From the IMG/VR virus record IMGVR_UViG_3300050145_000014: a DNA stretch of 64,000 nucleotides; one strand, written 5' to 3'. This stretch comes from a virus (lineage: Duplodnaviria; Heunggongvirae; Uroviricota; Caudoviricetes). The notes beneath the pieces were generated by a model. That model saw nothing but the letters and a program-made list of their open reading frames with translations. It did no database searches and was not told where the DNA came from. How positions within the stretch are numbered: position 1 is the stretch's first letter; the number at the start of each line of letters is the position of its first letter. Shown one piece after another: positions 1-64,000 of the stretch. The translations under genes and the position numbers were made by a program.

Positions 1-47
1 ATTTATTACTATCTTATATATTTATATTATTACTATGTAAGGATAAC

Positions 48-92
48 ATACTTGGAGATAATTATATCTTGATGTATGTATACTTGGAGATA
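48..92. repeat. 13-bp direct repeat ATACTTGGAGATA at 48-60 and 80-92 in the AT-rich leader; a partial third copy ATACTTG lies at 428-434
   Basis: Exact repeat read directly; the surrounding 1-480 is about 75% AT and has no convincing coding frame. Confidence 0.6.
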
Positions 93-206
93 TTAAGGGT
101 AGCAGATGAAGTCCTAGAAGTCAAGAGCGTTCTTACAAAAAAAAAAATTATAGGAGGGAGTCTTTTGTGACAGGAGAGGCTTGCATGTGAAAAATATATC
201 CTTATA

Positions 207-221
207 TGTGCATTTTGCACA
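207..221. promoter_or_regulatory. Palindromic operator-like site TGTGCA-TTT-TGCACA
   Basis: Perfect 6-bp inverted arms with a 3-nt spacer; a second copy of the same architecture lies at 4952-4966. Confidence 0.4.
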
Positions 222-692
222 ATTGAGTGGCTTTCCTTTGTAACAAGGATTCTTATAGAATTACAAAACATAAGATAGTGAATATGCCAAATATGGCTAT
301 AATTGGATAGGGGTGCTTGATATAACCCCTCCCCCATACTCCATATAATACAACGATTCTAAAATATCCATAATAACGATAATAGTATATATAATAATAA
401 CTTACATAGTATAGAGGGTACCTTTATATACTTGCGAAGCAAGCTAATATTACCCGTAGCGAAGCGAAGGGTCGATTTTGTTACAAGTTGGAAGGTGTGG
501 AAGGGCTGCAACATGCTTCGATAAATTATGTGATACCCTCATCACATAATCCACCCTTTGCACGCTGCACCCTCCCCTTGCCCCCCTAGTGCCTCCAGCA
601 CTGCACCACAAACACCCCTAAGGGGATAAAGCACGCCCCTAGGATTACCCCTAGGATGCATAACCATGCAATGCATTGTTTGTCATGTCTGG

Positions 693-1502
693 TCACACGT
701 TCCCCCTTGTTGCTCCATGGGCCACCACGGTAATGGACTTGGCCTGTACGTTAGCCCCTGAGCAGAGCTTGCATGACAGGCACGTCACCCTGGCGCCTGC
801 CTCCTTGCTTGCTGGGCATAGGATCTCACTGGGCATAAGGGCCTGCTTCCCCTGGGCCTGCCATACCTTAACGGGGATGACTCGGAAAGTCCTGGCCCCT
901 GCCCGCTGGTGGCTTGCTGCCTCTTCCTGGGTGTCTGCGCTGAACATCATACTGCCCGGCATGGGTTGTGCCCCTTGGTGCATGGCTTGGTGCGTGTAGG
1001 CTGTATGTCCCGCTGATACCCCTAGCATATGCTCCCACACCTTATAAGGTACTGCTCCAGGATCACCATAGGTCCCCATGCGCAGGAAACGCTCACGGGC
1101 TAGGGTCTGTCGCCCCTCCTTGGCGGTGCAGTCAGGGTAACCCCCGCGCTGGTACTTGCCCCACACTGCACTAGGACCTGTCATCTGGACGTAGCATGTG
1201 CGCCCTGGTGCCACCTTACCGGGGTGTCCTGGCCGGGCTATACCCCTGTGCTTGCAGCCCCCGCAGATAGCGTAATCTGCCCCGGTGTAATTTGCCATAC
1301 TGGGTGACATACCAGAATCACACAGGATATAGGTTTGTAGTACTGCGCCAGTCTTCGTGTTAGCCCCCTTGGTGTTATATACACCGATCACCACGATACT
1401 AGTCCCGTCCAATAATGACGGACCACGATAAATAATACCTGCTGCGGGTTGTTTCATATTATCTCGAATATGGGTTAATATGTGGGTCAGGAAACCCCGC
1501 AT
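693..1502 (-). CDS. hypothetical Cys/Gly/Pro-rich protein, GC-rich (about 60%), compositionally foreign
   Basis: 269-aa ORF in the track; GC far above the window average; contains CGGC...C motifs but no family was recognised. Confidence 0.45.
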   Translation of the reverse strand: MRGFLTHILTHIRDNMKQPAAGIIYRGPSLLDGTSIVVIGVYNTKGANTKTGAVLQTYILCDSGMSPSMANYTGADYAICGGCKHRGIARPGHPGKVAPGRTCYVQMTGPSAVWGKYQRGGYPDCTAKEGRQTLARERFLRMGTYGDPGAVPYKVWEHMLGVSAGHTAYTHQAMHQGAQPMPGSMMFSADTQEEAASHQRAGARTFRVIPVKVWQAQGKQALMPSEILCPASKEAGARVTCLSCKLCSGANVQAKSITVVAHGATRGNV

Positions 1503-1602
1503 AATAAGGTGTAAAGGGGATGCAATGATTTATTGCAGTTTGTAGAGCGGTGATTACCTGCTCATGTGATCGAATATAGGGGTATGGTCGGACCATATTA
1601 AA

Positions 1603-1815
1603 TCAAACCTCTTCAAACCTATGTGCATGCGCTTTTGTGGGTTTCCCGTGGTCACCAATAACGGTAACGTATGCGGGGAACGTGAAGTTCTCACAATGAC
1701 AAGGTGGGTCATATTCGACCACAATATATTCTTTCCCCTTGGTTAGGTGATTCTCATAACCCCGGATAAAGGCCCCTTTGACAATTTGCCCTTTGGCGAA
1801 TACCTTCTCAACCAT
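1603..1815 (-). CDS. hypothetical small protein (70 aa)
   Basis: ORF abuts the RadC-like gene; its start overlaps the upstream stop. Confidence 0.4.
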   Translation of the reverse strand: MVEKVFAKGQIVKGAFIRGYENHLTKGKEYIVVEYDPPCHCENFTFPAYVTVIGDHGKPTKAHAHRFEEV

Positions 1816-1816
1816 A

Positions 1817-2275
1817 TTAAATAAGCCCCTGTTCTGCGAAGCTGGACACAGTATGTCCGATGATAAAGTGATCCAGCACCCGAACGTCTACCAATTGTAA
1901 GGATGATTTAAGGGTCTGAGTCAGGATCTCATCAGCCCTGCTGGGGGTTGCATTGCCTGAGGGGTGATTGTGCACAAGGATGACGCTAGCTGCGTTGTGC
2001 ATAAGGGCACTCTTGACAATCTCACGCGGGTAGACGCTGGTTTGGGTCAAGGTGCCGACAAACTCAATCCTAAATTCAATCATTCTATTCTGTGCATCCA
2101 GATATATCACCCCGAACTCTTCCCGATCTTTCCCGGCATATTCCATTCTCAGGTAATCCTTGAGGATCTGCGGGGAATCGAATACGCAATTATTATTGAT
2201 TTTCGACGCGAGGATATTACCCGCATGGCGGATAACTTCCAATTCTGCATGGGTGAATTTATCGGTGGTGTACAT
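1817..2275 (-). CDS. radC: RadC-like JAB/MPN-domain protein
   Basis: Conserved HNHPSG...PS..D JAMM-type motif (VILVHNHPSGNATPSRAD) characteristic of the RadC/YeeS family. Confidence 0.85.
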   Translation of the reverse strand: MYTTDKFTHAELEVIRHAGNILASKINNNCVFDSPQILKDYLRMEYAGKDREEFGVIYLDAQNRMIEFRIEFVGTLTQTSVYPREIVKSALMHNAASVILVHNHPSGNATPSRADEILTQTLKSSLQLVDVRVLDHFIIGHTVSSFAEQGLI

Positions 2276-2356
2276 ACTGTGCCTTTATATTATGGCGTGT
2301 GGAAGATAATAAATAGAATGGACTATAGTTAATATAATCCATTCGATTATTACCAT

Positions 2357-2941
2357 TTACTTGGAGTGGAGTTTGGCATATTCACGCAGCTGATGGTTAC
2401 TGCTGAATTGCTTAACCATGTCAACACCTGACACCCAGTTAACAATAACGTTCCCATGCTTGGTGATGCCCAGATATTGCCCCTTGGCTGCGGGAACGAA
2501 TTCAGGGTAAGCCACCCATTGACCGGGGCGCATCCCTTGGAAGTCTTCAGGATATCGGGTGAATGTACCGATATCAACGCACGGGAGATAATCCCCCGAT
2601 GTGCAGCGCTGTTTCTTTTGCAGTAGTGCGATGACCTCGTCCAGCCATTGCAGCCGCACAATTTTGCCTTGAGGTTGTGCCCCTTCGTCTTCTTTTTTGC
2701 CTGACCATGTCCCGTCAAGTGCCTTATCATCCAAAGCGAGGATCTCCCGGAGGGTTTCCCTGCCACAGCCGATAGACGGCACATTATCTGCGGCCCAGCA
2801 CAGATAGTAATGACCAGTCTCGTCCCGGATGTACTCCCTCATGAGCCGGAACAGTGCCAAACCCTGCCGGGTGGTGTATCCGTTGTCCTTCAGCGCTTTT
2901 TTGATACTTTCGGTTGTCAGGTTCTTGATTTGCTTTTGCAT
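2357..2941 (-). CDS. hypothetical protein (194 aa) upstream of radC-like gene
   Basis: ORF in the track; its position mirrors the gene that precedes radC in enterobacterial cryptic-prophage islands, but no motif was recognised. Confidence 0.45.
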   Translation of the reverse strand: MQKQIKNLTTESIKKALKDNGYTTRQGLALFRLMREYIRDETGHYYLCWAADNVPSIGCGRETLREILALDDKALDGTWSGKKEDEGAQPQGKIVRLQWLDEVIALLQKKQRCTSGDYLPCVDIGTFTRYPEDFQGMRPGQWVAYPEFVPAAKGQYLGITKHGNVIVNWVSGVDMVKQFSSNHQLREYAKLHSK

Positions 2942-3106
2942 AATGGCCTCTGGATGCCCTTAAACGGGCTCAGGTTGAACGAACGGGGTTAGGTAAGGGG
3001 CAGGCCTAGGCGCCCTGGTGGCGCTTGTTCTCACGGGCTTGTCTCCGGGCGCGTGACGGCTTGCCTTGTTTGCGGGTTTGGTGTTCTTGCATGGTTTGGG
3101 GGTCCT

Positions 3107-3346
3107 TTAGTCTTCGGAGGTGTCTTCGGTCTCGGAGTCTTCTTCGTCCTGGTCTTGTTCCTCTTCGTCTTCAGGAAACAACTCAATGTCGTTCATCTGG
3201 GCGAACTCTTTGCAGTCGTCGTCGCTCAGGTATCCCATCAGGTCACTGGCCAGGGTGAAGGCATCTAACTGCCCCTCTTCCAACATTTCAAACAAACGAT
3301 TTCGGTGTTTTGCCATAGTATCCCTTAGGCGCTGTAAATGCTGCAA
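3107..3346 (-). CDS. small protein with a strongly acidic C-terminal tail (EDEEEQDQDEEDSETEDTSED)
   Basis: 79-aa ORF; the last 25 residues are almost entirely D/E. Confidence 0.4.
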   Translation of the reverse strand: MQHLQRLRDTMAKHRNRLFEMLEEGQLDAFTLASDLMGYLSDDDCKEFAQMNDIELFPEDEEEQDQDEEDSETEDTSED

Positions 3347-3600
3347 TCGACGTCAAACCAGTCGGACAGGTAGAACATCAGGGAAACGCGGCCAAAATTG
3401 ACGGTTGTGTTGACATTCACATGGCACACGGCCCCATCGGATTGTTTCCGTGCGTCGGCCTTATCCTTCAGGGATTGGAGTTCACTGGCCTGAGCGCCTG
3501 TAAGGTTAAAAGATGCTTGCATTTAGGGATCTCCTATTAAATGCGGGTTGATAAAGCACAAACCAAAGCCCTCAGATATTAGGGGCTCAGGGTTTAGGTA

Positions 3601-3933
3601 TTACTTACCGAAGGGCCACAGGCCCATCTGGGCGAAGTTCAGGCGGATGATGTTCTGATGTTCAATGACCACATCCTGCCGCTGGGTGAACTCATCAAAA
3701 TCAATGGGGTGCTCTTCGTCATTGAATGCCGATTGAATATCAGCAAAAACCTTGTCGAAATGCTCGGTGGTTGCTTTTTCGATCAACTGGGGAAGGGTGA
3801 ACACATCAGGCAAAACAATCTGATTGTGAATGAAAGCCTTGACAGCTTCATGTGCAAGGTACCCAGTCAGGCTCGCCAGCTTCAGGGTGTTTTGTGCCTG
3901 AATGCTGGTCAGTTCTTCGATGGTAATGGTCAT
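3601..3933 (-). CDS. hypothetical protein (110 aa)
   Basis: ORF in the track, same strand as its neighbours. Confidence 0.4.
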   Translation of the reverse strand: MTITIEELTSIQAQNTLKLASLTGYLAHEAVKAFIHNQIVLPDVFTLPQLIEKATTEHFDKVFADIQSAFNDEEHPIDFDEFTQRQDVVIEHQNIIRLNFAQMGLWPFGK

Positions 3934-4197
3934 AATTTGCCTTTTATTGGCTGTTGATAAATCGAAACCCTCGGTTATCTCAAGGGCTCGGGATTTATTA
4001 ACAGTTCACAATCCACTTCGTGAGAATATCCCACGACCTGGAGTTATTGACGCGGTTTGCTTGCTGTTGACGCCAGTAGGTTACTGACCCATTGTTTGCC
4101 TGCGCTTTGTTGTTGCGCTGGGCGCTTAGAGTTGCACGTTTGATTGTGCTGTTAATGCTTGCTTCAAACAATGCCCGGTTTGCGTCGTGTTCGTTTT

Positions 4198-4398
4198 TCA
4201 TTTCGATGCATCCTCAATCAGGCGGCCGGTGATATACGCCAGGAACATGCAGAACCCACCGACACCGGCACAACCCCACAAACCCAGACTTGCGGTGACG
4301 ATTGTCAAACCAAAGGAAAACAGGAAGAGGGCGGCGGACAGAACAGCCCACCAGTTAATGCTACGCATTATATTTGCTCCGTTTAAGCCTTCACACAA
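4198..4398 (-). CDS. small membrane protein (66 aa, 2 predicted TM segments)
   Basis: Two hydrophobic stretches (WWAVLSAALFLFSFGLTIV and GVGGFCMFLAYI). Confidence 0.35.
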   Translation of the reverse strand: MCEGLNGANIMRSINWWAVLSAALFLFSFGLTIVTASLGLWGCAGVGGFCMFLAYITGRLIEDASK

Positions 4399-4949
4399 TA
4401 TGAGGGCTTAATTGAGCCCCCATTTAAGGGGACCGTCTAGGACAGGCAAATTGTTAAAGAACGTTCTATGGGTGTCGGCCATCCCGGCTTCACTTGCAAC
4501 TAGCGGGCGTTTCGTCCTGCTGTGCCTCTATTATGAACCTCTCGCACCTGACACCTATAGGGGAAACCCTAATAATTGCAACTATTTGTAATCCGTTGAA
4601 AACACCCCTTAACTCTAGACGCATGCGCGCACGAATAGCACAGAAAACAATCCCGAGTCAACCATATGGTTATTTTCTTGCAACTTGTGGATAACTTCGG
4701 TTTTCTCCTAGGCAAACGCATGTTGATAAGGTGTGAACAGTCCAAGGCTGCACGAACTATATTTTCCAAGGGCAGAGTACGTCTAACGGAAAAAACGCCT
4801 TAAACGTCGATTTTGGCCCCTTGCTGAGGGTGCATGGTTATACACAGGTTATGCACATCATAGGGATAAACCCTTGGTTAGCCTTAAACCCTGAAAATCG
4901 GTCATTAGCTGGCATGGTTTGTGCTTTGTGCAACTGTATGATTCTGTAA

Positions 4950-4966
4950 GTGTGCAATTTGCACAC
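4950..4966. promoter_or_regulatory. Palindrome GTGTGCAA-T-TTGCACAC, second copy of the TGTGCA-N3-TGCACA motif
   Basis: Perfect 8-bp inverted arms read directly; same core as the site at 207-221. Confidence 0.45.
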
Positions 4967-5189
4967 ATCAGGGTCATCTACCACAAAACCAGAAACAACA
5001 AAAGCCCCTACAATCGTGTCAGGTATTAGCTAACATGTCATGATGGGCTTTGTCAATAGGGAGGGATTGTCCGACTAGTCTATGTGGTTATTAACTACAC
5101 CCTTCGACCCCTAGCTGTCAACCTATTCCACTACACCCGGCAGGGGATTCTATTGACAAGTCGGCTAGGATCTGGTAGGGCTACGGGGT

Positions 5190-5290
5190 GGGTTCAGTGT
5201 TTAACGCTTAACGTTCTATCGGTGAACGTTAAACAGGGCACGTTCAGGGTTAAACGCGATAGTTTTTACCTATCTAAACGGTCGTTTTAA
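5190..5290. repeat. Cluster of short direct and inverted repeats (GTTTAACG / CGTTAAAC dyad, AACGTT, GTTCAG x2, GTTAAAC x2) in a 1-kb non-coding region
   Basis: Read directly; 4400-5458 has no ORF of 60 aa or more on the genes' strand. Confidence 0.5.
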
Positions 5291-5458
5291 TAGATTCTGT
5301 GAAATCCAGTATTTACAGCTCCTTATATCCTTTTCGGTAGAGCAAAAGGGGCCATGGGTTTTTGTCAAAATCCGGGGATACTTCTAAACACCATCTGAAA
5401 ATCCAAATTAGTCCGGTAGTGGGATTTTGTTTTTCAAACAGGGTAGTAGGATTTTGAA

Positions 5459-5848
5459 TTAAGTATTCTTCCTAACCCAGCGGAAGAACCACTCTCGTGC
5501 ATTCTTTGATCCTGGGAAGCCCCCATCAGCCCTCAAGAAGTTGCCCTTCTCAGAAGATTCAATGTAAATACCAGGGTGCAAGAGTAAGCCAGAAAGACGC
5601 CCTGCAAATTCTTTACGGAGACTGGTGTAGCCGCATTGCCCACCAATATAGCCCGAATTTCCCTCATTACCGATAGGGAACATATCAAAGAAGCCATAAG
5701 AGTACCTAATACGGTGAAAGTTGAAAATTTCAGTATGTCTCCAGAGGTAGCACAAGCCTGAAATATGGTGCATCTTATGGCCGCTCGACACATAGGCCTT
5801 CAAGGCTTCTGCAATTTCTTTCTGTTGAGCTTCGGGCATGATTTTCAT
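5459..5848 (-). CDS. hypothetical protein (129 aa)
   Basis: ORF in the track; first gene of the long low-GC minus-strand array. Confidence 0.45.
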   Translation of the reverse strand: MKIMPEAQQKEIAEALKAYVSSGHKMHHISGLCYLWRHTEIFNFHRIRYSYGFFDMFPIGNEGNSGYIGGQCGYTSLRKEFAGRLSGLLLHPGIYIESSEKGNFLRADGGFPGSKNAREWFFRWVRKNT

Positions 5849-6168
5849 AGTATTTCCTTTGTGTTAAGCAAGCCAGCTTTTGGATGAGAGATAAGCTACA
5901 GCTATTCCACAACTACAAGACCCCAGGAGATGACCTCATGTACCCAGTAACTCTCGGTAGAGAGGAAGTTATCATCATGGATATCAAGCATTCTTTAACC
6001 TTTCAAGATTCAATAGAGTAGATTTTAGGTGATCCGTGCTTACATGTCAAGAAGGTTTGTGTACTTTTTACACCAGGTCCCCTGAAGGTCAACAAAAGTC
6101 GCTGTCTCATAAGGCTGCACCTGGCCATCGTCAGAGCCTCTAGATTGTCTTTTGAGAGGCTTCCCTGC

Positions 6169-6375
6169 TTAGTACATAGGGTACCATAGACGTAGGCATG
6201 AACGTTCTTCTGGCGGCTTTCTAGCACCCTTGCTCGGCCTTTGGCTGATACTTTGAAGACACTCCTCTAAGAAGACCTCTTTAGCGTATCCGATGACATG
6301 ATTTCTGTGTTTACCTTCACAAGCTACGATACTAAAAACTCCCTTCCTAATATTGTAGTAGACTTTGACTTTCAT
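6169..6375 (-). CDS. hypothetical small protein
   Basis: ORF with a 4-nt start/stop overlap with the upstream gene. Confidence 0.35.
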   Translation of the reverse strand: MKVKVYYNIRKGVFSIVACEGKHRNHVIGYAKEVFLEECLQSISQRPSKGARKPPEERSCLRLWYPMY

Positions 6376-6641
6376 TGGATAAAGTTATTCTTGAAACTTT
6401 CAATCCGAGCATCAGTCAGAGTGACAAGGATACTGCAGTGCATCCACCAGAGAGGTGTTTTGTTAAGTTCGTAATCTTCTGTAGAGAGGACAGCTTCAGT
6501 CAAGGCATCCTGATATGCATGTGAGATGAGCCCATCAAAGATAATTTGAGAGACATCTCCAAACTGCACATAAGAGAGTTTGAACTCATTTACCATAGCT
6601 TCTGCCATCAATTCGATAAGACTTTCAGAATATTTGTTCAT
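6372..6641 (-). CDS. hypothetical protein (89 aa)
   Basis: ORF in the operon-like array. Confidence 0.4.
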   Translation of the reverse strand: MNKYSESLIELMAEAMVNEFKLSYVQFGDVSQIIFDGLISHAYQDALTEAVLSTEDYELNKTPLWWMHCSILVTLTDARIESFKNNFIQ

Positions 6642-6702
6642 GTGTTCCTTTGAAATTTGAGAATTTGAGTCAAAAAGCTACAGGATTATTTAGGATTACT
6701 AA

Positions 6703-7383
6703 TCAGCTGATGACATACTCACCAGACTTGATCAAGCCATAGAGCCATTGAATGGCACCAGAGGCACGTTCACGCCCATCACGAACATGCACACAGGGAT
6801 AGGTTCCTTGGATAATCCCAATATCAGATGGTGACACATAGTCTTTTTGAAAGTCAATCATCGTCAGATAATAAGCACCGCCCATGATTTTCACCAAGAA
6901 GTAATAAGTCTTGAACTTGACAATGTCACCGGCCTTGACCTTCAAGAGATCTTCAGGATTATCGTTCAGATTGTAATCATGGAACTTCCAAGGAGCTTTA
7001 ACTTCCTTCTTAACAAGGGTATAGCCAAAAGCATCAGCCTGTTCTGAGAGGGACTTGATGATAGCCTCTTGATCTTTTTGCTTTGCTTCATCCAGGACAT
7101 CTTTCAAAGCAGACATAGTTATAGTATCAGATGGGAGGTAGCCATCTGGTCCACCCGGCACGGCGCCGGTGTTGAAGACCCACTGGTGTGAAAAATCCTT
7201 ATCTCCATTAGAGTACACAAGGTCGAAATAACAACCTTTGCTTTGGAGATCCTTCAGAATTTCACGATCAACTTGACCAAAGCCGATAACATTTGCAGTC
7301 TTGATAAGTGATTCCATAGTCTTTCCTTTGTTGCTGTCGATGTATGAACTATAGCTGGATGTTGCAGAGGGGTCAAGAGGCAT
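6703..7383 (-). CDS. hypothetical protein (226 aa)
   Basis: ORF in the track. Confidence 0.5.
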   Translation of the reverse strand: MPLDPSATSSYSSYIDSNKGKTMESLIKTANVIGFGQVDREILKDLQSKGCYFDLVYSNGDKDFSHQWVFNTGAVPGGPDGYLPSDTITMSALKDVLDEAKQKDQEAIIKSLSEQADAFGYTLVKKEVKAPWKFHDYNLNDNPEDLLKVKAGDIVKFKTYYFLVKIMGGAYYLTMIDFQKDYVSPSDIGIIQGTYPCVHVRDGRERASGAIQWLYGLIKSGEYVIS

Positions 7384-7395
7384 GGTGTTGGTTGT

Positions 7396-7761
7396 TTACA
7401 ACTCGTCAGGAATTTCAACTTCTTCGCCGAGATTTGCTGTTACATAGCACCGTGCTGCAGCAATGAGTGCTGTTGGGCCGGACGACATCACCTTTATATT
7501 ACCCTCCTTTACTACAATTGATATGCCATCGACCCTCTGAATCATATCGACCCACTCAATAAGGGAGCTGCCTTGTTCCCAGTCGGTGCTAGGGCTGTAG
7601 CGACACTCGTTGAGAGGATCAAACAAAAAACCCTCATCATCCCGTTCCCACCAACCCAATCCGCATTGACCGGGAGGGTTTGACGCTTTTGATACCAGAT
7701 AATCCAGGGCTGCGCCTGTGGCCTCGGAGGTCTTGACCTTCTTAACTTTCTTGTTTGTCAT
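7396..7761 (-). CDS. NinX/DUF2591-like protein (start placed at the internal Met of MTNKKVKKVKTSEATGAALDY)
   Basis: The N-terminal ...TGAALDYLVSKA... resembles the DUF2591 (NinX) signature; the ORF in the track is 7396..7818. Confidence 0.45.
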   Translation of the reverse strand: MTNKKVKKVKTSEATGAALDYLVSKASNPPGQCGLGWWERDDEGFLFDPLNECRYSPSTDWEQGSSLIEWVDMIQRVDGISIVVKEGNIKVMSSGPTALIAAARCYVTANLGEEVEIPDEL

Positions 7762-7966
7762 GTGCATAGCTCCTTTGTGGAATGCTTGTATCTTAGGTCT
7801 TCTGACAAGGTTTGTCAAGTCTTTAGAAGTTCAATTTAATCCCCATAGTTGAGAAGTAAAGTATGAGGGATTTTGAAGTCTTCTTGTCGAAGATAAACTA
7901 CCTCAAGCTCTGGGATATAAAATCCTGCAATCTTGGCAGAGCGTAGATCTAAATAATATTCAGACA

Positions 7967-8233
7967 TTATAGCCCAAGAGCAGCACGCTCTGTACTGGTA
8001 AGTTTTTCAAGAGCTTTCTCGCGGATATCTTGTAGTTTAACCTCCTCAACCTCGGTCAAAGACTCATAGATAACAATCCGAATATTTTCCTTGAAAACAG
8101 ACAGATAGTGACAGTTGGTAGACGCCTTTTTAAACTCTTCGGCCAGCTCCTTAGTTGAGAAACGCGCAACAATGTGGCTATCTCGGTCATAGGATTCTTC
8201 AACTTTCCAGACTTGTTCAATAAATGTCTTCAT
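7967..8233 (-). CDS. hypothetical protein (88 aa)
   Basis: ORF in the track. Confidence 0.4.
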   Translation of the reverse strand: MKTFIEQVWKVEESYDRDSHIVARFSTKELAEEFKKASTNCHYLSVFKENIRIVIYESLTEVEEVKLQDIREKALEKLTSTERAALGL

Positions 8234-8242
8234 AATAACCTT

Positions 8243-8455
8243 TCAGAGTTGGGTAATTTCCATCTTTATTGTAGAACAACCTTGAAGTTTCTTTTTCAAG
8301 GAAGGGCAGTATTTCTTTTTGTGGTTGAACTCTTCATATGCCTTATCTGAGGCAATTTCAGATGCAAACATAGTATTAACAGGGAGTTCAACTACACAAT
8401 CATAAACTGTTTCGTTCGTGGATCTGTTGATGAAAAGAATCAAGAAAGAATTCAT
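8243..8455 (-). CDS. hypothetical small protein
   Basis: ORF in the track. Confidence 0.3.
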   Translation of the reverse strand: MNSFLILFINRSTNETVYDCVVELPVNTMFASEIASDKAYEEFNHKKKYCPSLKKKLQGCSTIKMEITQL

Positions 8456-8456
8456 A

Positions 8457-8876
8457 TTAACCTTTCACATGTTCATACACAATCGAAAACTGCCGAGAGA
8501 AATTACGGCTAGCTGCGTCTGCCTGTTCTGCTGTCAAACTCAGACGAGAACCTCCACCATTCTTGAAGATAGCGACTTGGTAAACCTCTTTCAAAAACCA
8601 CCCTGTAGCCTTGCGCTCGATGACAACACCAGTTGCATTACGAGAGATACCTTTATAGCAGTTAGGGGCTTTGCCCCCGCTCTTTGAAGAGTAGACGGCC
8701 CCTTTGTACAAAGACTTTGGAAGACCGATGCTCTGCATCCGGGAAGTGACTTCATCAACAAGTTCAGAAATTTCCTCATAGGCAGTATAACAGTGTACTT
8801 CACTCCGGCCATTGACAGCTTTCAGAGCATCTTCAATAGACTTTGCGTTTTTCTGGGTGATCTTGAGAGGCTTCAT
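8457..8876 (-). CDS. hypothetical protein (start placed at MKPLKIT)
   Basis: ORF 8457..8921 in the track; the internal Met gives a tighter spacing. Confidence 0.4.
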   Translation of the reverse strand: MKPLKITQKNAKSIEDALKAVNGRSEVHCYTAYEEISELVDEVTSRMQSIGLPKSLYKGAVYSSKSGGKAPNCYKGISRNATGVVIERKATGWFLKEVYQVAIFKNGGGSRLSLTAEQADAASRNFSRQFSIVYEHVKG

Positions 8877-8981
8877 GCTGTCCTCGCTATTGCGTTGTTC
8901 GATGCCTGTATTATGCCTCAAACGAAAAAAGGGTCAAGCCCTTTCGAACTTGACCCTCCCTGGTGTTGTTATTTTACTACG

Positions 8982-9785
8982 TCAGTCTGAGATCCGCACT
9001 TGACCCTTGAAGTCAAAGGGGATGACAACAGTGCGTACCTTACCTTCGCGGATGCCTTGAGCGATAGCTTGACGGCTTTGTGCATCCATTAGGGCGATGC
9101 TGGCGGTGCTGTTGTTGGCTAGCGCTGCCATGCGCTTTGCCTCAGCTTCTGCAATCTGGATCTCTGTGTTCTTTCGCTTCAGGTCAGCTTCTGCACGGAC
9201 AGCAGCTACTGCAGCGGATAGGATCTCTTTGTTAGGAACTACAGACTTAATAGAGACTACAGAAATCTTAACTGCATGCCCTAGACCCTCTTTTTCCAGT
9301 TGATCAAAGATTGCCTTACCGATTTCAGTTTCCATTGCTTGACGATTATCCGCAATTGACAGTGCAGAGTAGTTTCGAATAGTTTTGTTTGACGCATTAC
9401 TCATAAGAGTTTCCATATAATTACGCATCAAAATAACATCACCACCCTCAACACGATGGAAACTCTTTGACTTCTTCGTGTACAATTCAGACACTGCCGA
9501 AGGTTCAATAGAGTACACAACAGAGATATCAAAGTCCTCCAAAGGGGTATTATCAGAAGTCATGTACTTCTTATCTTGTAGAAGAACTTCAATATCTCGA
9601 ATAGGGAACTCAAGAACATCACCAATCATGGTCTGGTGGAAACCGGTACCAGGGAGAAGTTCATTGCCCTCAACTTGCTTTGTGGCATCAATTCGGAGAC
9701 CAACAGTGCCAGTTTCGATACGAGTACAAGCCGAAGCAGAGATTGCCAAAACGATGATAGCAATAAACTTATAGAGAGTCTTCAT
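8982..9785 (-). CDS. SPFH/band-7 (stomatin/prohibitin-like) membrane-anchored protein
   Basis: N-terminal signal/anchor MKTLYKFIAIIVLAISASAC, a band-7 core, and an Ala/Glu-rich coiled-coil C-terminal half typical of SPFH proteins. Confidence 0.75.
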   Translation of the reverse strand: MKTLYKFIAIIVLAISASACTRIETGTVGLRIDATKQVEGNELLPGTGFHQTMIGDVLEFPIRDIEVLLQDKKYMTSDNTPLEDFDISVVYSIEPSAVSELYTKKSKSFHRVEGGDVILMRNYMETLMSNASNKTIRNYSALSIADNRQAMETEIGKAIFDQLEKEGLGHAVKISVVSIKSVVPNKEILSAAVAAVRAEADLKRKNTEIQIAEAEAKRMAALANNSTASIALMDAQSRQAIAQGIREGKVRTVVIPFDFKGQVRISD

Positions 9786-9793
9786 GATTTCCT

Positions 9794-10150
9794 TTACTTA
9801 ACGATAGTATATTGAATTTTCTTAACGGTCCTGTTTAGTGCGGTACCACCCACTCGCCGAGCAAAGCGTCGAGTAGGGTAGGCTGCAATAAAAGCCCCCG
9901 TCTCCTTATCAAGGATACCCCAAGCAAAATTACCTTGAGGCTTTTCTTTCTTCTGAGGTTTTACAGCAGCTTCCACAAGTTCTAGACGGAAGTCAAAAAC
10001 ACCACCGAAAGGAGGGTCTTCCCCAAGAAGGACAATCTCATCATCTCCTCCCCGGACGGGGTAGATAGCTTCACTGTCGTGACCATTGATTGCAGCATAC
10101 TCTCTATTCGCTGCATTATACCGAACCTTATCACCAACTTTAAACTTATA
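9794..10150 (-). CDS. hypothetical protein with N-terminal KFKVGDKV motif (start placed at MYKFKVGDKV)
   Basis: ORF 9794..10192; a member of the recurring N-terminal motif family. Confidence 0.5.
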   Translation of the reverse strand, partial: YKFKVGDKVRYNAANREYAAINGHDSEAIYPVRGGDDEIVLLGEDPPFGGVFDFRLELVEAAVKPQKKEKPQGNFAWGILDKETGAFIAAYPTRRFARRVGGTALNRTVKKIQYTIVK

Positions 10151-10340
10151 CATACTAACCTTTCTTAAAAGAACATAACGATACCAAGGCACATTAGGAA
10201 TGCAGCTAGGCTAGACAAGAATCCCTTCGCAATAGAAACAAGCATAGGCTTTCTCTGATTCTTTTCAACTGACTTTGCACCTTTATAAATTACATATAGA
10301 CTGCAAAGGATCAGAAAATATGACAGGAAGATTTTAATCA

Positions 10341-10652
10341 TTAATCACCTTTCGCTTTGAACTCTTCAATGAGAGATTTCACCCAGGTAACTCTACCCTT
10401 ATAGGCATCCTCAACAAGAGTGTCTTTTGATACTGACAAGTCGTAGATTCCTGGGTGGGTTTTCTTTACCCACCCGCGATAAGTGAATTCTCCCTCAAGA
10501 CGGTCCCGAATTAGATTTGTGAGTTCTTTTACTTTTTCAGGGTTTTCTTTATAGGCTTGTACTGCTAGACAAATAAATGCGAGACATGGGCGGGTATTCC
10601 CCAAACGCTCTAGAGCAAACTCTAGGATCTCTGAAGATTTCTTTAGACTCAT
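10341..10652 (-). CDS. hypothetical protein (103 aa)
   Basis: ORF with an in-frame stop two codons upstream of its ATG. Confidence 0.45.
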   Translation of the reverse strand: MSLKKSSEILEFALERLGNTRPCLAFICLAVQAYKENPEKVKELTNLIRDRLEGEFTYRGWVKKTHPGIYDLSVSKDTLVEDAYKGRVTWVKSLIEEFKAKGD

Positions 10653-10782
10653 TGATTATACTCCCTTGTTGAGCAACAAAAAAAAACTCCAGGCCAATCA
10701 TGGCTGCAATCTCAGGGATATTGTCAGAGTTGGACTTCACGACCAGAACACGATCACCAATCTTAAAGTCTGTCATACTCAC
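10549..10782 (-). CDS. small ORF with N-terminal MTDFKIGDRV motif, reading through an A9/T9 homopolymer (10678-10686)
   Basis: Overlaps the downstream gene by 104 nt in another frame; its true 3' end is uncertain. Confidence 0.3.
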   Translation of the reverse strand: MSMTDFKIGDRVLVVKSNSDNIPEIAAMIGLEFFFVAQQGSIINESKEIFRDPRVCSRAFGEYPPMSRIYLSSSTSL

Positions 10783-10785
10783 CCC

Positions 10786-11736
10786 TTAAGCAGTCAGTTC
10801 AGAAAAGGCCTGAACCTTAATATCTGCACCCTTGCCAAATTCACTGCTGTTGAATTGGCTACTACGATCACCACGACCTGTGCCATGAGTTTGCATCTCA
10901 GTCACAGCATTCAGGAGACCCCACTTAGTACCATGAGAAAACTCAGCGCCAGCGCCATTCTTATAGAAGTGCATCAAGGCGTCAAATTGACGAACAATAC
11001 CAATCTTCGTAGTGTCTTCGTTCTTAGGGTTAACTAGTCGCATAAAGAAACTCTTTGCTTCCTCTTCAGCAACCTTCTCATCAACCAGCTTACGAGTATT
11101 CTGGATGAAGTTTTCCCAACCAGCATCAATCAGTCCCATATCGACCTTGAATTCTTGAGGGTCAAAAGCACTACGGTGAGTCTTGCGAACCTTTGCACCA
11201 CCTTGAAGGGCAATACCAAGGGTGTTATTGCACACAACACGGGTACTGGTGAACTTCGCTTGAGTGCTCAGAGTGCCATCAGCGGAAGTAGTCAGCAACA
11301 GGAAACCTTCAACCTTATCACCTTGGACAACTTCAAAAGACTTACCCATTTCAGCAGTTGCCCAGAAACGGCGGCCACCAAACAGAGTACCTGCAGCAGA
11401 CAGCTTCATGCTGTTGTTCTCGGTGAACTCTCGAAAGAATTCCAGAACTTCACGCGGTTGCACAACGTGGTAGTCTTCCGATACAACAGACAGGACATCT
11501 TCAGTATCAGAACGATACAGCACCTTGCGTGTAGGATCAGAGCGCAGCCCGTTTGCAGTGTTGAAGTTCACAGAGCTTTCGCTGATATCCCAATCCATGC
11601 CTGCGGCAGTCTGCCATTGTTCAATGCTTTGACCTTCAGGAAGGTATTGACCAAGACGGTGCCAAACAGCTTGGCGTTCGCCCAGAGCAGCGAATTCAAT
11701 GAAGCCATTCATGCGTGCAGTCAGTTGGTGAGCCAT
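10786..11736 (-). CDS. hypothetical protein, possibly DUF932-like (phage/plasmid-related family)
   Basis: 316-aa ORF; the family assignment is by recollection of its size and N-terminal pattern only. Confidence 0.4.
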   Translation of the reverse strand: MAHQLTARMNGFIEFAALGERQAVWHRLGQYLPEGQSIEQWQTAAGMDWDISESSVNFNTANGLRSDPTRKVLYRSDTEDVLSVVSEDYHVVQPREVLEFFREFTENNSMKLSAAGTLFGGRRFWATAEMGKSFEVVQGDKVEGFLLLTTSADGTLSTQAKFTSTRVVCNNTLGIALQGGAKVRKTHRSAFDPQEFKVDMGLIDAGWENFIQNTRKLVDEKVAEEEAKSFFMRLVNPKNEDTTKIGIVRQFDALMHFYKNGAGAEFSHGTKWGLLNAVTEMQTHGTGRGDRSSQFNSSEFGKGADIKVQAFSELTA

Positions 11737-11863
11737 GTTGTGTTCCTTTGTTGATGCGATGAATGAACTATAGGTGATGTTTGAAGAGGTGTCAAGAGGG
11801 TCAAACTGTTTGTTGTTAGACTACAACGCTCTTCCTCTTTGTACCCTCTCCCATTCCACAAGT

Positions 11864-12154
11864 TTAAGCAGTCAAGTCACGGATCTTGTCAGCAGCCTTC
11901 AGGGCTCGATTAGCCTCTGTGACTTGCTCAATTGCTTGACGTTCCAGTCGTGCAGCAGTTGCACGAGAGAAATCAGCAGCAGTTTGATTTTCCTTAGCTA
12001 CCTGTTCCAGTTGGGTAACCATCTTCCCAAAAGACGACAGGATACCGTCTACAGTAGGCTTAGAAAAAGAGGTGTCGATAGACGAGAGAATAGACTTGAT
12101 CATATTACCTTTCAGGGTTTTAAGTATTGTCTGCTTTAGCTGCATACCACTCAA
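11864..12154 (-). CDS. hypothetical coiled-coil protein (96 aa)
   Basis: ORF in the track. Confidence 0.4.
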   Translation of the reverse strand: MSGMQLKQTILKTLKGNMIKSILSSIDTSFSKPTVDGILSSFGKMVTQLEQVAKENQTAADFSRATAARLERQAIEQVTEANRALKAADKIRDLTA

Positions 12155-12261
12155 GAAAATTAACTAGGAGTATTACAGAGATAACAGCTAAAGGAATGAA
12201 ATTGAAATCAATTAAGGTAATGATAGAGACAGTTGCAACTATCATTACCCAGAGGTAAACG

Positions 12262-13068
12262 TCAGGCGAGAGAAATCTTGAGGCCATTTGCACGAACACT
12301 TAGAATTTTGTCGATATGCAAATTACGGTAATCCTTCTTTTGATTATCGTACATAGTAATATTATTTCCCCAGATGGATTTATACCGCCCACTCAGGGTT
12401 CGTTCAGTACCATCCTTCTTGATGAAGGTCACAGACACAAAAGAACCTTTTGAGTTCTTTAGAATCTCTGCCATCTGGCGACTTGCCTTGTTGACAGGGA
12501 TATCCCAATCCGGCTTAGTTTCAGGAGGGTTAACCTTTACAGTTGGGATCTCTTGTCGAGTATCTTGAACCAGTTCCAGATCTTCAGTCTTGGCACACCA
12601 ATCTTCTTGGCCTGGGAAGATTACATAAAAGTCAACGTAAGAGGTCAAACCTTCATCACGACGATGGATGTTCAAAAGAGCTTCAAAAGTGTCATCAAAA
12701 GTGCCATCACCAATTGCTACAACCCGTCCAATATCCCCTTTCAAAACCCCGTCCCGCCCAAAAACTGGATGCTCAGCTTCCATACGGACAATATCCCCAA
12801 TCTTAAAGGCCGGATCAGCAGGTTTAGAAACTTCCTGCACCTTTTCAAAACGGCTGTCATACCAACCACCGATATGTGGATATGTGTAGATCATCTCCTC
12901 GCCGTCATTGACGCAAGGAACGACCTTGGTGACAGTCAAGGTCGTCTCGTAGGTAACACCAGTCAGCCCACTGTGGGAGAGGTTTTTGTCTTGATCTTGT
13001 GAGAAGAACTGACTCTTCTTCCACCTGATCTTATCACCAACCTTGAAACCTTCAGACTTTGTAGACAT
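12262..13068 (-). CDS. hypothetical protein with two copies of the (F)K(V/I)GD(K/I)V motif
   Basis: MSTKSEGFKVGDKIRW at the N-terminus and an internal PAFKIGDIVRM. Confidence 0.5.
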   Translation of the reverse strand: MSTKSEGFKVGDKIRWKKSQFFSQDQDKNLSHSGLTGVTYETTLTVTKVVPCVNDGEEMIYTYPHIGGWYDSRFEKVQEVSKPADPAFKIGDIVRMEAEHPVFGRDGVLKGDIGRVVAIGDGTFDDTFEALLNIHRRDEGLTSYVDFYVIFPGQEDWCAKTEDLELVQDTRQEIPTVKVNPPETKPDWDIPVNKASRQMAEILKNSKGSFVSVTFIKKDGTERTLSGRYKSIWGNNITMYDNQKKDYRNLHIDKILSVRANGLKISLA

Positions 13069-13100
13069 AACTTTCCTTTCGTTGATTTGATGTAGAGACT

Positions 13101-13388
13101 TTAACTGACTTCTTCAGGGCTGTCAAGATATTCAGAAGATTCTTGGCCTTCGGTGTAGACAAACGCTGCGTATTGTAGTGAATTTCCAACACCTTGGCTT
13201 TCCCAGAGAGGCTTCCCGTTCTTATCCCATCGTGACCCATCCTGTGCAATATAGGGGCAAGCTTCACCATCTTTACATTCACAGATCAGGAATAGTTGAT
13301 CATTTCCATTCACAAACATCCTACCAACGTACAGTTTAGTAAAACTTTTACGGGAGAAATTAACTTTCTTAACAAGGGGCTCAGACAT
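13101..13388 (-). CDS. hypothetical protein (95 aa)
   Basis: ORF with the RBS AGGGAGG a few nt upstream of its ATG. Confidence 0.45.
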   Translation of the reverse strand: MSEPLVKKVNFSRKSFTKLYVGRMFVNGNDQLFLICECKDGEACPYIAQDGSRWDKNGKPLWESQGVGNSLQYAAFVYTEGQESSEYLDSPEEVS

Positions 13389-13546
13389 ATTTATTCCTCC
13401 CTAATTGGGTAGTATTTGATTTCTTTCTTCTTATCACGATGCTTACCGGCCTTTTTCGTAATCGCAATTACAACAAAAGGGTTACGGTCTTTCTTTGTCT
13501 TGATTTTAATCTTTAGGTTTTTCATTTAGATATCCTTAAGCAGAGT

Positions 13547-13954
13547 TTAAAACTCCATGGAGAGATGCAAAGCTTGAGTGTCGTACTTTACACCAGGCTT
13601 GGATGGGAGATACGATACCCGAAAAGGGGTATTAGGGACCTTATAACTGAAAACAATCATAGGCTCCCCAAGCTTGTACTCTGAAAACATAAGGCCAGCA
13701 AGACAATCAATTTGACCTAGAAGCTTTACAGTGGCTCCTGCATAAACTACCCCACGAGCCCCTGAATTTTCATAAGCTCCTACGGTAAAATCTTTTGTAG
13801 AGATGTAGATACCGAGGTTGACCTCTTTAAAATCCTTTTCACGGTTCATGTGATAGGTTCCGAGATGCACCCCATAGGTAACTTCTTCAGCTTTGCAAGG
13901 CTTACAGGCGGAAATCATGAAACCTGCAGCTATACAGATAAGAATCTTTTTCAT
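13547..13954 (-). CDS. small secreted outer-membrane beta-barrel-like protein (Ail/Lom/PagL-like candidate)
   Basis: Signal peptide MKKILICIAAGFMISAC, alternating amphipathic strands, and a C-terminal aromatic-x-Phe (HLSMEF). Confidence 0.45.
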   Translation of the reverse strand: MKKILICIAAGFMISACKPCKAEEVTYGVHLGTYHMNREKDFKEVNLGIYISTKDFTVGAYENSGARGVVYAGATVKLLGQIDCLAGLMFSEYKLGEPMIVFSYKVPNTPFRVSYLPSKPGVKYDTQALHLSMEF

Positions 13955-14066
13955 ATTAGTACTCCTGAGTAGTCGGAAATCGCTCATCCAAGAACATGCG
14001 ATAGATCATAAAATCTCCTTTGAATCAATGACTGAACTTTAGCAAAGCCTCAAGAGTCTGTCAAGT

Positions 14067-14525
14067 CTAGTAGAACCAATGACGGCCTATCTTTACCTTT
14101 GGCATAGTCTTAGCCCAAAGGTGCTGCACAGTGTTGAAGTACAAGGCACCAGGAACACCCTTAATTGGGCTTAGGTTACCTTTGTACGCATGGTAAGCTA
14201 TGAAGCTAGCCTCATGCCATGCAAGTTGATCTAGGGGTTGTTTAGAAGGGTCTCTACCCTGTAGTAGATTTGCAACATCTTGACCCCCTTTTGCATACCA
14301 AGGGAATTGCATATGTTGGCTGATTACTTTACAAACCTTATCGGGATAGTTTTTATGCTTTGAACGGTTCAGAATAACCAATGCGATAGCCTTCTTTCCT
14401 TGAAGGCTTTCACCTCTAGCCTCTTTATAAACCGCTGTTGTCAGACAGTTGACTTCTTTCCAGTCTGTTGCAAAAGATGAACTAAATGTAAGACTTAATA
14501 GAAATGTCGTTAGAAATTTTTTCAT
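14067..14525 (-). CDS. SleB/CwlJ-family cell-wall hydrolase with signal peptide
   Basis: MKKFLTTFLLSLTFSSSFA signal peptide followed by the Hydrolase_2 hallmark AVYKEARGES. Confidence 0.7.
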   Translation of the reverse strand: MKKFLTTFLLSLTFSSSFATDWKEVNCLTTAVYKEARGESLQGKKAIALVILNRSKHKNYPDKVCKVISQHMQFPWYAKGGQDVANLLQGRDPSKQPLDQLAWHEASFIAYHAYKGNLSPIKGVPGALYFNTVQHLWAKTMPKVKIGRHWFY

Positions 14526-14880
14526 ATTTACAAATAGAAAAAGACCCTCTATCAACAGCCTGGTATACAAAAGATGGTGACTAGCCAAAAATACTGTTTC
14601 AGGATTTAAAGGATCGTTGGACTTTAATTGAATGATCTTTTAAATTTAAACTTTGATACCTTGAGTACTGATCTTTGACTTTTGATCGTTAAACTTTGAG
14701 ATTGTATGTGTTTGCATAAACCTTGCAAGTTTGCCTTCCGGCGTTCGATTATAAATTCGAAGTTCATTACCTTATGGTAAAAAGTTGCTAGCTTTAAGGT
14801 CACCTAGCACTGACCAGTCAATTTCTTTTGTTCGCTGATAGAAGGTCTTTTATTTAAAACTTTATCGCTAGTCTAATTTC

Positions 14881-15372
14881 TTAGACGGTAATTGTAGTAC
14901 GAGCATTAGACTCGGACAGAACGAAGTCTAATTCAGACTTCAGTGAAGTAATCTTTTCTTGAATCTTTTCGATCTTTTCATCAATCTTGCAAGGGTCAAA
15001 AACAGATTGTTCCTTCGCGTCACGTTGAGGCTTGGCAATAGCTTCCACATCAGATTCTGCCACCTTGGTCTTATCCTTGGCATAAACAGAAAGTAGCAGA
15101 GCATTGATCTGACTTTCCAGTTCAGAGTTTGCCTTGTCAACCATATTAACAGCCTGTGTCCGTTGACTACGAAGGGTATTCACAAAAGTTTCATAGAAAC
15201 CTACAGTACCCTTCATTTCAATCAACTGGGCTACAGTATATTCTACGTCGCCCAGCTTTGCGAAGGTAGTTGCGTTGCTTTGAATCACAGCACCTTTCAG
15301 CTTTTGACGGTATTCAATGAGACTTTCAACCTTATCAAAACTGCCCTTGACAATGGCTTCAGCGTCAGTCAA
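14881..15372 (-). CDS. hypothetical protein (163 aa)
   Basis: ORF in the track. Confidence 0.45.
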   Translation of the reverse strand: MTDAEAIVKGSFDKVESLIEYRQKLKGAVIQSNATTFAKLGDVEYTVAQLIEMKGTVGFYETFVNTLRSQRTQAVNMVDKANSELESQINALLLSVYAKDKTKVAESDVEAIAKPQRDAKEQSVFDPCKIDEKIEKIQEKITSLKSELDFVLSESNARTTITV

Positions 15373-15503
15373 CGAAGTCTTCGTTGCGTCAGATATGGTC
15401 TTTTGAGTATCACGACCAGGGCACGAGTAATAGAGATTGTCTTAGATTGAGTCATGAGGTTCCTTTTCAGATGAATTTGAAGTATTGCAGAACTATTGCA
15501 GTA

Positions 15504-16022
15504 TTATAGGGCTTCGTTTGGAATTTGACAGATAACTTTAGGGCCGCACCAGCTGTTCGGACCCTCTGCAGCTTCTTTATTTTCGTATTTTTGAGAGGTC
15601 ACAAAAAGTGTCTTTTGCCCTGGATACCTCATTACAAAGAAAAACTTCTCCACTACCTTTTCCAGGGCAATACGGTATTTTGCTGATGTGTGGAAGATAC
15701 TGAAGTTCTGACTAGTATCCAACAGGCACCAATCTCGTCCAGGGAATTGAACCTCTATAGCCTTATCATCCAATAAGGCTTGCAAAAGTTGATTGAAAGT
15801 CAGAAATTCTTCAGGGACTGCTTGAATAGACTGCTGAGTAAACCAATACAACCCATGGAAAGCCTTAGACACCTTCGCTTCTGGGACATCAAGACCATAG
15901 ACGTAAGGATTATCAACAATCTCTTTGATGGTAAAAATATCTCCAATTTTAACTCCTGGGAGATTACCTGGATTATTTACAATCTGGATTTTTTGACCAA
16001 CTTTGAATCCTAGACCTGACAT
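15504..16022 (-). CDS. hypothetical protein with a duplicated FKVGQKI / VKIGDIF motif
   Basis: MSGLGFKVGQKIQIV...GVKIGDIFTIK. Confidence 0.5.
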   Translation of the reverse strand: MSGLGFKVGQKIQIVNNPGNLPGVKIGDIFTIKEIVDNPYVYGLDVPEAKVSKAFHGLYWFTQQSIQAVPEEFLTFNQLLQALLDDKAIEVQFPGRDWCLLDTSQNFSIFHTSAKYRIALEKVVEKFFFVMRYPGQKTLFVTSQKYENKEAAEGPNSWCGPKVICQIPNEAL

Positions 16023-16025
16023 AGT

Positions 16026-16229
16026 TTACTCCAATTCTTGGCGTTTAGCCTTACGTTGAAATGTAAAATCCTTACCCTTGATGCGTTTCTTATCCTTGGG
16101 TTCGGGATTCCATTCTTGAGACTTCTTAGATTTCTTCGGGAACTTCTGAACACCAAAGCATTCGTCAGAGACTTGCATATCTTCGTAAGATGAGTTCATA
16201 TAAGTTTTAACTACCTGTGTATTCAACAT
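16026..16229 (-). CDS. lysine-rich small protein
   Basis: ORF in the track. Confidence 0.3.
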   Translation of the reverse strand: MLNTQVVKTYMNSSYEDMQVSDECFGVQKFPKKSKKSQEWNPEPKDKKRIKGKDFTFQRKAKRQELE

Positions 16230-16389
16230 GCTGTAAGTTTAGTTCCATTCTTCCTGTGCGTCAAGGCCTTCTGAAGAGAAATTTCTTGACTTTCGGTATT
16301 GTTGTTTTGATACAACATCTTGTACTTCTTTTTCTACCCCGTAGTTTTCCCAATAGTCGTCATCTTCGATTGACCAGTCCTCTGTATTT

Positions 16390-16608
16390 TTATTTTGCTT
16401 CATTCTCAACCTTTTCTGCATATTCCCACCCCCATCCATTATAGACAATACCGACTGGGTGTCTATACTGAATAAAATTCCCTGGGCCTTTCCCCACGAG
16501 TTGGTAAATTGTCCGAGGGGCATTAAGGTATTTGAAATATGTACCTACTTCAAATTCTTGAACTTGGTGAAATGTCCTCATATCTTCAATATCAAATTGG
16601 TTAATCAT
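16390..16608 (-). CDS. hypothetical small protein
   Basis: ORF whose start overlaps the upstream stop. Confidence 0.35.
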   Translation of the reverse strand: MINQFDIEDMRTFHQVQEFEVGTYFKYLNAPRTIYQLVGKGPGNFIQYRHPVGIVYNGWGWEYAEKVENEAK

Positions 16609-16993
16609 ACTTCTGTTTCCTTATCTTTTTCATAGGGATTTTCTTTAGATGCCTTAGCAAAGCTGGGGATGCCTTAGCCTTTACAGAAAGATTATGAGAG
16701 GTCATTTGCATTTCTTTTGTAATTGGATTTTTCCAAAGGTGAGGGATATTCTCTCTCAAAGCGAAAGATACAAGGTTAGGGATGGTAATCCCACGACCCA
16801 TCTCTAACTCATTCCAGATAGTCTCTTGCATAATATCAAGGAAGTCCTGGAACTCATAGACAAAGTACGCATGTTGAGAGAACTCATACATTTTCTGTGC
16901 CAGGGATCGCTTTCCAAGTCTTTTAAGAGTTGTTCGCTTTTGGCCTGGAAACTTTAAACCTGTATTATCTCTCCGTGTGATGATCTCCGACAT
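16601..16993 (-). CDS. hypothetical protein (130 aa)
   Basis: ORF in the track. Confidence 0.4.
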   Translation of the reverse strand: MSEIITRRDNTGLKFPGQKRTTLKRLGKRSLAQKMYEFSQHAYFVYEFQDFLDIMQETIWNELEMGRGITIPNLVSFALRENIPHLWKNPITKEMQMTSHNLSVKAKASPALLRHLKKIPMKKIRKQKYD

Positions 16994-17528
16994 AAAGTGG
17001 GCGGCCTTCCATAAAAGTTACAATCTGGTCTTCTGCAAGAAACCGGTGATCTTGGTAGATGTTATATACGTTGTCTAGACCTACGTCAAGAATTTTACCT
17101 TGACCCTGGAAACTCCCGTGAGAATGTCCATGAAGCATAAAACTCCCGTAGTGCTGACGATTCCAAATTGTCATCGGATAATGACTCATACAAACCTTCG
17201 TGTCACCAATCTTGATTTCCTTATAGTGTCCATAAGACTCGATAAGGCCATCACGGAGAAGTCTTTTAAAATTATCTTCTTTATCGTGATTCCCCATGAT
17301 AAAGTGTTTTCGACCTTTTAGGTTGCGGATAATCCCAGTGAGTACATCATAGGCAGCAGAGAAACAAAAGTCTCCGAGGTGATAAATGTCATCATGTTCG
17401 GATACTTCCGAATTCCATAGATCAGTAACCCAAGCATCATGTTTCTCCGATGTAGTGAAAAGATTTCGATTAGTGAAACTGCAAATGTTCTTGTGCCGAA
17501 AGTGCAAATCCGAGGTGACCTTCTTCAT
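16965..17528 (-). CDS. calcineurin-like metallophosphoesterase (start placed at MKKVTSDL)
   Basis: GNHD (HFIMGNHDKED), GDFCF and HGHSHG metallophosphatase motifs; a 4-nt ATGA overlap with the upstream gene. Confidence 0.7.
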   Translation of the reverse strand: MKKVTSDLHFRHKNICSFTNRNLFTTSEKHDAWVTDLWNSEVSEHDDIYHLGDFCFSAAYDVLTGIIRNLKGRKHFIMGNHDKEDNFKRLLRDGLIESYGHYKEIKIGDTKVCMSHYPMTIWNRQHYGSFMLHGHSHGSFQGQGKILDVGLDNVYNIYQDHRFLAEDQIVTFMEGRPLYVGDHHTER

Positions 17529-18109
17529 TCTAAACTTTCTAAAAAGGCCCGTCGTTCTTGATCTGAGAGGGCTTGCCACTCACTGATAGTACAACGGTTT
17601 TGAATCTTGAAGACTGCATCATGCCACATGGAAGGGAGCTTGTCAAGAGTCTTTTGAGGGTTACTAAACATAACAGATGTGTTGTTATTTGTCATGCGCA
17701 TAAGCTTTTTCTTGCCAACATAGTAGTCAGTCTTGAATTTTGCTGGTGAAAGGTAATCTAGATCTGTACTCATCCAAGCCATAAAGCCCTCACCACGGTC
17801 AGTTTTCTGGAGGTTAATCAATGACTGGATTGTACCGAGCTGGTATTGAATAGGGTGGTATTCACCTGTTGCCTTGCAGCGATAACCAAGATGAATTGCT
17901 CGTGGGGAATCTTCGTCTACAATATGCGGATCATCTTCATGGATAATCTCAAACAAGTCTGTATAATGTGCAGAAAAATCATTCACAATACTGGGGGTGT
18001 GCAACGTCAATGTACTGCGCGGCCATTGATACATATTGAGAGGTTGTAGTTCCTGTCGTACTGATGATACGTCGGCCTTGATGCATTGTTGCAGCAGCCA
18101 TGAAGCCAT
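17525..18109 (-). CDS. Rnl2-like RNA ligase, C-terminal portion (motif IV-like EGFMAW, Lys-rich motif V-like region)
   Basis: Continues the ligase fold begun in 17979..18425 but in another frame; a stop lies just upstream of its Met. Confidence 0.4.
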   Translation of the reverse strand: MASWLLQQCIKADVSSVRQELQPLNMYQWPRSTLTLHTPSIVNDFSAHYTDLFEIIHEDDPHIVDEDSPRAIHLGYRCKATGEYHPIQYQLGTIQSLINLQKTDRGEGFMAWMSTDLDYLSPAKFKTDYYVGKKKLMRMTNNNTSVMFSNPQKTLDKLPSMWHDAVFKIQNRCTISEWQALSDQERRAFLESLE

Positions 18110-18425
18110 TGTATTTCTTCATGTAACGCACAGGGGTATCAAGAGGTAAACCTTGCCAATGACCGTTTTCAAGATAATTGAAAGACTTTCGTGGAGGAGC
18201 TTGGACAAGTTCACCAGTAGCAAGAGAATATACATGACCACGACATTCCAAAGTCTCAGGGTATTTATTCCAGAGGTTATCAAACATCACCTTACGATGA
18301 TACTTATAGGTTACAAGTCCCTGAGCATCATCAACTTTACGGATTGCCAAACCTTGCGAGACTAGGGACTCTTGTTGGTCAAAAGTCAGTAATGTGTTCA
18401 TAGAGTTTCCTTTGTGCCTGTCCAA
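17979..18425 (-). CDS. Rnl2-like RNA ligase, N-terminal portion
   Basis: KSFNYLENGHW...VRYMKKYNGF parallels the T4 Rnl2 N-terminus KKYSSLENHY...EKIHGTNF, including a KxNG-type motif I; the ORF ends 130 nt inside the next ORF. Confidence 0.45.
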   Translation of the reverse strand: MDRHKGNSMNTLLTFDQQESLVSQGLAIRKVDDAQGLVTYKYHRKVMFDNLWNKYPETLECRGHVYSLATGELVQAPPRKSFNYLENGHWQGLPLDTPVRYMKKYNGFMAAATMHQGRRIISTTGTTTSQYVSMAAQYIDVAHPQYCE

Positions 18426-18613
18426 TCATCTGGATCATATAGGATAGAGTCCAGTTTGTCAATAGGAATTTCAACCTTATAGCGTCCTCCTGGATCGTTT
18501 AACACAGCAATCAGGGACTCACCCTTAGACCGTGATGCAATGAATACCTGCATTTCTCCAAACTTGAAAGAGCCTGCATTTTCACGACCTTTAAGGATTG
18601 TAGGTTTTGACAT
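18398..18613 (-). CDS. hypothetical small protein
   Basis: ORF in the track. Confidence 0.3.
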   Translation of the reverse strand: MSKPTILKGRENAGSFKFGEMQVFIASRSKGESLIAVLNDPGGRYKVEIPIDKLDSILYDPDDWTGTKETL

Positions 18614-18651
18614 ATTATTCCTAACTTTAACGGACTTGTTGTTTGGGAAGG

Positions 18652-19041
18652 TTAGACTTTATTCTTAATCAATGCAGCTTCTACAATTGCTTTAATGTAT
18701 TCACCAATGCAGTCAAATCCTTGAGATCCCTCAGGTAAAAGATCAACAGCGTAGGTATCTAGGATACACTCTGCACAATAAAGCTCTTCGTCGGAGTCTT
18801 TTAGATTTTCTTGTTTGCTAGGTTTATCCTGGCTGGCGGAGGCTTGGCATTCCCTGCAGCATTCGTGCCGGTCCATTGTGGCGCGCTCACGATGCAGGGT
18901 GCACACATACTCACCAGCCACACCCGCAGAACTGCCTAGGCATGTGTCAGTGTCGTCATACTCATTGTGCCATCCGGGATTGGTTTCGATTGTTTGCAGC
19001 GCCTCGTGCAGCAGTTGGGTTTCGGTGGTGATGGTGCTCAT
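18652..19041 (-). CDS. Cys-rich hypothetical protein in a locally GC-rich patch
   Basis: CxxC-type pairs (ECCRECQ, YCAECI); local GC well above the neighbouring sequence. Confidence 0.45.
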   Translation of the reverse strand: MSTITTETQLLHEALQTIETNPGWHNEYDDTDTCLGSSAGVAGEYVCTLHRERATMDRHECCRECQASASQDKPSKQENLKDSDEELYCAECILDTYAVDLLPEGSQGFDCIGEYIKAIVEAALIKNKV

Positions 19042-19059
19042 GATGTCTCCTTTGTTAAC

Positions 19060-19428
19060 TCAGAACTGAATCTTATATACAACCTTGTTAGGTGTTAAGA
19101 CCCAATGTGTTGTATAAACACCAATAGCACTACCGATAATGTTGTAAGCCATATCTTCCTTAGAGAAACAAGAGTTAGCGTTAAACATCTCTCGGGACAG
19201 GCCAGGAAGGAGGCTTACTCCAAAAGCAGTCCAAGGGTCAGCAATAACTGCACGAGAGGATGCGCCAATGGCAACAGAGTACATCATATGCACTTGCTTG
19301 TCACCTTCAAACTTGAAAGAATCCTGAGTACAGATCTTATTCATAGCATAAGAAGGTACCAAGAACAAGAAGCAAAGAATACCGATGATGAGCATCCGAA
19401 GACGGTTAGAGATTTCAGAGAATTTCAT
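19060..19428 (-). CDS. secreted small protein, possible OMP-like (C-terminal YKIQF)
   Basis: N-terminal signal/TM segment and a C-terminal aromatic-x-Phe. Confidence 0.4.
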   Translation of the reverse strand: MKFSEISNRLRMLIIGILCFLFLVPSYAMNKICTQDSFKFEGDKQVHMMYSVAIGASSRAVIADPWTAFGVSLLPGLSREMFNANSCFSKEDMAYNIIGSAIGVYTTHWVLTPNKVVYKIQF

Positions 19429-19442
19429 AAGAACCTTTCAAG

Positions 19443-19838
19443 TTAACGAAGCTTGACTGTAAACCGTTGTTGCATCCGTGTCAAGGCTTCTTCAGGAACA
19501 TTGTGCACGTTCTTACCTTCGTGTCGGTTTTCTACAACAAGGCTTACGAACTTTGCACCATGAGACTCGGCAATCTTTTTGTAAGTAGCAACTTCTTTTT
19601 CTGTAGTACTGGTGTTGCTGACAATGATATCAAGTCCAAGTGCAATATGCCATTCTGCAGAACTTTGACACCATTGATGAGCCTCTGGCAATTTTGTCTG
19701 GTCAAACTTGTATTCACCTAAACGATCAAAGTACATGTCAGCTTCATAGTATTCTGTGTCAAGTGCCTCTGCCAAAGTCTTAGCAAAAGTACTCTTACCA
19801 GAGCCAGGGAGTCCGCGAATTAAATATAGGGTTGGCAT
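19443..19838 (-). CDS. polynucleotide-kinase-like P-loop kinase
   Basis: Walker A GLPGSGKST; a downstream IIVSNT and an NVHNVPEEALTRM region parallel the T4 Pnk kinase domain (IGCPGSGKST ... VIISDTNL ... AVPIDVLRSM). Confidence 0.6.
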   Translation of the reverse strand: MPTLYLIRGLPGSGKSTFAKTLAEALDTEYYEADMYFDRLGEYKFDQTKLPEAHQWCQSSAEWHIALGLDIIVSNTSTTEKEVATYKKIAESHGAKFVSLVVENRHEGKNVHNVPEEALTRMQQRFTVKLR

Positions 19839-19991
19839 TAAGGTTATCCTTTAAAATGTCTTATTGAAATACCGCCTTCGTATAGAAGGCTAATGCCTGA
19901 GAGGTCTCGGGAAGTTTCAGAGTATACGCCCTCTTAAATTAAAGCTAAAAGAAGCTCTTGATGTTAGAGAAATCTTATTAGCCAGAATGAC

Positions 19992-20399
19992 TTAAATAAC
20001 CTCTACACCAATCCCGTGCTCTTTTAGTAAAGTCAGCCCTGTAGTATCCCTGTATGTGTTCCTGTAGTAAACCTTTGTGATGCCAGCATCAATTAAGCGC
20101 AAAGCACACAACCTGCATGGTGCATGAGTGATAAAGATATCTGATTTCAGACTAGTCTCTGTACTTCTCGATAACTTATTTAGCGCAGCCGCCTCCGCGT
20201 GAAAAGTCCACCACGCTGTGCTACCATCACCCGCCTCGCACTCGTTTGTAGAGAACCCTCTGGGTGTCCCATTAATCGCGTGGGAAATAATATTCCCATC
20301 CTTTACAATAATTGCTCCAACTTTTAGACGAGTTGCTTCAGAGGTCATCGCAAATCTTTCAGCCATGTCCATAAAAGCTTTTTTATACTTTAATTTCAT
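19992..20399 (-). CDS. dCMP/cytidine deaminase (zinc-dependent)
   Basis: HAEAAAL ... PCRLCA motifs of the CDA fold, at dCMP-deaminase size. Confidence 0.8.
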   Translation of the reverse strand: MKLKYKKAFMDMAERFAMTSEATRLKVGAIIVKDGNIISHAINGTPRGFSTNECEAGDGSTAWWTFHAEAAALNKLSRSTETSLKSDIFITHAPCRLCALRLIDAGITKVYYRNTYRDTTGLTLLKEHGIGVEVI

Positions 20400-20584
20400 T
20401 TCTCTACTTTCTGAACTTCATTTGCAGGACGAACCCATTTATACTTACCAAAACCAGGGACATTCATCCCAATTTTGACATGTGTTTTATTCATATTCAC
20501 AATAACCCCATAGGTTTGTGAATATTTTGTGAAGAAAGATACTGTGTCTTTCAATTCAAGAGTTTTACCTAGCTGGTCTTTCAT
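20396..20584 (-). CDS. hypothetical small protein
   Basis: ORF with 4-nt overlaps on both sides, which favours real translation. Confidence 0.35.
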   Translation of the reverse strand: MKDQLGKTLELKDTVSFFTKYSQTYGVIVNMNKTHVKIGMNVPGFGKYKWVRPANEVQKVEK

Positions 20585-20784
20585 AGTTTTGAAACTTGAC
20601 TTGGGAAGAACCAGAAATACCCGTCAGGGCATTTACAACGAAAACCTAACGTAGAGATTTCTTCTACATTTGTAACAATGAGTTTTGTATGATATGTAGT
20701 CGCCCAGGGGATAACAACTTTGTCATTGACGTAGACAATATCCCCTTTAAAATCTTGGCAAGAGTCCATAGGATTACCCAGCAT
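20581..20784 (-). CDS. hypothetical small protein
   Basis: ORF with a 4-nt overlap with the downstream gene. Confidence 0.35.
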   Translation of the reverse strand: MLGNPMDSCQDFKGDIVYVNDKVVIPWATTYHTKLIVTNVEEISTLGFRCKCPDGYFWFFPSQVSKL

Positions 20785-21118
20785 TTACAATCTCCATCTG
20801 AAGGCCAAACTCATTTGAATAGCGAATAACCTTAACTCCAAAAGCTTTACAGGCTTCATAACAAACAGGGCAGGGTCTAGCGTTAGCATAATTCCCATCT
20901 TTTGTGTATCGAATGACCTCCAAAAGATAAGGAACAGAATCTCCGCACCGAAGTAAAGCTTGCACTTCTGCATGGAGGAAAATCTTCTCCTGGAGATTAA
21001 CCTTTGAAGCAAAATGCGGCATAAGAGGATGAGTTTTGCTGTAGGAGTTTTCACCTACAGCAATTTTACGCATCCGTTTATCATACACAGTAGCGGAGAT
21101 TTTGTATTTGACTTTCAT
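20774..21118 (-). CDS. second CDA-fold deaminase (TadA/dCMP-deaminase-like)
   Basis: HAEVQAL ... PCPVCYEAC zinc-binding motifs. Confidence 0.65.
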   Translation of the reverse strand: MKVKYKISATVYDKRMRKIAVGENSYSKTHPLMPHFASKVNLQEKIFLHAEVQALLRCGDSVPYLLEVIRYTKDGNYANARPCPVCYEACKAFGVKVIRYSNEFGLQMEIVNAG

Positions 21119-21447
21119 TAGTCGTGCAACTTCATTTGTGCCTTCAGTTTACGTTGAATATCCTCTAGACGACTCTTACGATACTTGATCTTGTCACGAA
21201 GACCTTGAACCAGGACAAGATTCTTGTAAGCTTGTTGACCCTCAGGAGTATCCTTACCGGAGATCTCCCACAGGTCAGCTTCGACAACCTTGACATTCGA
21301 TAGGTTCTCTGTAGCATTTGTCAACATCTGGCGGACATAGTTTGAGATGACTTGAACCTCTGCTTGAGTCAAAGCAGGTGCAGAGCGCACAGACTTAAGG
21401 GTCTTGATAGTCTTGAAAGGCTTCAGTAGTGCAGCAATAATACTCAT
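21118..21447 (-). CDS. hypothetical protein (109 aa)
   Basis: ORF in the track. Confidence 0.4.
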   Translation of the reverse strand: MSIIAALLKPFKTIKTLKSVRSAPALTQAEVQVISNYVRQMLTNATENLSNVKVVEADLWEISGKDTPEGQQAYKNLVLVQGLRDKIKYRKSRLEDIQRKLKAQMKLHD

Positions 21448-21457
21448 AGGTTTCTCC

Positions 21458-21664
21458 TTAGACAGGGATGTAGAAAGTGTCTTGGGTCTCGAAAGAGCCG
21501 TTAGGGTTTACACCTACAATAGTGCTGGTGGTAGCCATCTCACCATTGATGACATTAACCTCATCAGGGTGATCAACAGGGGTGATGAAGGCACGCTTGC
21601 CAACGACAATAGTTTCAATGACACTCATGGTGACATCATAATGCACAGTTTGTTTCATATTCAC
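21458..21664 (-). CDS. hypothetical small protein
   Basis: ORF in the track. Confidence 0.3.
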   Translation of the reverse strand: MNMKQTVHYDVTMSVIETIVVGKRAFITPVDHPDEVNVINGEMATTSTIVGVNPNGSFETQDTFYIPV

Positions 21665-21667
21665 CTT

Positions 21668-22057
21668 TCAAGTAAAGTAGATTTCGTTTAAGAGGCCTTC
21701 ATTGTCTAGTAAAAGCCTGAGCTTGTCAAGGCGCTCCTGGGCTTCTTTGAGTTGTTGTTGCATTTCTGCAATAAGGTTTGATTGTTCAAGAACAGCTTTT
21801 GAGAGTTTTGAGTGGTGGGATAGTTGAATAACCAAAAGGCTTTCTTCAGAAACCCAAGTCTTTCTTGCAAGATTTTCTTGTGGTAACTTAGAGGCTTCTT
21901 CAGATGTTCCCACCCAATTACTCGACCAAATACGCCCACCATCAATATCACAAACTTTCCCGTAATTTCTGCCATAACTTTTATCAACTAATTTACGTTT
22001 AACAATATCCCCTACTTTAAATTTTACCTTATCTACAGTATTTACAGTATTTGACAT
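21668..22057 (-). CDS. hypothetical protein with KFKVGDIVKRK N-terminal motif
   Basis: Member of the recurring N-terminal motif family. Confidence 0.45.
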   Translation of the reverse strand: MSNTVNTVDKVKFKVGDIVKRKLVDKSYGRNYGKVCDIDGGRIWSSNWVGTSEEASKLPQENLARKTWVSEESLLVIQLSHHSKLSKAVLEQSNLIAEMQQQLKEAQERLDKLRLLLDNEGLLNEIYFT

Positions 22058-22154
22058 ATTTACCTTTCATATGGTGGAGACAATGAGGAACTACCCTCAA
22101 TACCCATAAGCATTTCTGCCGGATGTTCTTATAGCTACCGAGTCCCCGTAAGCT

Positions 22155-22230
22155 TGGTAGGAGCAATGGGAATCGAACCCATGTTAACTGCCTTATCTAG
22201 ACAGTGCTTAGGAGTTTATAAGGCTCCCCC
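22155..22230 (-). tRNA. tRNA, isotype undetermined (possible anticodon GAU)
   Basis: Reverse complement shows a canonical T-arm ATGGG-TTCGATT-CCCAT, acceptor ...TGCTCCTACCA with CCA encoded, and a D-arm CTTA/TAAG; the anticodon loop TAGATAA is non-canonical (A33) and the acceptor has one mismatch. Confidence 0.45.
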
Positions 22231-22262
22231 TTAGGCCAACATTAGCAATACTCCCGGATAAT

Positions 22263-22337
22263 TGGTAGGGCTGCAGGGCCAACGATCCCTGATCTGATGG
22301 TTAAAAGCCATCTGCTTCACCTTAAAGCTTCAACCCC
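22263..22337 (-). tRNA. tRNA-Lys (anticodon UUU)
   Basis: Acceptor GGGGTTG/CAGCCCT + A + CCA; D-arm GCTT-TAAGGTG-AAGC; anticodon arm GATGG-CTTTTAA-CCATC; the T-loop is unusual (8 nt). Confidence 0.65.
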
Positions 22338-22342
22338 GTATC

Positions 22343-22390
22343 TGGCTCCCACCTGCAGATTTGAACTGAATCTTTACCTTGCCAGTGGGA
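22343..22390 (-). other. 48-nt tRNA-like minihelix (acceptor plus T-arm only, ends GCCA), 5 nt downstream of tRNA-Lys
   Basis: TCCCACT...TTCAG-TTCAAAT-CTGCA-GGTGGGA-G-CCA; no D or anticodon arm fits between the acceptor strands. Confidence 0.4.
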
Positions 22391-22395
22391 ATAGA

Positions 22396-22590
22396 TTATT
22401 TCTGTCTAAAAAGATCTGTATCAACAAAAAGAACCGATTGGTTTTGATTAACCATAACAGATAACCCTTTATCAGAAAGTTCTTTTGCAGTCTGCCATAG
22501 CCAAGAGATATGGAAAGTGTCTAGATGCTTGATCACTGTCTTTTTCTCAATCTCTCTGTTATTACCCCAGAAATAAACTTGAAACTGCAT
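22396..22590 (-). CDS. hypothetical small protein
   Basis: ORF with a 1-nt stop/start overlap with the upstream gene. Confidence 0.35.
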   Translation of the reverse strand: MQFQVYFWGNNREIEKKTVIKHLDTFHISWLWQTAKELSDKGLSVMVNQNQSVLFVDTDLFRQK

Positions 22591-23108
22591 TATTCAACCT
22601 CAACCTTTTCAATCTTCTCTGTTGAAAAGATCAGGCCAATGAATTCGCTGTCGCAAGTGTTTTGCTTTTCAAAATCCTCTTTATCAAGATATCGGCCATA
22701 ACTTTGAAGGAGTCTCCCATACCACATATAAGCTACCTGATACTGTTTGATTTCATTGAACTTAACATGTTCTTTGATGCGGTATTTGTTTTTGATACCC
22801 CAACAAGGAAACTGGGTATTTTTCCATGTGCCATCGTCAAGCTTAACCTGAACAGTCAAAGAAGTATCATCAGCCCATTGCTTGATAATTTCAGCGTGAA
22901 CATGCGGCGCGAGTGCTAGTTCAATTTCATCAAGGGATGCTGCATTCCACCCGTAGTGGTTTGGAAAGTCGATTACGAGAGCAATGCGCGGCGATGTTGG
23001 GAGATTCTTACGGATGATACCAGTATCGTCAGGTTTAATATTTCCCCACCCATTACCGGGCTTTACGCCGTTTTTAACCTTAACTCGATCACCGACTTTG
23101 AATTTCAT
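22590..23108 (-). CDS. hypothetical protein with MKFKVGDRVKVK N-terminal motif
   Basis: Member of the recurring N-terminal motif family. Confidence 0.5.
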   Translation of the reverse strand: MKFKVGDRVKVKNGVKPGNGWGNIKPDDTGIIRKNLPTSPRIALVIDFPNHYGWNAASLDEIELALAPHVHAEIIKQWADDTSLTVQVKLDDGTWKNTQFPCWGIKNKYRIKEHVKFNEIKQYQVAYMWYGRLLQSYGRYLDKEDFEKQNTCDSEFIGLIFSTEKIEKVEVE

Positions 23109-23110
23109 AA

Positions 23111-23314
23111 CTATCTCCTATGTTTGTCTACAATGATGTAGTGAGGAATGAATTGTAGCCACTTCTTGCTATGGTTGTCAATAGCCTTCTGCGCTGCCGA
23201 CTCTGTGTTGTAATTTGACAACTTTACTGGGCGACTTTCTGACATCTTAGGCCAGAGAATTTTAGTAAACATTGTCGACTTCTCAAACCAGTACAGGACT
23301 TGGAAAGGTTTCAT
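23111..23314 (-). CDS. hypothetical small protein
   Basis: ORF in the track. Confidence 0.3.
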   Translation of the reverse strand: MKPFQVLYWFEKSTMFTKILWPKMSESRPVKLSNYNTESAAQKAIDNHSKKWLQFIPHYIIVDKHRR

Positions 23315-23322
23315 AATTAAAC

Positions 23323-23577
23323 CTAGTAGGTAATAGTGACTTTCTCGATTTCAATAAATTTCAAACTCTCATGACTAAGTGACCCTTCTGGACTAATCAC
23401 TTGGATGAGGATTTCATTATTGCCAAGGTAAGTATGAACGCATATCCCAATTAGCCCTTCAAGGCCCCTATTGTGATCGAGCTCAACGAGCCTGTACCAA
23501 GCACCATGTTTAAGTTGAGAGATTCCTAGTAGGGGACTAGGTGGCGTGTTCGCAGTGTTTACAATTACCTGAGTCAT
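23323..23577 (-). CDS. hypothetical small protein
   Basis: ORF in the track. Confidence 0.35.
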   Translation of the reverse strand: MTQVIVNTANTPPSPLLGISQLKHGAWYRLVELDHNRGLEGLIGICVHTYLGNNEILIQVISPEGSLSHESLKFIEIEKVTITY

Positions 23578-23692
23578 AGGACTCCTTTAAAGTCGTAAGA
23601 TGTTATAGAGTACCGGATTGTTTACCAATCCCTGATCAAGGTGCAATCTCTTAATTATCTATTAAGTGTTTTGGTTAAACTAACTCTATGTG

Positions 23693-23778
23693 TGGTGCCC
23701 TCGGCTGGAGTCGAACCTGCAAAAATCATGGATTTTGAATCCACCGACTGTACCAATTTGTCATTTGATCACGAGGGC
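23693..23778 (-). tRNA. tRNA-like gene, 86 nt, possibly Leu (anticodon CAA), non-canonical
   Basis: Perfect 7-bp acceptor GCCCTCG/CGAGGGC + A + CCA; T-arm GCAGG-TTCGACT-CCAGC; anticodon arm GTGGA-TTCAAAA-TCCAT; D-loop contains TTGG; the region between acceptor and D-arm is 6 nt longer than standard. Confidence 0.45.
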
Positions 23779-23806
23779 TAATAACTGAACTATACCTTGA
23801 GAAGTC

Positions 23807-24127
23807 TCACATGTCAAGCAGCAGCTGTCGTGCATAAGCAACAGCTAGATTGTAAGCCCACCAGAAGCGAAGCTTCATTGCAGGGGAGTCGATATCGTTG
23901 AAATCAGTACAATTATAATACCACCTCAAACTGTCACAACCGTGATGAGGGCGCAGAGCCTTTTCAATAGGATAATCAGTTTCCATTCCATAGATTTTAA
24001 AGATCTGAGAAATAAGGGACTCATAAGCCCCATCACGACGGCGCCAGAGCACATGAGAGCAAATACCTGTAGTTCGTGAATTTTGTGTAATATATTGTAG
24101 GAAAGTCTCTGAAGCACGAGGCAACAC
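23807..24127 (-). CDS. hypothetical protein (106 aa); last gene of the minus-strand array
   Basis: ORF in the track. Confidence 0.4.
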   Translation of the reverse strand: MLPRASETFLQYITQNSRTTGICSHVLWRRRDGAYESLISQIFKIYGMETDYPIEKALRPHHGCDSLRWYYNCTDFNDIDSPAMKLRFWWAYNLAVAYARQLLLDM

Positions 24128-24522
24128 TTCAGGAAGATCGAAGAGAGAGACATAAAAGCTCCTGTAAAATTGATGACTGGACTTTAAGGCATCCCTCTCA
24201 AGTTGTCAAGAGGCCGAGTTGTTTTTATGCAACTTTAACAACGATAGCTTTACAGCGACCGAACGACGAGAAGGATGCTTCAACCTGAGTAGCAATAAAT
24301 TTTGCCTGAGACTGTGTTAGGATGCTCCCAATTTCTGCAGTCGTCATTCCATTTGCAGAGGTGATACAATAAACAACACTATACATTTAGTAATCCTTTA
24401 AGAAGTAATTCTACATGAAAGATTCTGTAGAGATTTATATAACTGAAGCAAGATCCTGAAGCTTAGTCCCTTGCCCAGTCCCGACCAGAATTATACAACT
24501 AAAATTCTTTTTGTCAACCCCC

Positions 24523-24552
24523 TTGACACAAGAACTTTTTACATGTTAAAGT
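24523..24552 (+). promoter_or_regulatory. sigma70-like promoter for the plus-strand replication module (-35 TTGACA, 18-bp spacer, -10 TAAAGT)
   Basis: Hexamers read directly, about 30 nt upstream of the first plus-strand gene, within the 400-bp divergent intergenic region. Confidence 0.4.
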
Positions 24553-24580
24553 GCAGTCATCGTAACTTTTGGAGATCTTG

Positions 24581-24775
24581 ATGTTTGGTATGCTGACTAG
24601 CCTAGCCAAGGCTGCTGTAGGTGCCGTGGTGGCCCCTGTGGCTCTTGCAGCTGATGTAGTGACTCTCCCTGCAACTGCTGGTGATCTGCACCGTGGACCA
24701 TTTGATAGTACTCCTAAGGTTCTTTCTAACACTATGAAGAACTTGCAAGACGCTGTTGATCCAAAGAAGGGTTGA
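24581..24775 (+). CDS. hypothetical small protein (ATG start chosen after GGAGA)
   Basis: ORF 24569..24775 in the track; an ATG with an RBS lies at 24581. Confidence 0.4.
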   Translation: MFGMLTSLAKAAVGAVVAPVALAADVVTLPATAGDLHRGPFDSTPKVLSNTMKNLQDAVDPKKG

Positions 24776-24783
24776 CAAGCCCT

Positions 24784-25128
24784 ATGAAAACAAGTACAGT
24801 ACAACGTGGTGAAACCTGGGCTCATAATCAGGCTGTAAGAGCTGTTAAGTATTATGAACAAAAGCGTCAGGAAGCTATTGACAAAGAAGCTGAGAAGATT
24901 TGGGAGGTTTATCAGAATCGAGGATTCTTTTCACGGCTTTTGTTTAATGACCATAAGACTCTTGAAGACTTGAAAAAAGAACTGCAGTTGTGGCACGGCA
25001 GGCTGCATATCAATGACTTAAAGAAGCTGGTAGCCTCTACCGATGGGTCTATGGGTTTTGATCAGAAAATGAACCTTTCTCTTTACCTTTCTAAACTGCT
25101 TGAAAGAGTCCCTGATGACTTTGAATGA
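24784..25128 (+). CDS. hypothetical protein
   Basis: ORF 24772..25128; ATG at 24784 after AAGAAGGG. Confidence 0.45.
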   Translation: MKTSTVQRGETWAHNQAVRAVKYYEQKRQEAIDKEAEKIWEVYQNRGFFSRLLFNDHKTLEDLKKELQLWHGRLHINDLKKLVASTDGSMGFDQKMNLSLYLSKLLERVPDDFE

Positions 25129-25300
25129 ATATATCCAGAACCTCCAAGACTACCTTGCTCGACATCCTGAACATAAAGAAACTGAAGTCTTTATGACGCA
25201 GTCAGGTTATTACTCTGATGGTAACAAGGCTGCCCTTTATGGGGCACCTGAAGTATCCTACAATGGACTTTCTCTGGGACATTCCCACCAATCTTACTAA
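25115..25300 (+). CDS. hypothetical small protein
   Basis: ORF 25100..25300; ATG at 25115. Confidence 0.35.
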   Translation: MTLNEYIQNLQDYLARHPEHKETEVFMTQSGYYSDGNKAALYGAPEVSYNGLSLGHSHQSY

Positions 25301-25308
25301 GGGTCATT

Positions 25309-25455
25309 ATGTCAGACATTGAAAAATATTGGGCTAAGATTTGTGTAGCTTATGGTAGTCCAAAAGCTTGGACAGACTTAAGCCTTAACCAGCAAAACGC
25401 AGTAATCCAGAGTGTAAATATTTTGTTAGCCGTTCTAGACGAAAGGGTTCAGTAA
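25309..25455 (+). CDS. unlisted 48-aa ORF (MSDIEKYWAKICVAYGSPKAW...), TAATG-coupled to the next gene
   Basis: ATG at 25309, stop at 25453-25455, overlapping the next ATG at 25455. Confidence 0.3.
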   Translation: MSDIEKYWAKICVAYGSPKAWTDLSLNQQNAVIQSVNILLAVLDERVQ

Positions 25456-25703
25456 TGTCTCAAATGACGGATGAGATCAACCTCCTGATAAGAAAAAAGA
25501 AAGATGAGGTTAAAACCTTAACCAAGGAAATCTTATGGTTAGAGGGGGCACTGAAAAATACCTGTCAACATGATAATATCGTTGAGCGGTCATCGTACAT
25601 CGCAGGTAACTACAATGATTCATCTCAACATTGGACATGGGAAGAGTGTATTGATTGTGGGACTACTTTCAATACTCAAGTTAAATATGGTAGTCATGGA
25701 TGA
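25455..25703 (+). CDS. small Cys/His-containing protein (possible zinc ribbon)
   Basis: C..H...C..C pattern (CQHDN ... CIDCG). Confidence 0.4.
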   Translation: MSQMTDEINLLIRKKKDEVKTLTKEILWLEGALKNTCQHDNIVERSSYIAGNYNDSSQHWTWEECIDCGTTFNTQVKYGSHG

Positions 25704-25757
25704 CTCATAATTTTAGTAGAAAGATTAAATCTCTTTCTTACTGGTATTGCTATCATT

Positions 25758-26003
25758 GTGGTTTGTTACTCCTTGGAAATAAAGAGTCAAGGAAGCAATC
25801 TATTAAAACTTGTAATGGAAGGTGGGATAAGGATGATTGAGTGCTATTACAAAGAGTGCCCTAACCATGAAATTCATTTTGACAATGAATTAGGGCCATT
25901 CTGTTCTTTAAATAAGTGCATAGCTTCAGAAACTGAATTAAAAGAATATGGAATCTTACGTGAGACTTTCTTGAAAACCTTATTTCCTATCAAACTAATT
26001 TAA
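25758..26003 (+). CDS. small Cys-rich protein (CYYKECPNHEIH ... CSLNKC); start uncertain, alternative frames overlap
   Basis: ORF in the track; a competing 47-aa ORF at 25700..25843 also carries a CxxC motif. Confidence 0.35.
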   Translation: MVCYSLEIKSQGSNLLKLVMEGGIRMIECYYKECPNHEIHFDNELGPFCSLNKCIASETELKEYGILRETFLKTLFPIKLI

Positions 26004-26010
26004 GGATACT

Positions 26011-26964
26011 ATGCAAGACAATTTTAAAAGTATGCAACCATGCGACTGGTATGAAGACAAGGTAAAGTTCCCTTGTATCCTTCAACCAAAGATTGATGGT
26101 GTAGCGAGTTATAATCGATATGGGGCTCTTCTAGGTCGTAGTCTGAAGAAGCATGAGAATCGTTTTGCTACTGCGTTTTTCAGTCAGCAAGAGTATCATG
26201 GTTTTGGGGGTGAAATGACCTCTGGTGATAAACCAACTGGCGATGACCTATGCCGTATTACCTCTGGTGATCTTCGCCGTCGAGATACTGTGCATGATTT
26301 TTACTGGTGGTTGTTTGACTATGTCCCAGATGACTCTTATCTGAACATCTCGTACTTTGATCGGTATCATGCTCTTACGAATGCTATCAAGGAATTACCG
26401 GATCACCTAAAGACTCAACTGAAGATTATCCCTTCGCATATTGTAACAAATATGCAGGAGCTTCTAGACCTTGAAGAGATGTACCTGAACATGGGTTATG
26501 AAGGTGTTATTCTTCGTGATCCAAAAGCGGGGTATAAGTATGGACGTTGTGGTAAGACTTTCATGGGAGCATGGCGCATCAAGCGTTTCATTGATGCCGA
26601 ATTCCTGATCACAGAGATTCTTGAAGGTAATGAAAACCTGAACGAAGCAAAGATCAACGAATTAGGCCGAACTGAGCGTAGCACTCACCAAGAAAATATG
26701 AAGCCTAATGGGCTAGTTGGGACAATTCGCGGCACTCTCCTGGCTGATGTTGTAGACCCACAATCCAAGAAAATTCTTCTTGAAAAGGGCTTGACAATTG
26801 ACGTATCTCCTGGCAACATGCTGCACTCGCAACGTAAGCACTTCTTTGAGAACCCAGAAGAACTCCTGCAAAAGATTGGTAAGTTCAAGTTGTTCCCTAA
26901 GGGAATCAAAGACAAGCCTCGTTTTCCACAATTTATGTCAATTCGAAATGAGAATGATCTATGA
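26011..26964 (+). CDS. ATP-dependent DNA ligase
   Basis: Motif I ILQPKIDGV (KxDG), motif IV-like EGVILRD, C-terminal RFPQFMSIRNEND (motif VI-like); T7-type size. Confidence 0.8.
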   Translation: MQDNFKSMQPCDWYEDKVKFPCILQPKIDGVASYNRYGALLGRSLKKHENRFATAFFSQQEYHGFGGEMTSGDKPTGDDLCRITSGDLRRRDTVHDFYWWLFDYVPDDSYLNISYFDRYHALTNAIKELPDHLKTQLKIIPSHIVTNMQELLDLEEMYLNMGYEGVILRDPKAGYKYGRCGKTFMGAWRIKRFIDAEFLITEILEGNENLNEAKINELGRTERSTHQENMKPNGLVGTIRGTLLADVVDPQSKKILLEKGLTIDVSPGNMLHSQRKHFFENPEELLQKIGKFKLFPKGIKDKPRFPQFMSIRNENDL

Positions 26965-27118
26965 CCCTGCTTCCATTACTTATCATTATCCATTGTTAAT
27001 TGCTATAATCTTAAACATAGGGAGTACACGCGGAACACAACAGACCCGTTTAAAAGAAGGTCTACATATGCAAGGTAATATGCGACCCTTGGATTAAGAA
27101 TACTTAAAGGAAACACCA

Positions 27119-27343
27119 ATGAAATCTAAGAATCAAATGATTATTTTCAGTACTAGCATTGTAGCTATGGGATACTCTTTGCAAGATTTTGCATCCCTAG
27201 CTATTGATCTTGGCTTTTCACAAGAGCAGGCTCTAAAATTTGAGAGCTCTTTTAAAGAGTTTGGCACCCTCCTTGATAATATCACTTCTAAAGAAATCTC
27301 CGAAGCCTTCAAAGAAGCAATTCAAGAAATCATCAAGGACTAA
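27119..27343 (+). CDS. hypothetical protein (74 aa)
   Basis: ORF with an RBS. Confidence 0.4.
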   Translation: MKSKNQMIIFSTSIVAMGYSLQDFASLAIDLGFSQEQALKFESSFKEFGTLLDNITSKEISEAFKEAIQEIIKD

Positions 27344-27345
27344 AT

Positions 27346-28386
27346 ATGACAGAACGTAAACTAGCTACTATTCAAACCATTGACGAAATCTCTCCCATTG
27401 AAGGTGCAGCTTCAATTGAAGCTGCCCGAGTCGGTGGCTGGTGGGTTGTTGTTAAGAAGGGTGAATACAAGGCTGGCGGCCTTTGTGTTTACCTAGAAAT
27501 CGATTCTTTCGTGTCAAATGATCTCGCACCTTTCCTGACGAAGGCAGGCCATGAGCCTAAGGAATTCCGAGGTATCAAGGGTGAACGTCTGAAGACTATC
27601 CGCCTGCGTGGCCAAATCTCTCAAGGGCTTATCCTACCTATTTCTGTGCTTGACTACCTTGTTGAATCTGAGTATCTAGTTGGGCTAGATGTTACAGTCC
27701 CCCTAGGTATCATTAAGTGGGAACAGAAAGAACCTGCACAACTAGCAGGGAATGCTCGTGGTAACTTCCCTGCATTTATTCCAAAGACTGATCAAGAGCG
27801 TGTCCAGAACCTTCCTCGTCATCTAGAGAAGTGCAAGAATGCTGGTGATGAATGGGAAGTCACTGAGAAGCTTGATGGATCTTCTATGACTGTTTACGTT
27901 TCTGTGAGCAGTGAGAATATTTATCATGGTGTTTGCTCTCGTAACCTTGACTTGAAGGAAGATCTAAATAATTCTTTCTGGATGGCCGCCCGCCGCGAGA
28001 GCCTCCATGAAAAGCTAGAATACCAGATGCAATTTATCGGGCAAGTTGCAATTCAAGGTGAGCTAATTGGTCCGGGTATTCAAGGTAATCCCTATCACCT
28101 TGACAAGTTAGAATTCTACCTGTACGATGTATACCTGATTGAAAAGAAGCGTTATATGCTCCCTGAAGAGCGTAGCGTTTTTGCTGCATCTTTAGGTATT
28201 AAAGAATGCCCGTTCATTAGCGTAGCCTCTACACCAACAATTCAAGAAGCTTTGAATTCTGCTGAAGGGGCATCAATGATTAACCCTAAGACTCAACGAG
28301 AAGGGCTAGTCTTTAAGTCCATGACTCGTGACAATGACTCTTTCAAGGCTATTTCAAATGCTTGGTTAATTAAGACAGGAAAGTAA
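27346..28386 (+). CDS. ATP-dependent RNA ligase-like nucleotidyltransferase
   Basis: Motif I TEKLDGSS (KxDG) with a downstream EGLVFK motif IV-like and a Lys-rich C-terminal region; about 346 aa, typical of the phage/DRB0094-type RNA ligases. Confidence 0.6.
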   Translation: MTERKLATIQTIDEISPIEGAASIEAARVGGWWVVVKKGEYKAGGLCVYLEIDSFVSNDLAPFLTKAGHEPKEFRGIKGERLKTIRLRGQISQGLILPISVLDYLVESEYLVGLDVTVPLGIIKWEQKEPAQLAGNARGNFPAFIPKTDQERVQNLPRHLEKCKNAGDEWEVTEKLDGSSMTVYVSVSSENIYHGVCSRNLDLKEDLNNSFWMAARRESLHEKLEYQMQFIGQVAIQGELIGPGIQGNPYHLDKLEFYLYDVYLIEKKRYMLPEERSVFAASLGIKECPFISVASTPTIQEALNSAEGASMINPKTQREGLVFKSMTRDNDSFKAISNAWLIKTGK

Positions 28387-28757
28387 TGCTTAAAACAACT
28401 ACACAGTTAGTCCCTTTTGGAGACGACAGTAAATCGCAAAACATCTGTGGACACTATCTTGCAAATATGGGGTGGGTGGACAGACGTATCCCAGTTAAAT
28501 ATGAGTACATCATCGGGTACTACGAAGTTCCTAGCGAGTTTAACAACTATAAACAAACTGAGAAGTTTCTAATTATCCCTTCCTGGGATAGGTCAAAATC
28601 TAACTTTGACTTACTACAGGAAATCTTTAAGAAAGATAACCTCTGGCACCTTTATGGTACTTTTCGAGATAAAGACAAGTATGTATGTGAGGCTATGCGA
28701 GATCGCGCTATCAAGGATGGTCTATATAGGAGTGAAGATGCAGAACCTAACAGTTAA
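28386..28757 (+). CDS. hypothetical protein (123 aa)
   Basis: ORF, ATGA-coupled to the ligase. Confidence 0.4.
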   Translation: MLKTTTQLVPFGDDSKSQNICGHYLANMGWVDRRIPVKYEYIIGYYEVPSEFNNYKQTEKFLIIPSWDRSKSNFDLLQEIFKKDNLWHLYGTFRDKDKYVCEAMRDRAIKDGLYRSEDAEPNS

Positions 28758-28941
28758 AGAAGCTATTGAGATTCTTTCGAAATTTCCTCAAGATGCTTAT
28801 ATTCGGCATGTGACTGATATTAAATTAGAGAACCGATATGAGGCAATCCTTAATTGCCATAATATCGAAGATGAAGCGTATAATCGCGGATATAATCATG
28901 GGAAAGAGAGATATAATGCAAAACAAAATAAGCTTGACTGA
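28738..28941 (+). CDS. hypothetical small protein (MQNLTVKEAIEIL...)
   Basis: Internal ATG with the RBS AGGAGTGAAG; the longer listed ORF 28606..28941 overlaps the previous gene out of frame. Confidence 0.4.
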   Translation: MQNLTVKEAIEILSKFPQDAYIRHVTDIKLENRYEAILNCHNIEDEAYNRGYNHGKERYNAKQNKLD

Positions 28942-29305
28942 AGCTATTTTCAGTACAGGGTGTCCTTACAATAATATGTACCAAGGGCATGACAAACGAG
29001 TACTATTCGTTTGTAGTGCAGGGATTCTTCGTTCAGCAACAGGGGCAAGACTGTACTCTAAGAAGTACAACACTCGTGCCTGTGGTACGCACAATTATGC
29101 TCTCATTCCTTTGAGTGCAAACCTGATCCTGTGGGCAGATGAAATTGTCTTTGTCAATATGGAGAATCATGCGGAGGCTTGCACAAAGTTCAATATGGAT
29201 GAATATGACGGTAGAGTCAAGATCCTAAGTATTCCTGATGACTACTGTCATATGCAACCAGAACTGATTCAGTATTTTATTAAACAATATGAACCTTTAG
29301 AATAA
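28916..29305 (+). CDS. low-molecular-weight phosphotyrosine phosphatase / ArsC-like protein
   Basis: P-loop VLFVCSAGILRS (C-X5-R) near the N-terminus and DP..DD near the C-terminus. Confidence 0.6.
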   Translation: MQNKISLTEAIFSTGCPYNNMYQGHDKRVLFVCSAGILRSATGARLYSKKYNTRACGTHNYALIPLSANLILWADEIVFVNMENHAEACTKFNMDEYDGRVKILSIPDDYCHMQPELIQYFIKQYEPLE

Positions 29306-29312
29306 GGACTTT

Positions 29313-30983
29313 ATGGGCTATTGGAGAAAAGTAAAAGAAATACAAACAACATCACCGGCAGTAACCTCTACAGAAACAGTAGATCAGGTTTTGAAATATC
29401 CTTTTAAGGATGTCCCTGAGCGCAATATCTCAAAAACTACATGTGAACGATTCGGTATTCGTGCAGGAGTATCTGAAAAGGATGGGAAGACGATTGATGC
29501 TTACTATTTCCCCTTCTATAACAAGAAAGGTCAAGTCGTTGGCTTTAAGAAACAAAATATTAGAATTCCGAAAGAGGATCAATTACACTGGTCAGCTATT
29601 GGGAGTGTAAGTATTGGGTGTAAGCTCTTCGGTCAGGAAGTTGCTGAGAATCTGAAGCGTAAGAAGACTAAACTGATTATCACAGAAGGTGAGTGGGATA
29701 CTGTATCAGTTTTCCAGTCCTGTGTAGATCATGTCAAGGGGACTAAGTACGAGGGCTTAGAACCTATGGTCGTGAGTGTTACCCTTGGGACAGTTAATGC
29801 TGTAGAATCCATTCTACACAATGAGGCCTTTGTTAAGGACTATGATTCGTTAGTGCTGTTCTTTGACGATGATCACTGTACACCAGCGGAGACTCAAAAA
29901 GGCGTCATGAAGGGCCATGAAGCACGGGAAGCTGTGGCTAATGCCCTGGTGGGCTCAGGCATGAGTTTATTCACAATTACTCCAGCAGCAGGTTTTAAGG
30001 ATGCCTCTGATTACATGCAAGCTGGCCGGAATAAAGATCTAGCTGAACTTGTTCAATTCAGTCAACGTGCTTATTCTGCAGAGAAGATTGTAAAAGCTTC
30101 AGATATTTCCCTGGAAGAAATTCTTGCCCCAAGACCTGAAGGTGTTTATGTCACCGCCTTCCCTAAGCTTATGGAAAAGATTCACGGTTTCCGAACTCGT
30201 GAACTCGTCCTATTAACTGCACCATCTGGTGTAGGTAAGTCTACAGTCTCAAGTTTCTTTGCAAATGCTTTCATTGACAAAGGTGAGCGGGTTGGTCAGA
30301 TCTATCTAGAAGAGACAAACAAGGAAACTTTACAACGGTCTATTGCTTCAAAGCTAAAGGTTAACTACCTGAAGTTTAAGAATAACCCTACATCGGTAGC
30401 CACATACCAGCAGATTAGAGAAGCCTACGAAGAAGTTTGTAAAGATGATAAAGTAATCATGCTAGGTCACTTCGGATCACTACCTATTAGCGAACTGATG
30501 GCAAAGATTAAGCACATGCACTTGATTGAAGGGTGTAAGTATATTATCCTTGACCATCTTTCTGTGGTAATCAGTGGGTCAGCTATCGAGAATGAACGTA
30601 AAGAGCTAGATATGGTTATGACAGAATTAGCAGCCTTCTGCGCTGCCAATGAAGTCTGCATTATCGCTATCTCTCACATCAATAGAACTGCAGCAAATGA
30701 CTTCAAGGCCCCAAAAGACAAAAATGGTCAAGAGTCTGATAAACCATTCTGGGTAAAAATCACCAAAGAGATGATGAGAGGCTCTGCAGCTTTGGAACAA
30801 CTATCCTTCATCATTATCGGATTAGAGCCAGAGATTAAAGCTGATCGAAGTCGTGGAAGGGTTAGACTCACTGTTCTTAAAAATAGGCCATATGGATATC
30901 TAGGTGTAGCCGACACATTCTCTATTGATGAGGATGATTGGTCTGTGCTCTTATATAGTGATGAGGTAGCTGTAGACTTCTAA
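29313..30983 (+). CDS. bifunctional DNA primase/helicase (T7 gp4-like: Toprim plus DnaB-family helicase)
   Basis: Toprim ITEGEWD, Walker A LLTAPSGVGKST, Walker B IILDHLSVV. Confidence 0.85.
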   Translation: MGYWRKVKEIQTTSPAVTSTETVDQVLKYPFKDVPERNISKTTCERFGIRAGVSEKDGKTIDAYYFPFYNKKGQVVGFKKQNIRIPKEDQLHWSAIGSVSIGCKLFGQEVAENLKRKKTKLIITEGEWDTVSVFQSCVDHVKGTKYEGLEPMVVSVTLGTVNAVESILHNEAFVKDYDSLVLFFDDDHCTPAETQKGVMKGHEAREAVANALVGSGMSLFTITPAAGFKDASDYMQAGRNKDLAELVQFSQRAYSAEKIVKASDISLEEILAPRPEGVYVTAFPKLMEKIHGFRTRELVLLTAPSGVGKSTVSSFFANAFIDKGERVGQIYLEETNKETLQRSIASKLKVNYLKFKNNPTSVATYQQIREAYEEVCKDDKVIMLGHFGSLPISELMAKIKHMHLIEGCKYIILDHLSVVISGSAIENERKELDMVMTELAAFCAANEVCIIAISHINRTAANDFKAPKDKNGQESDKPFWVKITKEMMRGSAALEQLSFIIIGLEPEIKADRSRGRVRLTVLKNRPYGYLGVADTFSIDEDDWSVLLYSDEVAVDF

Positions 30984-31050
30984 CAACAGGGAGCCCTTGC
31001 GGGCTCCCTTCTTTCATGGTAGGATCAGAAATTATCTTGTGAGGAGGATT

Positions 31051-32677
31051 ATGGACCCGTTTGGTTTTGTATTTGACATTGAAGCAGATGCACTGTACCC
31101 TGCTGTCAGTAAAATTTGGTATCTAAGGGTAACAGACCTTCAGGATGACTCCAAATTCTTAAAATTGTACCTAGAAGAGTCTTTCATCATTGAACCTGAT
31201 TCTTCCTCTTTCTTCGGTGAAGAAGGTCTCTTGAAGTTTCAAGAGTTTGTTGAAGCTTACCCTGAAGGTTTCTTTGTTGTTGGTCATAATATCTTGCAGT
31301 ATGATGTATGGGTGTTGTGGAAACTCTGGGGCCTGCAACCATTCATTGGTAAAGGCTCCTCAGACTGGTTTATGAACCGTAAGTGCCAGTTCATTGATAC
31401 ACGTTACCTGTCGATGTTCCTAAACCCGGACTTGCCAGGACACTCCCTAGAGGATTGGGGGCAACGAGTCGGTGAACCTAAGATGGATTACCGAGGGAAG
31501 TTAGTTGAGATTGGCGTCATGACAGGCGCCGAACCAGATGGTTTTGAATTCTCTTTCTGGAATCATTGGATGCAGAAATATTGCGATCAGGACGTAAAGA
31601 CTAATAAGAAAATCTTCCGTAGGATGTGGGAGAAGTTTGTAGAGCTTTACCCTGAAGGTATTCCTGAATCATATAAAGTCTCTCAGAAGGGTTTCTTCCT
31701 TATGGGGGCCCAAGAATTCACAGGGTACTCATTCAATAAGGAATACGCTCTAGAGCTTGAGATTGAAATCACTGAAATGATCGAGGAGATTGCTAAGGAG
31801 ATTGAGCCTAAACTTCCTCCAAGACCTTTGAAGAAAGGTGAAGAGAAAGATTATACAATGCCCGCCAAACCTTTCAAGAAAGATGGTAGCTTGTCGAGCC
31901 ACATGCTTAACTTTATTGAGAAGCATAATGCAGAGTTCTTAGGTGAAGGCAAGATCAGAGTATTTGAACGAATTGAAGAGATTGAGTCTAAGAAGCTGCT
32001 TGATATGAAGGTTCCTATGGAATTGAAAGATCAATCTGCTTTGAAGGACTACTTTCTAGAACTTGGTTGGGAGCCTGTTTACTATAATTACCAGAAAGAC
32101 GACAAGAATAAATTTGTCCGTGATGACCGTGGCAAGCTAATCGAGACAACACCTAAACTTCAGGAAGCTGGTAAACTAGACCCTGGGCTTGAAGATCTTG
32201 TTGGGGACATCCCTAAGAAGGTTGTTAAGTATCTTTCTCTGCGTAATCGTCTAGGTGTTCTGCAAGGGTGGATCAATCACCCCCGTATTGCGTTAGATGG
32301 GAGACTCCCAGCAAGAGCCTCAAAGATTACAAACACCCACAGACAGGCTCATAGCACAGTCTGTAACGTCCCTAAAGCAGAAGAGCAGGTCCTATTTGGT
32401 AAACAGTTTAGAAGCTTGTTTAGAGCCGAGGAAGGGTTCCTGTTGGCTGCAGCAGATGCCGTGGCAGGGGAAAACTTCACTGAGGCGCATTACACGCTCC
32501 CTTACCCTGGTGGTGAAGAGTATGTGAATGACTTGCTTTCAGGTGATCCTCACATCAAGAACGCATGTATCTTTTATCCCGATAAAATGCGTGGAATTGA
32601 TATTACTGTCCCTGGTGTAAAGGATGACCCAAAGGTTAAGCCTTGGCGGAGTAAGTCGAAGAATGGTAAGTATGCGT
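31051..32677 (+). CDS. family-A DNA polymerase, exon 1 (3'-5' exonuclease and polymerase N-terminal region up to motif B)
   Basis: Exo I motif FDIEADA with the RBS GAGGAGGA upstream; ...LSGDPHIKNA ... RSKSKNGKYAL aligns to Pol I [11 protein letters not shown] (O-helix) up to the splice point. Confidence 0.8.
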
Positions 32678-32934
32678 TAATCTAGGCGCATGTAAAACAG
32701 ATTGAATTCAGGGAACACCCTAACGTAAAGTCGAGGGCAATCCTGAGCTAAGTTAAATAAGAGATGATCTTATTTAGAAAGTGCAACGACTATCCCTTTA
32801 CGGGAGTAGAGCTAAGTAGCTCGAAGCGGTCTGCTAGGCCTAAGAAGCCTAGGTGATATAGTCTGCTCTTGTAGGAAACTACAAGCTGTGTTAACTCACG
32901 GGAGAGGTGTTACGAGCCTCTTTGAACATAAAGG
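32678..32934 (+). mobile_element. group I intron (257 nt, no ORF) interrupting the DNA polymerase gene
   Basis: P1: exon ATGCGU pairs with the intron IGS GCGCAU, giving a U.G at the splice site; P7 R/S elements GTGCAACGACTATCCC (32781-96) and GGTGATATAGTCTG (32851-64); a terminal G at 32934; splicing restores ...KYALTFGCSAGKLAKTL (motif B) in frame. Confidence 0.75.
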
Positions 32935-33452
32935 TAACCTTCGGGTGTTCTGCAGGTAAATTAGCTAAGACTTTAGGTGTCCCAGAAGCACAGAGTAAAA
33001 TGCTCTACGCCAATTTCTGGGATGGTAATCCAGCCTTGAAGGCTTTGAAAGAAGCTGTAGAGAAATACTGGAGTACAAAAGGTAATAAGAAGTATCTCCC
33101 TGGGCTTGACGGTAGAATGCTTTGCACTCGGAGTCAGCACAGTCTTTTAAACGTACTATTTCAATCTGCTCTAGCTATTATTATGGATTATGCACTTGCT
33201 ATCATGGACAAGAAACTAGGTATTCTTTATCTTGATGATAAAGGGAGGCCTTATTATCTGTATAAGGGGTATATTGTGAGACGGGTTGCATATGTCCATG
33301 ATGAGGCAGCTTATGAGTCTGAAGATCCTATAGCAGAAGAGGTTTCACAAATGCTTGCGACATCTATTACTGAAGCGTCAAAGTACCTGAAACTACGAGT
33401 GTTGTTAAAAGGGGAGGGTAAAGTTGGTAAAAACTGGAAAGAAACTCATTGA
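32935..33452 (+). CDS. family-A DNA polymerase, exon 2 (motif B tail, motif C YVHDE, C-terminal KNWKETH)
   Basis: VAYVHDEAAYE and the terminal G.NW.E.H are hallmarks of the Pol I family. Confidence 0.8.
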
Positions 33453-33972
33453 TTCATTCCCCTGGGCGGGTATCTTAAAGTATGATGAGTCATCCTGTAC
33501 AGGGTTGAGGTGGGTATCCGGGAGGCGCTCCGGGAAAGAGGCTGGAGGTCTTGATAGGGATATTCGGAGAGGTAAATACTCAAGATATCGTATAGTTAAA
33601 TTCGGTCAACACTTTCTCGCTCATCGTATTATATGGTATCTCATCTATGGATCAATTGACTCACTAAAAGACATCGACCATATTGATGGGAATGCCTGTA
33701 ACAATAAAATCGAGAACCTCAGACTTATTGATAAAGATCTTAATAGAAGAAATAGTGCTAAAAGATCCGATAATAAGTCAGGTAAAACAGGGGTGCGGCA
33801 AATGAAAGATGGCTCTTGGGAAGCCTCTATAAAGTGTAACCATGAAAAGTATAGGGCTAGTTTCTCAGGTAAGGGGTCTTTTGAATCAGCTTGTTTGTGG
33901 AGAGACTCAATGCTAAAGAAACTAAATTCGGAGTTTTCTGCAGGATTCACTGACCGGCATGGTGTTGCATAA
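33424..33972 (+). CDS. free-standing HNH homing endonuclease with an AP2-like DNA-binding domain
   Basis: IDHIDGNACNNKIENLRL HNH motif; the second half (WEASIKCNHEKYRASFSG) resembles an AP2 domain. Confidence 0.75.
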   Translation: MVKTGKKLIDSFPWAGILKYDESSCTGLRWVSGRRSGKEAGGLDRDIRRGKYSRYRIVKFGQHFLAHRIIWYLIYGSIDSLKDIDHIDGNACNNKIENLRLIDKDLNRRNSAKRSDNKSGKTGVRQMKDGSWEASIKCNHEKYRASFSGKGSFESACLWRDSMLKKLNSEFSAGFTDRHGVA

Positions 33973-34034
33973 AAACAACTTGACAAGATGGCTTAGGCCC
34001 TCTATCATCTGCTTAACTTATTTGAAAGGAATCC

Positions 34035-34841
34035 ATGATTAAGCTCTTTTATAAAGAACAAGAAGTCCCTGTGACTCTTTGGAAATTTCCCGGTGGTGAG
34101 ATTGGAGTAAAAATTTCTGAGATTTTCCCAGCTTCTCTCTACAATGGATACACAGTTGAAGTTCACTACCAAAATAGTGACGATATTTTCTATATGTTGA
34201 ATCTTGTAGATGCTTTGAAACGTGCTGGTGTGTCAAACAAACATATCATTGTGAAGATCCCCTATCTTCCATATGCTCGTCAAGATCGTGTATGCTCTCA
34301 AGGTGAAAGCTTTGCACTTGAAGTTTTCATGCAGGTATTGAAGACGATGGACGTAGAGATCTACTGCCTTGATCTCCATAGTGAAGTTGTGACAGATAAA
34401 TACCCCTGGGTCTACTCAACATCGCAACATTCTACCGCCTGGGATCTTTATGATTGCAACTTTGATGTCTATATCTCTCCTGATGCTGGGGCAAAAGAGA
34501 AAACCCACCAACACCGTGCTATTACCAGAGGCAAGGCTTCTGTTGTTTCTTTGCAAAAAGAACGTGTAGGCCCTGCAGTTGTGTACAAGCATGAAGAACA
34601 TGATACAATCAAGGGTCGTTGCATCGTTGTAGATGATATTTGCGATGGTGGTGCAACCTTTGTGTCTCTAGCTGAAATGCTGAAGCGTACTCAGCCAAAC
34701 ATCACAGAACTTTCGTTGTATGTAACCCACGGTATCTTTTCCAAGGGGATTGACAAGCTCAAGGAGTTGTATGACAATATCTACACTGCAAACTTGATGA
34801 ATGCTTCTGTAGCAGATCAAGTTACTGTTCTAACTCGTTGA
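34035..34841 (+). CDS. prs: ribose-phosphate pyrophosphokinase (PRPP synthetase) homolog; could be an Adps-type enzyme
   Basis: IPYLPYARQDR and the PRPP-binding VVDDICDGGAT motifs; 268 aa, shorter than cellular Prs. Confidence 0.75.
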   Translation: MIKLFYKEQEVPVTLWKFPGGEIGVKISEIFPASLYNGYTVEVHYQNSDDIFYMLNLVDALKRAGVSNKHIIVKIPYLPYARQDRVCSQGESFALEVFMQVLKTMDVEIYCLDLHSEVVTDKYPWVYSTSQHSTAWDLYDCNFDVYISPDAGAKEKTHQHRAITRGKASVVSLQKERVGPAVVYKHEEHDTIKGRCIVVDDICDGGATFVSLAEMLKRTQPNITELSLYVTHGIFSKGIDKLKELYDNIYTANLMNASVADQVTVLTR

Positions 34842-34851
34842 AAGGAAATCA

Positions 34852-36558
34852 ATGTCTATTGCACTAAATCCAGCCCTGGCGTGTGACTTCTATAAGGTTG
34901 GTCACAAGTTCCAGTACCCAGAAGGTACGGAAATGATCTATAGTAATTTCACCCCGCGTTCAGCAAAGCTTTTCAAGAGCGAGAGTTTCAAAGGTGAAGT
35001 AACCAACTTTGGCCTGCAAGGTTTTGCTCGATGGTTCTTGATTGATCACTGGAATAACTACTTCTTCAACCTACCTAAGCAAATTGTTGTAGCCGAGTAT
35101 TCTCGTGTCGTGAACACTGCCCTGGGTATGGAAGTCCCTACTGATCACATTGAAGCCCTGCATGATCTAGGCTATCTCCCTGTTCAAATCAAGGCTCTCC
35201 CTGAAGGTGCTGGTGTCCCTATTAAGGTTCCTGTGTTCACTATTAAGAACACTGACAAACGTTTCTTCTGGCTAGTGAACTACATCGAAACTGTTCTGTC
35301 TTCAGATAACTGGAAGTCTATTACCAATGCAACTATTGCATTTGAATATCGTGTTCTCCTAGAGAAGTGGGCAGAAGTTACTGGTTCTCCAAAGGAATTT
35401 GTCCTGTGGCAGGGACACGATTTCTCTGCGCGTGGTATGTCTGGTATTTTTGATGCCACTGCCTCAGGTGCAGCGCACTTGACTAGCTTCCTGGGAACTG
35501 ATACAATCCCTTCGATTAACTACCTTGAAGCTTACTACGAGGGTCAGCAGACTTTTGTGGGTGGTTCAGTTCCTGCCAGTGAACACTCGGTCATTTGCGC
35601 TGGCGGTCAAGAATCTGAGATTGAAACCTTCCGTCGAATTCTGAAGACTTACCCTACTGGTGTTGTCAGTATCGTTTCTGACACATGGGATTTCTGGAAT
35701 GTTATCACCAATATGGCAACTGAACTCAAGTCTGAGATCATGTCTCGTCAACCTAATGCAATTGGTTTGGCAAAGACTGTCTTCCGTCCTGACTCTGGCG
35801 ATCCTGTGGAAATTCTGTGTGGTATTGAGATTCAGGAAGTTGAGAGTATCGAAGACGCAGAAGAAATCCTAAAAGACTCTGATGAGTGGGAAGATGGTGA
35901 AGACTATGGTCCTCAGGAGTTGTCAGGTGTTTTCCGAATTGATGGTCAAGTTATTGAAGTGACTGTAGCCCCTTGGTGGAATCGTCACGACAAGCGTTTC
36001 TATTACATTGATGGTTGGCAAGAAACTAAGTCTAAGGAAGTTACTCTGACTCCTGAACAAAAGGGCGCTGTAGAATGCCTGTGGGATATCTTCGGCGGTA
36101 CAGTGACTGACAAGGGCTTCAAGGTTCTAGATAGTCATGTTGGACTAATCTATGGCGACTCTATTACCCTAGAACGTGCTGATCAAATCATGTCACGTCT
36201 TGCAGCCAAGGGCTTTGCCTCTTGTAATGTTGTGTTTGGTATCGGTTCATATACTTATCAGTACAACACCCGTGATACTTTCGGTATGGCTATGAAAGCG
36301 ACTTATGCCATCGTGAATGCCGAAGGTCGTGAACTATTCAAAGACCCTAAGACCGATTCTGGTACTAAGAAGTCTGCTAAAGGTTTGCTACGAATTGAAC
36401 TGGAAGAGGGTAAGTACGTTCTGTATGACCAACAAACTCCAGAGCAAGAGGCTCAAGGTGAACTGAAGACTGTCTTCTGTGATGGTAAGATGTTTAACCA
36501 GCAGAGTATTATGGGTATCCGTGACCTTATCAATGATCGGATTGCTAAACAAGTCTAA
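34852..36558 (+). CDS. nadV: nicotinamide phosphoribosyltransferase (NAMPT/NadV) homolog with an approximately 90-aa insertion; could be a Namat-type enzyme
   Basis: N-terminal CDFYKVGHKFQYP and C-terminal FGIGSYTYQYNTRDTFGMAMKATY match the NAMPT family; 568 aa against about 480 typical. Confidence 0.75.
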   Translation: MSIALNPALACDFYKVGHKFQYPEGTEMIYSNFTPRSAKLFKSESFKGEVTNFGLQGFARWFLIDHWNNYFFNLPKQIVVAEYSRVVNTALGMEVPTDHIEALHDLGYLPVQIKALPEGAGVPIKVPVFTIKNTDKRFFWLVNYIETVLSSDNWKSITNATIAFEYRVLLEKWAEVTGSPKEFVLWQGHDFSARGMSGIFDATASGAAHLTSFLGTDTIPSINYLEAYYEGQQTFVGGSVPASEHSVICAGGQESEIETFRRILKTYPTGVVSIVSDTWDFWNVITNMATELKSEIMSRQPNAIGLAKTVFRPDSGDPVEILCGIEIQEVESIEDAEEILKDSDEWEDGEDYGPQELSGVFRIDGQVIEVTVAPWWNRHDKRFYYIDGWQETKSKEVTLTPEQKGAVECLWDIFGGTVTDKGFKVLDSHVGLIYGDSITLERADQIMSRLAAKGFASCNVVFGIGSYTYQYNTRDTFGMAMKATYAIVNAEGRELFKDPKTDSGTKKSAKGLLRIELEEGKYVLYDQQTPEQEAQGELKTVFCDGKMFNQQSIMGIRDLINDRIAKQV

Positions 36559-36567
36559 GGAGAAAAG

Positions 36568-37398
36568 ATGAACCTGCTAGTTGGATCAAGGGCTTTAGCT
36601 TATTGGGATAAGTCCTTCCAAGTAAAGGAAGATACTGATTGGGATGTTATCAGCCCTGAGCCTCTAGCAGGTTGCGAATGGCATAATCCAGGTATTTTGA
36701 ATAACGCTAAAATGCTTGAGTATGCTGAAATTGACCAAGTAATTGGCCCAAATAATACAGTCCTGAGAGTAATGGACCCATACGGGTTAGCTATCATGAA
36801 AAGATCTCATCTTTGGAGAAGCTTAAGCTTTGAGAAGCACATCACGCACTACCATAAGCGTCTGGCCAGCTATCTGGAATATTTCTCTGCGTATGACTTT
36901 GAGGTTTTAGATGAGCGAACTCGCTTAACTCATGAGCAGTATCCTCAAAAGTGCCCTAAGCTAAACGTCTCTGTCAATGAGTTCTTTGATGACTATGTTA
37001 CGAAGAAATTCAACCATGACTGGTTACATGAAGTTGTTGCGTATCACCAACAGCCTCTTTACAAGTTACTCCAAAATGATGTAGAATCTGCTTGGTGCAA
37101 TTTAGATCTCTGGAAGAAGCTCTCTTATAGAGATAAGGTTCTTTGCGTAACTGAAGAGGTTACTGTCATTGCTGTTGAGAGATTTCTAGTCCCAACAGAC
37201 TGGCAAACACCGAGCAAACTAGCCTTCATGAAATCACTAGAGAAAGTCTGTACAACCCTCTGTTCAGGGTGGTTTAGAGATTTTGCTATTGATAATTACC
37301 CTCAAATCGTCCAGGAATTCTCTCAGGAGCGATTCCTAAGAATTAAACAAACAATTGATAACGCACTGAAAGGAAACTATGCCAAACTCAACGCTTAA
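36568..37398 (+). CDS. hypothetical protein (276 aa) downstream of the prs/nadV pair; no NMNAT HxGH motif
   Basis: ORF with a strong RBS; no motif recognised. Confidence 0.45.
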   Translation: MNLLVGSRALAYWDKSFQVKEDTDWDVISPEPLAGCEWHNPGILNNAKMLEYAEIDQVIGPNNTVLRVMDPYGLAIMKRSHLWRSLSFEKHITHYHKRLASYLEYFSAYDFEVLDERTRLTHEQYPQKCPKLNVSVNEFFDDYVTKKFNHDWLHEVVAYHQQPLYKLLQNDVESAWCNLDLWKKLSYRDKVLCVTEEVTVIAVERFLVPTDWQTPSKLAFMKSLEKVCTTLCSGWFRDFAIDNYPQIVQEFSQERFLRIKQTIDNALKGNYAKLNA

Positions 37399-37741
37399 AC
37401 AAACTATTTCTGAAATCCTCACTAAAGATGATGAAGCTCAACGTAACTTTTTTAATCAAGAAGTCGACGCGACCAACGGTGATATCACTGATGGGTATTC
37501 TAGTGAAAGTCGGTTCACCTTCCTAGATAACGGTATTACTTTCAAGGAAGAAGATTCCCACGGTGGTGAAGGGCAAGGTGAAGAATACTGGACAGTATAT
37601 TCTTTCACAAAGGGTGATGAGAAGGTCTTTGTGAAGTTCGAGGGCTCATACCAGTCATACAGTGGAGCTGAATACGATGACTTCTATTTTGTAGAGCCTC
37701 AAGAAAAGATGATTACAGTTTATGTAAAGACGGAAGGTTAA
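37379..37741 (+). CDS. hypothetical protein, paralog A of a tandem pair
   Basis: WTVYSFTKGDEKVFVKFEGSYQSYSGAEYDDFYFV closely matches the next ORF. Confidence 0.45.
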   Translation: MPNSTLKQTISEILTKDDEAQRNFFNQEVDATNGDITDGYSSESRFTFLDNGITFKEEDSHGGEGQGEEYWTVYSFTKGDEKVFVKFEGSYQSYSGAEYDDFYFVEPQEKMITVYVKTEG

Positions 37742-37742
37742 T

Positions 37743-38081
37743 ATGTCAAATCAAGAATTTAAAACAGAACTCCTAGAAATTCTAGGTAAGACGCCACGAG
37801 TGTCTCTAAATTCCTTCTTGACTGCTCAAATCCTAGGAACCTCCTACAAGTCAAGACTGAAAGAGTTTGACTTGAACAATATCCAAGTTGCACTAGAGGC
37901 CCGTTACGGTGGCGAGGATATGGGGACAGACTATTGGAGTGTCTTTAAGTTCACAAAAGGTCAGGAAGAAATCTATGTACAATTTGTAGGATTCTACGGG
38001 TCTTATGATGGTGCAGAGTATGATCATTTCCTAATTGTGGCCCCACGAGAAGTGACTGAAACAAAGTACTTTGCTGCTTGA
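37743..38081 (+). CDS. hypothetical protein, paralog B of the tandem pair
   Basis: WSVFKFTKGQEEIYVQFVGFYGSYDGAEYDHFLIV. Confidence 0.45.
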   Translation: MSNQEFKTELLEILGKTPRVSLNSFLTAQILGTSYKSRLKEFDLNNIQVALEARYGGEDMGTDYWSVFKFTKGQEEIYVQFVGFYGSYDGAEYDHFLIVAPREVTETKYFAA

Positions 38082-38166
38082 CATCACCCAAAAGCAGTGT
38101 ATAATTCACTTCCCGAGTTGAAAGACTACTCGGAATTTCTAAAGTAATCGCGTAAGGAGAAAACAA

Positions 38167-39159
38167 ATGGCATTTAACGCACGAGGCGTAACAAAGAACG
38201 AATCAAAATCTGAAACTGCAGTAGACTATGATGCACTGAACAAGTACGTTGTAGAGGCTGCTAACCTACAGGAACGTGAAACCCTGATTGGCTACGTGTC
38301 TTCAATTGTAGACCTAGGTCTACAAGAGCAGGAAGATGCTAAGGTAGAGTTCAGCGGCTCATCAGAAGATGAATCAAGTATCATTGCCGACAAGCCTGAT
38401 ACTTATTTCGAGACAGGTCCAGATGAAAAGGGTAGTGTAAAGCGTTGGAAGCGCTGGCCTCAGAAACCTGCTCAAGCTGTAGCAGTATCTGTGGACTTTC
38501 CTGATATCATTGTAGACAAGGGTCAATTCTTTGGTAATTCAAAGCCCCTCCCTCTACGTCTATGGATGGGTGGTCAGTTCTTCATCCAAGGTGTAGGTAT
38601 GGTTGTTGGTCGTCCTACAATGCTAAAGATCAATAAGAGTTCAGGCTTCTGGTCTTTTGATAAGAAGCACCTATTCCACAAGATGGCTGTAGCTGCAAAA
38701 CTGGTCAAGGCTGACGAAGCTTTCCTACCTCAGAACATTGATGACCTCCTAGGTAAGGCTTTCCAGTTTCAAGTCCAAGTATTCTTCAAAGAATCAAAGG
38801 GCAAGGAATACTACACCGAGTACATCAATTTTCAAGGCGGCCTAGGTCGTGGTCAAGTAGCTCCTGAGCCTCTGACACCACCTTTTACCATTCAGTTTAC
38901 TGAACCTAATAGTGCAGAAAACCTGAAGGAAATTCGTAATCATGTTATGAATACACTAAAGCGTGCTGGTGACTTTGAGGGTAGCGTAATCCAGTCTCAA
39001 CTATTAGCCCTAGACTCTGCAAAGCAAGAGCAAGAAGACCCTAAAGCACAATCTGCTGCCACTACTGCACCTAAGCCTGCAGCGAAAGTAGGTAAGCCTG
39101 TTGTGAAGAAGACAGCGGCTCCAGCTTTTGACGACATGGATGATGACATCCCGTTCTAA
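38167..39159 (+). CDS. ssb: single-stranded DNA-binding protein with a bacterial-type acidic C-terminal tip
   Basis: Ends ...AAPAFDDMDDDIPF (the canonical SSB DDDIPF tail) preceded by an Ala/Lys/Pro-rich linker; the N-terminal domain is divergent. Confidence 0.6.
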   Translation: MAFNARGVTKNESKSETAVDYDALNKYVVEAANLQERETLIGYVSSIVDLGLQEQEDAKVEFSGSSEDESSIIADKPDTYFETGPDEKGSVKRWKRWPQKPAQAVAVSVDFPDIIVDKGQFFGNSKPLPLRLWMGGQFFIQGVGMVVGRPTMLKINKSSGFWSFDKKHLFHKMAVAAKLVKADEAFLPQNIDDLLGKAFQFQVQVFFKESKGKEYYTEYINFQGGLGRGQVAPEPLTPPFTIQFTEPNSAENLKEIRNHVMNTLKRAGDFEGSVIQSQLLALDSAKQEQEDPKAQSAATTAPKPAAKVGKPVVKKTAAPAFDDMDDDIPF

Positions 39160-39199
39160 TATCTAAACCCTAGGTCTCTATTCAGGTAGAGCCCTGAGT

Positions 39200-39273
39200 C
39201 TCTCCATAACTCAATTGGATAGAGTAACTCCCTTCTAAGGAGTAAGTTAGAGGTTCAAATCCTCTTGGAGAGA
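39200..39273 (+). tRNA. tRNA-Arg (anticodon UCU); 3' CCA not encoded
   Basis: Full cloverleaf read: acceptor CTCTCCA/TGGAGAG, D-arm ACTC-AATTGGATA-GAGT, anticodon arm ACTCC-CTTCTAA-GGAGT, T-arm AGAGG-TTCAAAT-CCTCT, discriminator A. Confidence 0.8.
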
Positions 39274-39306
39274 CTCAGGGCTTTACCTAATTTTAAAAGG
39301 AATTAT

Positions 39307-39462
39307 ATGAAACTTATCCGTGCTATCTTTTCAGGTATCATATTCATTATCGGTTTTGCACTAGCTATTCTTGGTGTAATTACCTCTCTCCCAGGAAAGG
39401 TAATCCAAACTATTGGCCTTATTCTTGTAGGGTTTTCTGCAGGTATCCTCGTAGGCTTTTGA
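39307..39462 (+). CDS. small membrane protein (2 TM); start placed at MKLIRAIF
   Basis: The listed ORF 39265..39462 would begin inside the tRNA; the internal Met removes that overlap. Confidence 0.35.
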   Translation: MKLIRAIFSGIIFIIGFALAILGVITSLPGKVIQTIGLILVGFSAGILVGF

Positions 39463-39526
39463 CATGAAGCGATACCAATCTCTACTCGATGCTCTAAATA
39501 AAATCCAAACCAAGTAAAGGAAACTC

Positions 39527-39778
39527 ATGACTGAATCTACAGAAACCCCTGAACCGATGACCGCAGAACAACTCTTTGAAAAGTTTGTAGTTATCTTCAA
39601 CGAGATCGAAACCCTTGATCTAGACATCAAGGAGCTTACCGAGCAAGCCAAGGAGGACGGCATCGAAGATATTACACTGATCAAGTCAGTTGCCCGAGCA
39701 AAAGCACAAGGCAAGGTATCTGCTGAAGAAGAAAAGCTTAAGAAGAAGCTAGAAAAAATCGAAGAACTGGTTAAGTAA
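39527..39778 (+). CDS. acidic coiled-coil small protein
   Basis: ORF with an RBS. Confidence 0.4.
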   Translation: MTESTETPEPMTAEQLFEKFVVIFNEIETLDLDIKELTEQAKEDGIEDITLIKSVARAKAQGKVSAEEEKLKKKLEKIEELVK

Positions 39779-39786
39779 CCAGTCTA

Positions 39787-39820
39787 ACCCCCTGACCTTA
39801 ACCGTCAGGGGTTTTTCTTA
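39787..39820 (+). terminator. rho-independent terminator (ACCCCCTGAC-loop-GTCAGGGGGT followed by TTTTTCTT)
   Basis: A 10-bp GC-rich stem and T-run read directly. Confidence 0.6.
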
Positions 39821-39839
39821 TTTATCTGGAGGATTTAAA

Positions 39840-40238
39840 ATGTATTGTTATTATGGTGCTGACCGACTTGAGAAACTTACCACGGGGTTTATCTTTGTAT
39901 ACGGGTCTAATCTAGCTGGACGTCATGGATCAGGGGCAGCCTTAACTGCAAGAACAAACTTTGGAGCAGAGTACGGATATGGTATTGCTTTTACTGGTGG
40001 GCAATCTTATGGTATCCCGACAAAAGATGAGAATATCAAGACAATCTCTCTGACAGCTATTGAGTGCTTTGTAAAGAAGTTCAAACAAGATGCAAGGAAT
40101 CACCCTGATCTTACCTTTATTGTAACTAAAGTCGGATGCGGCCTAGCTGGGTACAAGGATGCTCATATTGCGCCTATGTTTAGAGGGAGCCCTGATAATT
40201 GCCGGTTCCATCAAGATTGGAAAGAATATCTAGAATAA
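39840..40238 (+). CDS. hypothetical protein with a Gly-rich motif VYGSNLAGRHGSGAA
   Basis: ORF with an RBS; the motif is reminiscent of Rossmann-like nucleotide-binding (SLOG/LOG-like) folds but is unassigned. Confidence 0.4.
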   Translation: MYCYYGADRLEKLTTGFIFVYGSNLAGRHGSGAALTARTNFGAEYGYGIAFTGGQSYGIPTKDENIKTISLTAIECFVKKFKQDARNHPDLTFIVTKVGCGLAGYKDAHIAPMFRGSPDNCRFHQDWKEYLE

Positions 40239-40247
40239 AGGAGAAGT

Positions 40248-41249
40248 ATGACAGAAACAATTGCAGTATTTGACTATGACGCTATTGCTTTTCGGGCCGC
40301 AGCAGCTACAGAAAAGAAACAGATCAGAGCAGTACATAAGAAGTCCGGTGATGAAAAAGTCTTTAAGTCTAGAACAGAGTTATGGGGACACTGGAAAAAG
40401 AAAGAGGGTGGATGGTTAGCTGAACAGAGAAAATCAGGAATTGATGTAACCTGGGAAGACTACGATATCACTGATTTCTCTGAACCAGAACCTATTCAAA
40501 ATGCTATTCAGATTACAAAGAAACTAATCTCTACAGCAGTGTCTGATGTAAATGCTACAAACTACTATGGGTATATCGGTGGTGCAGAGAACTTCCGAAT
40601 TGAGAGGAGTACACTTATTAAGTACAAAGGACAACGTGATGACTTGGTTAAACCTAAGCACTTGGAAGATATAAAGAGATACATTCAAACGCACCATGCA
40701 GGAGAAATTGCAAAAGGTGTAGAGGCAGATGATCTTGTAGCTGGAGATGTTTATACTGGTTTTGTCAATAGTACTAGAGTTGTTGGGATAGGATTAGATA
40801 AAGACTATAAAGGTTGTGAAGGAATCTGGTGGAATTTTGTTAATAAGAAACTACTACATGTCAAAGGTCTAGGTGAACTCTTTAGAGATAAAGACGGTAA
40901 AGTGGATGGACATGGGAGGCTGTTTAAATACTGGCAGATTTGTTATGGCGACGATGCTGACAACTACTTCGCTGCTTGCGCATCTAGACACCCTAATGGC
41001 GAGGTTGCAGCGTATGATGCATTAAAGGGTGCCAAGACAGATAAGGAAGCTTGGGAGAAGATTGTTAAGCATTTCAAGAGGCTCTACCCTGAACCAACAA
41101 CTGTCACTGGATGGAGAGGTAGCCCTATCAAGATTGATTGGATGTATGTCCTTCAAGAGATGACTGACATGGCTCACATGCAAAGATGGGCTGGAGATTG
41201 TATCCATGTCAAGAGTGTCTTAGATAAATTAGGGGTCAGTTATGAGTGA
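40248..41249 (+). CDS. 5'-3' exonuclease / flap endonuclease (FEN family; T5 D15 / Pol I N-domain-like)
   Basis: FEN-like elements: IAVFDYDAIAFRAAAA (N-terminal), YKGQR (cf. YKANR), VEADDLVA (cf. EADDVIA), ICYGDDADN. Confidence 0.65.
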   Translation: MTETIAVFDYDAIAFRAAAATEKKQIRAVHKKSGDEKVFKSRTELWGHWKKKEGGWLAEQRKSGIDVTWEDYDITDFSEPEPIQNAIQITKKLISTAVSDVNATNYYGYIGGAENFRIERSTLIKYKGQRDDLVKPKHLEDIKRYIQTHHAGEIAKGVEADDLVAGDVYTGFVNSTRVVGIGLDKDYKGCEGIWWNFVNKKLLHVKGLGELFRDKDGKVDGHGRLFKYWQICYGDDADNYFAACASRHPNGEVAAYDALKGAKTDKEAWEKIVKHFKRLYPEPTTVTGWRGSPIKIDWMYVLQEMTDMAHMQRWAGDCIHVKSVLDKLGVSYE

Positions 41250-41745
41250 GAATCTGTACACAGTAAAAGACGTTCAACGTGTCAGAGAATTTCTTATTGA
41301 AGAACAGAGCAATATTGATGCCCTAACAGAGTTAGAGATCCTCCCAAAACAAGCTGTCTTAGATCACAGTCATGATACTCAATATGTCAGAGCAGTTATT
41401 TCAAGACAGGCTAATGCGTTCTTAGGTAAATTGGAAAACAACTTTGTCAGATATTTACGACATTGGTATCCTGAAACTCTTTCAACCTTCTTAAGAAAGG
41501 CAGCTAACTACCTTGAGAAACCGGATGACCAGCGATGGGTTCACCCAGGATGGATTAAGAAGGTAACAGCAGGCTTTAACAAGCTTCCAGAGGCTCAGAA
41601 AGACGTTGTTCTCCTCAACCTAGGGTACGAGAAGGGTAAGAACTCTACAGAGCGTAAAGCAACTTTTAAAACTCTTACATTAGATAGGTCTCTCGGGTAT
41701 GAGAAAGTCATCTCAGAGATAACTAAAGCTGCATTAAGAGCTTGA
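41242..41745 (+). CDS. hypothetical protein (167 aa)
   Basis: ORF, ATGA-coupled. Confidence 0.4.
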   Translation: MSENLYTVKDVQRVREFLIEEQSNIDALTELEILPKQAVLDHSHDTQYVRAVISRQANAFLGKLENNFVRYLRHWYPETLSTFLRKAANYLEKPDDQRWVHPGWIKKVTAGFNKLPEAQKDVVLLNLGYEKGKNSTERKATFKTLTLDRSLGYEKVISEITKAALRA

Positions 41746-41768
41746 CATGGAATAGGGAATCAGTTACT

Positions 41769-41951
41769 ATGCTGAACATCAAAATCAAACAATGCAGGGA
41801 TCACCTCTTGTGGTACTCTACAAGAATCGGTGAAGTTTTTAAAATCGTAAAAGTAGATCACATAGAAGATTGGTATTGGGTTAGGACAGGTGGAGAGTAT
41901 AATACTCTAAACTTTGTCCATGCCTATGACTGTGATCTTTTATCAAATTGA
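41769..41951 (+). CDS. hypothetical small protein
   Basis: ORF 41742..41951; ATG at 41769. Confidence 0.35.
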   Translation: MLNIKIKQCRDHLLWYSTRIGEVFKIVKVDHIEDWYWVRTGGEYNTLNFVHAYDCDLLSN

Positions 41952-41962
41952 AAGGAAATCAA

Positions 41963-42487
41963 ATGCTTCATACCCCTCCCCACAAAGCTGCAGCTAATAA
42001 GTACGTTGGCGTAGCTATTTCTATGTCAACTCTATGGGCTGACACGCTTGCCTTTAATCGAATCAATGGTCAACTTCAAGACCTTACAAAAGAAGGTTTT
42101 AAGAAGCAGTTAGGTTTTATCCAATCAGAGCTTAAGGAACTTGCTGATGGGCTAGAGGCTAACGACAAAGTTGAACAACTTGACGGCTGTATTGATGTCC
42201 TTGTCACAACAATGGGCTATATGCAACGAATGGCTGAAGCCTATGGTTGTGACTTAGCTCAAGCCGCTGACCTTGTTGGTGCAAACAACCTCTCTAAGTT
42301 TCCTTCGAGTATGGAGGTTGCTATGCAATCCGTGCCTTATTACAAGGCGAAGGGGATTCCTGTAGAAGTCAGGGTTAACGAAGCCTATAATGTCTGGGTT
42401 GTTCGTAATACAGATACAGGCAAGGTAATGAAGCCTGTAGACTATGTTTCTGTAGACCTATCAAAGTGCTTCCCAACTTTGCAGTGA
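41963..42487 (+). CDS. MazG-like all-alpha NTP pyrophosphohydrolase
   Basis: SELKELADGLEANDKVEQLDGCIDVLV carries an EE..E..D-type metal-binding pattern; ATG at 41963 after AAAGGAAATCAA. Confidence 0.55.
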   Translation: MLHTPPHKAAANKYVGVAISMSTLWADTLAFNRINGQLQDLTKEGFKKQLGFIQSELKELADGLEANDKVEQLDGCIDVLVTTMGYMQRMAEAYGCDLAQAADLVGANNLSKFPSSMEVAMQSVPYYKAKGIPVEVRVNEAYNVWVVRNTDTGKVMKPVDYVSVDLSKCFPTLQ

Positions 42488-42494
42488 GGTGCTT

Positions 42495-42872
42495 ATGTCA
42501 ACAGGGAAACCAGTAAATCCTTGGAACCCTTTTCCAATTCCTGAGTTCAAGAGAGAGGTGCAGGTAACTAAATATGATTCAGGTAAGCCTCAGTTCGACC
42601 TGATACCTGCAAAAGCCCTGGAAAAAGTTGCAGAGCTTCTTACCCTAAATCTCAAGAAGTACCCTGACCGAGATAATTGGAAGAAGCTTGAGAACAATAA
42701 GGAAAGGTTCTTCCAGTCTCTTTTGAGACATATCAATAAACACCAACAAGGTGAACTTTATGACAAAGAGTCTCTTGACCCAACTACGCTGCATCTAACT
42801 GCAATTATTACAAATGCATTATTCTTACTAGAGATGCAGGTAAACCCGGACTACAATAAAGGATTAGAATAA
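42495..42872 (+). CDS. protein resembling the N-terminal domain of dATP/dGTP diphosphohydrolase (dGTP_diPhyd_N-like)
   Basis: KPQFDLIPAKALEKVAELL ... LHLTAIITNALFLLE pattern recalled for that family. Confidence 0.45.
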   Translation: MSTGKPVNPWNPFPIPEFKREVQVTKYDSGKPQFDLIPAKALEKVAELLTLNLKKYPDRDNWKKLENNKERFFQSLLRHINKHQQGELYDKESLDPTTLHLTAIITNALFLLEMQVNPDYNKGLE

Positions 42873-42873
42873 T

Positions 42874-43986
42874 ATGGAAGTTAAATTAGTAGGATATACA
42901 CAACCATCCGAGGAATTCAAGGGTGATTTCAGTTCAGTAAAAGATCTAATTGCCTATTGTGCAAGAGTGAGTAATCCTAGTAATCAATTTAATACTGAAA
43001 CTACAGACAAGTTAATTAGCTACCTACTCAAGCATAAGCATTTCTCCCCATTTGAAATGGCTAGTGCAACTATCGAGATTACAACTACACGAGATATTGC
43101 ACGGCAAATTCTACGCCATCGTAGTTTCACTTTTCAGGAGTTTTGTATTGCAGGTGATTCTAAAATCACGACACTTGCAAAAAGCGGAAGATCAAAAAAA
43201 ATACAGATTAGAGACCTCTATGAAAGGTACTCAAATAAAGTAAATTGGGATAAGTCAGATAATCTTGTAAGAGTGTTTGATGAAGCTTCTAAGACGTTTG
43301 TACCAGTGAAAATCAAAGAGGTTTTCAAGACAGGTGTGAAGCCTGTTTATGAACTTATTCTTGAGAACGGTAAAAAGGTTATCTCAACTAAGGAGCATAA
43401 ATTCCTCTCTCGTAGGGGGTTTTTACCTTTAGAGGATCTATACGATGATGATTTCATTGGATGCAGTGTTGTGTCTGTTTATCAGCCTGTCTGGAGTAAG
43501 ATAAAGAGTATCAAGTTTAAAGGTTTTGAGGAAACCTATGACATGGAGGTTGAGCATTCATCACACAACTATATTGCAAACGGGGTTGTTACTCATAACA
43601 GTCAAAGATACGCCGATCCTCGGCAATTAGGTTTTGTTATTCGTGAAACCCGTCTACAGGATTTGAAGAATCGTCAGAATAGTATCGGACTAGATCCTCT
43701 AGATATTGATGGCTATAATCTTGATCAAGAGTGGAAACGACGCCAACAAGAAGTCCTAGATATTGTCAAGGAAAACTACGCATGGGCTATTGAAAACAAT
43801 ATTGCCAAGGAACAAGCCCGAGCAATCCTCCCTGAAGGTAATACAGTTTCTCGTATGTACATGCAAGGGACTATCCGTAGTTTTATTCATTACATTGAAC
43901 TTCGCCGTGAAGAGGGTACCCAGAGAGAACACCAAGATGTTGCGATTGCTGTAGGTAAAGCTATCAGTAAAATCTTCCCTGTATAA
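42874..43986 (+). CDS. thyX: flavin-dependent thymidylate synthase ThyX, interrupted by a mini-intein
   Basis: ThyX signature RHRSFTFQEF | intein | SQRY (RHR-X7-S motif split exactly at the insertion). Confidence 0.8.
   Translation: MEVKLVGYTQPSEEFKGDFSSVKDLIAYCARVSNPSNQFNTETTDKLISYLLKHKHFSPFEMASATIEITTTRDIARQILRHRSFTFQEFCIAGDSKITTLAKSGRSKKIQIRDLYERYSNKVNWDKSDNLVRVFDEASKTFVPVKIKEVFKTGVKPVYELILENGKKVISTKEHKFLSRRGFLPLEDLYDDDFIGCSVVSVYQPVWSKIKSIKFKGFEETYDMEVEHSSHNYIANGVVTHNSQRYADPRQLGFVIRETRLQDLKNRQNSIGLDPLDIDGYNLDQEWKRRQQEVLDIVKENYAWAIENNIAKEQARAILPEGNTVSRMYMQGTIRSFIHYIELRREEGTQREHQDVAIAVGKAISKIFPV
43144..43599 (+). mobile_element. mini-intein (152 aa, Hint domain only, no homing endonuclease domain) inside thyX
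   Basis: Begins CIAGDSKI (block A), has TKEHKF (block B), ends DMEVEHSSHNYIANGVVTHN (blocks F/G) followed by the +1 Ser of SQRY. Confidence 0.8.
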
Positions 43987-44050
43987 CTAGAATAACCCTG
44001 GCAAGCATGGTATAATCGTATACTCTGTTTGCCTCTAAGAGGAGTAAGAC

Positions 44051-44380
44051 ATGCTAAAAATTATTGCGTTATCATATATCAGCGAGTCAGAAATTAAAAA
44101 AGTAGAACCGGACTTCAATGCGTCAAAAGGTGATCCAGCTTTAGAGTCGAGGTTGTATGACCTAGGTCTTGACTTTGCACGCGGGTACGAGGAACAATCA
44201 ACGATTCATCGAAACCGTTTCAACGAAGTTGTAGAATGCAAGCGTTGGGTAGGTAATGAGCGAACAGATAAGACATGGGTTACCTCAGGCTATGCTTCAA
44301 TTGAGGCGATTGATAAAGCTAGTGGTAATCGTTTAATTACTGATCTGTACCATCAAAAGGGTATGGTTGAATCGGAGTAA
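44051..44380 (+). CDS. hypothetical protein (109 aa) upstream of nrdB
   Basis: ORF with the RBS AAGAGGAG. Confidence 0.4.
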   Translation: MLKIIALSYISESEIKKVEPDFNASKGDPALESRLYDLGLDFARGYEEQSTIHRNRFNEVVECKRWVGNERTDKTWVTSGYASIEAIDKASGNRLITDLYHQKGMVESE

Positions 44381-44382
44381 CG

Positions 44383-45429
44383 ATGCAACAAAATAAAAAA
44401 GTTAGAGTTTATCAGGACAGGAGTAAAGATGTAGTGGAAGTATTTCCAGAATACTCTGACCTCTTCTCTGATAAGCAATTAAAACATATGTGGCTTCCTA
44501 AGGAAGTCAAAGTAGAGAAAGATAAACAAAATATCCTTGTGGAGTTAAGCCCTTCTGCAAGGCATGGTGTTTTAACTGTACTAAGACTCTTTACAAACTA
44601 TGAAGTCTTTGCAGGAGAAGATTGGTGGGCTGGAAGATTCCCTAAGATTATGCGTGGCCCTGAGTTTACTCGGATGGGGAGTGTGTTCAGTGCTGTAGAA
44701 TTGGCTGTACATAAACCCTTCTATCAACAACTTAATCAGACACTTGGATTAGATAATGAAGAGTTTTACACATCATATGTAGAAAATCCCGTCCTAAAGA
44801 GTCGCATGGACTTTATTGACCAAGTGATTAACCATGAATGTCCTTTTGTTGCCCTTGGGGCTTTTAGTATGGTAGAGGGAGCTATTCTTTATAGTTCTTT
44901 TGCTTACTTGAAAGCTTTCCAAGCTAATGGCCGAAATGACATCAAGACGATTATCTCTGGGATTAACTACTCACTAGCTGATGAAGGGCTGCACTCTGTT
45001 GCTGCAGCCAGTTGCTTTAGGCACTTACATAAAGAATGTCAGGAAGATGGGGTATTTCTGGAGTATTCTGATCAGTGGCCTGTAGAATGGGTAAGAAGTG
45101 AGTTAGAGAAGGTAGCTAGGCAAATTTACCTACACGAGTCACAGATTATTGAAATGATCTTTGAACAAGGATCTGAGGGTATGCCTTGTACTAAGGGAGA
45201 GCTGTTAGCTTTCGTTCGTGCTAGACTTAATGCTTGCTTGATCAACCTAAGGTATTCAGCTATTTTTGATGAAGAAGGGGATACAATGTCAGAATGGTTT
45301 TACAAGAGTATTACAAGTTTTGTCATGCATGATTTCTTCAACTCTCTTGGCAGTCAGTACACAAATACTTGGCAGGAAAATGACTTTGATCCTAGGAATT
45401 TAGTAGAGGAAGAAGATGAAAAAGAATAA
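44383..45429 (+). CDS. nrdB: ribonucleotide reductase small subunit (class I R2)
   Basis: Ferritin-like motifs AVELAVHKPFY (radical Tyr region), MVEGAILYSSFAYL, SLADEGLHS. Confidence 0.85.
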   Translation: MQQNKKVRVYQDRSKDVVEVFPEYSDLFSDKQLKHMWLPKEVKVEKDKQNILVELSPSARHGVLTVLRLFTNYEVFAGEDWWAGRFPKIMRGPEFTRMGSVFSAVELAVHKPFYQQLNQTLGLDNEEFYTSYVENPVLKSRMDFIDQVINHECPFVALGAFSMVEGAILYSSFAYLKAFQANGRNDIKTIISGINYSLADEGLHSVAAASCFRHLHKECQEDGVFLEYSDQWPVEWVRSELEKVARQIYLHESQIIEMIFEQGSEGMPCTKGELLAFVRARLNACLINLRYSAIFDEEGDTMSEWFYKSITSFVMHDFFNSLGSQYTNTWQENDFDPRNLVEEEDEKE

Positions 45430-47128
45430 AAAGCTAACATACGAGGAATTATCAGTAGAGCGAAAGAAGCTCCAAGCTGAAGGCCAGATTCCCGACTGGT
45501 ATACAACTGCAGGATGGCAGTTGTTCAAAGACAGATATCTTTATCAAGCAAGCGGGATCAAGGGACAGTTTGAACGTATTGCTTCTGTAGCTGCGAGTCA
45601 TTTACCAGAAGAACATCGACAGTCTGGGTTTAATAGTTTCTTCAAAATCCTCTGGGATGGTGAACTGTCGGCTTCAACACCTGTTCTAAGCAATACAGGG
45701 ACTACACGAGGATTGCCTGTGTCATGTCAAGGAGCTTATGTAGATGATAGTATCTTAGGGATCTACAATACCAAGAAGCAGCTAGCTGTGCACTCAAAGA
45801 AAGGGTTTGGAACTTCTGCGTATATTGGGAATATTCGACCGAGAGGTACAAAGATCTCTGTAGGTGGTAGCGCAGAAGGTAAATTACCTGTGATTACTGG
45901 ACTACGTGACGACATGACATATGTCTCCCAAGGGGGTGTTCGTCGAGGATCTGTAGCAGTTTATACAGAATTAGATGACCCTGATTTTGATGAGATGGTA
46001 GACTACACTCATGCAAATCCTGAAGACTTAAACATTGGATGGAATGTCTCTGATAAACTTGCAAATGAAATTTGGGTAACTAAAGATCCTGAAGCTTGTC
46101 GAAGATTCAGTAAAGCTATGGCTAGATTGAAGATGCCTAAAGGTAAAGGTTATTGGTTTTTCCCAGATAAGGCAAATGCTTTAGCTCCTCTTGCAATTAA
46201 GAACTCAGGTATTACGATTAAGGCCTCGAATCTTTGTACAGAGATTATGCTTCCATCAGATGACGAATATAATTTTGTCTGTGTTCTAAGTTCACTAAAC
46301 CTTATCCATTGGGATAAGCTAGAGCGTAATGACACAATCTTCTGGGCTACCGTATTCCTGGCGTGTATCAATAAGGAGTTTATTAAACTAGCTAGAGATA
46401 TCGAAGGTCTAGAGAAGTCAGTAAAAGCTGCAGAAGATTTTGCTGCTGTTGGTTTAGGTGTCCTTGGGTGGCATTCTCTCCTACAGAAAGATCGTATCCC
46501 TTTTGGGTCTTTTGAAGCTCACATGCTGAATAACAGAATCTTCGCTAGGATTGAAGAAGAGTCCTTTAGGGCTAACCAATGGCTTGCTGGGGTCTTCGGT
46601 GAAAGTAAGTTTACTAAGGGTCTAGGAATTCACTGTGCTACTACATTAGCTGTTGCTCCTACAAAGAGTACAGCAGCTTTGATGGGTGGTATGTCTGAAG
46701 GTATCAACCCTGACGCAAGTATGGTGTTCACTCAAAGTACACCTGCTGGTGATGTAAACCGTATCAACCCATTCCTTCTAGAGATCATGAAGGAACGTGC
46801 TGTATACACGCAGGAAGAGGTTGATGACATTGCGTCGAAGGGGGGATCAGTACAGGATCGTGATTGGCTGACAGAACATGAAAAGAAAGTGTTTCTAAAT
46901 GCTTTTGAACTGAACATGCTTGATCACCTAAGACTTTGTGCAACAAGGCAAAGATTTATTGACCAAGGTCAGAGTATTAACTTGTATTTTTCTGGTGATG
47001 CAGACCCTAACTGGATTATGAAAGTTCATAAACAAGCTTTCCTAGATCCTTATATCAAGAGTCTTTACTATATTTATAGTACCAGACTGATTTCAGGTGT
47101 TAACAAAGTATGTGAGGCTTGTCAATGA
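45416..47128 (+). CDS. nrdA: ribonucleotide reductase large subunit (class I R1)
   Basis: Active-site SNLCTEI, PTKST, and a C-terminal Cys pair VCEACQ. Confidence 0.85.
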   Translation: MKKNKKLTYEELSVERKKLQAEGQIPDWYTTAGWQLFKDRYLYQASGIKGQFERIASVAASHLPEEHRQSGFNSFFKILWDGELSASTPVLSNTGTTRGLPVSCQGAYVDDSILGIYNTKKQLAVHSKKGFGTSAYIGNIRPRGTKISVGGSAEGKLPVITGLRDDMTYVSQGGVRRGSVAVYTELDDPDFDEMVDYTHANPEDLNIGWNVSDKLANEIWVTKDPEACRRFSKAMARLKMPKGKGYWFFPDKANALAPLAIKNSGITIKASNLCTEIMLPSDDEYNFVCVLSSLNLIHWDKLERNDTIFWATVFLACINKEFIKLARDIEGLEKSVKAAEDFAAVGLGVLGWHSLLQKDRIPFGSFEAHMLNNRIFARIEEESFRANQWLAGVFGESKFTKGLGIHCATTLAVAPTKSTAALMGGMSEGINPDASMVFTQSTPAGDVNRINPFLLEIMKERAVYTQEEVDDIASKGGSVQDRDWLTEHEKKVFLNAFELNMLDHLRLCATRQRFIDQGQSINLYFSGDADPNWIMKVHKQAFLDPYIKSLYYIYSTRLISGVNKVCEACQ

Positions 47129-47228
47129 AAACTAGATGGAAGAAATTTAAAGTATGGTGTTTCTGGTCTTGGTATAATATCAAGTGCTGGATACCTATTC
47201 AGGTCTATATTCGATAGACAAAGAAAAA

Positions 47229-47260
47229 GCCCCCCTAGGAAACTAGGGGGGCTTTTGTTT
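47229..47260. terminator. bidirectional rho-independent terminator between convergent nrdA and the tailspike gene
   Basis: GCCCCCCTAG-gaaa-CTAGGGGGGC flanked by an A-run on the 5' side and TTTTGTTT on the 3' side. Confidence 0.65.
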
Positions 47261-49958
47261 AACTAACGTATGTTAGTTGACCAGTCATTTGAATCCAGTC
47301 TGTTCCATTATAAATAAACTTTGTGACACCAGTTCCAAAACTCACTCCTGTGCCATCTGCGACTTTTTTGAAGTTTGATGCCCAAGTAATCGTTTGAGGT
47401 GTAAATGCTTGAGAGATAATAACTTCGAGAGTCATTCCTTTTCTAGAATTTACTGGAGGACTGATTGTTACAGCAGCGTCAGGGACAATCACCACAATTT
47501 TACCCGTAGTCGTCATGTCGTGAATAACAGTAGGTTGCCTATAGGTCTTCTCAAACAAAGTTACTCCTTTTGTATCCTGGATACTCAAAATAGGTAGTAA
47601 TCCAATGGTTGACCCGATACCAGAGTCTGTCTTAGAGAAGTCAGAGTCCTTGACAATCAGCGCTGTACCTCTTGGGGGACTACTAGAAGCAGCACCAATA
47701 GAGGTTGTACTCACTGCTCCAGAAGCTTTCACACATGTCAAGTTATTAACAACACACGTATTATTTGCTAATGTTATTGTACCACCCTGTCCATTGACAA
47801 AGGTTACACCTGTAGCAAGTTTTACAGCTTGACCGTCAAGGGTCTTCAAAGTAATTGTTGAGTTATCTGCAGCAAATAGTATCTGATATACACCATCCAA
47901 AGAACCTGAACTTAAAGTATTATTTTGAATTAGAACGTAGTCATTATTCTTCCAAGGGAAAGCGAATGTCGTAAATACAGCAGGGTCTGCACTCGTGATA
48001 TTGGCGATGGTTCTCGGATTAAGGATATTTCCGCTAAAGTAGAATACGACACCAGACCCATTTGTTGGGATACCTTCAAATAACCCACTGACATAGGTAT
48101 TCTCAGAGTTAGACAACATAACAGGAGCAACTGAGGATGTCATTGCTGGGGAACAGACATAGTGTCCAATTACTTTGTTATTTTTAGATTTTTGTGTCGA
48201 TGACTCGTTATACACAAGAGTCCCACCCCCTTCAGGGACTGAAGGGTAGTCAACTGCATTTGTAATTTGTTGAGAGTCTGCGATGTATCCGGCTCTAAAG
48301 CGTGTTGCAGTTCCAGTTGAGTCATTCACTAGGATTTTACCTTTAACAACACTATCTGAAGCTCCGACGGCAGTCATCCCAAAGGCATTGATACCAGAAT
48401 GACTTAATTCTAGATGCAGAGTACACCCTGTTCCTAGGCCATTTGTAGTAGGTGTGTTTGGTGTTGGAGGAAGAGTTGAATACTTTCCGTGAGCAACATA
48501 CTTCACAGCCTGGACCTCTCCATTCAAGCCTACCTGAGTAACCTTGAAAATGGCGGGCTCTAAAGGAGATCCACCAGAAAGTATTAAGTCATCACCAACT
48601 TTATACCCTGTTCCAGATGAACATTTGATGAGGGTACCTGTTGTCCACGTTGCAAATTGTGACGAATTTAGAGCTACAGTGTTTCTGAATGCTGTATCAC
48701 TTAATTCAAATGTATTTTGTGTGACTGCTCGTGCCTGATAAAATCCAATTAGATTTTGCATACCACTTGGAGCAATGTTGATAAATGACACTACATCCCC
48801 AAGTTGTAAATTGTGTGAAGGCATGGACACTACAGCAGCGGATGCTTTAGAGACCGTAGGGTCTCCAATAATTATCCCAGGGACTGCGGAGTATACTGAA
48901 GTCCCATCAGTTCCTGCTTCAATTTCTACAGTTATCTCGCAATCAGCAAGGTCAGATGGGACTCTATTGTCTGCTAAAGCGTGATTATACAAAGATACTG
49001 CCCCATTTCTTAAGAGCCCTGCTTTCCCTACTGCAGATATTTTTACTCCAGAGACTCTCCCAGATTTCACATAGTTATATGGTGCATCTGGAAAAGGCTT
49101 TGTCATAGGTGTATAGACTTTTACACCATTACCTCTAATACCTTGGACTCTTGCTCCATCAACAATGACATTTTGTAACCCTTGATCGTCATAGTAAGGG
49201 TTTGGTGATGTAATTTGATCATCACCAACAGCAATACAATCATCACCACCTTCGGCCCGGACGTTTGTCACAACGATATCTCTACCAAATTGAATATGAA
49301 GAGCATCTTGCCAGACTCTCTCCCCATTTAAGATATTACAATTAGAAATTTTTATACCCTGCCCGCCAATTCTTGTAGACCAGTTTAGAGACCACTGTGA
49401 TGCAATCGTTGTGACATTGTCAAGTTCAAGATTTCTAACGTTATAGTACTCCATGATAGCTAAGTACTCTGTATTACACGCATCAAGTATAATATTTGAG
49501 AGCCTCATATTATTAGAGGATCCATACCAGCTCCCATTTTTCTTTACCCATTTTGCTCTGATAATCGAGCTTGTCGGGGATGTAAACATACTCCCGGTTA
49601 CGTTTCCAACTTTTTGCAGGGCCCCTCCTGATCCATTAATACCTAGATTTGTTGGGTGCCATAAACCAGTTACAAGATATGTACCTTTTTGGTATAAAGA
49701 TACATCTCTCCTATACTCCTTTTTAGCAAGAGCATCTGAGGACATATCATCGAAAAACTGTTGGAGAACCACAGTATCATCATACCCCGATGGCCTCGGC
49801 GCGGCATAAGTTTGCGCAGATCGGAGCGAGTCCAGCTGAGAGTCGAGAACCCCTGTGGAATCCATATAGACTGGTTGAAGAACTTTTACTGCACCATCAT
49901 CCCACTCAATAGTGCGACTCCCGTCAATACCTGTCCTAATTTCTGAAATATTTGGCAT
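47259..49958 (-). CDS. tailspike / tail fibre protein with a right-handed beta-helix (pectate-lyase-like) domain
   Basis: 899 aa; repetitive ...NVT.N...G..G..I.. beta-helix rungs and Asp-rich putative catalytic patches. Confidence 0.6.
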   Translation of the reverse strand: MPNISEIRTGIDGSRTIEWDDGAVKVLQPVYMDSTGVLDSQLDSLRSAQTYAAPRPSGYDDTVVLQQFFDDMSSDALAKKEYRRDVSLYQKGTYLVTGLWHPTNLGINGSGGALQKVGNVTGSMFTSPTSSIIRAKWVKKNGSWYGSSNNMRLSNIILDACNTEYLAIMEYYNVRNLELDNVTTIASQWSLNWSTRIGGQGIKISNCNILNGERVWQDALHIQFGRDIVVTNVRAEGGDDCIAVGDDQITSPNPYYDDQGLQNVIVDGARVQGIRGNGVKVYTPMTKPFPDAPYNYVKSGRVSGVKISAVGKAGLLRNGAVSLYNHALADNRVPSDLADCEITVEIEAGTDGTSVYSAVPGIIIGDPTVSKASAAVVSMPSHNLQLGDVVSFINIAPSGMQNLIGFYQARAVTQNTFELSDTAFRNTVALNSSQFATWTTGTLIKCSSGTGYKVGDDLILSGGSPLEPAIFKVTQVGLNGEVQAVKYVAHGKYSTLPPTPNTPTTNGLGTGCTLHLELSHSGINAFGMTAVGASDSVVKGKILVNDSTGTATRFRAGYIADSQQITNAVDYPSVPEGGGTLVYNESSTQKSKNNKVIGHYVCSPAMTSSVAPVMLSNSENTYVSGLFEGIPTNGSGVVFYFSGNILNPRTIANITSADPAVFTTFAFPWKNNDYVLIQNNTLSSGSLDGVYQILFAADNSTITLKTLDGQAVKLATGVTFVNGQGGTITLANNTCVVNNLTCVKASGAVSTTSIGAASSSPPRGTALIVKDSDFSKTDSGIGSTIGLLPILSIQDTKGVTLFEKTYRQPTVIHDMTTTGKIVVIVPDAAVTISPPVNSRKGMTLEVIISQAFTPQTITWASNFKKVADGTGVSFGTGVTKFIYNGTDWIQMTGQLTYVS

Positions 49959-49959
49959 A

Positions 49960-50628
49960 TTAATCCTCTAAAATAGTTAATGCTTTATTATACAAGGCGA
50001 GTCTTTGAGGGTATCCAATTAACCCTCCATTGATTTTTCTAGTCATACCTTCTAGATCCCCTTTATCGGCAAAGGTTGCAAGGTTATTTTTCTTCCAGAA
50101 AACACAGGCAGAGATTAGAGCGTACACAGGTTGCAATATAAGATCCGGTTGAGTAATAAAATCTACTCCAGTTTCTTTTGATAGCATTCTGTAGTTATCT
50201 TTCCCTGTCAGTTGCTTTAACCCCCTGCCCCTGTATCTCCATCCATCACCTGAAGCCTCATCAGAGTTTCCCATCCTGTTTGCATAACAATTGCAAGCAA
50301 TATCAAAAGGCTTCCTGTGCAGCTTTAAGGCTAGAGGGTTAGGCAGGTATCTCCCAACAGAATTTTTAGCGTATGAGTCGTTCTGGAGCTTTTTAGCGTA
50401 CCTTGCAGGCCATGTATTAGCTAAACCATCTGATGAGTAGTTTAAGTTCTCTTGTAAAGCTGACAGTCCTGCACTTTCATGACCGACTTGAGCTAGGAAA
50501 GCAGCTACTCTTAACTTTGTAAAGATCCCAAAGCTAGGGAGAACTGCTTTAAAATAAGGTAGCCAGATTTCAGCTACGTCTTCTTTTGATCCGGTACCAG
50601 CACAGATGTCTTTAGCAGTTAAGTTCAT
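49960..50628 (-). CDS. endolysin, glycoside hydrolase family 19 (chitinase-like)
   Basis: VAAFLAQVGHESAGLSALQENLNYS matches the GH19 catalytic region of phage endolysins. Confidence 0.75.
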   Translation of the reverse strand: MNLTAKDICAGTGSKEDVAEIWLPYFKAVLPSFGIFTKLRVAAFLAQVGHESAGLSALQENLNYSSDGLANTWPARYAKKLQNDSYAKNSVGRYLPNPLALKLHRKPFDIACNCYANRMGNSDEASGDGWRYRGRGLKQLTGKDNYRMLSKETGVDFITQPDLILQPVYALISACVFWKKNNLATFADKGDLEGMTRKINGGLIGYPQRLALYNKALTILED

Positions 50629-50646
50629 AATGGCCCTCTAACTGGT

Positions 50647-51135
50647 TTAGACCTTCCTTGAAATAATCTCATCTTTTCGTTGACTCCCAATAGATGTTCC
50701 ACGGTGGAAATTTATGACAACCCCGGAGTATGTCCATAGAGATCCTACCAAGGTATACACAAGCTCTTTATTATCAATTGGAACTGAAGTAAAGAAAGCG
50801 ATGAATGTTAAGACCACCGAAGCTATTACAATAATGAAGTCGAGGAGGTATGCACTGTTTTTCGCTAACCATGATGCAAACTGAGAGTCTTGGATATGTT
50901 CGTTCATATCTCTTGCATCTGCAGTATTCTTATTCTCTTCTTGAACTAAGAACTCGTCATGCTTCATAGCTGCCTCAGAGACTTTCTGAAGCTCCTCTTG
51001 GGACATTTCAGGTTTTAATTTAATACCTAACTTGTCTTCAACATACTCTGTACCTTTCTCAATGACAGACTGAGCTACTTTTGGTAACCCGCCTGAGATA
51101 AGACTCGATACGATACCTGCAATAATAGGAAGCAT
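50647..51135 (-). CDS. holin-like membrane protein (N-terminal TM and two C-terminal TMs)
   Basis: Hydrophobic segments MLPIIAGIVSSLISGG and YLLDFIIVIASVVLTFIAFF; sits next to the endolysin. Confidence 0.5.
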   Translation of the reverse strand: MLPIIAGIVSSLISGGLPKVAQSVIEKGTEYVEDKLGIKLKPEMSQEELQKVSEAAMKHDEFLVQEENKNTADARDMNEHIQDSQFASWLAKNSAYLLDFIIVIASVVLTFIAFFTSVPIDNKELVYTLVGSLWTYSGVVINFHRGTSIGSQRKDEIISRKV

Positions 51136-51144
51136 ATTCTCTCC

Positions 51145-51498
51145 TTATGGGATGTAGATTCCTGCTTTGAATAGTACAATACCTGCTACTAATGCAGCTA
51201 CAGTATATACTCCCTTTTTTAACCACCCTACAAATTCCATGTCTCTTTTAATTTCTGCAATACTTGTTTCGTTTGCTCTTGTTAGTCTTAGGGATTCTTC
51301 AGAGACCATTGTAGCTCTGCCAGCTTCAGCCCTTACTTGAATTTGTCTTTCTTCCATTTGGACTAACTTTGACAAAGCACTTGATATATCTCTCATAGAT
51401 TCTTTCATGCTGTTGCGTAAGTCATTAACGTCTTCATGTAGAGAAGATAGTCTTTCTGCTACTACTAAAATTGCTGTGTTATCTTGTTCTTTTTCCAT
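51145..51498 (-). CDS. tail-anchored coiled-coil membrane protein (holin or spanin candidate); start placed at MEKEQ
   Basis: C-terminal TM GVYTVAALVAGIVLF; the ORF in the track is 51145..51582. Confidence 0.4.
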   Translation of the reverse strand: MEKEQDNTAILVVAERLSSLHEDVNDLRNSMKESMRDISSALSKLVQMEERQIQVRAEAGRATMVSEESLRLTRANETSIAEIKRDMEFVGWLKKGVYTVAALVAGIVLFKAGIYIP

Positions 51499-51514
51499 GA
51501 CTATCTTTTCAATG

Positions 51515-52402
51515 TTATGCGTATTCGTAGATGATGATGGAGCCGAGACGCCCGGTGTAATTGCCCCCACCAGCGCCGCCACCTGGTGGGTTAACCCAGA
51601 TCAGGCCGGGAGCGCCGGCCCCCGTCCCATCAGGGATGCCACTAGAAGGCACCCAGGTAGTTACTGCAGAGGCCGAGCCTACGTAGTACCTAGATCCGCA
51701 AAAACCGCCCCTACTGACTGTGGGCGCTGGCACATCCCAAAAACCGCCACAGTTAAGTCGGACCCAGTCTGTGCACTGAGTCCCAGCCGCCTCCAATACA
51801 GTGACGACTGACGATACCGCGCTGTCGACGCTCGGGACATTAACTGATGTGCTGCCAACCAAAACCGTCGTTGTTGTGTTGGCGAACGGGGTGCTATAGG
51901 CTGGCGTAGACTTTCCGCCTGGAGCCTTGAGTTGGGATGATGTATTCCCAAACGTTGTAGTCCCACCAGCACCACCTGTAGGGACGCCGCTGACGCCAGC
52001 GGTGCCAGCGGTACCAACAGAATAAGGCGCCCCCACAAAGGCGGTTATGTCACTAATGTACGCCTCAAGATATCCGCCCCCTTGGCCAGCCATACCAACG
52101 CTAACCTGAGTTGAGCTGCAGGCGGGTGGGTAGGAGCCACCGGCGCCGCTGCCGTACATTTTGATAATTACCGACTTCGTCCCTGTCGTAGGGGTATAAG
52201 TCCCAGAACCTGTCAGTACTCTTACATTCAAGAGTCGTCCGTACTTTTCAGTATTTAGTTGTTGGAAGGTTACAGGGTCAAGATTTGCTGTAGCATCTCC
52301 AGAGAGTTGGAAAGTAGCAGCTTCTGCATCAACAAAAGCCATACTCCCTAAAAGACCGTTTGTTGGGACTTGGTCCTGTCCTGTTCCAATTAAACTTGGC
52401 AT
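51515..52402 (-). CDS. glycine-rich tail fibre protein
   Basis: GSGAGG/GGAGG repeats in a locally GC-rich stretch, within the tail module. Confidence 0.5.
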   Translation of the reverse strand: MPSLIGTGQDQVPTNGLLGSMAFVDAEAATFQLSGDATANLDPVTFQQLNTEKYGRLLNVRVLTGSGTYTPTTGTKSVIIKMYGSGAGGSYPPACSSTQVSVGMAGQGGGYLEAYISDITAFVGAPYSVGTAGTAGVSGVPTGGAGGTTTFGNTSSQLKAPGGKSTPAYSTPFANTTTTVLVGSTSVNVPSVDSAVSSVVTVLEAAGTQCTDWVRLNCGGFWDVPAPTVSRGGFCGSRYYVGSASAVTTWVPSSGIPDGTGAGAPGLIWVNPPGGGAGGGNYTGRLGSIIIYEYA

Positions 52403-52411
52403 TATTATCCT

Positions 52412-54535
52412 TTAGTTTTGTGTTAACGACTGAAGTTCGCTAGTAGATAGGACTCTTGGATAAACCAGTACTTTACGAATAAAGCCATCTAATGCATAAT
52501 TTGAGTCAATATACCTGCCGACGTATAGATTTTGTAAAGGTGTAGGGTAGTCTGTCGGCGACATCGATGCGCTTATTGAACCATTCAGCGAATTTGTTAT
52601 CGTTTTTGTGCTGTTGTCAAAAGATATGCAAACTTTATTAAAAGACCCTATAATATTTTGAGATGAATCAGCACTCGTCCGCACAGCCCCGCCTGTGATG
52701 ACTCTAGCTCCTAAATAGGTGTCATTACCGGGAACTGATATTAAGTCAATCCATGAGGATGCGCTAGCAGATAAGGTGCAGATCATTTGGTAGTTTTTAG
52801 ACTTTATGGGGATCTGGTAGTCAATATAAAGGCTCCCATAATCCTGATATTGGCCTGGGATTGCTAAAAGATCCTGAGAACGTGCACCATAATTACTGAC
52901 TAGAGGCATTAGGGATGTTAAAACTTCAGAGGTCTCATATTGGACTCCCCAGATATAAACACCTGAATACCCATCACCTTGGAAGGTTGAATTCCAACTG
53001 TCGTCTAAAAGCTGAATCCATTGACTGTGCTGCCCGGCTACTGTATTAGCTACATCAATCTGCGCCCAAATTCTTAGCCATCCACCACCAATGTCAATAA
53101 TTCCTGCGGAGTTTGCTGAAGTGGCAGGATTTACTTCTTTTGAGACAAGATCAAAATAAGCAGCATATTGAGTACTACCGTTGACTAAATTGAACATGAC
53201 TTTTGTAACCCCGAAAGGCTTAACATAAGCAGATAGGATTTTTGATGCAGTGTTTGAATGAGTAATATTTCCTGAAATCCACTTTGTTGACATTGAGTTA
53301 GAAGCGGACATGAAACCTGCAGAGTTTGTTCCATCAGGGGCTAGTGCTGCATTTGCTATGGTAGAATTGTTTGTTGCAATACCATTGACTGCTGCGTTGT
53401 CTTTCCATAACCCTACCCCGTGGTGCTCGATGTGGATACCATTACACTCTCTTGTAATAGGATCAAAAGAAATCCTAGGGGAATCTACAGGAGACTTTTT
53501 CATCTTCAGCATCTTTGTAGTCTTAGCCTGTCCTGTTGTTTTAGAGTATACCCCTACAATACCCGCCTCTTCAAGCTGTGCCCCAAAAACTAAGAAATCC
53601 CCTGCACTATTTGATCCTGCTGAGAGGTATAACCCCTGAGCTGTACTAGCCGCCGATGTATTCACCCTTGTCACAGAGAATCTTTGCCATGAAGTTGTGA
53701 CGGTAACAGTGGACGTTGTTGGAGCAATACCGGACTGCACACATGAAAGGGTAATGGTTTGTGATGAGCCTGTGTTACTTTTCAGCCAGATACTCACTGT
53801 AAAAGTTTTTGAAGAGACATCTACCAGGTTTTGTTCTGCATAAAGGAGAGTCCCGTTCAGCGCATTAATTGGATGAGTTAATCTTGATGCACTAGCTAGC
53901 CCATTCGGTGCTGTGAATCCCGTGGTGACGGCAGCACCTGATGCTGTTGCCCATCCTGACCCTTGAAGGTTTTCACTGAATTTTAGAAGATTCTGATCGG
54001 AAATAAAAAACTCATTTGATGTATAGTAAGCTTCTGAGCTTCTTGCAAAAGAAATATTTTTTGGGGCTACTTTTGATGATGCAAAATCTACTGCAATAAC
54101 GGGTCGAACTTTCGGAAAACCTGTACTGGTTTCAAGACTAACTGCTTTCCAATTAGTTGTATCAAGACTCGGGTCAGTTGTCCCTGCACCATTTGTTAGT
54201 CTACGGTAAGGTAGTGCATTTATAGGGCTTGTTCTGTAACTATTCTGAGTATATGTTGTACCAGATACCCAGATTTGTGCCTGTGCTGCAAAAGAAGCTG
54301 CAGTAGCCGTAGCCGTAACAGCAGCTTCAAGATTCGAAGAAGCTTGAGCAATAGTCCTAATTTGACCCAGCTTTGAGTCTGTATCCTGTTGTACAAGAAC
54401 AACCTCATTAGCTTGAGAATTCATCTCTACAATCCCTGCAGGGAGTGCAGAGAATATTGCATCTGCTCTAGGAGAAAAACTCTCTGGCTGAGTTGTTGTC
54501 GGGATTGGAAGAGGTAATTGAGTGACTGTAGTCAT
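52412..54535 (-). CDS. tail fibre / receptor-binding protein with a C-terminal LamG (concanavalin-like) domain
   Basis: C-terminus ...DGFIRKVLVYPRVLSTSELQSL matches the Laminin_G_3 signature (DEVRIYNRALS..E); internal VFGAQLEE repeat. Confidence 0.55.
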   Translation of the reverse strand: MTTVTQLPLPIPTTTQPESFSPRADAIFSALPAGIVEMNSQANEVVLVQQDTDSKLGQIRTIAQASSNLEAAVTATATAASFAAQAQIWVSGTTYTQNSYRTSPINALPYRRLTNGAGTTDPSLDTTNWKAVSLETSTGFPKVRPVIAVDFASSKVAPKNISFARSSEAYYTSNEFFISDQNLLKFSENLQGSGWATASGAAVTTGFTAPNGLASASRLTHPINALNGTLLYAEQNLVDVSSKTFTVSIWLKSNTGSSQTITLSCVQSGIAPTTSTVTVTTSWQRFSVTRVNTSAASTAQGLYLSAGSNSAGDFLVFGAQLEEAGIVGVYSKTTGQAKTTKMLKMKKSPVDSPRISFDPITRECNGIHIEHHGVGLWKDNAAVNGIATNNSTIANAALAPDGTNSAGFMSASNSMSTKWISGNITHSNTASKILSAYVKPFGVTKVMFNLVNGSTQYAAYFDLVSKEVNPATSANSAGIIDIGGGWLRIWAQIDVANTVAGQHSQWIQLLDDSWNSTFQGDGYSGVYIWGVQYETSEVLTSLMPLVSNYGARSQDLLAIPGQYQDYGSLYIDYQIPIKSKNYQMICTLSASASSWIDLISVPGNDTYLGARVITGGAVRTSADSSQNIIGSFNKVCISFDNSTKTITNSLNGSISASMSPTDYPTPLQNLYVGRYIDSNYALDGFIRKVLVYPRVLSTSELQSLTQN

Positions 54536-54583
54536 ATATTGTCCTTATAGAATAGTCCATTATACCAGTGGTATTGCATAATA

Positions 54584-56203
54584 TCAAGAGCACAGGGCTT
54601 TCAGTTCAGGTAAACTTAATGCAGTGTCCCAAAGGAATAGAAACTGCAAATGCCCATTAATAGGAATATGTGAAAGTCGAATTTGATCAATTGTTGATAA
54701 AATCCCTGGAGTTGAGATTGTTGCAGATTCTTTGTCAATACAGATATCTGAAGACTCAGCAATTGAAGCAGCAAACTTTACTTGAGTCCCTAAAGAAGGA
54801 GCTTTTGTAGAATTGAACCCCCCCAATGTCACGGATCTCTCATAGATACCCAAATCTGCAGGAGAATAGGGGTTGAGCCTCATCCATGGAAGTTCACAAT
54901 TAGGAGATCCGAGTGAGATGAATCCTGTCGAAGAATCTCGACTTTTTGACATACCTGCAAAAACACTGAATGGCACTTTCGAGAATCCCGGAATATTCAT
55001 AAATAAACTGTCTGCAGATCTTGTAACAGTTGTAGAATTGGTCGGAATATAGGAGGTTGCACTAGGGGAAACTTCTAATTGTGCACCAAAAATATAGACC
55101 CCCTTCAAAATATCCCCTAAGAATGACTGGCTCGTTGTGTCTCCTACAGAATAGATATAAGGGGTTAAAGTAGTTGCTCCAGACCCCCCAGCATTGAACG
55201 TAATACTAATTCTGTAGTAGTCTGAAATCTTTTCGATACAAGGGGAATACTCCGTAGGAGAAACCTCTACAAGACCAGTCGATAGATTGAATACGCAATT
55301 CCTATCTGCACCAGATGCCCCTGAAGCTGAAGAAGCGTTTCCTGTGATAGAGAGGCCCACACGGAATCTATCGGCAGCTTTAACGTACACAGAGAATGTA
55401 TACTGTGTTGTCGAAGTAGGGGTAGTAAAGGTCTGCTGAATTGAGTGCACTGCAGTTGTTGCAGTCTCTTTCAAATAACTCCATATTGCTACACCATCTG
55501 GGGCGTTGCTCCCCCCTAGAGTGATTGATGAGTTTTGGACTACCCATGGACTTGAGAAAGTCTCAGACTTTAGAGCAAGGTTCTCCGAAGCTTTTTCAAT
55601 TAAAATCCCTGCAGGAGACCCGTCACCACGAGACTCAAACCTTGGTGTATTTACAGCAGCGGTTTCTATAACTCCGTACTTGTTAATAAATCTCCCGGTA
55701 GACGCTCTTGAAAAGGTTAGCCTCTTATCTAATAGGGGTGCTTTATCAAAAACTAGAGAGATCTTAGGGCGTGTTTTTGCTCCAGATACTCTAAAGTAAT
55801 CGACTTTCCAATCAGAATAAGGAGCTAGTGAAGGGTCAACCCCAGATGTGAAAGTCCTCTGAGCTTTGTATACCTGTAGGGTCATCGGACTATACACAAG
55901 ATACCCTTGTATATAAGTTGTATCCGCTTGCCATTGAGGGATATTTGCAGAGGAGAGTATTCCTCTTTGGGATGACTCTATATTCGATTTATTTGTTGTT
56001 GCTGTACTTAGAAATGCATTAGCTGCTGAAAGGTTTTGAGAGGCTTTTGTTGCTAGAGTATTTCTAAGAGAGGCATTGTCGTTATATGAGGTAGAGAACT
56101 GTTGTAGAAATACCTCAAGGAAATTCTGAGAGTTTGTGAAAAAACTAGCCTGCTTTCTTTGAGGAATTAGTGCTAGGAGTGGAAGAGATTTAATCCCGAT
56201 CAT
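54584..56203 (-). CDS. tail fibre / baseplate protein with a LamG-like C-terminal domain, paralogous to 52412..54535
   Basis: GVYIFGAQLE and the C-terminus LFLWDTALSLPELKAL. Confidence 0.55.
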   Translation of the reverse strand: MIGIKSLPLLALIPQRKQASFFTNSQNFLEVFLQQFSTSYNDNASLRNTLATKASQNLSAANAFLSTATTNKSNIESSQRGILSSANIPQWQADTTYIQGYLVYSPMTLQVYKAQRTFTSGVDPSLAPYSDWKVDYFRVSGAKTRPKISLVFDKAPLLDKRLTFSRASTGRFINKYGVIETAAVNTPRFESRGDGSPAGILIEKASENLALKSETFSSPWVVQNSSITLGGSNAPDGVAIWSYLKETATTAVHSIQQTFTTPTSTTQYTFSVYVKAADRFRVGLSITGNASSASGASGADRNCVFNLSTGLVEVSPTEYSPCIEKISDYYRISITFNAGGSGATTLTPYIYSVGDTTSQSFLGDILKGVYIFGAQLEVSPSATSYIPTNSTTVTRSADSLFMNIPGFSKVPFSVFAGMSKSRDSSTGFISLGSPNCELPWMRLNPYSPADLGIYERSVTLGGFNSTKAPSLGTQVKFAASIAESSDICIDKESATISTPGILSTIDQIRLSHIPINGHLQFLFLWDTALSLPELKALCS

Positions 56204-57123
56204 GTTAATCCTTCGATCTGTAGCGATAGTATACTGTATGTTGGATAAGCGATGTCCATAGAATAGTCTCTGTAGAATCCATAAATAGACAGAGATTCAT
56301 ATGCGTCTTTTGACCCAATCCAGAGACAAGGGGTAGCTCTCAAGTTATTAAGTCTTTGGACAACAGAGTCTACCTTGTAAGATTCTACATATAGTCGGAC
56401 ATCCATTTTCTTAGAGAATGGTCTTTCAATCAGGGAAGCTTTTCCATATGCATCGACTTCTTTCTTGGAATAATCAATATTAGATGCTGTAGGGTTATAT
56501 TGAGTTAGCCCTAGATCCGAGCTTTCACCGTATACAAAATTACCTAATTTGGCAACCCCACCTGTTTGAGAAATTTCAACAGAATAAGTTGACCCTGGCA
56601 CAGCAGGGATTTTGAGAGTAATAAGTAATGTTGAATTAAATTGTTCAACTGTAAAGTACTCATACCAGCTATCAATAATGGCACGATCAATAATATCAAG
56701 TCTCTCATAATAATACTGACCTGATACATTTGAAGCGGTAATAGTAATATAACTACAGACTACATCAATAAATGCCATAGAGGTTACTCTATCTGATGTG
56801 AATGTAAATTGGATACTATTGTTATTTGATGTAATTGTCCCACCAGATGAGTCGAACATTGCCCATCTATTTGTAGGACCTACCTCTACCCAATGGGGAG
56901 TTGAAGTTAAAGAGTCTGTTGGAGGATAATTACCTATATTAGACCCTGCCAAGGATTCATATACTTTATGAACTCCTGTTGTAATACTTACACGACTCCC
57001 AATAGAATATGTCGTTGAAGCGGAATATAGTGGAGCGTCTGCTTGAGGCTCTGCAATATTTGAACTTGCAAGATTACTCTCAGTTATTTGTTTTGGAATA
57101 ATTACTGTAAAAGGTGTAGTCAT
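56200..57123 (-). CDS. tail protein immediately downstream of the TMP (distal tail protein candidate)
   Basis: Position in the TMP-Dit-Tal-RBP order only; ATGA-coupled. Confidence 0.4.
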   Translation of the reverse strand: MTTPFTVIIPKQITESNLASSNIAEPQADAPLYSASTTYSIGSRVSITTGVHKVYESLAGSNIGNYPPTDSLTSTPHWVEVGPTNRWAMFDSSGGTITSNNNSIQFTFTSDRVTSMAFIDVVCSYITITASNVSGQYYYERLDIIDRAIIDSWYEYFTVEQFNSTLLITLKIPAVPGSTYSVEISQTGGVAKLGNFVYGESSDLGLTQYNPTASNIDYSKKEVDAYGKASLIERPFSKKMDVRLYVESYKVDSVVQRLNNLRATPCLWIGSKDAYESLSIYGFYRDYSMDIAYPTYSILSLQIEGLT

Positions 57124-57163
57124 TTCTTTTCCATAAAAAGAAGAGGGGACAAGCCCCTCTTTG

Positions 57164-60100
57164 TTAAACAGCTACTGTTCTTAGGGAGTCGCCATTGTCA
57201 ACTCTCTTAATTACCTTAGCAATATCAGCGATATTTGTAGCAACGCTAGACCCTTCTGCTCTGTCTTCTACACGCATGGCTTCTAGTTTATCTAGAATCT
57301 TTCCAAGCATTGTGCTAGATTGTTCCGTGTAGGTAGCAATCTGTGCAGTTGGTGAAACTGACGCTGTTTGTGTTTGGATATCAGACAAGGATGTTCCACC
57401 TGTTGATGCACCAATAACAGACATTAGCTCATTCTTCACGCTTGAAAGAATTCTTTCATATTCTAGAGAAGACCCTGCGTTGGCTGCAGCAAGTTCTAGC
57501 AGTTTATCAGCATAGTTGGTTAAACTATCCATTGCGGTAGTATCGCCAGTCTTTGCTAATTTAAGTTGGGCAGCAAATGTAGCTTTTGCAGCATCAAAGT
57601 TAGTTGAGACGTTCCCTTGATCTAATCCAAGATTTGATACATACTCTTTGATAGAGTCTGAGAAATCTTTGAACGCTTGGGATGCATCATCTACAGATGA
57701 TACAATCTGGGAGAACCCGTCTGAAAGTCCTAGGAGTTTACCTAGAAGCTTATCAGCCTCATCAGTGCCTGTCGGCATACCAGCTACAAGATCTTTAAAT
57801 CCTTGTGCTGTAGTCGGCATAGCAAGACCAAGAGCCTCAAAAGATTTTCTCATCTTTGAAGTCTGGAGCGATGTTCTTTCAGCCTCTGTTAAGAAACTAT
57901 CTTGGAAAGCCGACATGGCTTCTTCGAGAGAAGAAATCCCACCAGCACCACGAACTAAGGATTCTGTAACAGCGTTACCGTTGACACCGATAAATTGCAA
58001 TGCTGCACGGACTTCAGTCAGAGACTTGTAAGCATCTGCAATATCCTGTGCTGATCCGGTAAGATCGCTAAGAATGTCTGCAACACCGGAAACTCCCTCT
58101 TTAGCTAAGAGACTCTCACGAACCAGATTGAGTGTCACATCCCCTTGCTTATTTGCAAGGTCGGTGTATTTTATCATACCAATGCCTAGTTTGTCTAGGA
58201 CATTTTCTGCAGTATCAACCCCAGATGAGACTCTTAGAACAGTTTGGTAGTAACCTTCATTAACCTTTTGGAAACTCTCGAATCCAGGGATAATCTGTTT
58301 TGTCAGGTCATCCCCTAACTTCGAGAAGACTGCATCAAGTCTCTTTTGTTGATCTTCCCCTGTTAATCCGTTAAGGTCAATTCGGTCGATAGAAACAACT
58401 GCTGAGTTGATACGGTCCACAACTGTTTGGAGATTAATACCTAAAGGTTTGGATGCTAACTTGATCGAGTCTACAATACTTACAATGACTTTTGTGATAC
58501 TATCTTCAGCCTCTTGGGCTAGATCGTTAATTACTGTTGATCTATCTGTAGAAGTTGTAATTCCAAGTGTCTTATTCCTCTTCTCAATAGTTGCCCAACT
58601 CTGCCCTTGGAAGCCTCCTGAAAGGATACTTGAAAGGCCTTGTTGACCAGCTTGGATACCTTGACCGGTCACTGAAGTTTTAGTACCAAATAGTCCACCA
58701 ACCATCTTACCAAAAGCATCACCAAATCCTAGGAATTCGCTGAGGCCTGCAGTAACAACTGCTACACCAGTGCGCAGAGCCCCGGAGATCGCTCCAGCGA
58801 TATCATTTGAACGGTATCCTGTTTTGATTCCTGAAAGTCCTGTTGAAATAGCTCCTGACTGCACAAGGAAGGTAGCTAGCCCTGCTGTGTTATCTTGAAT
58901 TGCCATCAAGGCAGTGAGCATCTTAGAGCTAGTCTTCGATGTACCGTACTCGATTTCTTTTAAGTCAGAGATGAGATTAGATACAGACTTACTCTCTGCA
59001 TTCTTATCACCTAGGACAGTTCCTGTGCCTTTATTTATCTTGACATCAGATCTAGACCCTCCAGAGAGCGCACCCTTGATAGCTACACCTAGACCTACAA
59101 CAACTGCTGCCATCGCAGCACCTGCAGCAAAAGCTGCGGGGCCGGGATTAGATGCTAGTTGGCCCAGGATAGCTTCAATACCTAATGCAGCAGAACGAAG
59201 ACCTGACTGAGCTAGGGAGAATAATGTAAAACTGGATTCAGCACCCATCTTTGTTGCCATCGCTGACAAAGCAATTGAAATTTGTTCAGCCATTAGGGCT
59301 TTCTCAACGACATTTGCTGCTTTACCTAAATCTGTCTTCTCACCGAAATAAGATTTAGCTGCCCCAGCCATGTTCATATAAGCGCCTAGTTGAGCATTCT
59401 TATAATCTTCAATATTTTTCTTGTACTCAGGGCTGTCTTTAGCTAGCTTAGATTGTACATTATTAAAGGATTCTGCAGCTTGAGACATTTGTAAGAATCT
59501 TTGTGCAACATCACCTAAAGCACTTGAGAAACGGTTCCACCCTTTTGCAAGAGTTTCTCCGATATCGAGACCTCTTGTTGCTTTTGTAAACTCACCTAAC
59601 TTACTTTTATCAAAAGCAAACAAAGCATCGGCCTTTATTTGATCAGGAGTCTTCTTAAGTTTTCTTTCTATGAGTTCTAGAGCAATCGCAAGACCAAAAC
59701 TTGTATCTCTCGCATTCTCTAGTGCTTCCTTCAGAATAACAATTTCGTCATGTGTTGTACCAAGAGTAGTAGATGCAGCTTTATAAGCATCTGAAGCCTT
59801 TTTAACAGCTTCGGCTGACTCACGCTGCTTCTGAATTAATTTATCTTCTTCAGTTGTTAGACGAGCTTTTTCTTCTTGCATGGCCCTATACCCTACAGCT
59901 TCACGGTCACTCATCCCAATGGTCTTGATAGCAGTTTCTAGAGTTGAAGCTCTTTGTTTAGCAAGGGAATTCTCACTCAATTCAACCTTCTTAATTTCAT
60001 CACCAAATGCCTTCAATGAAGTCTGCATTGAGATGATTCTATCTTGATAGGGTTTTAGGAAATCAGATTCAGCAAGATTCTTTTGGTCTTTAATTTCATT

Positions 60101-63100
60101 ATTGAACTTAGCAACCTTGTTTGCAATCTCATCTAGGGCTTTATCTTTACCTTTGCTTGAACCTTGTGACTTGACTACCTTTTCTTGACGAGCTAACTCA
60201 GTGAGTTCTTTCTTTTGGTAATCCTCTAGTAATCTAATCTTTTCATCTAGTGCAGTTTTAGCTGCAGCATTGACTCTCTTATTAGACTCTTCTGAGTCCT
60301 TTAATCCAAATTCTTTGTACTTATTTTCAAGAGCTAGAGAAACTTTTAGTGCCCTCTCAATCACTTTGAACTTCTCATCAAAATCTGACTTTAGTACTGC
60401 AGAGTTATCAACAGGTAGTTTGATACCTGGGATTTGTGAATTGATCTTATTTTGGAGATCTTCGAATTCTTTCTTGTAGGACTCAAATAAAATTGCAGTT
60501 GACTCAGAGCTAATAGACTCTGGCATCTTCATCTTACGGGTATCTTCTTTAAAGCGAGAATCTTGAAACTCGGACAGAGACATTTTTTTGCGGGCCTCTG
60601 TAGTTGACTTGTCTTGTGCTTTTTGTAGAAGAGGATTTAGGATAGACTGGTCTTCAGCAGAAAGAGTATTCTTAGATTTCTCTTGTTCTTGATAGAGTTG
60701 CCTTTTTAATCTAATTAGCTCATAGGTTAAGGCAATACCTTCCTCGTCAGAGAGATTCCCGCTGTTAATTTTTGCAGATAGTTCGGTTATCTGTGTTTCT
60801 AGGTTTTTGCCGACTGGACGACCAATCCCTAATACACTGTCCCACATTTTATCAAACCATGTACTAACTTCATGAGAGAACTCTTCCAAAGTTCCATAAT
60901 TTGCTTTGATATCATTTGCAGCGGCTTCGGCGCCTTTTGCATATTCCTTTTGAGCAAGATCAATAGCCTCGAAAGTTTTCCCTTGTCTTTCTAATGAGGC
61001 AACTTGTTCTAGGATCTTAGGAGGGATTGTCCCTAATTGTGAAGCTAGTTCCGCTAGGCCTTTTGAGGGTTCAGTTGCCAGTTTCTTGAAGTTCTTTACA
61101 GTTTCTTCAACAGCAATACCGGCTGATTTTTCTAGAGCTTGAGCAGCCTTGGCAATTGTCAAGAATGATGAGCTTGTAAATCCACCTTCTTTTGCCATAG
61201 CAGTTAGGGTTGACATGGCTACGTTACCTGACCCTCCTAGGGCTTCAAAAGCCTGTACCGCTGCATGAGCAGAATGTACGTTCATCCCTAGTGAAGCGCC
61301 TGTGAGATTTAATGACTTATTAAGTTCTTCATTCTGTTTCATACTCTTGTAGGCAGAATAGGCAAATAAGCCTAACCCAGCAACAAGGGCTACGATTGCA
61401 CCTCCCATCAGGAAAGATGCCACAGCAGAGCTTCTCATCCACTGAGTCATTTTAGCAATAGGAGATAGTCCGCCATTTAGGCCAGCCTTGAAGTCTTCTA
61501 GAGCTTGTTGGCCAAATAAAACACCATACCCAAAGTCAGTAAAAGCAACGATCGAGGTCTGCACTGCATTTGTAGCAGCTTGTCCCATCTTCATAAAGCC
61601 ATTAACAACTAAACTACCAACAGCAGCACCCACGTCCTTAATACTCTTAGCCATTTGAGTCATGGAGTTTTTCAGGACTTCAGGCATTCTACTAGCTTCT
61701 ACGTTGAACATACCAAATTGATCTCGTAATTGACCACCTTGTTGTAGGAGGATAGTCAAAGGACTTTGACCTGTAGCCATACCGACGAAGATGTCAGTAA
61801 TCTGAGGGGCAACGGCTCTAGCTAGATGGTCAACGGCTTTCTGAGAGTTCAGGCCTTGGACTTTCTCAAGCTGGATACGGTAAGCAACCATTTCTGCAAT
61901 TTGTTCCCCCAGCGGCTTTTTAGTGGCGATCAGGTCATCTCTGAACCTTTTTAAAGCGTTTAGGTTACCAGTCCCCATGTTTTTATTAAAGTCTGCAAGT
62001 TGATTATTCAACTTTTCCCAAGCGGCACCGATCCTATTTACAGCATTTACAGAATTTTTAGCAGCAATATCTTGAGTCTCGATTGAGGATTTTAAGGTGT
62101 TAACCTCTTTTGCGAGTTTTGTGTATTCTTGGGTTGTAGCTTTTAGGGCAACTGCAATTTCTTTCTCAGTCTTGCCCTCAAGTTGCATCTTTTCAGTTAC
62201 GCGAACACGTTCCTGTCCTAGGTCTTTAAGTTGACGAAGGGTTAAACCTGACTGAGTTGAGTATTCTGATTCAGCTTGCTTCATCAGCCCAAGCTCATTC
62301 TTCATAGCTTCAATAGCTGAAAGGCTCTTATCGAAAGGGTCTCCACCAATCAGTTTACGTTGTGACTTTAGAACATCCCCGATATTCCCGATTTCTTCAG
62401 CAGCTAGCCCGGCAGCTTTTGCATAAGCTAGAATAGAGCTTTGACCTTTTGTGAAACCTTCGGTCATGAACTGACGGATAGCTTCTTGACGTTCTAGGAT
62501 AGTGGTTGCTTTAGCTACTTCGTCAGAGACTTGCTTGACAGCCTTACCTTCTACAGTTGCACGATTCTGAGCAGCAATAGCTGCGCGGTCCTCTGCTTCT
62601 TGCCTCTTAGCTGCAGCAAGGCCTAATTTCTCAGCCTGGATGGCTTGAACAGCTTGCTCCTTAGTCAGGGCTAGTGCTAGCTTATCTAGACCTGTGGAGG
62701 CATCTTTCAAAGACTTTAGTTTCTTAGCTAGTTCATCAATTGCGTTTGCTGAATCACGAATGGCAGTTACGTCAAGACCTACCTTGATTTGAGCACCTTC
62801 TTTGAAATAGTTCTTAATGTTGTCAACGGCATTCTTTGCAGCCTCTAATTTAGCAATAGCTGTATCAGAGATGTTCAGGCGAAGAACAGCCTCCGTTGAA
62901 GTTAAACGGTCTACTGCATTCGCTAATCCGTTGATCAGTGTTAATGAAGTTTTTAAAGCTGTTGTTTCCACAGCTAATTTAAAGCTTGTTTTCTTAGACT
63001 GGAGTTCCCCAAGGTTTACCGCAAGTTTTGCAGTAGCTGTCGTGGCATTCCCTAGATCCTCTGAATTAACTTTAATACTAATGTCTTTACCAAAAGCTTT

Positions 63101-63205
63101 TGATAGTTTTTCTGCTGAAGCAGCTAATGCATCAATTTTAGTTAATGCTTTGTCTAGATCATCAGTAACTGCTGTGAACTTAATAGTGTCTAGATTGATA
63201 CTCAT
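57164..63205 (-). CDS. tail tape-measure protein (2013 aa)
   Basis: Very long Ala/Lys/Glu/Leu-rich coiled-coil protein with Gly-rich hydrophobic central and C-terminal segments; RBS AGGAG upstream. Confidence 0.85.
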   Translation of the reverse strand: MSINLDTIKFTAVTDDLDKALTKIDALAASAEKLSKAFGKDISIKVNSEDLGNATTATAKLAVNLGELQSKKTSFKLAVETTALKTSLTLINGLANAVDRLTSTEAVLRLNISDTAIAKLEAAKNAVDNIKNYFKEGAQIKVGLDVTAIRDSANAIDELAKKLKSLKDASTGLDKLALALTKEQAVQAIQAEKLGLAAAKRQEAEDRAAIAAQNRATVEGKAVKQVSDEVAKATTILERQEAIRQFMTEGFTKGQSSILAYAKAAGLAAEEIGNIGDVLKSQRKLIGGDPFDKSLSAIEAMKNELGLMKQAESEYSTQSGLTLRQLKDLGQERVRVTEKMQLEGKTEKEIAVALKATTQEYTKLAKEVNTLKSSIETQDIAAKNSVNAVNRIGAAWEKLNNQLADFNKNMGTGNLNALKRFRDDLIATKKPLGEQIAEMVAYRIQLEKVQGLNSQKAVDHLARAVAPQITDIFVGMATGQSPLTILLQQGGQLRDQFGMFNVEASRMPEVLKNSMTQMAKSIKDVGAAVGSLVVNGFMKMGQAATNAVQTSIVAFTDFGYGVLFGQQALEDFKAGLNGGLSPIAKMTQWMRSSAVASFLMGGAIVALVAGLGLFAYSAYKSMKQNEELNKSLNLTGASLGMNVHSAHAAVQAFEALGGSGNVAMSTLTAMAKEGGFTSSSFLTIAKAAQALEKSAGIAVEETVKNFKKLATEPSKGLAELASQLGTIPPKILEQVASLERQGKTFEAIDLAQKEYAKGAEAAANDIKANYGTLEEFSHEVSTWFDKMWDSVLGIGRPVGKNLETQITELSAKINSGNLSDEEGIALTYELIRLKRQLYQEQEKSKNTLSAEDQSILNPLLQKAQDKSTTEARKKMSLSEFQDSRFKEDTRKMKMPESISSESTAILFESYKKEFEDLQNKINSQIPGIKLPVDNSAVLKSDFDEKFKVIERALKVSLALENKYKEFGLKDSEESNKRVNAAAKTALDEKIRLLEDYQKKELTELARQEKVVKSQGSSKGKDKALDEIANKVAKFNNEIKDQKNLAESDFLKPYQDRIISMQTSLKAFGDEIKKVELSENSLAKQRASTLETAIKTIGMSDREAVGYRAMQEEKARLTTEEDKLIQKQRESAEAVKKASDAYKAASTTLGTTHDEIVILKEALENARDTSFGLAIALELIERKLKKTPDQIKADALFAFDKSKLGEFTKATRGLDIGETLAKGWNRFSSALGDVAQRFLQMSQAAESFNNVQSKLAKDSPEYKKNIEDYKNAQLGAYMNMAGAAKSYFGEKTDLGKAANVVEKALMAEQISIALSAMATKMGAESSFTLFSLAQSGLRSAALGIEAILGQLASNPGPAAFAAGAAMAAVVVGLGVAIKGALSGGSRSDVKINKGTGTVLGDKNAESKSVSNLISDLKEIEYGTSKTSSKMLTALMAIQDNTAGLATFLVQSGAISTGLSGIKTGYRSNDIAGAISGALRTGVAVVTAGLSEFLGFGDAFGKMVGGLFGTKTSVTGQGIQAGQQGLSSILSGGFQGQSWATIEKRNKTLGITTSTDRSTVINDLAQEAEDSITKVIVSIVDSIKLASKPLGINLQTVVDRINSAVVSIDRIDLNGLTGEDQQKRLDAVFSKLGDDLTKQIIPGFESFQKVNEGYYQTVLRVSSGVDTAENVLDKLGIGMIKYTDLANKQGDVTLNLVRESLLAKEGVSGVADILSDLTGSAQDIADAYKSLTEVRAALQFIGVNGNAVTESLVRGAGGISSLEEAMSAFQDSFLTEAERTSLQTSKMRKSFEALGLAMPTTAQGFKDLVAGMPTGTDEADKLLGKLLGLSDGFSQIVSSVDDASQAFKDFSDSIKEYVSNLGLDQGNVSTNFDAAKATFAAQLKLAKTGDTTAMDSLTNYADKLLELAAANAGSSLEYERILSSVKNELMSVIGASTGGTSLSDIQTQTASVSPTAQIATYTEQSSTMLGKILDKLEAMRVEDRAEGSSVATNIADIAKVIKRVDNGDSLRTVAV

Positions 63206-63252
63206 AGTTTCTCCTGTTATATCTATTTAAGACTCATTGAGTCTTAAAGACA

Positions 63253-63290
63253 TATAACAAAAGCCGGATAGCTTTTAAACTACCCGGCTT
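63253..63290 (-). terminator. hairpin AAGCCGG-N16-CCGGCTT with a downstream T-rich tract on the minus strand, between the chaperone T-frame stop and the TMP start
   Basis: Read directly; the T-run is imperfect (TTTGTTAT). Confidence 0.35.
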
Positions 63291-63291
63291 A

Positions 63292-63689
63292 TTTGTCTTT
63301 TGTACTTTTACTTACCTCTTGGCAATGCTTTAAGAACTCTGAATCAAAAGCCTGAATTAATTTTACTTCAAAGAGGTTTGGCTCAATGCCTAGTAAAGAA
63401 TAATAAGCTTTGATCTCTGAAAATTGAATAGGGTTAGGGCCAAATCCACCTGTTCTTGCTGACGACAATCTTGTGAAGTCCTCCCAAACAAAAACAAACT
63501 GTTCTGGTAATTTAACATCCTCATCAAGCTCAGGAGGTCTATATCCGGTGTTCCTCTCTACAGCCTGGAGATGTTCCCTGAGGGATCTCCCGTCTTTCTG
63601 TAAAGCACCGAGTTTAAACTCAACCTGAGCAAATTTTAAGGCTTCTTCAAAATCACTGAAAGTTGGTAATATCGGTTGCAGCCTCCATC
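63292..63689 (-). CDS. T segment of the tail assembly chaperone (a start-codon-less open frame, +1 relative to G), expressed only as a G-T fusion
   Basis: Frame open from 63689 to the TAA at 63292-94 (about 131 codons) with no ATG/GTG/TTG until near its end; overlaps the last 36 nt of G. Confidence 0.55.
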
Positions 63690-63988
63690 ACCTGTTCACG
63701 AATCCAAGAGTGCTCTGTAAGAATTCGGGAAGCTTCCTCTGCTGAGAATAGAATATCCTTATTACCTTCCTGTAGGCCCTTCCAAGAAATGATACGAACT
63801 ACAGCAGCTTCAACAGCGAGTTCTTCAGCTTCTTCTAGAGTATAGTCATCATCCTTATTACGCTTTGCAGCTAGACGTTGACGAGTTTGCATCTCTGTGT
63901 ACTTCTTACGAATGTAAGCACGGACAGGCTTAGACTGGTCGCCACGGACCTTAATAAAGGCCCCTGTAGGCTTGCCAGTTCCTGGCAT
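63653..63988 (-). CDS. tail assembly chaperone G
   Basis: 111-aa ORF immediately upstream of the TMP with a downstream overlapping open frame, the canonical G/GT arrangement. Confidence 0.6.
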   Translation of the reverse strand: MPGTGKPTGAFIKVRGDQSKPVRAYIRKKYTEMQTRQRLAAKRNKDDDYTLEEAEELAVEAAVVRIISWKGLQEGNKDILFSAEEASRILTEHSWIREQVMEAATDITNFQ

Positions 63989-64000
63989 GGTTAGTTCAAA

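Follow-up and report, generated by a model that had tools for sequence, protein, structure and literature searches.

A 64,000-nucleotide stretch of a Caudoviricetes genome (IMG/VR record IMGVR_UViG_3300050145_000014; hereafter the window) contains two overlapping frames next to the tail tape measure gene, G and T, with T lying one base downstream of G. From the sequence of this junction and of its relatives, we consider it likely that a low-level programmed +1 slip of the P-site tRNA-Phe, from UUU to UUC at AAC_UUU_C, yields a G-T fusion protein.

Arrangement of the G and T frames

At this end of the window, every gene lies on the minus strand. The G frame (63653..64000, minus strand) ends with the UGA at 63655-63653 and stays open up to base 64000, the window edge. 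An earlier reading of the same DNA (the original prediction) described G as a 111-residue ORF upstream of the tape measure gene. Its position is right, whereas 111 residues is only a lower bound, because the gene is cut by the edge; it encodes 134 residues in contig L095, which is 92% identical to the window in nucleotide sequence and has the identical junction, AAC TTT CAG TGA. A protein 97% identical to G (P0001) likewise has 134 residues, with the N-terminus MGFDLAANNLSVKCEEGYEFELTMPGTG. The ATG found in the window at 63988 must be an internal codon, since G has 130-137 residues in relatives and the reading frame continues past this ATG as far as the sequence goes.

Both frames match tail chaperone profiles, where the PHROG and Pfam family names are annotations. 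In the PHROG profile search, G matches phrog_313 'tail assembly chaperone' (E 5.6e-16) and phrog_8233 (E 7.8e-6), and its database homologues, 131-146 residues long, carry PF27119. The T frame matches phrog_3817 'tail chaperonin' in the same kind of search and contains a Phage_TAC_18 domain (PF23812; 63328..63561, minus strand; Pfam E 1e-16), which covers residues 43-120 of the 132-residue frame. The 271 positions of phrog_8233 join the two frames, with the first half matching G and the second half matching T. T is conserved as a protein, with E values for PF23812 around 1e-16 to 1e-18, and the domain match, the PHROG chaperone matches and the +1 arrangement found in 75 loci together place the T frame beyond chance. 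A search of solved structures with a G-T profile returned nothing relevant from the PDB.

The tape measure gene (57164..63205, minus strand; 2013 residues; phrog_24 'tail length tape measure protein', E 3.6e-67) begins 83 nt past the T stop, a UAA at 63291-63289. Contig L095 has its tail genes in the order terminator (PF13554), tube (PF18906), G (PF27119), a T fragment (PF23812) and tape measure; the tube gene lies outside the window, and its adjacency to G is taken from that contig. Profile matches and gene order agree with one another and, as sequence evidence, support the original proposal of a G / G-T chaperone pair just before the tape measure gene. Place and make-up are the canonical ones of such pairs, of which lambda is the type case.

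The short interval between T and the tape measure gene has two elements of its own. A terminator-like GC hairpin with a T-rich tail directly follows the T stop (63261..63290, minus strand), and among 52 distinct relatives, 45 have an equivalent hairpin no more than 65 nt from that stop, compared with 2 of 52 shuffled controls. Between this hairpin and the ribosome binding site of the tape measure gene sits a 45-nt near-perfect palindrome (63215..63259, no strand), which is unique in the window and consists of two 22-nt arms that are 91% complementary. Relatives have AT-rich second hairpins at the place of the palindrome.

By six-frame translation, the codon starts on the minus strand are 1 mod 3 for G and 0 mod 3 for T. 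T is thus one base downstream of G, which is a +1 relation and formally also a -2 relation, and the recomputed frames bear out the claim that T is in +1 rather than in -1. The +1 frame is open from 63687, directly after a TGA at 63690-63688, and has 132 sense codons, with a G/T overlap of 35 nt. The long overlapping frame had been recognized correctly, although its limits (an opening at 63689 and 131 codons) had to be adjusted to these values.

The T frame contains no ATG, and its first 73 codons have no canonical start of any kind. The first such codon is the TTG at 63468, codon 74 of 132, which falls inside the conserved domain; the frame had been described as free of ATG, GTG and TTG until near its end, and of this statement the early absence holds and the 'near its end' does not. 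Among 57 distinct relatives, the first canonical start in T varies from codon 7 to codon 110 past the shift site, and no conserved start codon was found. With no usable start in the window and none conserved in relatives, T appears to be reachable only by a shift from G, in agreement with the original prediction.

Read in the G frame, the junction is ACC AAC UUU CAG UGA; read in the T frame, it is CCA ACU UUC AGU GAU UUU GAA. The overlap (63653-63687) has no -1 slippery heptamer of the form X_XXY_YYZ, which bears on the type of shift only and not on the G/G-T role. What it does contain is the proposed +1 shift site AAC_UUU_C (63658..63664, minus strand), where AAC (63664-63662) would occupy the E site and UUU (63661-63659) the P site, and C (63658) opens the 0-frame A-site codon CAG. 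Because UUU followed by C offers UUC to tRNA-Phe (anticodon GAA), re-pairing after a +1 slip is possible.

Conservation and confinement of the shift site

Among isolated phages, Limnohabitans phage DC31 and Curvibacter phage P26059A come closest, with G proteins 54% and 48% identical to that of the window. Both have T in +1, with the junctions CUG AAC UUU CGA UCC GAG UGA (DC31) and ACU AAC UUU CGA CCC AAA UGA (P26059A). Scans of viral contigs and metagenomes added 85 further loci; the search patterns were G peptide motifs away from the junction, and the metagenome scan was built on an alignment of fused sequences. A blastn search of the region against 50,697 phage records gave no match, and relatives among those records are visible at the protein level only. 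Over the scanned loci, isolates and distant phages, T is in +1 in 75 cases, in -1 in 13 and in frame 0 in one, and six are incomplete. The 75 loci with T in +1 reduce to 59 distinct junctions, which were used for the counts at the site. The homologous codon was anchored on a conserved Trp 15 codons upstream, ignoring the site itself.

The homologous Phe codon is TTT in 58 of the 59 junctions and the next base is C in 57, and the two exceptions keep a TTT_C one or two codons off. One further locus (L076) has UUU_U at the site. Elsewhere in the same genes, TTT makes up 66% of Phe codons and a C comes next after just 7.6% of the TTT codons, so conservation at the synonymous position of the site exceeds what the protein requires. 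The preceding codon is AAC in 48 junctions and AAT in eight, and the following codon is CGA in 30, CAG in seven, CAA in six, CTN in seven and another CGN in seven, which brings CGN in the A site to 37 of the 59 relatives. Adjacent third positions have an entropy of 1.8-1.9 bits; being near saturation, they must have changed repeatedly over a period in which TTT kept its third base. Asn-Phe is conserved as protein as well, which accounts for part of the conservation but not for that of the third position. The C is retained although the A-site codon and the amino acids of both frames vary, indicating a constraint at the nucleotide level. In a nucleotide alignment of 34 sequences, TTTC is the sole invariant block. 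UUU-C had been singled out in the original prediction, and no other nucleotide block is kept in essentially all +1 relatives.

The geometry of the overlap confines the shift to the same place. In at least 12 junctions, G and T overlap by only 11 nt (xUR AAC UUU CNN UGA, for example CUA AAC UUU CAG UGA), with the first A of AAC closing a +1-frame stop and the stop of G one codon past UUU. An overlap of 11 nt leaves four candidate P-site codons (Leu, Asn, Phe and the next), of which only UUU re-pairs, as UUC. Third-position variability follows the G frame up to TTTC and the T frame directly after it. A point against the site is that UUU_C also occurs 33 times elsewhere in the same genes, where it shows no sign of programming.

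In relatives, the G stop falls 1 to 6 codons after UUU, or 6 to 21 nt past its first U, and a stop in so variable a position is not part of the conserved signal. The slip had been placed at or near the stop codon; a site near the stop is what we find, whereas a shift at the stop codon itself is rejected, as the stop position varies and a tRNA on CAG cannot re-pair on AGU. A stop in the +1 frame just upstream of the site, present in 39 of the 59 junctions, was considered as a signal and discarded, as its frequency is that expected from ordinary Leu codon usage.

Proposed mechanism of the frameshift

In the mechanism that we propose, most ribosomes would finish G, of about 134 residues, at the UGA at 63655-63653. 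In a small fraction, the peptidyl-tRNA-Phe (anticodon GAA) on UUU 63661-63659 would slip one base forward and re-pair on the UUC that begins one base on, where a G:C pair takes the place of the G:U wobble. Of the two codons, UUC is the better partner for GAA. These ribosomes would decode AGU (63657-63655) next and continue through the 122 codons of the T extension (63292..63657, minus strand; AGU GAU UUU GAA, SDFEEALKF...), whose homologues are in +1 in 75 loci. The expected product is a G-T fusion of ~255 residues in which ...TDITNF is joined to SDFEEALKF..., and the predicted tryptic peptide across the junction is EQVMEAATDITNFSDFEEALK. The counterpart predicted for DC31 is ...GQILNFDPSEIEEAVAFAK.

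We infer re-pairing of the P-site tRNA as the mode of slippage. By analogy with lambda, where the ratio of G to G-T is about 30:1 (PMC5009743), the efficiency is probably low, a few per cent or less. The same analogy suggests that G and G-T act as lambda-type chaperones: as with lambda gpG and gpGT, the tape measure protein would acquire a coat of many G and few G-T copies, with the T domain serving to bring in the tail tube protein.

T could instead be made alone, by non-canonical initiation or by termination and reinitiation after the G stop, so that no G-T fusion would exist. We regard this as improbable. The first canonical start ranges from codon 7 to codon 110 and no position is conserved, which argues against an independent start; gene callers do report a 59-residue fragment from TTG 63468, but it would be without half of the PF23812 domain. 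Reinitiation at the G stop is at odds with a distance of 6 to 21 nt between UUU and that stop while UUU_C is fixed, and T-frame periodicity starts at UUU_C, upstream of the G stop, which again speaks against independent initiation. One database protein (P0080) consists of T only, with its own Met, and some distant relatives have T-like ORFs annotated as separate genes, as in a Mannheimia phage. These 'separate' Mannheimia genes, however, have the lambda heptamer G_GGA_AAG in their overlap.

The T frame could also be entered by a -2 shift of the Mu type, in which the P- and A-site tRNAs move back two bases and one extra residue (Gln) is inserted. The +1 and -2 frames are identical and frame bookkeeping cannot separate them; the junction peptide predicted for a -2 shift is EQVMEAATDITNFQSDFEEALK (...TNFQSDFEE...). 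There are parallels in other phages, as the tail chaperone of Mu shifts by -2 on GG_GGG_CGA (Xu 2004 and Baranov 2006, cited in PMC3458567), with CGA, the commonest A-site codon in our set, in the A site, and annotations of cluster N mycobacteriophages also give a -2 shift. At AAC_UUU_C, however, moving back two bases puts tRNA-Phe on ACU and the A-site tRNA, which is that of Arg, Gln or Leu depending on the relative, on UUC, and no re-pairing results. Such a shift also leaves the invariant UUU and C unexplained while the rest of the A-site codon varies. We consider it very improbable.

Polymerase slippage is known from A or T runs far longer than T3, which is the only homopolymer at the site (a T4 lies further downstream), and the conserved feature here is TTT and then C, with no long run. 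Slippage can replace ribosomal frameshifting in some genes (PMC5009743), but we give hardly any weight to a stuttering RNA polymerase that would put T in frame in some of the mRNAs. The chance that G and T are really one frame split by an assembly or sequencing indel, or that T is a decaying pseudogene, is practically nil, because a one-base error, which would look alike in a single sequence, would not produce the same +1 offset in two independently sequenced isolates and at least 70 metagenomic contigs from many samples, and because T is kept as a protein at the PF23812 E values given above.

Stimulators and the A-site codon

The search for stimulatory elements found none, a point against the proposed +1 slip at UUU_C, which would operate on a bare site. 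RNAalifold predicted 0 pairs across 34 junctions, folding of the 70 nt downstream gave a mean z of -0.55, and -0.16 for our sequence, a 141-nt segment folded with a z of -0.06, and an Rfam search gave no match above threshold. A conserved downstream RNA stimulator is rejected, although the DC31 and P26059A sequences, taken singly, fold better than their shuffles (z -2.5 and -3.1).

Upstream, a Shine-Dalgarno-like GGAGG ends 20 nt before the P-site codon and is present in 37 of 55 junctions and absent from the other 18. It was rejected as a stimulator, as it is too distant by prfB standards and coincides with Met-Glu-Glu codons.

As to the A-site codon, whose slow decoding may contribute, CAG makes up 36% of Gln codons in the window and CGA 13% of Arg codons. 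With CAG used this often, the window gives no evidence of a pause on a 'hungry codon', another point against the proposed slip. In relatives, CGA may be common simply because the T frame encodes Asp (GAY) there.

Shift direction in related lineages

T is in -1 in two subgroups that nest within the +1 taxa, and there the same Asn-Phe codons form the canonical heptamer A_AAU_UUU or A_AAU_UUC. The distant phages with a homologous T all have it in -1 as well. At the homologous position, the sequence is U_UUU_UUC in Salmonella PMBT28, Stenotrophomonas AXL_1, Pseudomonas PAKlein3 and Xanthomonas Xp12, the lambda heptamer G_GGA_AAG in Mannheimia 1152AP2, G_GGA_AAC in Pasteurella Pm86 and GAU_UUU_A in Roseobacter CRP-6.

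The analysis covered neighbor joining and identity bootstraps, which are not a rigorous phylogeny. In the identity bootstrap, both -1 subgroups lie closer to +1 taxa than to each other or to the outgroup (1.0 and 0.99). Since each of the two is closest to +1 taxa, the comparison of sequences suggests that the direction of the shift changed at least twice in evolution. In one lineage, represented by a single contig that contains Ns (L065), there is a stand-alone G ending in ...AAC TTC GTT GAT TAA and a separate gene in which a G-like domain is fused in frame to T. Its Phe codon is TTC, at a place where no frameshift is needed.

Discussion

G-T frameshifting is classical, and T in +1 or -2 is known in Mu, cluster N and HSTV-2, so the pair described here is not a new kind of system. 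To our knowledge, nearly all characterized G-T frameshifts are -1 shifts and few programmed +1 sites are known in bacteria, that of prfB being the main one. We found no description of a UUU_C (+1, tRNA-Phe) G-T site in the open-access literature, an earlier mention elsewhere being possible, and the papers on P26059A and DC31 mention neither a frameshift nor a chaperone. The UUU_C site of G-T shifting thus appears to be undescribed and unannotated. In both GenBank isolates the T half is unannotated or truncated, and none of the best 80 homologues from a collection of 5.8 billion proteins spans both G and T, which indicates that gene callers and frameshift predictors miss this class.

G-T frameshifting ranks with the most conserved viral recoding events, and this clade offers a compact 4-nt +1 site in about 60 natural sequence variants. 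Sister lineages with a -1 heptamer on the same codons, and one lineage with two separate genes instead, serve as internal controls, and the clade comes with the cultured phage-host pairs of Curvibacter phage P26059A and Limnohabitans phage DC31. Testable questions include the ratio set by a bare UUU_C, tuning by the A-site codon and the evolution of shift direction. Most appealing is that the shift seems to have toggled between -1 and +1 on one and the same pair of codons.

In pairs of the lambda type, G and G-T are made in a fixed ratio, are needed for tail assembly and are absent from virions. Lambda gpG/gpGT uses a programmed -1 shift on G_GGA_AAG that is conserved in long-tailed phages (Levin 1993; Xu, Hendrix and Duda 2004; summarized in PMC5009743). 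As in our pair, the overlapping ORFs of lambda lie between tube and tape measure genes, the second has no start codon, and the shift occurs near the end of the first. A low, fixed ratio of G-T to G is a further likeness, one that is an expectation only for this phage. Distant members of the T family still have the lambda heptamer G_GGA_AAG (1152AP2) or G_GGA_AAC (Pm86) at the homologous spot. In contrast to lambda, the shift proposed here is +1 and would rely on the re-pairing of one P-site tRNA, without any X_XXY_YYZ heptamer. No G/T sequence similarity to lambda was detectable in the searches run.

The tail chaperone of Mu has T in the same relative frame as ours and shares the CGA that is a frequent A-site codon in our relatives. 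The two differ in that the G run of Mu permits tandem re-pairing at -2, whereas AAC_UUU_C permits +1 only. Other precedents for a second chaperone ORF outside the -1 frame are the haloarchaeal myovirus HSTV-2, whose tail chaperone was considered 'very likely +1' (PMC5009743), and the cluster N mycobacteriophages with their annotated -2 shift, all of them unrelated phages with unrelated hosts. For HSTV-2 and cluster N, the open-access texts covered here contain no description of a UUU_C site.

The +1 shift of prfB takes place on CUU_UGA_C and needs a stop codon in the A site and a Shine-Dalgarno sequence 3 nt upstream. Like the slip proposed here, it is a bacterial +1 re-pairing in the P site near a UGA. 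Here, however, the A-site CAG is a sense codon, the position of the stop is variable, and GGAGG lies 20 nt upstream. A closer match in sequence is UUU_Ynn, which is especially prone to +1 shifts in bacteria without further signals, as in E. coli argI (Schwartz and Curran 1997, as summarized in PMC5009743). These sites have the same tetranucleotide and the same movement of tRNA-Phe from UUU to UUC, and they depend on neither a stop codon nor a stimulator. They are error-level or adventitious, whereas the site described here is fixed by selection across a phage clade and opens a functional domain.

Sites of a similar kind are known from eukaryotic RNA viruses. Influenza A PA-X is made by a +1 shift at UCC_UUU_CGU, with low efficiency and no known stimulator, and amalgaviruses and chronic bee paralysis virus have related UUU_CGN sites. 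These sites share with ours the UUU in the P site, the +1 direction, the absence of a known 3' stimulator and a motif conserved at synonymous positions. They differ in that eukaryotic ribosomes and RNA viruses are involved, and the resemblance to UUU_CGN holds for the half of the phage relatives that have UUU_CGA, the window's own A-site codon being CAG. With these parallels in mind, we lean slightly towards a joint reading of the sequences in which the Asn-Phe pair is a bidirectional site that would have changed on two or more occasions between a -1 heptamer (A_AAU_UUY or U_UUU_UUC) and the stimulator-free +1 site AAC_UUU_C, with G and G-T remaining functional throughout, and in which the +1 form, mostly UUU_CGA, would be the bacterial and phage counterpart of the UUU_CGN site of PA-X and the amalgaviruses. 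If true, this would be the first G-T pair shown to use +1 slippage of tRNA-Phe.

Predicted direction of the frameshift among relatives

The predicted direction of frameshifting at the G/T junction varies among close relatives. Where T lies in the −1 frame relative to G, as in the metagenome loci L058, L064, L066, L069, L080, L084, L089 and L094, these relatives carry a canonical slippery heptamer, A_AAU_UUU or A_AAU_UUC, and this heptamer occupies the same Asn-Phe codons as the +1 site AAC_UUU_C of other relatives. The −1 relatives fall into two subgroups, both nested among +1 taxa, which suggests that the direction of the shift has switched repeatedly. A few +1 loci (L014 and L074) contain A_AAU_UUU_CGA, in which a potential −1 heptamer and a +1 site are combined; in principle, shifting in both directions could occur there.

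The frameshift arrangement is absent from one relative, L065 (JRYE01012902.1, about 1170-1661), as represented by a single short contig containing Ns. Its G ends in ...AAC TTC GTT GAT TAA, with TTC as the Phe codon, and is followed by a hairpin, after which comes a second gene whose product joins a G-like domain to T in a single reading frame.

The phage itself encodes a tRNA-Lys(UUU) (22263-22337, minus strand) and a tRNA-Arg(UCU) (39200-39274, plus strand), neither of which decodes the codons of the shift site. The presence of these two genes suggests that AAA and AGA are used more by the phage, which has a GC content of 42%, than by its host.

Boundaries of the G/T region

The G frame remains open up to the window edge (63989-64000), where the residues FELT precede the ATG at 63988. 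Because G is 134 residues long in L095, a 92%-identical contig, the true start of G is ~57 nt beyond the end of the window. Upstream of G, the same contig encodes a 405-residue tube protein (PF18906) and a tail terminator (PF13554).

At the other end, a GC-rich, terminator-like hairpin with a T-rich tail (63261-63290, minus strand) begins directly at the T stop codon. A counterpart lies within 65 nt past the T stop in 45 of 52 distinct relatives (set L001-L088), compared with 2 of 52 shuffled controls, and the stem sequences differ between the window hairpin and its equivalents. The hairpin may serve as a transcriptional attenuator separating the tape measure gene from the genes for the tube and the chaperone. 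Between it and the ribosome binding site of the tape measure gene sits a near-perfect 45-nt palindrome (63215-63259), the only copy in the window, formed by 22-nt arms that are 91% complementary and separated by a 1-nt spacer. Relatives have an AT-rich second hairpin at this position, and the palindrome could, for example, be a site of RNA processing or serve as an operator.

Comparison with isolated phages

In the records of both Limnohabitans phage DC31 (PQ492658.1) and Curvibacter phage P26059A (KY981271.1), G is labelled 'hypothetical protein'. The T region is without annotation in DC31, and in P26059A it appears as a 75-residue fragment called from an internal start. DC31 is classified under the genus Pakpunavirus, whose members include a lytic Pseudomonas myovirus according to a 2025 paper; the tail module of DC31 nonetheless matches that of the siphovirus P26059A.
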